Notes: generated from the sequence alone by a model not told the origin. Positions 1-26,450 are shown, counted from the stretch's first letter. The stretch: DNA of 26,450 nucleotides from an uncultured virus (IMG/VR IMGVR_UViG_3300023371_004674) (IMGVR_UViG_3300023371_004674), one strand, 5' to 3'. A program made the numbers and translations.

Positions 1-821
1 TCCGCCTCCTCCTCCGAGAGCAGAGCCTCGTGCATTTTCTCTCCCTTTCTCGCCCCGATGATCTCTACGGGGTAGTCCTTCGGGAGATTGAGGTATCTGC
101 ACACGGCGTTTGCGAGGTCGCCCGTTGTGCAGGCCTTGGACTGTTTTACGAGCAGGTCGCCGTTCCGTCCCACGATGAATGCTTTCTCGACCAAATCGGT
201 GGCTTCATCGACGGTCATCATAAAGCGTGTCATATCGGGATCGGTAATGGTAATCGGGAGTCCGTTCTGTACCTGCTCTATAAAGAGCGGTACAGCACTG
301 CCTCTCGATGCTACGAGGTTTCCGAATCTCGTAACGCAGATCTCTGTGCGGTTTTGGTCTGCCGCCCTTTGCAGAGCGAGCTTTTCCATATATGCTTTCG
401 TCATACCCATAGCGGACGTGGGGTAAACTGCCTTGTCGGTTGATAAACAGACAATCTTCTTTACCTTCTTCTGAACCGCCGAGGTTATGACGTTGTTGCT
501 TCCTTCGATGTTCGTTCTTACAGCTTCCATAGGGAATGCTTCGCAAGAGGGGACTTGCTTCATAGCGGCGGCGTGGAATACGTAATCAACGCCGTACATC
601 GCCACGTCTATCGAATGCTTATCCCTGACATCTCCGAGATAGAATTTGATGTTATCGTACTGACGGTAACGCTGTGCCATATCGTACTGCTTTTTCTCGT
701 CTCGGCTGAAGATGCGAACCTCCGCCGCACCCTGTTCCAAGCATTTGTCGAGAAAGGCGTTGCCGAACGTGCCTGTTCCGCCGGTGATGAGGATAACCGA
801 GTTTGCAATTCCTACGCTCAT
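1..821 (-). CDS. UDP-N-acetylglucosamine 4,6-dehydratase (FnlA/CapE/WbjB-like extended SDR), 3'-truncated by the window
   Basis: Not in the ORF track. Manual translation from ATG 821: MSVGIANSVILITGGTGTFGNAF...IFSRDEKKQ...GDVRD...HAAAMKQVPSCEAFPMEAVRTN...LSTDKAVYPTSAMGMTKAYMEK...TRFGNLVASRGS...DPDMTRF...GARKGEKMHEALL. Open to position 1. ATGA overlap with the upstream stop. Confidence 0.92.
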   Translation of the reverse strand, partial: MSVGIANSVILITGGTGTFGNAFLDKCLEQGAAEVRIFSRDEKKQYDMAQRYRQYDNIKFYLGDVRDKHSIDVAMYGVDYVFHAAAMKQVPSCEAFPMEAVRTNIEGSNNVITSAVQKKVKKIVCLSTDKAVYPTSAMGMTKAYMEKLALQRAADQNRTEICVTRFGNLVASRGSAVPLFIEQVQNGLPITITDPDMTRFMMTVDEATDLVEKAFIVGRNGDLLVKQSKACTTGDLANAVCRYLNLPKDYPVEIIGARKGEKMHEALLSEEEA

Positions 822-2023
822 ACTTCTCTCACCGCCTTTACAATAGCATCAACGATGTATCTCTGCTGTTCCTCTGTCAGCTCCGTGTGATAGGGGATAG
901 TGAGCAGATTCTTGAACATCTCGTATGCGTTCGGATAATCGGCGATGTCGAAGCCGATCTCCTTATATGCGGTCATCATCGGGAGGGGCTTGTAATGGAC
1001 GTTGCAAGGAACGCCAACCTCTCTCAATGCGTGATATACCTTATCCCTGCCGCTTTCCGCTCCTTCCGGGAGGTTGAGGCGTACAGGGTACAAGTGCATA
1101 GCGGATTGATAATCCTCTCCGAAATGCTTGATGAGGGGAGTGGCTTCTGCGACATTGGCGAACAGAGCATCGAAGCGTTCCGTAACTTCTCTGCGTTTGC
1201 TCTCGATCTCATCAAGCCTGTCAAGCTGAGCTACGCCCATCGCCGCATCAATGTTCGTCATAATGCTGTTATAACCGAACAGGGCGATGTCGTATTCCCA
1301 ACCCTTGCTTTTATCCCTCGATGTCTGCCCGTGATCTCCGAGCAGGCGGAGGGTTTCTTCCATCTTCTCATTATCGAAATGAGGGAAGTCCTTCCAAACG
1401 AGAGCACCGCCCTCTCCGCCCGTCGTGATGTTTTTCAGCACGTGGAACGAGAAGCAGGTGAAGTCCGCCCATTCTCCGCTCTTGGCGTTGTAGGACGAAG
1501 CACCAAAACTGTGAGCTGCATCGGCAACCACGGCGACTCTGCCGATTGCTTTTTGCAGCTCATTTGAGGGTGTGAATATATCTCGTTTGGAGGCTACGGC
1601 GGACAGGAGACTATAATAATCACACAGCTTACCGCCAATGTCAACGGGCATAACCGCCTTGGTTTTCTCCGTGATCGCCGCCGCAACCTTTTCGTAATCC
1701 ATCTCGAACGTCTTGCCGTCGAGGTCCACAAATACGATTGTTGCACCTACATTGCGGATGACCTCCGCTGTGGCTGAGTAGGTATAAGGTGTCGTAATCA
1801 CCTCATCGCCGGGACCGATACCGAGAACACGGAGAGCCATTTCCATTGCCGCCGTGCAACTGTCGAATGCAACCGCTCTGCTTGCGTTGCAGATCTTGGC
1901 GATTTTCTGTTCAAACTCACGGACTATGGGACCGTTCGTGAGCCATCTTGTCTCGGCAGCCTTGCCGATGTTATCTACTTCCGCTTTGGTAATGTCGGGA
2001 GTGGCGAATCTGATGTCATTCAT
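818..2023 (-). CDS. DegT/DnrJ/EryC1/StrS PLP-dependent nucleotide-sugar aminotransferase
   Basis: Motifs GIGPGDEVITTPYTY, DAAHSFGA and FSFHVLKNITTGGEGG (PLP lysine). Start moved to ATG 2023 behind a GAGGAGG RBS. Confidence 0.93.
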   Translation of the reverse strand: MNDIRFATPDITKAEVDNIGKAAETRWLTNGPIVREFEQKIAKICNASRAVAFDSCTAAMEMALRVLGIGPGDEVITTPYTYSATAEVIRNVGATIVFVDLDGKTFEMDYEKVAAAITEKTKAVMPVDIGGKLCDYYSLLSAVASKRDIFTPSNELQKAIGRVAVVADAAHSFGASSYNAKSGEWADFTCFSFHVLKNITTGGEGGALVWKDFPHFDNEKMEETLRLLGDHGQTSRDKSKGWEYDIALFGYNSIMTNIDAAMGVAQLDRLDEIESKRREVTERFDALFANVAEATPLIKHFGEDYQSAMHLYPVRLNLPEGAESGRDKVYHALREVGVPCNVHYKPLPMMTAYKEIGFDIADYPNAYEMFKNLLTIPYHTELTEEQQRYIVDAIVKAVREV

Positions 2024-2651
2024 CGTTGCCCTCCTCAACCGGTTCTTCAGGCGGAAGCTCATCTACTCCGATAATCTGTGCTTTCATCTTATCGTACCAA
2101 ACGGCTCTGCCCTTGATCCTGCGGGTTTTTGCTACCTTAACCGTACCGCCCTCGATGCCGAGCTTGCGGATAAGGTCGTTATAGTCGAGTTCGTTTCTGC
2201 AAGCAATAAGAACGTAATCGTACTGCTCGTAATGGATCGGCTCCATATCCTTGATGCTACGCTCCTCGATAGGCTTTTCGGGGGCTTCAAGGTCGAGCTT
2301 GAAATCGCCCATCAGGTCTGCGGTCCAATCTCCGAGCTCTTCGAGATCCCATTCTCCTGCGTGGCTATTCAACTTGATGTTGACGTACTTCTGCTCGGCT
2401 ACCGTGTAGCCAATCAGGAGCTTACACACCACGATCTCATCGGGGTTCTTTCTCTGCAAAATCGTGACTCTCTGATTTCCGCCGATGACCTGATTCTTTT
2501 CATTGATGACGATTATATCAAAATCGCCATACTTTTCAAGGGAATCTTCGAGGTCTTCACGCTTCTGCTTTTTGATTTTTCTCGGATTTCCGAAGTCGAG
2601 CTTCAGGTCGCCAACCCTACGCTCTACAACTTCAATGCGTTTTCCTTCCAT
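2016..2651 (-). CDS. ParB/Srx N-terminal domain protein
   Basis: LKLDFGNPRKI...LEDSLEKYG...IIVINEKNQVIGGNQRV...NIKLNSHAGEWD is the phage ParB-like pattern. GGAGGT RBS before ATG 2651. Confidence 0.82.
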   Translation of the reverse strand: MEGKRIEVVERRVGDLKLDFGNPRKIKKQKREDLEDSLEKYGDFDIIVINEKNQVIGGNQRVTILQRKNPDEIVVCKLLIGYTVAEQKYVNIKLNSHAGEWDLEELGDWTADLMGDFKLDLEAPEKPIEERSIKDMEPIHYEQYDYVLIACRNELDYNDLIRKLGIEGGTVKVAKTRRIKGRAVWYDKMKAQIIGVDELPPEEPVEEGNDE

Positions 2652-2676
2652 ATTGCTTACCTCCAAAAATAAAAAT

Positions 2677-2701
2677 AGCACCACGGGAGCTCCGTAGTGC
2701 T
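2677..2701 (-). terminator. Terminator-like hairpin in the leader of the ParB-like gene
   Basis: Minus strand AGCACTACGG-AGCTC-CCGTGGTGCT followed by ATTTTTATTTTT. Confidence 0.55.
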
Positions 2702-2736
2702 TTCAAGCGTCCAATCTCGGTCGCCTGATTTTTTCT

Positions 2737-2830
2737 ATTATACATCATAGCACAGGTCAAACGTGAATTTCAATGAAACTGACCGAAATTGGCTGAAATC
2801 GAATGAATTTTACTGAATTTTCCTGAAAGA
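2737..2830 (-). promoter_or_regulatory. Putative activator-dependent late promoter: seven 10-bp-phased repeats plus extended -10
   Basis: Plus strand 2761-2830: acgTGAAttt caaTGAAact gacCGAAatt ggcTGAAatc gaaTGAAttt tacTGAAttt tccTGAAaga. On the minus strand this is followed by TGTGCTATGATGTATAAT. Confidence 0.7.
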
Positions 2831-2834
2831 TAAA

Positions 2835-2896
2835 TCGTATGACAAGAAATAGTTTCTTCCTATACCATTATAGAGAAGCAATTTCCTGTCATACGA
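2835..2896. repeat. 62-bp imperfect inverted repeat
   Basis: TCGTATGACAAGAAATAGTTTCT...AGAAGCAATTTCCTGTCATACGA with inner CTATA-CCAT-TATAG. Confidence 0.8.
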
Positions 2897-2906
2897 AAAA
2901 ACTTTT

Positions 2907-3299
2907 TTATAAAGTCTCGATGTCAACCAAAGGAACGTACCTTTTTCTGTTGTTTGCGTAGTAAACAACGCCGCATTCAATGCGAGTGTTGATGTGTCTT
3001 CCTATGCAGATTCGCTCGGATCCGTCAGGTTGATAATCTATATCTCCCCAAAGGTAGGCATCCACAACTACCGTCTTGGTTCCTACGAACATTCCCTCGA
3101 ACTGTGCATCCACACGCTTGTAATAGGTTTTCAGGAACTCCAACGCTCCGATGCACTCGCACTTGTCGGGAACGTCATCTCCCTCTCCGATGTAGCGAAC
3201 TTCTTCTATGAAGCCGTATTTCTCGTCGCACTCTAAGCATCTTCCATCGTTCACTTTTTTGAGATATGAGGAGCAGCGAACCTTTCTGAACTCAAACAT
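2907..3299 (-). CDS. Hypothetical phage protein
   Basis: GGAGG RBS; packed directly behind the upstream ORF. Confidence 0.75.
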   Translation of the reverse strand: MFEFRKVRCSSYLKKVNDGRCLECDEKYGFIEEVRYIGEGDDVPDKCECIGALEFLKTYYKRVDAQFEGMFVGTKTVVVDAYLWGDIDYQPDGSERICIGRHINTRIECGVVYYANNRKRYVPLVDIETL

Positions 3300-3300
3300 T

Positions 3301-3588
3301 TTAGCATCCTCCTTTCAGGTATCCACGCATAGCGTCTTCCCAAATTTTCCTTTCCATATCCTTTTTCAGCTCTTCGAGATCAATCGTTACTACCGTGTTC
3401 TCGGCAACCTTGACGTTTCGGTAATCGTGCTTGACGATGAGCGGAGCCGCAAGCGGCTGGGTAACATCTGCTGTTGCCGATGCCATAACCGGTTCAGGAA
3501 GGTATCCAAGCATCTCCATTTCTTTATGGTCGCAGGTGTCGAAGAACGGACACCTTGCACATCCTTCGGCTATCTTTGATAATCCCAT
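3301..3588 (-). CDS. Hypothetical protein with N-terminal Cys cluster
   Basis: CARCPFFDTC; operon packing. Confidence 0.7.
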   Translation of the reverse strand: MGLSKIAEGCARCPFFDTCDHKEMEMLGYLPEPVMASATADVTQPLAAPLIVKHDYRNVKVAENTVVTIDLEELKKDMERKIWEDAMRGYLKGGC

Positions 3589-3592
3589 ACGT

Positions 3593-3958
3593 TCAACCGC
3601 CTTTCAGCTTTTCTTGAATGTATTCGAGTATGGGCTTTTCGTCGCAATCTCCTTCAAGGTATCCGTAAGCCGCTTCGAATTCAGGATCGCTTTCGTCAAT
3701 ACCGATGGAATCCATCATAGCGGAGAATCTTCGGTTTAGGTCTCGTGCGGTTTTGGCTGTTTGAGCTATCGCCGATGCGACAATCGTAAGCCTCGCCATA
3801 TCGAAATCGTTGATTTTGCGTTTCTCTTTTTCGGCAATCGGAAGCCAAAACTTTCTCCCGTTATCCAAACACTCCTTTTGATAAATTTCTCGGCACTGCG
3901 GGATCACGTCTTTGCAACACCGATTTCCACAGTTGGAGCATAACCTTTTCTCATCCAT
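3593..3958 (-). CDS. Hypothetical Cys-rich protein
   Basis: Start re-called at MDEKRLCSNCGNRCC (AAGGAG RBS), overlapping the upstream stop. Confidence 0.7.
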   Translation of the reverse strand: MDEKRLCSNCGNRCCKDVIPQCREIYQKECLDNGRKFWLPIAEKEKRKINDFDMARLTIVASAIAQTAKTARDLNRRFSAMMDSIGIDESDPEFEAAYGYLEGDCDEKPILEYIQEKLKGG

Positions 3959-4262
3959 CGTTGCTCTCCTTTCTGTCATCCCACTCTCCAAGACAATGGA
4001 GCTTGTAGAGCTTCTTGTTTTCTTCATTCTGCTTTTGAATCGCTTTGACGAACATATCGCACACCTTTGGCTGAGCAAAAATGGTCGTGCCGAAAACTAC
4101 GAATGTTCCGTTGTCAGGAACCTCCTTATATCCGTAGCGTTTCTCCCATTTCTTGTTGATGCGTTTCTTTCTGTGAGTTCGGCATTGAACCCACTTAACC
4201 ACCGATTTGGATTCTACAATCCTGTATCCGAGGTATTCAGCTCTTACTTTATCTATATCCAT
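3951..4262 (-). CDS. Hypothetical phage protein
   Basis: RTHRKKRINKKWEKRYGY motif, which I recall from small phage proteins; overlaps its neighbours. Confidence 0.7.
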   Translation of the reverse strand: MDIDKVRAEYLGYRIVESKSVVKWVQCRTHRKKRINKKWEKRYGYKEVPDNGTFVVFGTTIFAQPKVCDMFVKAIQKQNEENKKLYKLHCLGEWDDRKESNDG

Positions 4263-4741
4263 TTCGACTTATGCCCGCCTCTCAGTATATTTATGGCTTG
4301 CTCCACGTGATGTTCTTGCAATCCACCGTCATCATCGTAGAAGCTGGTCTTGACGAGCCTATCCATAAGGTTGCACAGCTCATAATCGAAGCATTCATCA
4401 TCGAGGATAACGAATGATTCTACTATGTGCTCATCGAGCCAGTTGAGAATGCCTTCACCACGCATCGAACAATTTGGATCTGTCGTTTTGTCGAGGATGC
4501 GTAATCCCTCTCGCTTCAACTTTTGGTCGAGGTAGTGTCCTTCGGGATCCTGCTCCTCTTTATGATATTTCCACCACCCGATTTTCCAAGACGAGCTGAG
4601 GACAATTTTGGCATCGGTGGCATCTACGATTTTCTTCAGGAGCTTGACCTTTTTTGAATCAACCCCTATAAAACCTCTGCATTTCGCTTCGGTCTTCTGG
4701 CAGTTGAGAACTCCATCTACGTCGAGAAATATAACCTTCAT
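4253..4741 (-). CDS. HAD-superfamily phosphatase of the 'Swiss Army Knife' RNA-repair type (HAD_SAK_2-like)
   Basis: MKVIFLDVDGVLN (DxD motif I), IVLSSSWK, RGEGILNWL, FVILDD. Confidence 0.85.
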   Translation of the reverse strand: MKVIFLDVDGVLNCQKTEAKCRGFIGVDSKKVKLLKKIVDATDAKIVLSSSWKIGWWKYHKEEQDPEGHYLDQKLKREGLRILDKTTDPNCSMRGEGILNWLDEHIVESFVILDDECFDYELCNLMDRLVKTSFYDDDGGLQEHHVEQAINILRGGHKSKWI

Positions 4742-4962
4742 TTCAGCTCTTCCTCCAATCTTTCAAGGGTTTTCTCCCGAACGGTGCTGATATATACATC
4801 CTCCGCCATCGAGACAAGAAGCTCAAATTTCCATCTCGGAATTCCGTCCTCCCCGAACACGCCTTCTCCTTCGAGCCATTCTCTGATAACCTTAACGGCT
4901 ACTTCAAATCCGCCCTTTCCGCAATCAACCGCTATTTTAGTGAGTTCCTCTTTTATATCCAT
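4738..4962 (-). CDS. Hypothetical protein
   Basis: Start re-called at MDIKEEL behind GGAGGAG; ATGA overlap with the HAD gene. Confidence 0.65.
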   Translation of the reverse strand: MDIKEELTKIAVDCGKGGFEVAVKVIREWLEGEGVFGEDGIPRWKFELLVSMAEDVYISTVREKTLERLEEELK

Positions 4963-4964
4963 AT

Positions 4965-5267
4965 CTACTCCTCCCCCGAAGACTTGTTTTTGCTCCAATC
5001 AAGAGCCTGACCGCACGCTCTGCAATAAGCCGCACTACTGTCCTCCGTACAGAAGCATCGAGGGCAAACGCCCTGATACATACTGCCGCCGTAACGAGAA
5101 CTCGGCTTTACCGGAAATCTCAGGTCGAGGATCTCGTTCAGCTCTTTAAGAGCCGAGAACTCCTCGCTCAACCGTTTCTTTCTCGCTTCGGTTGTCGTTA
5201 CTTCGAGTTCGAGAACGATTTCGAGCGACCTGCCCTCAATGTATTTTCGTAACTGCTTTATATCCAT
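4965..5267 (-). CDS. Phage protein with C-terminal zinc ribbon
   Basis: CPRC...YCRACGQALDW. Confidence 0.75.
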   Translation of the reverse strand: MDIKQLRKYIEGRSLEIVLELEVTTTEARKKRLSEEFSALKELNEILDLRFPVKPSSRYGGSMYQGVCPRCFCTEDSSAAYCRACGQALDWSKNKSSGEE

Positions 5268-5273
5268 AAGACC

Positions 5274-5588
5274 TTAATTGCCTCCCTTGTGCCTTTTGTG
5301 CAATCCGAGGTAGGGGTTGTATCTGGGATCTTTGAAAAAGTCAAAGGGGACAATTTTATCGCCTTCTACGGTGAAGAAATCGAGGTTGACCGTGTTGAAC
5401 GTACCGATGATGCTACCGTCCTTCGCCGTGTCAAACAGATATGCACACGAGCTTGACTGCGATACGAGAATATTCGATACAGGATACAAGAACCCACGTT
5501 TCAACTTCGTGAGCATCTTTCGGTCGCCGTCGTATCCTGCGTCTTCTCGACCAACCATTGCGAAAACTTGCTTTTCTTCGTTATTCAT
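5274..5588 (-). CDS. Hypothetical protein
   Basis: Start re-called at MNNEEKQVF, overlapping the upstream stop; exact start uncertain. Confidence 0.65.
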   Translation of the reverse strand: MNNEEKQVFAMVGREDAGYDGDRKMLTKLKRGFLYPVSNILVSQSSSCAYLFDTAKDGSIIGTFNTVNLDFFTVEGDKIVPFDFFKDPRYNPYLGLHKRHKGGN

Positions 5589-5787
5589 TTTCGGTTTTGC
5601 CTCCATTCTTGACGAACTCAAACGCCTCTTCCTCTTTGAGCAACCCGTTTCCTGCGAGCCAAGTGATGACAGATAAAGCACAATCCATCACGTTGTTTTC
5701 TTCGATCCATTTCTGATAGATCTCTGCGAGTTTGTTTCTATCCCCAAAGAGAAGCATACCGCAGAACTTTCTTTCACGCTCTTGCAT
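5581..5787 (-). CDS. Hypothetical protein
   Basis: Start re-called at MQERERKF behind a GAGGTG RBS. Confidence 0.6.
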   Translation of the reverse strand: MQERERKFCGMLLFGDRNKLAEIYQKWIEENNVMDCALSVITWLAGNGLLKEEEAFEFVKNGGKTENE

Positions 5788-6367
5788 AGAACTCACCTCG
5801 ATCCTGAACAAAGCAGTACGACTGCGGAGGTTTTCTGATGGGCTTTCTTCCGCCGACCGTGCAAATTCTTTCTTTGTCGCTACTGCAAGGAGCGTAGTCC
5901 CAGCTCTCGTACTCGCAACCATCACATTTTTGCCAGCCGCAAAGCGTGAAGAATTCGGAAATCGGAACCGGTTCATCATACACTACGAGGTTGGAAATAT
6001 GCTCAAACCAAAGCGGGCCTCCGCCGCCGTAGTCGATGAGATCGAGCATATTAAGGCAGGTCGTAGCCAGCTCTTCATCAGGAACGTCGTAATGTCCGTG
6101 ATTGTCATAGTTCCATCCATAGCACACGGTCTTATCGCAGATGTATTCTCCGATAACCATTCCTTTCTTCAGATGCCACTTTTCTTTCCAATATCGGTCG
6201 AGACCGATATGAGAAACGAGGTCGTTTGATCCTTTCAAAGTGCAATAGATATACACCTTGTACGGAACCCCGCATTTCGGGATCTTCGTTCTGACCTCGT
6301 TCGTTTTCAGCCCTACGATGATATTCGCACAGTGCTGAGGGTGGATAGGTCTAAGTATTGCGTTCAT
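5774..6367 (-). CDS. ASCH/PUA-like domain protein
   Basis: AILRPIHPQHCANIIVGLKTNEVR (GxKxxExR), KVYIYCT, GMVIGEY, C-terminal PPQSYCFV. Confidence 0.75.
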   Translation of the reverse strand: MNAILRPIHPQHCANIIVGLKTNEVRTKIPKCGVPYKVYIYCTLKGSNDLVSHIGLDRYWKEKWHLKKGMVIGEYICDKTVCYGWNYDNHGHYDVPDEELATTCLNMLDLIDYGGGGPLWFEHISNLVVYDEPVPISEFFTLCGWQKCDGCEYESWDYAPCSSDKERICTVGGRKPIRKPPQSYCFVQDRGEFYARA

Positions 6368-6634
6368 CTATGATGCCTCTCTTTCTTTTGCTCTCCTGTG
6401 GATAGCCAGCGTTCTCTTCCGGGATTGATCTCTGTGCCAGCATCCGCAGCTTTTCTGTCTGCTGTTTTTATAAGCGAAGTGGTCTTTCCGAAGAACCACG
6501 TGCTTCCCGCATCGAGTGCATTCGCACTCCCAAAGGCTTCGGCTTCCTCTCATACCAACAAAGCGTACAACCTTCAGGAAGTTGTACTGGTTTCCGGTAA
6601 TGTCAATCAGCCTTGACCGTCTTCTGCTGTTCAT
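6368..6634 (-). CDS. Stand-alone Cys-rich module of the type found N-terminal to phage HNH/AP2 proteins
   Basis: DITGNQYNFLKVV...WECECTRCG...KSCGC; no nuclease domain follows. Confidence 0.7.
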   Translation of the reverse strand: MNSRRRSRLIDITGNQYNFLKVVRFVGMRGSRSLWECECTRCGKHVVLRKDHFAYKNSRQKSCGCWHRDQSRKRTLAIHRRAKEREAS

Positions 6635-6770
6635 ACTTTTTCACCTTCTTTTGCAAACGGTCTATTTTTCGGTGCAGTCTGTTGATTTCACGACCAATAT
6701 CACAGTTGTCGCAATCGCCCGACTTGTAATCCCAGCAATGTTTCTTGCAAGGGCATTTCTTATTCTTCAT
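6603..6770 (-). CDS. Small Cys-rich coiled-coil protein
   Basis: Start re-called at MKNKKCPCKKHC; GGAGG RBS; ATGA overlap. Confidence 0.6.
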   Translation of the reverse strand: MKNKKCPCKKHCWDYKSGDCDNCDIGREINRLHRKIDRLQKKVKKYEQQKTVKAD

Positions 6771-7045
6771 CCCTGAGCCTCCTTGCTCCGCACGTATGCT
6801 TCCAATGCTTTGATAATCTCGCTCTCGTCGAGGGCGTATATATCGTGGCAACCGCTGTCACGTGCGATGTCCTTGATCGTTTCGAGGATCTTTTCGTCTA
6901 TTTGCTTCTGCCTGATGATGCAGAAGTTGCTGACGAGCTTTCCTTCTGTCAGCTCGTGGTTCGGGGCGGGAACCAAGAACGGCTCATCCGTTGTGAAATG
7001 GTAAAGCGGCTGTGGCTTGAATGGTTTTTTGATCTCAATCTTCAT
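6767..7045 (-). CDS. Hypothetical protein
   Basis: AAGGAG RBS; operon packing. Confidence 0.7.
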   Translation of the reverse strand: MKIEIKKPFKPQPLYHFTTDEPFLVPAPNHELTEGKLVSNFCIIRQKQIDEKILETIKDIARDSGCHDIYALDESEIIKALEAYVRSKEAQG

Positions 7046-7490
7046 TCTGCATCTCCTTGATGAAATCGGGGTTATCGTACACGTTTGATACGACCTGCAC
7101 TTCCTGCGGGCAAAAAGTAGTCAATGGATAGTCGTCTCCTGAGTACGTTTCGACGATGCAAAGCCCTCCATCATTTCTGGCGACTTCGCCAATGTATTCT
7201 CTGCCAGAACCGATCAAGTTCACCTTGACAATATCACCGTCAAACACCCTCTTTTTGTTCTTGTCCTTGAAACCGGTCGATAAGGAAATGGTATTCGTAT
7301 CAATCTGCGACATCATCTGCTCAGCCCTGTAATAGAACGAGATTCCGAACTGCGTTTTGCGGTCATATCTCTTGCTCTTGCCAGTGTGGCTCGTCAAGCA
7401 CCCGCAGATGTCCCAAAACACCCAACCTGAACCGTCTTTCAGGCGAGCCTTAAAGAGAATTTCTTTCAGATTCATATCCATCCTCCTCAT
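7035..7490 (-). CDS. YopX family protein
   Basis: EILFKAR...W...STGFKDKNKKRVFDGDIV...VVSNVYDNPDF. Confidence 0.85.
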   Translation of the reverse strand: MRRMDMNLKEILFKARLKDGSGWVFWDICGCLTSHTGKSKRYDRKTQFGISFYYRAEQMMSQIDTNTISLSTGFKDKNKKRVFDGDIVKVNLIGSGREYIGEVARNDGGLCIVETYSGDDYPLTTFCPQEVQVVSNVYDNPDFIKEMQNED

Positions 7491-7503
7491 TTTTGAACCT
7501 CCT

Positions 7504-7752
7504 TTAATAGTTGCAGTCCACATAGACAAACTCAGCTCCACAGCTCTTTTCGAGCGTGTTGATAACCATTTCGGTTATATCCTTGCCGAGATCCATAAGC
7601 ACCTCTTCGTCGAGATCTTCGGGATCAATTTCCTTGTCGCTGTACTCCAACACCTTTTTGATGTAGTCCTCAGCCAAATTGTCTATGGCGTCCCACATCG
7701 CCATATTGCCTTTCTTACGGAGGCAAGCCTCCTCGCCTTTGATAATCTTCAT
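7504..7752 (-). CDS. Hypothetical acidic protein
   Basis: Start re-called at MKIIKGEE (AAGGAG RBS, ATGA overlap). Confidence 0.65.
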   Translation of the reverse strand: MKIIKGEEACLRKKGNMAMWDAIDNLAEDYIKKVLEYSDKEIDPEDLDEEVLMDLGKDITEMVINTLEKSCGAEFVYVDCNY

Positions 7753-7952
7753 CGCTGGTTCTCCTTTCTTTTGCATTGCATATAGTTGTCTGTCGGCTCC
7801 CAATCCGAAATCACTACCGCTCGGTCGGGATCCTCCTCATATTTTGTGCAGATATGGTCGCCATCTCCGATGTACTCGCTGTGTTCGCATCGGTAGCAAC
7901 CCTGACTGAACGGCTGGGTTCTTTTCTTTTGGTTTCGTTTGCTTCTTTTCAT
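7749..7952 (-). CDS. Small Cys-containing hypothetical protein
   Basis: CYRCEHSEYIGDGDHIC; fills the gap directly after rtcB. Confidence 0.65.
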   Translation of the reverse strand: MKRSKRNQKKRTQPFSQGCYRCEHSEYIGDGDHICTKYEEDPDRAVVISDWEPTDNYMQCKRKENQR

Positions 7953-7957
7953 ATCCG

Positions 7958-9136
7958 TTACTCCGATGCCTTGAAATTGTACTGCGGTTTCATCAGGTCA
8001 ATCACTCCGCAGGTGGGGCGGATGAGCTTTCTGATCTCATCTGCGTCCTTGTAAGCCATAGGAGCTTCGTCGATGGTTCCGTAGCCTACGCTCGTAGTGA
8101 AAATTCCTTCCATAGATGCCACGTAGTCCTCGGCAGAAATCGTTTCTTTTGCTTTCTTCCGGGACATAATGCGTCCAGCTCCGTGCGGAGCGGAATAGTT
8201 CCAATCAGGATTACCAAGACCGGTACAAAGGAAAACGCCGTCTCTCATATTCATAGGGATAACGAGATATTCACCGAGCTGGGCGGATACCGCACCCTTT
8301 CTCAAAATCTTGTTTTGCAGGTCAATGTAGTTGTGAGTGGTATGGAATAGCCATCCAGAGTGTTTGAGGCTCATACCACGCAAAATTTCGTTTGCTATTG
8401 CTTCCCGATTCGCTTTCGCATACTGCTGAACGATACCCATATCGTTGAGGTAGTCGTCGAGATCCTGACCTTCGAGGTATGCGAGGTCTTTCTGCTTTTT
8501 TGCATCTCTGTACTGTGCCTTTACCTTTTCGATGGCTTCTTGGATCTCATTCTGTCTGCCTTGCTCCTTGTAGGTCTTGGCAATATCTTTGATGAGGTCT
8601 GCGGGCGGAGTGGAAATACGCTTGACCGCCAACTGCTGATAGTAATTAGCGACCTCCAATCCGAGATGTCTGCTTCCGCTGTGGATAATCAACCAAAGAC
8701 CGCCGCAGGAGTCTTTGTCGATTTCGATGAAATGGTTTCCGCCGCCGAGCGTTCCGAGTGAGAGCAACGCCCTCTGCTTGTCAGCTACGGGACATCTCAA
8801 TTTATCGAAGTCGAATGCCGCAACGGGTTTCGTTCTTATCATCATACCCGAAGGGACCGAGCTACGTATCACCTTGTCGAGCTCGGCGTAATCAATCTTG
8901 GTTTCATCGAGCTTGACAGCGAACATACCGCATCCGATGTCAACTCCTACGAGGTTAGGGCATACACGGTCGGTAATCGTCATCGTGGTTCCGATGGTGC
9001 AACCCGCACCAGCGTGTACGTCTGGCATAATGCGGATCTTCGAGCCATCGCTTACGGGATGCTCGGCGAGAGCTTCAATTTGAGCCAATGCTTCAGGCTC
9101 GATGGTCTCTGCAAAAATCTGTACATCGTTAGTCAT
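7958..9136 (-). CDS. rtcB: RtcB family RNA ligase (3'-phosphate/2',3'-cyclic phosphate to 5'-OH)
   Basis: RIMPDVHAG, VGVDIGCGM, GTLGGGNHFIE, HSGSR, HNY, RKGA, SAPHGAGR, DEAPMAYK. Start at ATG 9136 behind GGAGG. Confidence 0.95.
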   Translation of the reverse strand: MTNDVQIFAETIEPEALAQIEALAEHPVSDGSKIRIMPDVHAGAGCTIGTTMTITDRVCPNLVGVDIGCGMFAVKLDETKIDYAELDKVIRSSVPSGMMIRTKPVAAFDFDKLRCPVADKQRALLSLGTLGGGNHFIEIDKDSCGGLWLIIHSGSRHLGLEVANYYQQLAVKRISTPPADLIKDIAKTYKEQGRQNEIQEAIEKVKAQYRDAKKQKDLAYLEGQDLDDYLNDMGIVQQYAKANREAIANEILRGMSLKHSGWLFHTTHNYIDLQNKILRKGAVSAQLGEYLVIPMNMRDGVFLCTGLGNPDWNYSAPHGAGRIMSRKKAKETISAEDYVASMEGIFTTSVGYGTIDEAPMAYKDADEIRKLIRPTCGVIDLMKPQYNFKASE

Positions 9137-9707
9137 TGCAGGCCTCCTTGTATTTTCTGATGATTTCGAGCATCTGTTCTTTCGCTCTTTCGGTCTCAAC
9201 CGAGTGTCCGGGGACTCCTTCGAATTCACGGACGAACATTTCAAGCTCAGACGCTTCATCTTCTGCGATTTTCGTAATCAAGATGGACGGGCTTCCTTTA
9301 ACCACGGTCAGCTCCATCAGATCTCCCTCTCGAATCCTCAACGCTTTGCGGAACTCTCTCGGAACGACGATTCTTCCCAAATCGTCTATTCTTCGTGTGA
9401 TAACCGGTCCGCTGTAAAATCCCAAATTCTTCTTTTCGGTCAGGACTTTCTCGCATTTTTCGTAGGATTCGAGGAACTCGCCTCCGCTCGAAAGAAAATC
9501 TTTCAGTACGAAATAGATCTCGTCAACAATCCCATCTTCTGGGACCGCTTTCTTGTATTCTTCAGGAGTTACGCCTTCTGCTGCTTCTCCTCCGAAATAG
9601 AACCATTCATCGCCGATCTGACATACAGTTCCATCTCGGTTAGGCGAATCAATCAGCCTAACAATTCCGTTTCGGTATCCTTCCAAAATCATACGTTGAG
9701 TAATCAT
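9129..9707 (-). CDS. Unknown N-terminal domain fused to an AbrB/SpoVT DNA-binding domain
   Basis: ITRRIDDLGRIVVPREFRKALRIREGDLMEL is the AbrB/SpoVT signature. Start at ATG 9707 behind GAGGAGG. Confidence 0.8.
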   Translation of the reverse strand: MITQRMILEGYRNGIVRLIDSPNRDGTVCQIGDEWFYFGGEAAEGVTPEEYKKAVPEDGIVDEIYFVLKDFLSSGGEFLESYEKCEKVLTEKKNLGFYSGPVITRRIDDLGRIVVPREFRKALRIREGDLMELTVVKGSPSILITKIAEDEASELEMFVREFEGVPGHSVETERAKEQMLEIIRKYKEACND

Positions 9708-9717
9708 ACGAACCTCC

Positions 9718-10062
9718 TCAGTTAAATTCAAGCATTATGACTGCTTTCTGTTGGATAGCTACTTTGAAAATCGTGCTCGATTCTTCCGACGTGTACTCCG
9801 TTTTCAGCCACTTCTTAACCTTATCAGCCGTCCAATATTCGTTGGTCGTGCGGTTCAGGTAGGTGACGAGCCAATCTTTTTCTACCGCAAACAGAACTTC
9901 TTCGAACCCGCAAGTTTCAGGATCTCCATCGCTTGCGAGATCTACGGGAGAACAGGACAAGGCGAGCAGTTCGTTGTGCAAGCAGAAGTCAGGAGAACTG
10001 TTCTTCTTGTATCTCTCCCAAATCCGTTGTTTGAGGGGCTTTTCTTCGGTCTGCTGTTTCAT
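9718..10062 (-). CDS. Hypothetical protein
   Basis: ATGA overlap; GAGGT RBS. Confidence 0.7.
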   Translation of the reverse strand: MKQQTEEKPLKQRIWERYKKNSSPDFCLHNELLALSCSPVDLASDGDPETCGFEEVLFAVEKDWLVTYLNRTTNEYWTADKVKKWLKTEYTSEESSTIFKVAIQQKAVIMLEFN

Positions 10063-10496
10063 ACCTCAAAATCCTCCTCAACATCTACGAGATAGGTGCA
10101 AGTCGAGCAATGAACGTCGAGCTTGTCAGCCACCTTCATAACACGGACCTTGCACTCTCTCGTTTTCGAATGGTCTTCGATCAGGATGACTACCTGACCT
10201 GTGTGAATCGTCTGCGTCATCGCCCATCTCGCATCTTCGATGATGTCGCTTCTGCCGAACTCCTTATGCAAGCAAGCCGCATCGTTGCCGATGCCGTATC
10301 TGCCGTTTTCGATGTAAAGCTCGCCTCTCGTTGTCATTCCGGGATAAGCCGGTCTGTCCCAAGCGACCTTCACGGGAAAGCCCTTGGCGTAATCCGAATC
10401 CTCGTAATGCCTGTCATCGAGGTCGATATAGAGAACAGGATACTTACCGAAATTCATCGCCGTTGCTATCTGTTCTCGCTCTGTCAAATACTTCAT
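10059..10496 (-). CDS. Hypothetical protein
   Basis: ATGA overlaps at both ends. Confidence 0.75.
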   Translation of the reverse strand: MKYLTEREQIATAMNFGKYPVLYIDLDDRHYEDSDYAKGFPVKVAWDRPAYPGMTTRGELYIENGRYGIGNDAACLHKEFGRSDIIEDARWAMTQTIHTGQVVILIEDHSKTRECKVRVMKVADKLDVHCSTCTYLVDVEEDFEV

Positions 10497-10690
10497 TTCT
10501 TTGCGTTCCTTTCTGCAAATCGTTTCATTCTTTCGAGCAAAACCCTCTCTCGTTCAAGGGCTTTCCTGAGTTCCTTTTCGAGCACGTCTGCTCGCTTATA
10601 TTTTCCGTCAGGTCCTCTGACTTCCACGCCTCGCTTCATACATTCGAGAACGAGGAATGAGAACCTGTTTCCATTACTCCTCGGTCTCAT
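10493..10690 (-). CDS. Small hypothetical protein
   Basis: Fills the gap between neighbours with a stop/start overlap; start uncertain. Confidence 0.5.
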   Translation of the reverse strand: MRPRSNGNRFSFLVLECMKRGVEVRGPDGKYKRADVLEKELRKALERERVLLERMKRFAERNAKK

Positions 10691-10910
10691 TTTCTTTTGC
10701 ATTTGCGAGTGCCGCCGAGCATTCTGCGATTACCTTAACCAAGCAATCATCGCAGAGAGCCAAGACCGCAGAGCCGATGTTCAAATCCCAAAGTCTATCG
10801 ACTTTCTTTCTTTTGAAGCCAATCGTAGAATCGAAATTGGCTGCTCCGCATCCGTTGCAGGAGCGAACGCTCTCGATGTTCTCTGTAACCGAAATTTCTC
10901 TTGCCATCAC
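10674..10910 (-). CDS. Small zinc-binding protein
   Basis: CNGC...LCDDC; GTG start behind GGAGG. Confidence 0.65.
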   Translation of the reverse strand: MMAREISVTENIESVRSCNGCGAANFDSTIGFKRKKVDRLWDLNIGSAVLALCDDCLVKVIAECSAALANAKENETEE

Positions 10911-11419
10911 GCAACCTCCTTTTTGAAAACATAATCAAGACCGTTGTTGGCAAATGCTCCGAATTTCCAACCAAACGGTGTAATAGCGTCGATGTATCTG
11001 ATGCAAGCCCCGAATGTCGTTTGCTTCTGGAGCTGGTTCTTTGACTCCTTGGCTCCCTTGATCTTGCGAACCATCATCTCAGCTCCATCCTTCATCGTCT
11101 GGCGGAGCGTACCGCCCTGCGATGCGAAATACAGGAACTCTTCGGCAAGGTCGAGCAGCACGTTCACGTCATCTGTGCCGTGGCTGAACAGAACCTCTCC
11201 GTTTTCGTCAACTCTGTTCTCCAAGTATCTGTCGAAATCGAATTCTGTCAGCTCCAATCCGTACACACGGTCGAGGTCGATGTCCTTTGGATCGTCTATC
11301 ATACCCTCCGAGTTGTCGTCGTTCAGGACGTACACGGTCGCTCCCAAGTGCAGATACTCCAACGCTTCTACGGGAGTGATGAACTGCATTCCGGGGTAAA
11401 CATACGTTGTGCGGTTCAT
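10907..11419 (-). CDS. Hypothetical protein
   Basis: GGAGGT RBS; 170-aa ORF in the operon. Confidence 0.75.
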   Translation of the reverse strand: MNRTTYVYPGMQFITPVEALEYLHLGATVYVLNDDNSEGMIDDPKDIDLDRVYGLELTEFDFDRYLENRVDENGEVLFSHGTDDVNVLLDLAEEFLYFASQGGTLRQTMKDGAEMMVRKIKGAKESKNQLQKQTTFGACIRYIDAITPFGWKFGAFANNGLDYVFKKEVA

Positions 11420-11420
11420 A

Positions 11421-11660
11421 TCAAACCTCCGCTTTCTTTTCGATTTCGGGGTAGAACGTAAAGGTCTTGGCGAACTCGTCGCTGTCTTTTTGCTTCAACT
11501 TCTCGACCTTCTCGTACTTCTTGATGAAACGCTTCAGGATTCTTCTCTGACGGAGCAAATATGTATACCATTTCAGGTACGCTCTGTCGTTCAGCTCCTC
11601 GTATTCGATTGCTTCCTCGATGGAAGCCAGCTCTGCTTTTGCTTTTTCGATCATTGTCAT
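11421..11660 (-). CDS. Hypothetical coiled-coil protein
   Basis: AAGGAG RBS. Confidence 0.7.
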   Translation of the reverse strand: MTMIEKAKAELASIEEAIEYEELNDRAYLKWYTYLLRQRRILKRFIKKYEKVEKLKQKDSDEFAKTFTFYPEIEKKAEV

Positions 11661-11672
11661 TTTCTTTTCTCC

Positions 11673-11957
11673 TTATCTTTTGTGTACCGCATATACTACG
11701 GAATCTGTCAGTAGGTTTACACGCTCTTGGAATGTTGCGTCATCCAATTCGAGCATATAGAATTGAACCTCTTTTATCTTGCTTTCGGGGGTGTATTCGA
11801 TCACCGCATATACTACGTGATCCGCACCGTTCTGTTCGAGCAATTCCTTTGCCTGTTCTCCGTATGATTTGAGAACCATTGGTAGGTTCCTTGGTGGCAT
11901 CTCGCCTGTCTCGACCACTGCCGAATCCGAATATCTGCTCCATCTAATCCATTCCAT
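11673..11957 (-). CDS. Hypothetical protein, first gene of the accessory block
   Basis: GGAGGT RBS downstream of the promoter at 12011-12039. Confidence 0.75.
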   Translation of the reverse strand: MEWIRWSRYSDSAVVETGEMPPRNLPMVLKSYGEQAKELLEQNGADHVVYAVIEYTPESKIKEVQFYMLELDDATFQERVNLLTDSVVYAVHKR

Positions 11958-12010
11958 TTACCGATACCTCCGTTCTGTCTATCCGTTTGGTAATGTTTAA
12001 CTGTGACTTT

Positions 12011-12039
12011 ATCTTACAATAAGCCGTTTCAAAAGTCAA
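12011..12039 (-). promoter_or_regulatory. Sigma-A/70 promoter driving the accessory early block
   Basis: TTGACT-17 bp-TAAGAT with upstream A-tracts; shares AAAACTATTGAC with the cro promoter. Confidence 0.75.
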
Positions 12040-12094
12040 TAGTTTTGCGGATATTTTTTCAAGATTTTTCGTAAATATTCAAAAATGTTTATAA

Positions 12095-12127
12095 AAAGAG
12101 AGGCGTACAATCGTAACGCCTCTCTTT
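12095..12127 (-). terminator. Rho-independent terminator after the ArpU-like gene
   Basis: AAAGAGAGGCGT / ACGCCTCTCTTT stem with a T-run on the minus strand. Confidence 0.85.
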
Positions 12128-12128
12128 G

Positions 12129-12623
12129 TCAGGTATCGTCTTTCTTGGTCGCCTCTATGTAACGAGCCATATTTGCGAGGGCGGAGCCGTGTATGTTGTA
12201 CATCGTTCTCTCGTAAGACTCTTCCTTATCGAAGAAATCAGGTCTATCGCCGAACAGAACATCGAGGACATCGTTCCATCGCATTCCGTCGAAGTATCGC
12301 ATCCTGATGACCGCCCTTTCGTTTGCGTGTCGAAGACGTTTGATGATCTTTTCGAGCTCGGTACGCTCTTTCTTTTGCTTGGCTATCATCTGCTTTATTT
12401 CATTTTCAAGGTCGATCTTCTGGCACACCAAATCAGCCATTCTGCTTTGCGATGGGCTTGGATCTCTCGGCATACCAGAGTATGAGGGGGAACCGATGCT
12501 TTTCAGTTTCATCTCAATTCGGTCAAGTCGCTGCTCCTGAAGCTCTATATCTCGGTCTGCGGCGAGATAGTCTTCCAGCCGCTCCTTGACAAAATCAGTA
12601 TTTGGTCTTTTCTTATTCGCCAT
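12129..12623 (-). CDS. ArpU/RinA (DUF1492-like) late transcriptional activator
   Basis: SPSYSGMP, coiled coil, ERAVIRMRYFDGMRWNDV...YNIHGSAL sigma-region-4-like C-terminus; last gene of the replication module. Confidence 0.8.
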   Translation of the reverse strand: MANKKRPNTDFVKERLEDYLAADRDIELQEQRLDRIEMKLKSIGSPSYSGMPRDPSPSQSRMADLVCQKIDLENEIKQMIAKQKKERTELEKIIKRLRHANERAVIRMRYFDGMRWNDVLDVLFGDRPDFFDKEESYERTMYNIHGSALANMARYIEATKKDDT

Positions 12624-12652
12624 CGGTTTCTCCTCATCTCCTTTCTTGAAAA

Positions 12653-12988
12653 TTACTTGCTTTGCTGTTCGCCGAGCTTCTCGGCATACCACGCCTCAAT
12701 ATCTACGCCGATCTCTTTCAGCTTCCTCGTGTAGAGCCAGCCCATTTCTTCGGGTTCGAGTTGATAAAACGCTCTCAACGCTTCGTGCTCCTCGAAGCAT
12801 CTGTCGAAGAACCTACGAAGCCTTTTCTTGCCGTGCTTATGGACGAGATGGATAACCCACAGAACCATAGCATCGTTTTCCATAGCGAACTTTCTGTCTC
12901 TTTCAATGATCTGGCGGTCGATCTCTTCATCTCTCGCCTTGATCTGCTTTTTCGACATCAATTTGCTCGGCAATATTCTTGCTTTCAT
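12653..12988 (-). CDS. Hypothetical phage protein
   Basis: LWVIHLVHKHGKKRLRRFFD pattern, which I recall from Firmicutes phage proteins; RBS present. Confidence 0.75.
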   Translation of the reverse strand: MKARILPSKLMSKKQIKARDEEIDRQIIERDRKFAMENDAMVLWVIHLVHKHGKKRLRRFFDRCFEEHEALRAFYQLEPEEMGWLYTRKLKEIGVDIEAWYAEKLGEQQSK

Positions 12989-12992
12989 AGGC

Positions 12993-13769
12993 TTACTCCT
13001 TCCAAGGAAATTCTGTAATGAGGTCTTCTCCCCAAATCGGTATCAGGCTGTCCTTCATAAATACGGGCTTGCCGCATTTGTGGAACTGCTCAACGATGGG
13101 CTCCATCCAAGAGCGTTCAGGAACTACCTTATCTTTTCTGTTGCCTGTCTCCGCTCCGAGAATAACCCACCCAATTCTCTTTGCGAAATCCTCGCATCCT
13201 TCATCCTCTACAAAGGGTTCGAGGATAGGCTCGATGCTTGCGAACGTGTTGTACTCGTCGCTCCAGAAGCATTTTGTGGTCGGCGATGTAACGGTCGAGC
13301 CGTACCAGTAATTGTCTCCTTTGGGGAGCAACCCTTTTCGAGCGAGCTCTGCATATCGCTTCGGGTTCTTTGTGAGGAACAGGTAGCGGTGGTTATCCGC
13401 TTTCTTGCAAGCGTCGAAAATCTTTTCGATCCACTCGTCAGGCACCCAATCCCCGAACATATCTGACATAGAGCATACAAAGATGTTCTTTCCGAATCCT
13501 TTTGTGTACGGATCCGACAGTCTATATTCGTGGAGCGTGGGAGTGAACCCGAACGGATATGCGGCGTTTCTTACCTCGCCGTTCTGTGTGGTCGCCTGAA
13601 GCCTCTCGCCGAGCGTTACAATTTCCGCCGGAGCTACGCCATCGGGAGACTCGTGACAACCTTTGTAGCGGTTGGCTATCCGTCTGGCGTAGCAGTATTT
13701 GCAATCGTGGTAGCATCCGGTTATCGGATTCCAAGAACTATCGCACCATTCGATTTTTGTCTTTTCCAT
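12993..13769 (-). CDS. DUF5131 (phage Gp37/Gp68) radical-SAM-like protein
   Basis: TKIEWCDSSWNPITGCYHDCKYCYA (CxxxCxxC), IFVCSMSDMF, FLTKNP, SIEP, WVILGAETG, VFMK. Confidence 0.9.
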   Translation of the reverse strand: MEKTKIEWCDSSWNPITGCYHDCKYCYARRIANRYKGCHESPDGVAPAEIVTLGERLQATTQNGEVRNAAYPFGFTPTLHEYRLSDPYTKGFGKNIFVCSMSDMFGDWVPDEWIEKIFDACKKADNHRYLFLTKNPKRYAELARKGLLPKGDNYWYGSTVTSPTTKCFWSDEYNTFASIEPILEPFVEDEGCEDFAKRIGWVILGAETGNRKDKVVPERSWMEPIVEQFHKCGKPVFMKDSLIPIWGEDLITEFPWKE

Positions 13770-13783
13770 CCAGCGTCACCGCC

Positions 13784-14230
13784 TTAAAAGGGTAAAGCTA
13801 CATCATCGTCTTCGGTGTTGATAGGTTCAAAATCGGGCTGCTGTCCTCCTCCGTAAGAGGGTGCGTATGCGTTGTCAGCCGCCTGACTGTCAGCTTCGCT
13901 CTTGGAGTCAACGAACTCTATCTTGGTTGCGTTGATGCGTGTTCTTTTGATTTTCTTTCCGTCCTTGTCGGTGTAAGTGTCAGTATCAAGATCTCCCGAA
14001 ACGAGTATCGAAGATCCCTTGCGGAAGTATCTCGAAACAAACTCTGCTGTTTTGCCCCAAGCTACCACGTCGATGTAGTTCGCATCTTTCTGTTCCTCGC
14101 CAGTTTTCTGCTTTTTGTTCGAGGCTACGCAGAATGAACAAACCGAGGTTCCACCCTGCGTCTGCTTTAACTCGATGTCAGAAGTGAGTCTTCCTGCGGC
14201 GACACCGAGCGTATAATTGAGATTTGCCAT
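13784..14230 (-). CDS. ssb: Single-stranded DNA-binding protein
   Basis: GRLTSDIELKQT, VVAWGKTAE, acidic DDDVALPF tail. Confidence 0.93.
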   Translation of the reverse strand: MANLNYTLGVAAGRLTSDIELKQTQGGTSVCSFCVASNKKQKTGEEQKDANYIDVVAWGKTAEFVSRYFRKGSSILVSGDLDTDTYTDKDGKKIKRTRINATKIEFVDSKSEADSQAADNAYAPSYGGGQQPDFEPINTEDDDVALPF

Positions 14231-14251
14231 TTTCAAATCCTCCTTATTGGA

Positions 14252-15112
14252 TTATTCCTCGTCGGGCTGGTCGTACTCGTAAGAGTCATCCTCATCGGGC
14301 TCCTCGATAGCGTTCTCGCCGCAAGGCTCCTCGCAATCGTCTTCTGCCACGGTGTCCTCATCCTTATACATCGAGAAGAAGATGTCGTTGCATTCAAGGC
14401 AACTGATCTCGATGCCGTAGAGCTCTCCGCTCTGGGTTGCAGTTGCTTCGGAATAAACACCCGAACAGATGATTTCGTGTCCCTCGTGTTCTGCAAGCGT
14501 TTCTGCGTCGCAGTGGAACGGACTGTCAGGGCTCGATGCAGAGGTAAGGATAACCTCGTTCGTGTCCGTCTTAACAGCGTAGTTGCCGTTGGACTCCACG
14601 ATCTTCAGGCTTCTGTTGATGAACAACGAGAGCCACTTGAACGGAGTCATCTGCATCTCATCTCTGTCCTCGGTGTCATCGCAAGAGCCTTCAAGGAGGG
14701 CGGGACCGCTCTTATCCTCATATTCTGCCTCATACGTGTCATCAGGGGAAATCTCCTCATCGAACATCGACATCTGCTCGGTGCCGAGATTTCTAAGGAC
14801 GTATTTCTCGGTGTCGGGATCCCAAACAAGCTGGTGCTCACCCATAAGCGAGCCCGTCTTCTTGTCCTTGACCTGCATCACGGACGAAATATCGTGTTTG
14901 AACGTGGGCTTCGTGATTTCCTTCAGGTCATCGTAAGAACCCACGTTTACGTTTTTGAGTTCGATGCTGAGTTTGAGGGTGAGGGTTGCTTCGCTTGCAC
15001 CCTTCATAGTCATATTGCCAAGCGTTCTGGCAAGGATAGAGTCAAAGTCGGCTTTCAACGCCTGAAACGTATCTCCGCTCAGGCTCAACTGCAAATCATT
15101 CTTTTCACACAT
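14252..15112 (-). CDS. Acidic hypothetical phage protein
   Basis: Long ORF in the replication operon; start re-called at MCEKND (AAGGAG RBS). Confidence 0.75.
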   Translation of the reverse strand: MCEKNDLQLSLSGDTFQALKADFDSILARTLGNMTMKGASEATLTLKLSIELKNVNVGSYDDLKEITKPTFKHDISSVMQVKDKKTGSLMGEHQLVWDPDTEKYVLRNLGTEQMSMFDEEISPDDTYEAEYEDKSGPALLEGSCDDTEDRDEMQMTPFKWLSLFINRSLKIVESNGNYAVKTDTNEVILTSASSPDSPFHCDAETLAEHEGHEIICSGVYSEATATQSGELYGIEISCLECNDIFFSMYKDEDTVAEDDCEEPCGENAIEEPDEDDSYEYDQPDEE

Positions 15113-15129
15113 TTTCGTGTATCTCCTTT

Positions 15130-15363
15130 TCATATCGTTTGTTCTCTGATGTACTTATTTCTGCATCTCTCGCAACAGAAGTTGTGGAGCTGACCGTTTA
15201 CTTCGACCAGCACCCAGCCTTCCTTGCGGAGAATTTTGTTGTGTTCTTTCGAGAACGCTTCGTCTTGGCTGTCAAAGCGAAACTTTCTCGTTTTGGGGCA
15301 GCTATCACAGGTGAAAACCGTGTTGCCTTCCCAAAATCCGTCAAATTCAAGTTCTCTTGCCAT
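15130..15363 (-). CDS. Small zinc-finger protein
   Basis: CDSC...HNFCCERC. Confidence 0.7.
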   Translation of the reverse strand: MARELEFDGFWEGNTVFTCDSCPKTRKFRFDSQDEAFSKEHNKILRKEGWVLVEVNGQLHNFCCERCRNKYIREQTI

Positions 15364-15796
15364 TTGATACCTCCATCGAGGGCGTAATGTCCTCTATCGT
15401 TACGACCGTTCTCGGATTTTCCCCGTAGAATCTGCGTATTTGCAGATCCACTACCTGCGTATCATCATAATACGCTATCTTGTTCAAGGCATCGAGAACC
15501 ACCTTTACCACGTTATCGGCATCAGGTTTCTTCAGAGGACGCTCGATTTTGTCGATCATACGTTGCCTTTTCTTTTTGCTGATGCTCTGCGGTATTGCAT
15601 AGTAGGCGATAATCCTTACATCGAGCTGTCTCCCTTGCTCGAACATAAAGTCGTGGCATTGGGAGCTGTAACAGGTCTTTACAAGGTTTTCATACAGCAC
15701 CGTCTTTTCGGGGCTGGTGGGACCTCCGAATTTGGAAAATCTCGGTCTTCCTTTTCCTGTTGGCTCGCCGGGGACTTCAAATCTAACCTTCTGCAT
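15347..15796 (-). CDS. rusA: RusA family Holliday junction resolvase
   Basis: GEPTGKGRPRF, KKPDADNVVKVVLDALNKIAYYDDTQV. Confidence 0.92.
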   Translation of the reverse strand: MQKVRFEVPGEPTGKGRPRFSKFGGPTSPEKTVLYENLVKTCYSSQCHDFMFEQGRQLDVRIIAYYAIPQSISKKKRQRMIDKIERPLKKPDADNVVKVVLDALNKIAYYDDTQVVDLQIRRFYGENPRTVVTIEDITPSMEVSNGKRT

Positions 15797-16001
15797 ATCC
15801 AGCCTCCTTTCCCGAAATGTCATAGCCCTTATCTGTGCCATTCATCTCGTATTTGACGAAATACTGATAGGTCTTACTGCCTTCGGGCCTGTAACGAACA
15901 GGGTGGACCGTGTATCCATTCCTGAACAGGATCGTTGCGATAGCCTCTCGGTCTTCGGCACTCCCGATCTTCAGAGTGCCTTTGGATTCAAATTTGCTCA
16001 T
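15783..16001 (-). CDS. Small phage protein
   Basis: EDREAIATILFRNGYTV; AAGGAG RBS. Confidence 0.75.
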   Translation of the reverse strand: MSKFESKGTLKIGSAEDREAIATILFRNGYTVHPVRYRPEGSKTYQYFVKYEMNGTDKGYDISGKEAGYAEG

Positions 16002-16016
16002 ATCTTCTCCTTTCTG

Positions 16017-16925
16017 TCAATCGTCGTCTTCGAACAGTGACTGCATTGCATCGTAATTGTCTGCGGCGATTTTTCGCCTCCAGCTCGGTCCTGTGAACTG
16101 CATTGGGTAGCACATCTCGAATATTCTATCGTACACACGAGAATACTTGGGATCTGTTTCGTCCTGCATTTCGTTCAAGGTCCTGTTAGTTGTGATAATC
16201 ATAGGCAGTTTCTTTCGGTATCGGTCATCAATAGCGTTGTAAACTATCTCTGCCGCAAAATCCGTTTTTCTTTCTGCGCCGAGATCATCAAAGATAACGA
16301 GCTTTGCATACGACAAGGACTCCAAAAAGTCATACTCGTTTATCTTTCGCAACTGCATATCCTCTACGATCTTTACGAATGACGTCATCACAACAGGTAT
16401 CTGTTGCGAAAGAAGATAATTTGCTATTGCGGCGGCGGCGTAGCTCTTGCCGGTCCCGACATTCCCCCATAGCAGAAGCCCTTGGTTCTTCTCAAACATT
16501 TCTTCGAAACGCTTGGCGTAATTTCTGCACCATTTCAGGTTTCTTTGGTTATGCTGGGTTAATTGCAAGGTATCAAATGATACCGCCGTGAACTTCGCAT
16601 CCATAAGGCTCTGCTTTCTCAACCGCTGGATCCGTCGCATATCGGCATCGGCTTTCTTTTTCCGTTCCTCTTCTGCAACTCTATCTCGGTCGCATTTGCA
16701 TTGCCTTGTAGTTAAAACTGGTACGGGTTCGGCATTTTCAATATCCTTTCGGACAAATTGGTAGTGTTCTTGACGAGGCTCTTTGCAGATGCCGCAATGC
16801 AGGAAGCCATCGCTCCCTATGTAGTCATCAGGTCTTTTTTCCTGATTCTTTATTGCTATATCTGCGAAAGACTTGAACAGCTCAAGTCCTCCTCCGCCTC
16901 CGAAAGCGGATTGCATCTCGCCCAT
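16017..16925 (-). CDS. DnaC/IstB-like AAA+ helicase loader
   Basis: Zn motif CGIC...CKC, Walker A GNVGTGKS, Walker B IFDDLG, IITTN, DRIFEMC; directly follows rep. Confidence 0.9.
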   Translation of the reverse strand: MGEMQSAFGGGGGLELFKSFADIAIKNQEKRPDDYIGSDGFLHCGICKEPRQEHYQFVRKDIENAEPVPVLTTRQCKCDRDRVAEEERKKKADADMRRIQRLRKQSLMDAKFTAVSFDTLQLTQHNQRNLKWCRNYAKRFEEMFEKNQGLLLWGNVGTGKSYAAAAIANYLLSQQIPVVMTSFVKIVEDMQLRKINEYDFLESLSYAKLVIFDDLGAERKTDFAAEIVYNAIDDRYRKKLPMIITTNRTLNEMQDETDPKYSRVYDRIFEMCYPMQFTGPSWRRKIAADNYDAMQSLFEDDD

Positions 16926-16926
16926 A

Positions 16927-17745
16927 TCATCCTCCACTCCTATCTCGGAAAGGATTTCCGCTCTGCACCTCTTCGTCGGTCGAGACAGGTTCGACCTTCT
17001 TCGGTAGGTAATCAAGGAACGGTCTTGTGTCGCTCAAAAAGGTGGCAGCGTGTTTGATGTACCTTTGCTCCGTCCCCTCTCTCTTACACTGCAAAGCGTA
17101 GTTCTTTGCGGCTGTAAGCAGTTCTTCGGGAGAAAAGCCCTCTTTTACACGAGTCTGGTATTTCTTAAAGGCATTGCCTTTATCCACGTTTCTGGGGTAC
17201 GCCGCCCAAAACTCATCAAAATCCGTCGTGTACTTCGATTCCTTTTTCTTTTCCGCAGGCGGAGCCTCCGGTGTTTCTGCTCCTGTCGGGACTGTCTGCG
17301 GAATGTCCGCAGGACTGTCTTCGGAATCGTCTGCGGAATTTCTGCTTTCGGTGTCTTCGTCGGTGTTTGATGCTTTTCTTCTGCGGTATTCTTGCTTACG
17401 CTTGTTATCGTTTTCTCGGCGAGCTTTCGCTTTATAAAACGGCTCTTGCCAAGTGTCCCAATCGTGCAAGAACAAACCCTCATCGGTCTCGTCTATCCAT
17501 CCAGACTCTATCAGCCCTTCAACGATCTTGTCGGCGGAAGCCTTGCATTTAAGGGTAGCAAGGCATTCCTCGACATCTTCCTTGTCGGCACTGATGATGC
17601 GTCCATCGGGTTCTGCGTTATCCAAGCCCCACTGCCACAACGTAACGAGAATGCCTATCGCCTCCGCCTTGTTGCCGTGGATATACTTGTATAAGCGTCG
17701 GAGCTTCGGTCCGTCTATGCTCTTATATACAGCAACCCAAATCAT
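16927..17745 (-). CDS. Phage replication initiator protein
   Basis: Winged-helix-like N-terminus (GILVTLWQW...LHDWDTWQ), RKQEYRRRK, low-complexity linker, FDEFWAAYPRNVDK...YIKHAATFL C-terminal domain. Confidence 0.85.
   Translation of the reverse strand: MIWVAVYKSIDGPKLRRLYKYIHGNKAEAIGILVTLWQWGLDNAEPDGRIISADKEDVEECLATLKCKASADKIVEGLIESGWIDETDEGLFLHDWDTWQEPFYKAKARRENDNKRKQEYRRRKASNTDEDTESRNSADDSEDSPADIPQTVPTGAETPEAPPAEKKKESKYTTDFDEFWAAYPRNVDKGNAFKKYQTRVKEGFSPEELLTAAKNYALQCKREGTEQRYIKHAATFLSDTRPFLDYLPKKVEPVSTDEEVQSGNPFRDRSGG
17289..17345. repeat. Five 11-12 bp iteron-like repeats within rep
   Basis: GGACTGTCTGC, GGAATGTCCGC, GGACTGTCTTC, GGAATCGTCTGC, GGAATTTCTGC. Confidence 0.7.
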
Positions 17746-17789
17746 ACTTTCACCTGCCTGTTCCTTTGGATCGGTCATTCAACCGAATC

Positions 17790-18680
17790 TTATTCGGCAG
17801 TTTCGTCATAGCCTTCGCCTGAGAGCGACTGCTCCTTTTCCTCTGCCATAATTTTCATACGCTCCATAATCGCATCGAACACGGTTACGAGCATACCCTC
17901 CGTAGAGGAAAGTCCTTCCTGACTCAACAGATCTTTGATAATGCTGTTCGCATCATCTCCGAAATACTGCTTTGCCGCACGGAACAACTCCTGTCTTTGT
18001 GCGTTCGTGACTACGGGTGTCTGCTTGGCTGCTACAACCTCGCCCGTCTCCTCGACCACGACATAATCTGCGGGAATAGCACCCGATGCCTGCATCTCAT
18101 CTACGGTGTAGATGCCCTCATATTCATTCGGGAATGCCGCACGGAATGCCTGAGACTTTGCTACTTTCTGAATCATTGTTGCAGGCTTTGACTTCCAGTT
18201 GCTCTGTCCCGAACTGTACTCTTCGAGGGAAACCTCAACAAAAGTCTCTTCCACGTTTCCGGGAGAGCGTTCTCTGCGTACTCTGCACCATCCTCCGATC
18301 AACTCTTCGCCAAGTGCTTTGTAAATGCAAGATCCTTCCTTCTGAACTACGGACATCTCTCCGTTCTGGGACTTTCTCAGGACCGTGATACCCGACTTAT
18401 ATCCTCTGTATTCAGGGAAATGGTCGGCTCTGCGGATATAAGCGTGGCATCCTACCACAAACTGTGCGGGTGCTCTGTCATCGTACTTAATCAGGTAAAC
18501 CTCGCCGTTTTCCAACGGATCGAGCTGCTTTGCCTGACAAGTGCGGAGGAACATCGCAACCTCTTGGTCGGTAACTTTTCCGTTACCTCTCGTCAAGGTG
18601 TTCTTGACGGTATCAGCGTCGAGCTTTACCATAAGCCCCGAAAGGCTCTTAAACTCTACTGCCATCAATTCGTTTGACAT
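17790..18680 (-). CDS. bet: Phage recombination protein Bet/RecT (single-strand annealing)
   Basis: TDQEVAMFLRTCQAKQLDPL..EVYLIKY, LIGGWCRV, WKSKPATMIQKVAKSQAFRAAFP...GIYTVDEM. Confidence 0.9.
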   Translation of the reverse strand: MSNELMAVEFKSLSGLMVKLDADTVKNTLTRGNGKVTDQEVAMFLRTCQAKQLDPLENGEVYLIKYDDRAPAQFVVGCHAYIRRADHFPEYRGYKSGITVLRKSQNGEMSVVQKEGSCIYKALGEELIGGWCRVRRERSPGNVEETFVEVSLEEYSSGQSNWKSKPATMIQKVAKSQAFRAAFPNEYEGIYTVDEMQASGAIPADYVVVEETGEVVAAKQTPVVTNAQRQELFRAAKQYFGDDANSIIKDLLSQEGLSSTEGMLVTVFDAIMERMKIMAEEKEQSLSGEGYDETAE

Positions 18681-18702
18681 TTCTTTGCCTCCTGTGATTT
18701 AT

Positions 18703-19410
18703 TTAAGAACGGACACTGATCGTGACCGTTTCTTCGTACTTGATACCGGGGATTTCGATTTTGCCCTTCGTTGCCTTAATGAGAGCCATAACAGCACTCT
18801 CATCGACAGGGCGGATAACTGCTCCTGCAATGCTTACAGGAACCTGTGCAGGATCTACGGATACGATCTTCCACGCCTTCGAGGTCGATACACCGTTTGC
18901 CTTCGGCTTCTGTGAGGGAATCGAGCCCGCTTCTGCGATGCCCTGCATAACCTCTGCTTCCGCCATTGCGAACTCAACGCCCATTGCGTCTCCGTTCTGT
19001 TCTGCGGTGGCAGCCTCATCGAGCTTGCGGTCGATCTCTGCCTGAGCGAGCTTACGCATCGCCTCCTCCTGTTCCTGTCTCTTTCTCTCCTGTTCGAGAA
19101 CAAAATCACCCATCTTGCCTTTGAGAATCTTCTCTGCGGCTTCAAGGGGATCGAGCATCGCCTTCTTTTTGGCGAGTACGTCATCGTAGGTTCTCTTGGC
19201 TGCCACACGGAGCGGATCCCAATAATCCTTGACCTGCTTTTGCATCGCCTTAATGGTCTTAATGAGGTCTCCCGCTACCGAATAGTCAGCCTCGGTCGCT
19301 ACAACAACTGCGGATGCCTGACTTTCCATCAGGCTAACTTCTTTGCCGAGCTGTTCGTTCTCGGCTGTGTCAAGGACAAGGGCTTCGCTTTTCGCTACTG
19401 CTTCGTTCAT
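18703..19410 (-). CDS. Coiled-coil protein with Gp157/Gam-like C-terminus
   Basis: Long helical region then WKIVSVDPAQVP...VDESAV...IEIPGIKY; lies between the exonuclease and Bet. Confidence 0.65.
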   Translation of the reverse strand: MNEAVAKSEALVLDTAENEQLGKEVSLMESQASAVVVATEADYSVAGDLIKTIKAMQKQVKDYWDPLRVAAKRTYDDVLAKKKAMLDPLEAAEKILKGKMGDFVLEQERKRQEQEEAMRKLAQAEIDRKLDEAATAEQNGDAMGVEFAMAEAEVMQGIAEAGSIPSQKPKANGVSTSKAWKIVSVDPAQVPVSIAGAVIRPVDESAVMALIKATKGKIEIPGIKYEETVTISVRS

Positions 19411-19437
19411 ACTGACACTCCTTTCAAAAAATATTTA

Positions 19438-20061
19438 TTAGTGGCGACTTATCCAGTCGTACACACACTTTAATGAGCCGAAGACTCTCCAAGCCTCTGC
19501 GTCTTTTGCAGGGTAGCCTTCGTATCTCTTCTTTCCTCGACCTTCTGGGGTGAGGTGCAGAATTTCTTTCTGCTCTATATAGATCCCGTGGCTCGCAAGA
19601 ATTTGAGCATATGCTTCAAGCTGAACACGGCAGGTCATTTCGCTTATCGTGTAGGTGGTCTTTACATCGGTCAACGTCAACTTATCTCCGATATAGGAGA
19701 GAATGTCGAGCGTTCCTCCGTACATCATCAGCTTGTGGTAACATTGGAACTCCGAGGAAACAAACACCGGTTTCTTCTCATCAAGCCAATCGAGGAAACC
19801 ATCGAAGTATCCACGATGTTCGGGAGGCACGTCGTCAATGCCGAACTTGATGTAATTCTCAATCGCATTGTGGACGGACGTTCCTTTGTTTGCCGCTCTG
19901 TCGAGCGTGGCTTCGCTGATGCCTTTGTACTTTGCCATCGAGAGCGGTTCCATAACAGCGGAAACGCTCGGTATGATGACTCCGTTCAAACGGTAGATAT
20001 GGTCTTCATCGGTGAACGACAGTTCCGAAAGGTTCGGGAGCTTAATCATCGTAGGGATCAT
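19438..20061 (-). CDS. PD-(D/E)xK exonuclease (Cas4/RecB-like), probable partner of Bet
   Basis: HIYRLNG..IPSVS, GTSVH, SE, YGGTLD, LTDVKT, QLEAY. Confidence 0.85.
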   Translation of the reverse strand: MIPTMIKLPNLSELSFTDEDHIYRLNGVIIPSVSAVMEPLSMAKYKGISEATLDRAANKGTSVHNAIENYIKFGIDDVPPEHRGYFDGFLDWLDEKKPVFVSSEFQCYHKLMMYGGTLDILSYIGDKLTLTDVKTTYTISEMTCRVQLEAYAQILASHGIYIEQKEILHLTPEGRGKKRYEGYPAKDAEAWRVFGSLKCVYDWISRH

Positions 20062-20290
20062 AGTCGGGAACCTCCTCTTCGGCTGTCTTTAATTCCGCAC
20101 CAATCTCTATGAGCAGGTTGACCGCACAATCAGCAAAGCACTCTTCGTGATACTTCTTGCCGTCGTACTCGAAATACTCCTCACCTACCTGAATATCCTC
20201 GCCGCAGAATTTGCATCTGCCAATCGAGGGAGGTTCAGGAGCGTTGGGACATCTACTTAAACAAGGGCTGCTGTGGCAAATCTCGCACAT
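20042..20290 (-). CDS. Small zinc-binding phage protein
   Basis: CEICHSSPCLSRCPNA...CKFC...HEEC. Confidence 0.75.
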   Translation of the reverse strand: MCEICHSSPCLSRCPNAPEPPSIGRCKFCGEDIQVGEEYFEYDGKKYHEECFADCAVNLLIEIGAELKTAEEEVPDYDPYDD

Positions 20291-20511
20291 CTGTTCATCG
20301 CCCCCATTCTGTTGATTTCTCTACGCATCAGGTAGTCTGACAGCTCGTTCTCGAACAAGATCGGGATATAATCCTCACCCTTGCCGTTCACCTCGCATTT
20401 TCTGCGAGTGTAAAGCAGAATGTCTGTCATCTCGTCAAACGAGAACTCGTAGCCTGTTTCTTCCTGAACTTTCTTGACTATGCCAAGCAAGCGTTCAACC
20501 TTTTCATCCAT
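20257..20511 (-). CDS. Hypothetical protein
   Basis: Start re-called at MDEKVERL (AAGGAG RBS). Confidence 0.7.
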   Translation of the reverse strand: MDEKVERLLGIVKKVQEETGYEFSFDEMTDILLYTRRKCEVNGKGEDYIPILFENELSDYLMRREINRMGAMNRCARFATAALV

Positions 20512-20525
20512 ATCTCTTACTCCTT

Positions 20526-20684
20526 TCAGGATGCTTTGACTTTCTTCTCTTTTGCTTTCAAGCAAAATACCGAGATGTCTATAAACCCTATCTCTGCAAT
20601 CGCTCTGTCAAGATCCTTTTCGGAGGTAAATCCGTATTCATTTTTCAAAATTTCGATGATGTTCTTACCGTTTCGCTTTTCCAT
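20526..20684 (-). CDS. 52-aa hypothetical protein (not in the ORF track)
   Basis: MEKRNGKNIIEILKNEYGFTSEKDLDRAIAEIGFIDISVFCLKAKEKKVKAS; GGAGGT RBS; fills the operon gap. Confidence 0.7.
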   Translation of the reverse strand: MEKRNGKNIIEILKNEYGFTSEKDLDRAIAEIGFIDISVFCLKAKEKKVKAS

Positions 20685-21177
20685 CATTACCTCCGCAGAT
20701 TGCATCGTGCAGGATTTTCAACTCGCTCACAGCCTTGGAGAGCTCCTCGAAGAACGAGAGAACCTCTTTCAGCAATACTTGATCGTTTTCGCAAACCTCT
20801 CCGTCGCCCGCGATCTCCAACATCTTTGCTTTGATGTCTTCGATGTGGTCTGCGTTCAGGTTCTTCAACAACTTTACTGTGATACGGTCAATGTCAGCTA
20901 CCTCATCCGAGATGAAGTGCCTGCATCCTATCGGACATTCATTCAGGCAATAATAATTCAGCAAATGAGGCGAGCGATAAAGGTCAGCCATAAGAACCGC
21001 CTTGTCAACGGGCATACATTTCGTGAGGTTCAGCTCCGCATCAGCCACAGAAGAAACCGACATTCCGAGCAGTTCCGCCGCTCCCTCTCGGCTTCGTAGC
21101 CTGTCATCGTATTCGGCAGCCTTTTTCCTCGCTTCGAACCAAGGATTTCCTGCCGCTTTCGTAGCATCACGTCCCAT
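20665..21177 (-). CDS. XRE-like HTH regulator, CII-like by position
   Basis: SREGAAELLGMSVSSVADAE HTH; YCLNECPIG; second gene of the lytic operon; start at ATG 21177 behind GGAGG. Confidence 0.75.
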   Translation of the reverse strand: MGRDATKAAGNPWFEARKKAAEYDDRLRSREGAAELLGMSVSSVADAELNLTKCMPVDKAVLMADLYRSPHLLNYYCLNECPIGCRHFISDEVADIDRITVKLLKNLNADHIEDIKAKMLEIAGDGEVCENDQVLLKEVLSFFEELSKAVSELKILHDAICGGNDGKAKR

Positions 21178-21266
21178 TTTCATTCGCCTCCTTTTGCTGT
21201 ATAATAATACCAGAAGGTCGGATAGGTCGCACCAATCGGCAACTTCGGGACAAAAAATATTTTCCG

Positions 21267-21503
21267 TCATTTCATCTCCGTATTGCCAATCGGTAACTGT
21301 CCGTCAAACAAAAAGTCGTTAATCTCCGACAACGACCAATCAAATATCTTTGCGACCTTGAACTTCTCAGCATCGGCGAACTGCGTCTTACCCTGTTCCT
21401 TGTTGGAGTACGACGCAGGGGATATTCCCAACTGTTCTGCCATATACTGCTGAGTTAATCCAAGCCTTGCACGGGCTCCTCTGATTTCGCAGGTTTTAAC
21501 CAT
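21267..21503 (-). CDS. Cro-like HTH protein
   Basis: IRGARARLGLTQQYMAEQLGISPASYSNKEQG; divergent from cI. Confidence 0.9.
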   Translation of the reverse strand: MVKTCEIRGARARLGLTQQYMAEQLGISPASYSNKEQGKTQFADAEKFKVAKIFDWSLSEINDFLFDGQLPIGNTEMK

Positions 21504-21557
21504 TCAGTTCACCTTCTTTCTATCATATTTGTCGGGTTTGAGTTTACCGACATCGTT

Positions 21558-21586
21558 ATTATAGCATACCAATCGGTAATTGTCAA
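21558..21586 (-). promoter_or_regulatory. Lytic (cro) promoter with an operator in the spacer
   Basis: Perfect TTGACA-17 bp-TATAAT with extended TG; near-palindrome ATACCAATCGGTAA at 21566-21579. Confidence 0.88.
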
Positions 21587-21615
21587 TAGTTTTTCTGAAT
21601 TTTTTTTAGAAAATG

Positions 21616-21679
21616 TAGATTTTTTTCAAACTTTATGATATAATAACAAAAATGGTAATATAAATTTACATCTCGGTAA
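21616..21679 (+). promoter_or_regulatory. Repressor (cI) promoter and downstream operator-like site
   Basis: Extended -10 TGaTATAAT at 21636-21644, weak -35 TAGATT, TTACATCTCGGTAA at 21666-21679. Confidence 0.65.
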
Positions 21680-21692
21680 AGGAGAAAAATAT

Positions 21693-22025
21693 ATGGACTA
21701 CTCATTTTTCAGGGAAAATCTCAAAAATCTTCTCAGCGTGAGAGGGTACACCATCAAGGGCTTTGCCGCAGAAATCAATGCGAGTGCAGCTACGATCTCT
21801 CGCTACCTATCGGGCGACAGAACGCCTGACCTCCCCTATGTCGTAAACATTGCGTCATTTTTCAACGTATCCATCGACTGGCTTCTCGGTATCAATGGCG
21901 ACCAATTTGATGTAATGCCGAAAGAGGTTCAAGAGGTTGCAAGCCTATATTCTCTTGCTTCTCCCGATGACCGCCGTGTAATTCAAGCGGTTCTCGGCAA
22001 GTATCGAAAGGGTGGCGACAAATGA
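21693..22025 (+). CDS. CI-like XRE repressor without a peptidase domain
   Basis: TIKGFAAEINASAATISRYLSGDRTPD...IASFFNVSIDWLLG; 110 aa. Confidence 0.9.
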   Translation: MDYSFFRENLKNLLSVRGYTIKGFAAEINASAATISRYLSGDRTPDLPYVVNIASFFNVSIDWLLGINGDQFDVMPKEVQEVASLYSLASPDDRRVIQAVLGKYRKGGDK

Positions 22026-23251
22026 TCTACACCGAAAGAATGTCCCGCTCGGCTATTCACGTAGATCCCAACGGACAAGCATCGGTTATGAAGCGAATTC
22101 CATTTATGACGGGCAGTTTCAACGAGGCTTGGCTTCAGGAAATACTCGCCGACAATCCTTTTATCATTCCTTCCTACGAGGTAGGCTCCGAATATGCGCC
22201 TCTCGTCTGTATCGGAAGAGAGGTTCCGGTCGGCAGCGGCGAAACAAAGGGATATATCGACAATCTCTACATCACACCTTCAGGTCAAATCGTCATAGTC
22301 GAAACAAAACTGTTCAGGAATCAGGAATCGAGGCGTACCGTCGTTGCTCAAATCATCGACTATGCCAAGGAACTGCAAAAGTGGGACTGCGAGATGCTAA
22401 ACAAGGTCGCAGAGGAATACACGTTCAAATCCGAAGGTCAGTCGAAACGCATCATAGACATTATGGCTTCGAAGGGGTGCTTGACTTTCGCTGATGAAGC
22501 GAGGCTCACCGACAGAATAAACGATTCTCTCAAAAGAGCATCGTTCTTACTGATGATAATTGGCGACGGTATCCGTTCCAGCGTTCAGCAGTTGGCTGAC
22601 TTCCTGAACGAAAATACCTCTATGGCTTTCAATCTCGCTCTTGCCGAGATGGAGATATACCAGACCGAGAACGGCGTAATCGTCATCCCCAACCTTTTGG
22701 CAAAGACATCTGTAATCGAGCGTAACATCGTGAGCATTCACGGATCCTACGTCGATGAGGAAACGGAGTCGGAATCGGTTTCTCCGAGCAAATACATTCG
22801 TAAGCCTATGCTCACAAGACGTGAGTTCATATCCAAGTTCTGCGAGAACGGTGGCTACGATGCAGATGAGGTTGGCGAATTCATAGCAGATCTCGATGCA
22901 ATAGGCGGTATCAACATTTCTCTTTCTCCCACCGAGCTTGCGGTCAAATTCGTTCTTGGAGAGGGAAAGACCTGCTCACTCGTAATCTTCGGCATAGCGA
23001 GCGACCAAGCGGACATTTGGCTCGTTCCCGGAAGAATCAAGGCTTCGCTCGAAAAGAACGGCGTATTCCCGTTTGATGCCGACGATTTCCTCGATTTCTA
23101 CAAAGAGGTGGTGGACGACAGCAGATGCAAGACTCCTCCGTATGATAATGTCGCAGGATTCTACTACGCCGACGTAAACGAGGTTCTACACCGCAAGCAA
23201 GATTTCATACGAGCTGTTGAGCAGTTCATAACCGCAATACAGAAAAACTGA
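22022..23251 (+). CDS. NucS/DUF91-like PD-(D/E)xK nuclease with an unknown C-terminal domain
   Basis: EAWLQ...IGREV...GYIDNL...IVIVETKL...RRTVVAQIIDYA (D..ExK plus QxxxY); ATGA overlap with cI. Confidence 0.75.
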   Translation: MIYTERMSRSAIHVDPNGQASVMKRIPFMTGSFNEAWLQEILADNPFIIPSYEVGSEYAPLVCIGREVPVGSGETKGYIDNLYITPSGQIVIVETKLFRNQESRRTVVAQIIDYAKELQKWDCEMLNKVAEEYTFKSEGQSKRIIDIMASKGCLTFADEARLTDRINDSLKRASFLLMIIGDGIRSSVQQLADFLNENTSMAFNLALAEMEIYQTENGVIVIPNLLAKTSVIERNIVSIHGSYVDEETESESVSPSKYIRKPMLTRREFISKFCENGGYDADEVGEFIADLDAIGGINISLSPTELAVKFVLGEGKTCSLVIFGIASDQADIWLVPGRIKASLEKNGVFPFDADDFLDFYKEVVDDSRCKTPPYDNVAGFYYADVNEVLHRKQDFIRAVEQFITAIQKN

Positions 23252-23260
23252 CAAACAAGA

Positions 23261-23293
23261 ATGGCGGTAGTCGTTCTGAACGGCTATCGCCAT
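23261..23293 (+). terminator. 15-bp hairpin after the nuclease gene
   Basis: ATGGCGGTAGTCGTT-CTG-AACGGCTATCGCCAT; both non-Watson-Crick pairs are G-U on the plus transcript; weak U-tract. Confidence 0.55.
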
Positions 23294-23308
23294 AACTGTC
23301 TTTATTCG

Positions 23309-23356
23309 TGTTACTATTACTGTTAGTGTTACTGTTAGTGTTACTGTTAGTGTTAG
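23309..23356. repeat. Eight tandem hexamers TGTTA(C/G)
   Basis: tgttac tattac tgttag tgttac tgttag tgttac tgttag tgttag. Confidence 0.9.
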
Positions 23357-23434
23357 CGGTGGAAAATCCGCAGACTGTCCCGTGGACTGTCCTATCTTTT
23401 GTCCCATACTACAAATTCAAAGAGGAGGCAAACA

Positions 23435-25156
23435 ATGAGCAGTTACATTTCCGATGCGATCTCTACCCAAAAGGTCGCCATATATATTCGAGTCTCAACT
23501 GCTATGCAGATTGACAAAGACTCTTTACAAGTACAAAAGCGTGAGCTTACAGCATACTCCGAGATGGTTCTCGGCATAAAGGATTATGTCATATTCGAAG
23601 ATCCCGGCTACTCTGCAAAGAACACCGACCGCCCCGACTATCAACGTATGATGGAGCGTCTCCGCACAGGTGAGTTCTCTCATCTTCTCGTATGGAAGAT
23701 TGACCGTATCAGCAGAAACCTACTCGACTTCGCACAGATGTATGCCGAGCTGAAGCGTCTCGGTGTTGCGTTCGTGTCAAAGAACGAGCAGTTCGATACA
23801 AGCTCGGCAATAGGCGAGGCTATGCTGAAAATCATTCTCGTTTTTGCGGAGCTGGAGCGTAATATGACCTCCGAGCGTGTTACGGCAGTAATGCTTTCGA
23901 GAGCGAACAACGGTCAGTGGAACGGCGGCAGGGTTCCATACGGTTACAAATGGGATAAAGAGGCGAAGGAATTCTCCCTCATCGAATCCGAGGCGAAAAT
24001 CGTCCGCACCATCTACGATATGTACGAGGAATATCAATCTCTCGCCTACATCTGCCGTTGGCTTAACGAGAACAACTACCCAACAAAGAACGGCAAGGAA
24101 TGGAGCATTACCACAATCCACAAAATTCTGACAAATCCTTTTTACAACGGCTCATACCTATACAATGTTTACAAGGACGGAAAGGCTGTCAGCAAGCGAA
24201 AGCCAGACGACTGGATCGTGTTCGAGGATCATCACATAGCAATCGTAACTGTGGAGAGGTTCGACCGCATACAGTTCCTCCTGAAGCGTAACCGCAGGGG
24301 TGGAGTTCCCGAAACCGAAAGCTATGTGAGGAAGAATATCCACATCTTTGCAGGTATCACAAAATGCGGTGTCTGCGGAGCTCTTATGTCCGCCACGCTC
24401 GATAAGCGAAGAGCGGACGGATGGCGACCTTCCATTTACGGCTGTTCACGTCGAAGGAAGAACTCGTCTGTATGCTCGAACAAATACGTCTCCGATGCTG
24501 CATTAGGTCCGTTCGTGTTCAACTATGTCGCAAACATCATACGAGTCAAAAATTCTGGCAAAAAATATTCCCCTGAAACACTCGGCAAAAAGCTCCTTCA
24601 GGGAACAGCTTTCTTCTCGGTCGATCACATAGGAGCTTCGGGCCTCGAACAGCTATCTGATCTCTTGGCTCGTGGTGAGAGTGGTCTTGAATACAAGCCA
24701 TCTTATATCGTGGAAGAAACTGATGCCAAAGTGAGCGAGTACGAGATGCTTCGAGAAAAGCATCGCAAGCTGCAAACCGCTATGAACCGATTGCAGACAG
24801 TGTTCCTATACAACGAAGCAGAGACACCTCCGACCGAGTTCATTTTGGAGAGGGAGAAGATCACGAGCGAAATGTCCGCCATCGAGAAGCGAATGACTGA
24901 GCTCGGCGGAGAAGCGTTCGGAGACAAGATCACCGATGAATCGTTCCTGAAGAAAGCAAGCTATTTCATTATGGTCGAGAAACTGCTCGATGCAAAGAAC
25001 ATCGACTACGAGAAATACATTCGTGGCATAGACGAGCAGGTGCCGAGAAACTTTATCCTGAGCATCATCGAGAGAATAGATGTCACTGACGGTTGCGTGT
25101 CGGCGATCACATTCAAGAACGGAATGAAGCACGAATTTTTCTACAAAGAGCAATAA
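23435..25156 (+). CDS. Large serine recombinase (phage integrase)
   Basis: VAIYIRVST (catalytic Ser), DPGYSAKNTDRP, DRISRN, FAELER, GGRVPYGY, Zn ribbon CGVCG..C..C, coiled coil; ATG 23435 behind GAGGAGG. Confidence 0.95.
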   Translation: MSSYISDAISTQKVAIYIRVSTAMQIDKDSLQVQKRELTAYSEMVLGIKDYVIFEDPGYSAKNTDRPDYQRMMERLRTGEFSHLLVWKIDRISRNLLDFAQMYAELKRLGVAFVSKNEQFDTSSAIGEAMLKIILVFAELERNMTSERVTAVMLSRANNGQWNGGRVPYGYKWDKEAKEFSLIESEAKIVRTIYDMYEEYQSLAYICRWLNENNYPTKNGKEWSITTIHKILTNPFYNGSYLYNVYKDGKAVSKRKPDDWIVFEDHHIAIVTVERFDRIQFLLKRNRRGGVPETESYVRKNIHIFAGITKCGVCGALMSATLDKRRADGWRPSIYGCSRRRKNSSVCSNKYVSDAALGPFVFNYVANIIRVKNSGKKYSPETLGKKLLQGTAFFSVDHIGASGLEQLSDLLARGESGLEYKPSYIVEETDAKVSEYEMLREKHRKLQTAMNRLQTVFLYNEAETPPTEFILEREKITSEMSAIEKRMTELGGEAFGDKITDESFLKKASYFIMVEKLLDAKNIDYEKYIRGIDEQVPRNFILSIIERIDVTDGCVSAITFKNGMKHEFFYKEQ

Positions 25157-25160
25157 GAAA

Positions 25161-25195
25161 AGGCAGTCGGGATTTTCTTCCTGACTGCCTATTTT
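25161..25195 (+). terminator. Terminator after the integrase (possibly bidirectional)
   Basis: AGGCAGTCGGGA / TCCTGACTGCCT stem followed by ATTTT and preceded by an A-run. Confidence 0.75.
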
Positions 25196-25376
25196 CGACC
25201 TATTTTCGCCCCAAAATCGCCCTGAAAAAATAGGGCAAAATCATACACATCGGGTTCGATGGGGATTAAAGATTTCCGTTTTTCTCGACTTACTGCGAAA
25301 TTCATTTCTACCAAAAGTGCCGAAAAAGCCTTGAAATACAAGGGATTTTACGTATTTTGGCTAAAAACGATTTCTT

Positions 25377-26450
25377 TTATCCTATAAACATCGCGTCGCC
25401 AAAGGAGAAAAATCTGTATTTTTCTTCTACAGCGGTCTTATATGCTTCCATTATTTTTTCTTTGCTGTAAAGCGCCGAAACAAGCATCAGCAGTGTACTT
25501 TCGGGCAAATGAAAATTGGTTATCAGCGCATCGACTGCCTTGAATTTGTAACCCGGATATATAAATATTCCCGTATCTCCGCTCATTTCGGGGATATGTC
25601 CGTTTTCTTCCGCAACACTTTCAATTGTGCGGCATGACGTTGTTCCTACGCAAATAAGCCGTCCTCCCTTGGCTTTTCGCTCATTTATTATCTCAGCGCT
25701 TTCCTTTGAAACGCTGAAATACTCGGTGTGCATTATATGCTCGTCAATGCGCTCTGCCTTAACCGGTCGAAAGGTTCCGAGTCCAACGTGAAGCATTACG
25801 GGAGCAATAGCCACGCCCTTATCCCTTATCCTTTGCAAAAGCTCCGGGGTGAAGTGCAATCCGGCAGTAGGCGCCGCCGCGCTTCCCTCTTCTCTTGCAT
25901 ATACGGTCTGATATCTTGAATTATCTCCAAGCTGTTCGGTAATATACGGGGGAAGGGGCATCATTCCCACAATAGACAATATTTCGTATATATTAGAATA
26001 CTTGTCCCTGTCGTAGGTGAATTTTATGAGTCTGTTTCCTTCCTCGACAATATCGACCACCTCGCCCTTGAGTATTCCCTTTCCAAAAACCGAGCGCATT
26101 CCGATCTTCGCTCTCTTTCCGGGACGAACAAGGGTCTCCCATGTGTCTATATCTCTCTGACGGAGAAGCAAAAGCTCAAGCGTTGCTTCTTCTCTACCCT
26201 CTACGTATCCGTATATTCTGGCGGGTATGACCTTTGAATCGTTTATTACAAGAACGTCATTGGGCTCAAGATAATCAACTATATCGTAAAAATGCTTATG
26301 TTCTATGCTTCCGATCTCGCGATCAAGAACCATCAGCCTTGAATGGTCCCGCTTCTCTGCGGGATGCTGAGCTATAAGCTCATCCGGCAGGTCGTAGAAG
26401 AAATCCGAGGTTTTAAGGTCGGTTGCCTTTTTTTCGTTGGTTATTATCAT
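25377..26450 (-). CDS. queA: S-adenosylmethionine:tRNA ribosyltransferase-isomerase (host gene)
   Basis: [82 protein letters not shown]. Confidence 0.98.

Follow-up and report, generated by a model that had tools for sequence, protein, structure and literature searches.

The DNA analysed here, a stretch of 26,450 nt from an uncultured virus (IMG/VR IMGVR_UViG_3300023371_004674; hereafter the window), comes from a temperate prophage of a gut bacterium that has a serine integrase and adjoins queA. One window edge cuts through the first genes of the prophage's late operon; early and lysogeny genes also lie inside the window. The late operon is proposed to encode a complete glycosylation module that most likely acts on phage DNA just before packaging, and its probable role is a late, post-replicative glycosylation of the phage's own DNA with a cationic 4-amino-6-deoxy-hexosamine. 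The initial annotation had proposed a phage-encoded, late amino-sugar pathway that modifies either packaged DNA or virion proteins and is not serotype conversion; support for it comes from the genes found downstream, which encode a glycosyltransferase and, among phage functions, the terminase large subunit, portal, MuF and major capsid.

At the window edge, three overlapping minus-strand genes lie in a row. The first (2016..2651; ATG at 2651 preceded by GGAGG, stop at 2016) encodes a ParB/Srx-like protein of 211 aa, the second (818..2023) a DegT/PseC-like PLP sugar 4-aminotransferase of 401 aa (Pfam PF01041, E 4e-93), and the third (1..821) an FnlA/CapE-type UDP-GlcNAc 4,6-dehydratase/5-epimerase, a Polysacc_synt_2 SDR (Pfam PF02719). 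The dehydratase gene is truncated by the window end, with the first 273 of its 324 aa inside, and is complete in the contig, where it ends at L003:2989. The overlaps of 8 nt and 4 nt are as translational coupling predicts. On the same strand, a sigma-70-like promoter (TTGAAA-18-TATGAT with an upstream TG; 2744..2773; 10 of 12 matches) precedes these genes, and four copies of a motif of about 25 nt (repeat family D1; 2764..2828), phased by 10/20/10 bp, lie upstream of the -35 element and overlap it. We regard the four phased repeats as candidate late-activator sites. A terminator-like hairpin of 10 bp (6 GC) followed by a T-run (2677..2701, minus strand) sits just 5' of the ribosome-binding site, in a leader with a minimum free energy of -30.4 kcal/mol (z -5.04); such a hairpin in the leader implies that the late operon is controlled by an activator or through antitermination. 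By eye, an alignment with the upstream regions of six relatives shows the promoter/repeat/hairpin layout kept in most of them, with hairpin stems that differ in letters yet still pair in most of the aligned relatives and with repeats equally placed. An Rfam scan of the whole window matched no family, and a search for att sites by exact repeats of at least 12 nt found none.

The coupled arrangement behind a repeat-bearing promoter was thus confirmed at the place where it was first described, as was the remark that the codon style of these genes, rich in C/G-ending codons, resembles the phage and differs from queA. Their GC3 is 0.60-0.64 versus 0.47 for queA, in a genome with a GC content of 0.446; other phage genes mostly fall between 0.52 and 0.63, with lower values for HNH (0.47) and TerS (0.49). 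Beyond the window, the operon continues with a PIG-L deacetylase, WbqC, a TAGT-family GT-A glycosyltransferase, an HNH homing endonuclease and a protein resembling the MgsA/RarA C-terminal domain (MgsA_C-like). The terminase large subunit, portal, MuF and major capsid genes follow the sugar genes downstream. The statement that the window itself holds no transferase was correct, the glycosyltransferase lying 1.6 kb past its edge, and annotation of the adjoining DNA for a transferase and a terminase recovered both. Parts of the operon are present in two metatranscriptome runs, in contigs that span sugar and structural genes alike, for which DNA carry-over is a possible source.

The glycosyltransferase (L003:4460-5182) carries a DxD motif, and D84 and D85, within LDDD, are invariant. 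It matches PHROG 842, 'beta-glucosyl-HMC-alpha-glucosyltransferase' (E 2.7e-8). The operon's own protein stays below the 27.5 cut-off of Pfam TAGT (PF20691), at 18.2 bits (E 0.0025), whereas all 30 of its aligned relatives (52-87% identical) match TAGT at E <= 0.01, with a best value of 1.8e-12, and the PF20691 label is precomputed on many homologues. Its AF2 model (pLDDT 87.5) adopts a GT-A fold with GT-A matches in the PDB, and among viral models it lies closest to TAGT-domain phage proteins and the T-even HMC glucosyltransferase (TM 0.70-0.78). No hydrophobic segment was found in the sequence. A tblastn search against 50,697 isolated-phage records returned no match, and its profile matched none of the PDB sequences. 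GREB1, an animal relative with a TAGT domain, is reported to glycosylate (O-GlcNAcylate) a protein (PMC7968844); the TAGT family is therefore not bound to DNA.

The enzymes assigned initially to the sugar pathway were right in kind. The DegT protein belongs to its superfamily (PF01041, 312.9 bits), carries the SFHxxK lysine motif and matches PDB 6ewj at E 3.6e-105; its nearest NCBIfam model is PseC (TIGR03588), at 288 bits, below the 423.5 cut-off and hence short of the equivalog level. The dehydratase appears to be of FnlA/CapE type (PDB 4j2o, E 2.5e-96; CapE, E 1.4e-92) and scores 349 bits against TIGR04130 FnlA, below the 730 cut-off. Its AMGMTK segment aligns with AMGISK of FnlA/CapE (M-x-x-x-K), where FlaA1 has LYGATK with a Y, and the C-terminal ~40 aa differ. 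The PIG-L deacetylase scores 69.6 bits against PF02585 (cut-off 28.2), with BshB1 as the nearest NCBIfam model (E 3.7e-15), and bears VVAHPDDE at residues 6-13; AHPDDE near the N-terminus is the PIG-L/LmbE metal motif.

Two further proteins accompany the glycosyltransferase. The likeness of the ParB-like protein to ParB rests on PHROGs and the ESM Atlas: it matches PHROG 620, 'ParB-like partition protein', over residues 4-136 (E 1.7e-20), and its nearest Atlas clusters are 'putative ParB', with ParB_N in 18% of members. It has the motifs GNPRK and GGNQR, and N22, P23, R24, G58 and R61 are invariant in 21 relatives. The protein has no Pfam match of its own, ParB_N is marginal in 3 of the 21 relatives, and no HTH DNA-binding domain, HTH_ParB included, was detected. 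Its profile matched no ParB in the PDB, only EngA once by chance, and aligned weakly by hhalign with a single classical ParB (L137; probability <1%), in which the NPRK segment was nonetheless aligned. The MgsA_C-like protein resembles the MgsA/RarA C-terminal domain (PF12002) in both sequence and fold. Its profile matches PDB 3bge (E 3.8e-5), 3ctd (4.5e-4) and RarA 3pvs (6.8e-3), and VIA-align places its model near the MgsA C-terminal fragments 2qw6, 2r9g and 8g28 (Z 8.5, 8.4 and 8.2; rmsd 1.4-2.3), where Z values under ~13 can be common among helical folds. In a Foldseek search of the PDB nothing reached E <= 0.001, the MgsA fragments ranking top at E 0.4-1.3. The single sequence has no Pfam match and lacks the AAA+ ATPase module. 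No longer or fused forms appeared in a dedicated search or among the best 150 of 2238 profile matches. The protein is all-alpha, not a jelly roll, and has a single invariant His. We discarded its identification as a helical oxygenase (7y3w, 8z4q), because Z was low, rmsd was high and metal ligands were not conserved. A predicted complex of the glycosyltransferase with the ParB-like and MgsA_C-like proteins scored 0.01, which weighs neither way.

A fixed core emerged from three independent seeds (the glycosyltransferase, MgsA_C-like and ParB proteins). Among 69 distinct viral loci with full context, the ParB-like gene was present in 69/69, and TAGT and MgsA_C-like genes in 68/69; the same core occurred in 23 of 24 bacterial-genome loci and in 56 of 57 more distant ones, and a bare contiguous ParB>GT>MgsA_C cassette in 71 of 73 more distant loci. 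The tailoring genes varied among the 69 loci: PIG-L (45), WbqC (41), DegT (21), SDR (20), ATP-grasp (18), PglD-like (16), GLF (11), decarboxylase (11) and GNAT (8). WbqC and ATP-grasp never co-occurred. ParB, sugar genes and terminase recur together in many gut and rumen phages, whereas the ParB+DegT+FnlA triad is not the conserved unit: DegT and the dehydratase are an optional add-on (20-21 of 69 loci) and the conserved unit is ParB, TAGT and MgsA_C-like. Tailoring genes are swapped from one relative to the next, a pattern that looks like the mark of an arms race. In gut and rumen Clostridia and Bacteroidales, the cassette is frequent among prophages. Parabacteroides faecalis AGMB00274 (L258) is a candidate cultured lysogen carrying it. 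Iyer et al. (2013, NAR 41:7635) reportedly first named TAGT and discussed ParB, and may already describe TET-less TAGT-ParB operons; the supplements of Pyle et al. may likewise include contigs of this kind. No description of the cassette was found in the literature searched on WbqC, on ParB with TAGT, or on DNA hypermodification with a deacetylase or ATP-grasp enzyme.

We propose the following pathway. By homology, the FnlA/CapE-type SDR would turn host UDP-GlcNAc into UDP-4-keto-6-deoxy-HexNAc, and DegT would aminate C4 to give UDP-4-amino-4,6-dideoxy-HexNAc. The TAGT-family GT-A enzyme, judged by family-level homology and fold, would then transfer the sugar onto the acceptor. The activities of PIG-L/LmbE enzymes suggest that PIG-L strips the 2-N-acetyl group from the sugar once attached, and WbqC, whose place an ATP-grasp ligase takes in sister cassettes, may modify the freed amine. 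The product would be a cationic or acylated amino sugar. The ParB-like and MgsA_C-like proteins are presumably fixed partners of the transferase: the former would bring the enzyme onto double-stranded DNA or keep it there, by analogy with ParB-dependent phage thymine dioxygenases, and the latter may serve as an oligomeric DNA or adaptor subunit. Shielding of injected DNA from restriction and CRISPR nucleases is the likely benefit.

Tet_JBP (PF12851) was absent from the phage's own genome and from all 100 related viral records (two 50-record sets, 29 records at least 90% complete), in scans in which no control genome matched at threshold; an earlier 5-record scan also gave none. A thymidylate-synthase homologue (PF00303) was found in 0/29 near-complete related phages, with the control positive in 10 of 14 genomes, and in none of the Pfam scans of listed prophage ORFs. 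A C5-methyltransferase occurred in only 6 of the 29 near-complete relatives, and by Pfam no MTase, ThyS or TET is present in G004, a complete DTR phage of 42.9 kb that carries the cassette. No enzyme making 5hmC, 5hmU or 5hoC was found in these searches, which weighs against the preferred reading, as do the TAGT score below cut-off and the weak ParB matches by Pfam and hhalign. The radical-SAM-like DUF5131 protein (window 12993-13769) was considered as a base-modifying partner and dropped, being present in one of five related records. It is possible, though we would not bet on it, that modification follows the ordinary route, in which a divergent 5-methylpyrimidine dioxygenase/hydroxylase missed by Pfam, encoded elsewhere in the phage or being the MgsA_C-like protein itself, makes 5hmU/5hmC for the glycosyltransferase; this is a sub-case of DNA glycosylation, and its probability overlaps with that of the preferred reading. 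Thousands of contigs retrieved by phage 5mYOX profiles lack TET/JBP Pfam annotation, as O'Toole et al. report (PMC13229309), many phage ORFs here have no family, and the MgsA_C-like model weakly matches two all-helical oxygenases (7y3w Z 7.1, 8z4q Z 6.1, rmsd 4.3). These points are countered by the all-alpha fold of that protein without a jelly roll and with one invariant His only, by the lack of Tet_JBP in the 100 records, and by a cassette of three genes that stay together with no fourth gene conserved beside them. A doubtful but distinct reading is that the ParB-like, TAGT and MgsA_C-like proteins form a self-sufficient, dioxygenase-independent DNA glycosylation machine that puts the sugar directly on a canonical DNA position. 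The acceptor would then be an exocyclic amine, or DNA ends made by terminase; a ParB-like clamp and an MgsA_C-like oligomer would present the DNA, bolt-on sugar-tailoring genes would diversify the glycan, and the doubly aminated 6-deoxy-hexose here would render DNA locally cationic.

Two other explanations place the sugar elsewhere than on DNA. Mycobacteriophage virions are glycosylated, a precedent for glycosylation of capsid, tail or packaging proteins, for example in antibody shielding or mucus binding, with the ParB-like and MgsA_C-like proteins serving packaging and not modification. The late operon directly 5' of structural genes, the lack of an identified acceptor-making enzyme for DNA and the reported protein substrate of GREB1 (PMC7968844) would all suit this explanation. 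We nevertheless consider it unlikely: the ParB-like and MgsA_C-like genes are found within the sugar cluster and keep with the glycosyltransferase where gene order changes (for example L052, L062 and L078), the bare cassette is contiguous in nearly all of the distant loci, the transferase's nearest structural relatives are phage TAGT and HMC-glucosyltransferase models, and ParB homologues are documented as partners of DNA-base-modifying enzymes (PMC13229309). Lysogenic conversion, in which a host teichoic acid, capsule or S-layer glycan is altered and superinfection blocked, is less probable still, even though the FnlA/CapE, DegT, PIG-L and WbqC families are chiefly familiar from O-antigen and capsule loci, prophage-borne teichoic-acid GT-A enzymes exist, and TarP is among the fold matches of the transferase. 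The operon has no flippase, polymerase, initiating phosphotransferase or membrane protein, the glycosyltransferase lacks a hydrophobic segment and its fixed partners have DNA-associated folds, and the sugar genes lie behind a leader terminator in one transcription unit with terminase. A wzx/wzy capsule locus downstream, which would have spoken against a phage pathway, is absent, with phage structural genes in its place; likewise, the wzx/wzy genes, initiating transferase and host flanks of a host O-antigen/capsule locus are missing, the flanks being phage early genes and terminase/portal/capsid.

If virion DNA carries the sugar, this would be the first amino-dideoxy-hexosamine on DNA, and phages would import whole bacterial surface-sugar pathways, diversifying DNA glycans. 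A trio without a known hydroxylating enzyme would be a defined three-gene cassette for new acceptor chemistry, and its occurrence in gut and rumen prophages matters for how phages evade restriction and CRISPR and for how gut phage DNA behaves in sequencing.

Among known systems, the early steps of the UDP-L-FucNAc and pseudaminic-acid routes (FnlA/CapE, PseB, PseC) share an M-x-x-x-K dehydratase/5-epimerase followed by a C4 aminotransferase; here, however, both proteins fall under the NCBIfam equivalog cut-offs, and PIG-L, WbqC and a DNA-type glycosyltransferase stand in place of FnlB reductase, FnlC epimerase, PseH, PseG and PseI. In mycothiol and bacillithiol synthesis an MshB/BshB deacetylase is followed by a ligase. 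A PIG-L deacetylase with a second enzyme, an ATP-grasp ligase in sister loci, would follow the same logic as a chemical analogy only, in a different context and with a different acceptor. T-even hmC glucosylation and the arabinosyl-5hoC of RB69/DLP3 (PMC13326640) resemble the proposed system in late sugar transfer to DNA and in the likeness of the transferase to PHROG 842, and the arabinose case also in a phage-encoded nucleotide-sugar supply. Those systems are pre-replicative, with a modified nucleotide from a thymidylate-synthase homologue, whereas the relatives here have no such homologue (0/29) and this phage has no DNA polymerase. The MT/5mYOX-dependent 5hmC glycosyltransferase clusters (Burke 2021, PMC8256090; Pyle 2023) likewise have TAGT GT-A enzymes, modular secondary enzymes and metavirome-wide spread. 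They need a C5-methyltransferase and TET, found here in only 6/29 near-complete relatives and in none, respectively, and their sugars are hexose, HexNAc and heptose, in contrast to a 4-amino-4,6-dideoxy-HexNAc pathway with a deacetylase. According to Pyle et al. (bioRxiv 10.1101/2023.12.21.572611), a variety of sugars is attached to 5hmC by phage GT-A enzymes, and ~65% of glycosyltransferase contigs lack a 5mYOX or ThyS nearby and are left unexplained; the ParB/TAGT/MgsA_C-like cassette may account for part of them. In the work of O'Toole et al. (PNAS 2026, PMC13229309), phage thymine dioxygenases are activated on dsDNA by ParB homologues that lack a DNA-binding domain, and the commonest 5mYOX neighbours are glycosyltransferases, ParBs, terminases and endonucleases. 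The present cassette has a short ParB-like protein that may share the N-terminal nucleotide-binding-type domain and in which no DNA-binding domain was detected. It likewise adjoins glycosyltransferases, terminase and endonuclease, and would act post-replicatively in a phage that encodes no polymerase. It differs from those clusters in the lack of a TET/JBP gene in the genome or the 100 related viral records, and in a conserved MgsA_C-like partner and nucleotide-sugar tailoring genes; 'MgsA' is absent from the main text and 12 supplement files of PMC13229309. The cassette resembles the published ParB/5mYOX/GT systems, with a dioxygenase-independent mechanism as a possible variation.

The conserved unit in these phages is a ParB-like protein, a TAGT-family glycosyltransferase (GT) and a family represented here by a 316-aa protein. 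We collected viral contigs with each of the three proteins as an independent seed, taking the best 80 matches per list, and the same neighbourhoods were recovered from all three seeds. The loci were collapsed by GT sequence and kept if they had at least 5 kb upstream and at least 2.5 kb downstream, leaving 69 of the 94 distinct GT sequences among the matches listed. Among these, the ParB-like gene was found in 69/69 loci and the 316-aa family in 68/69. Tailoring families, whose labels rest on Pfam calls, were more variable among the matches listed: PIG-L (45/69), WbqC (41/69), DegT (21/69), dehydratase (20/69), ATP-grasp (18/69), PglD-like acetyltransferase (16/69), UDP-galactopyranose mutase and Orn/DAP-type decarboxylase (11/69 each), GNAT (8/69) and GT2 (1/69). 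The initial annotation had suggested a synteny search for the triad of ParB, DegT and FnlA. That triad did not hold up as the unit, because the ParB-like and 316-aa families are near-universal, whereas DegT and the dehydratase occur in a minority; these two are one bolt-on among several. WbqC and ATP-grasp were mutually exclusive in the 69 loci among the matches listed (41 vs 18, both in 0, neither in 10), and PIG-L accompanied WbqC in 40 of its 41 loci.

A more distant seed set gave ParB and GT together in 56/57 full-context loci among the matches listed. There, 71 of 73 distant loci were arranged simply as ParB>GT>third gene (the L261-type cassette is an example of the bare trio), and a search of those 71 for the tailoring families found none. 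The trio was also present in 23/24 listed loci of species-representative bacterial genomes, from Oscillospiraceae, Acutalibacteraceae, Lachnospiraceae, Ruminococcus, Peptostreptococcaceae, Treponema, Bacteroides and Parabacteroides. The cultured Parabacteroides faecalis AGMB00274 holds a related prophage (L258) whose cassette comprises GLF, GNAT, ParB, ATP-grasp, GT, decarboxylase and MgsA_C-like genes. A sister cassette (L064) carries a 592-aa fusion of DegT and hexapeptide acetyltransferase (L064:3428-5206) adjoining a GFO_IDH_MocA oxidoreductase (L064:2407-3462); judged by sequence, this points to a 3-amino-sugar-type route replacing the 4,6-dehydratase route.

The cassette genes in the window occupy the last 2.8 kb of the minus strand. 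We fetched 40 kb downstream as L003, in which position equals 2836 minus the window position. The ParB-like ORF (2651-2016, minus) has its ATG at 2651 with GGAGG ahead, the DegT ORF (2023-818, minus) starts within the last codons of the former, and the 324-aa dehydratase ORF (minus) starts at 821, runs off the window and stops at L003:2989. The window therefore ends inside an operon, which extends further along the contig. The initial annotation had read three overlapping genes here, all of which are real, and it had correctly noted that their codon style matches the phage rather than queA: GC3 was 0.60-0.66 in the operon genes and 0.52-0.63 in most other phage genes, but 0.47 in queA. GC3 was 0.47 in the HNH gene described below and 0.49 in TerS, and genome GC was 0.446.

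Ahead of the operon, all on the minus strand, lie four copies of a repeat phased at 10 bp (2764-2828), a site resembling a promoter (2773-2744) and, between promoter and ribosome-binding site, a strong hairpin that is followed by a T-run (2701-2677). The 92-nt leader (2652-2743) had an MFE of -30.4 kcal/mol (z -5.0) and forms two hairpins, of which the second is the terminator, 26 nt ahead of the start codon. Read by eye, repeats, promoter and hairpin are kept in most of six relatives' aligned upstream regions, and in most of them the hairpin stems have altered sequence with pairing maintained. The layout resembles a late promoter under activator or antiterminator control, for which the DUF1492 gene (12129-12692) is a candidate regulator acting on the leader.

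This gene belongs to the early region. The window corresponds to the reverse strand of G000:C23:87385-113834, on contig C23 of genome G000, with queA at its right end (25377-26450, minus) and a large serine recombinase (23399-25156) next to it. Beyond the recombinase, a CI-like and Cro-like repressor pair precedes a long minus-strand run of early genes that includes two exonuclease-like genes, RecT, a replication initiator, a DnaC-like loader, RusA, SSB, DUF5131, the DUF1492 late-regulator-like gene, RtcB, YopX and HAD_SAK_2. The RtcB RNA ligase (7958-9259, minus) and the HAD_SAK_2 'Swiss-army-knife RNA repair' phosphatase domain (4253-4741, minus) are probably an answer to host anticodon nucleases; one relative (L033) also encodes RtcB. 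A 409-aa ORF (22022-23251, plus) adjoins the CI-like repressor and has an IVIVETK segment that looks PD-(D/E)XK-like by eye. It matched no family in Pfam or PHROG and is a candidate nuclease or defence gene expressed in the lysogen. The DUF5131 (phage Gp37/Gp68) protein (12993-13769, minus) has a weak radical-SAM match at its N-terminus; it was rejected as a cassette member because only 1/5 related records contain it.

Downstream, the operon continues uninterrupted past the window edge through the sugar genes and the GT into packaging and structural genes. The initial annotation saw no transferase in the window and suggested annotating the adjacent DNA for transferases and a terminase; both are there. 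A PIG-L/LmbE deacetylase (L003:2989-3672) and a WbqC-family protein (L003:3669-4463) are followed by the 240-aa GT (L003:4460-5182), whose start overlaps the WbqC stop. Then come a NUMOD4/HNH_3/I-HmuI-like homing endonuclease (L003:5238-5852), the 316-aa MgsA_C-like protein (L003:5852-6802), an 86-aa protein, a probable small terminase and TerL (L003:7908-9263). The 1137-aa portal (Phage_portal_3, L003:9280-12693) carries a fused NUDIX hydrolase domain (residues 562-670). Nucleotide sugars are among the substrates that NUDIX enzymes can hydrolyse, and a link between this domain and the sugar module is possible. MuF, a cement protein and the major capsid protein follow in that order, then tail genes, a diversity-generating retroelement (L004:12544-15766, comprising an FGE-sulfatase/C-type-lectin-like target gene, bAvd and reverse transcriptase) and, just after it, the holin. 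The HNH gene, which separates the GT from its MgsA_C-like partner, is a mobile, free-standing insertion, because it is without a counterpart in most relatives (tblastn match in 5/80 GT-seeded loci) and because in contigs of three animal-gut runs from two studies L003:5276 is followed directly by 146 other letters and then by 5963, the HNH gene being replaced.

The GT alone matched PHROG 842 (beta-glucosyl-HMC-alpha-glucosyltransferase) at E 2.7e-8 and Pfam TAGT only weakly (18.2 bits vs a cut-off of 27.5). Of its 253 homologues, 30 were aligned; all 30 matched TAGT at E <= 0.01 (best 1.8e-12), and two aspartates of the LDDD motif were invariant. Its AlphaFold model (pLDDT 87.5) has a GT-A fold, and the closest viral models were TAGT-domain phage proteins and the T-even HMC glucosyltransferase (TM 0.70-0.78). 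The dehydratase is FnlA/CapE-type (PDB 4j2o, E 2.5e-96; CapE, E 1.4e-92), with Met at the position of the FlaA1/PseB catalytic Tyr and a score below the NCBIfam FnlA equivalog cut-off. The aminotransferase is DegT-family (PDB 6ewj, E 3.6e-105), its nearest NCBIfam model, PseC, being below cut-off. Together the two should make a UDP-4-amino-4,6-dideoxy-HexNAc, a prediction from sequence, beyond which lies the stereochemistry. PIG-L enzymes (MshB, BshB, PIG-L) deacetylate GlcNAc once it is attached to an aglycone; the nearest models to the PIG-L protein here were BshB1 and diacetylchitobiose deacetylase. For WbqC, a search of structures and literature found no solved or characterised relative.

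The model of the 316-aa protein is all-alpha (pLDDT 85.9). Its top VIA-align matches were MgsA/RarA C-terminal fragments (Z 8.2-8.5, rmsd 1.4-2.3), which ranked first for residues 16-108 and again for 112-200; E. coli MgsA gave Z 7.2. By sequence, the family profile found the same PDB entries (3bge, E 3.8e-5), and MgsA_C occurs in 11% of the members of its Atlas neighbours. Short forms of about 200 aa are without the second helical domain. The family counts 2238 cluster representatives at E <= 0.001, part of which will be cellular MgsA. We also considered a TET/JBP jelly roll; this was ruled out by the all-alpha model and because the protein has no ATPase module and one invariant histidine only. 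Another locus, L137, has the MgsA_C-like gene and no GT, therefore the family is not strictly bound to the transferase; a classical 472-aa ParB (ParB_N and HTH_ParB, L137:1456-2874) lies about 2.2 kb upstream of that gene.

The most likely role predicted for the module is to add sugar to phage DNA once it has been replicated and before it is packaged; that the acceptor is DNA is somewhat favoured. Pfam Tet_JBP found no match in genome G000 itself (95% complete), in five related records or in two 50-record sets from related viruses (29 of the 100 at least 90% complete); no control genome matched at that threshold, so this negative is provisional. The same Pfam model annotates 83-95% of contigs retrieved by the profiles of O'Toole et al., according to their available text (PMC13229309). 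A thymidylate-synthase homologue was found in 0/29 near-complete relatives, with a working control, and a C5-methyltransferase in 6/29. One complete 42.9-kb DTR phage has the order third gene>ParB>TAGT>GT2>terminase and, by Pfam, none of Tet_JBP, thymidylate synthase or C5-methyltransferase. With DNA as acceptor, either a hydroxylase may have been missed by the search or the trio may have a new acceptor chemistry. Glycosylation of a protein instead of DNA is unlikely. Conversion of the host surface is more improbable still: the initial annotation's test, a host wzx/wzy locus downstream with phage structural genes absent, came out negative, and TerL, portal and capsid genes are there instead.

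For DNA glycosylation, the sugar-tailoring genes would form an arms-race layer, and the product here would bear amines, either free or acylated, at C4, and also at C2 once deacetylated. By analogy, the ParB-like protein would support the transferase as published ParBs support dioxygenases. In the parts of the published texts and supplements searched, PIG-L, WbqC, DegT and MgsA go unmentioned in a phage DNA-glycosylation setting. In the available text of Pyle et al. (bioRxiv 10.1101/2023.12.21.572611), 5hmC receives hexose, HexNAc and heptose glycans from phage GT-A/GT-B enzymes, and about 65% of GT contigs have neither 5mYOX nor ThyS nearby. Burke et al. 2021 (PMC8256090), as far as available, cite the idea of modification during packaging directed by ParB. 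The accessible portion of O'Toole et al. 2026 (PMC13229309) describes a subclass of phage thymine dioxygenases that depends for dsDNA activity on a ParB homologue with nucleotide-binding and C-terminal domains kept and the DNA-binding domain absent; the commonest neighbours there were GTs at 31%, ParBs at 27%, terminases at 19% and endonucleases at 17%.
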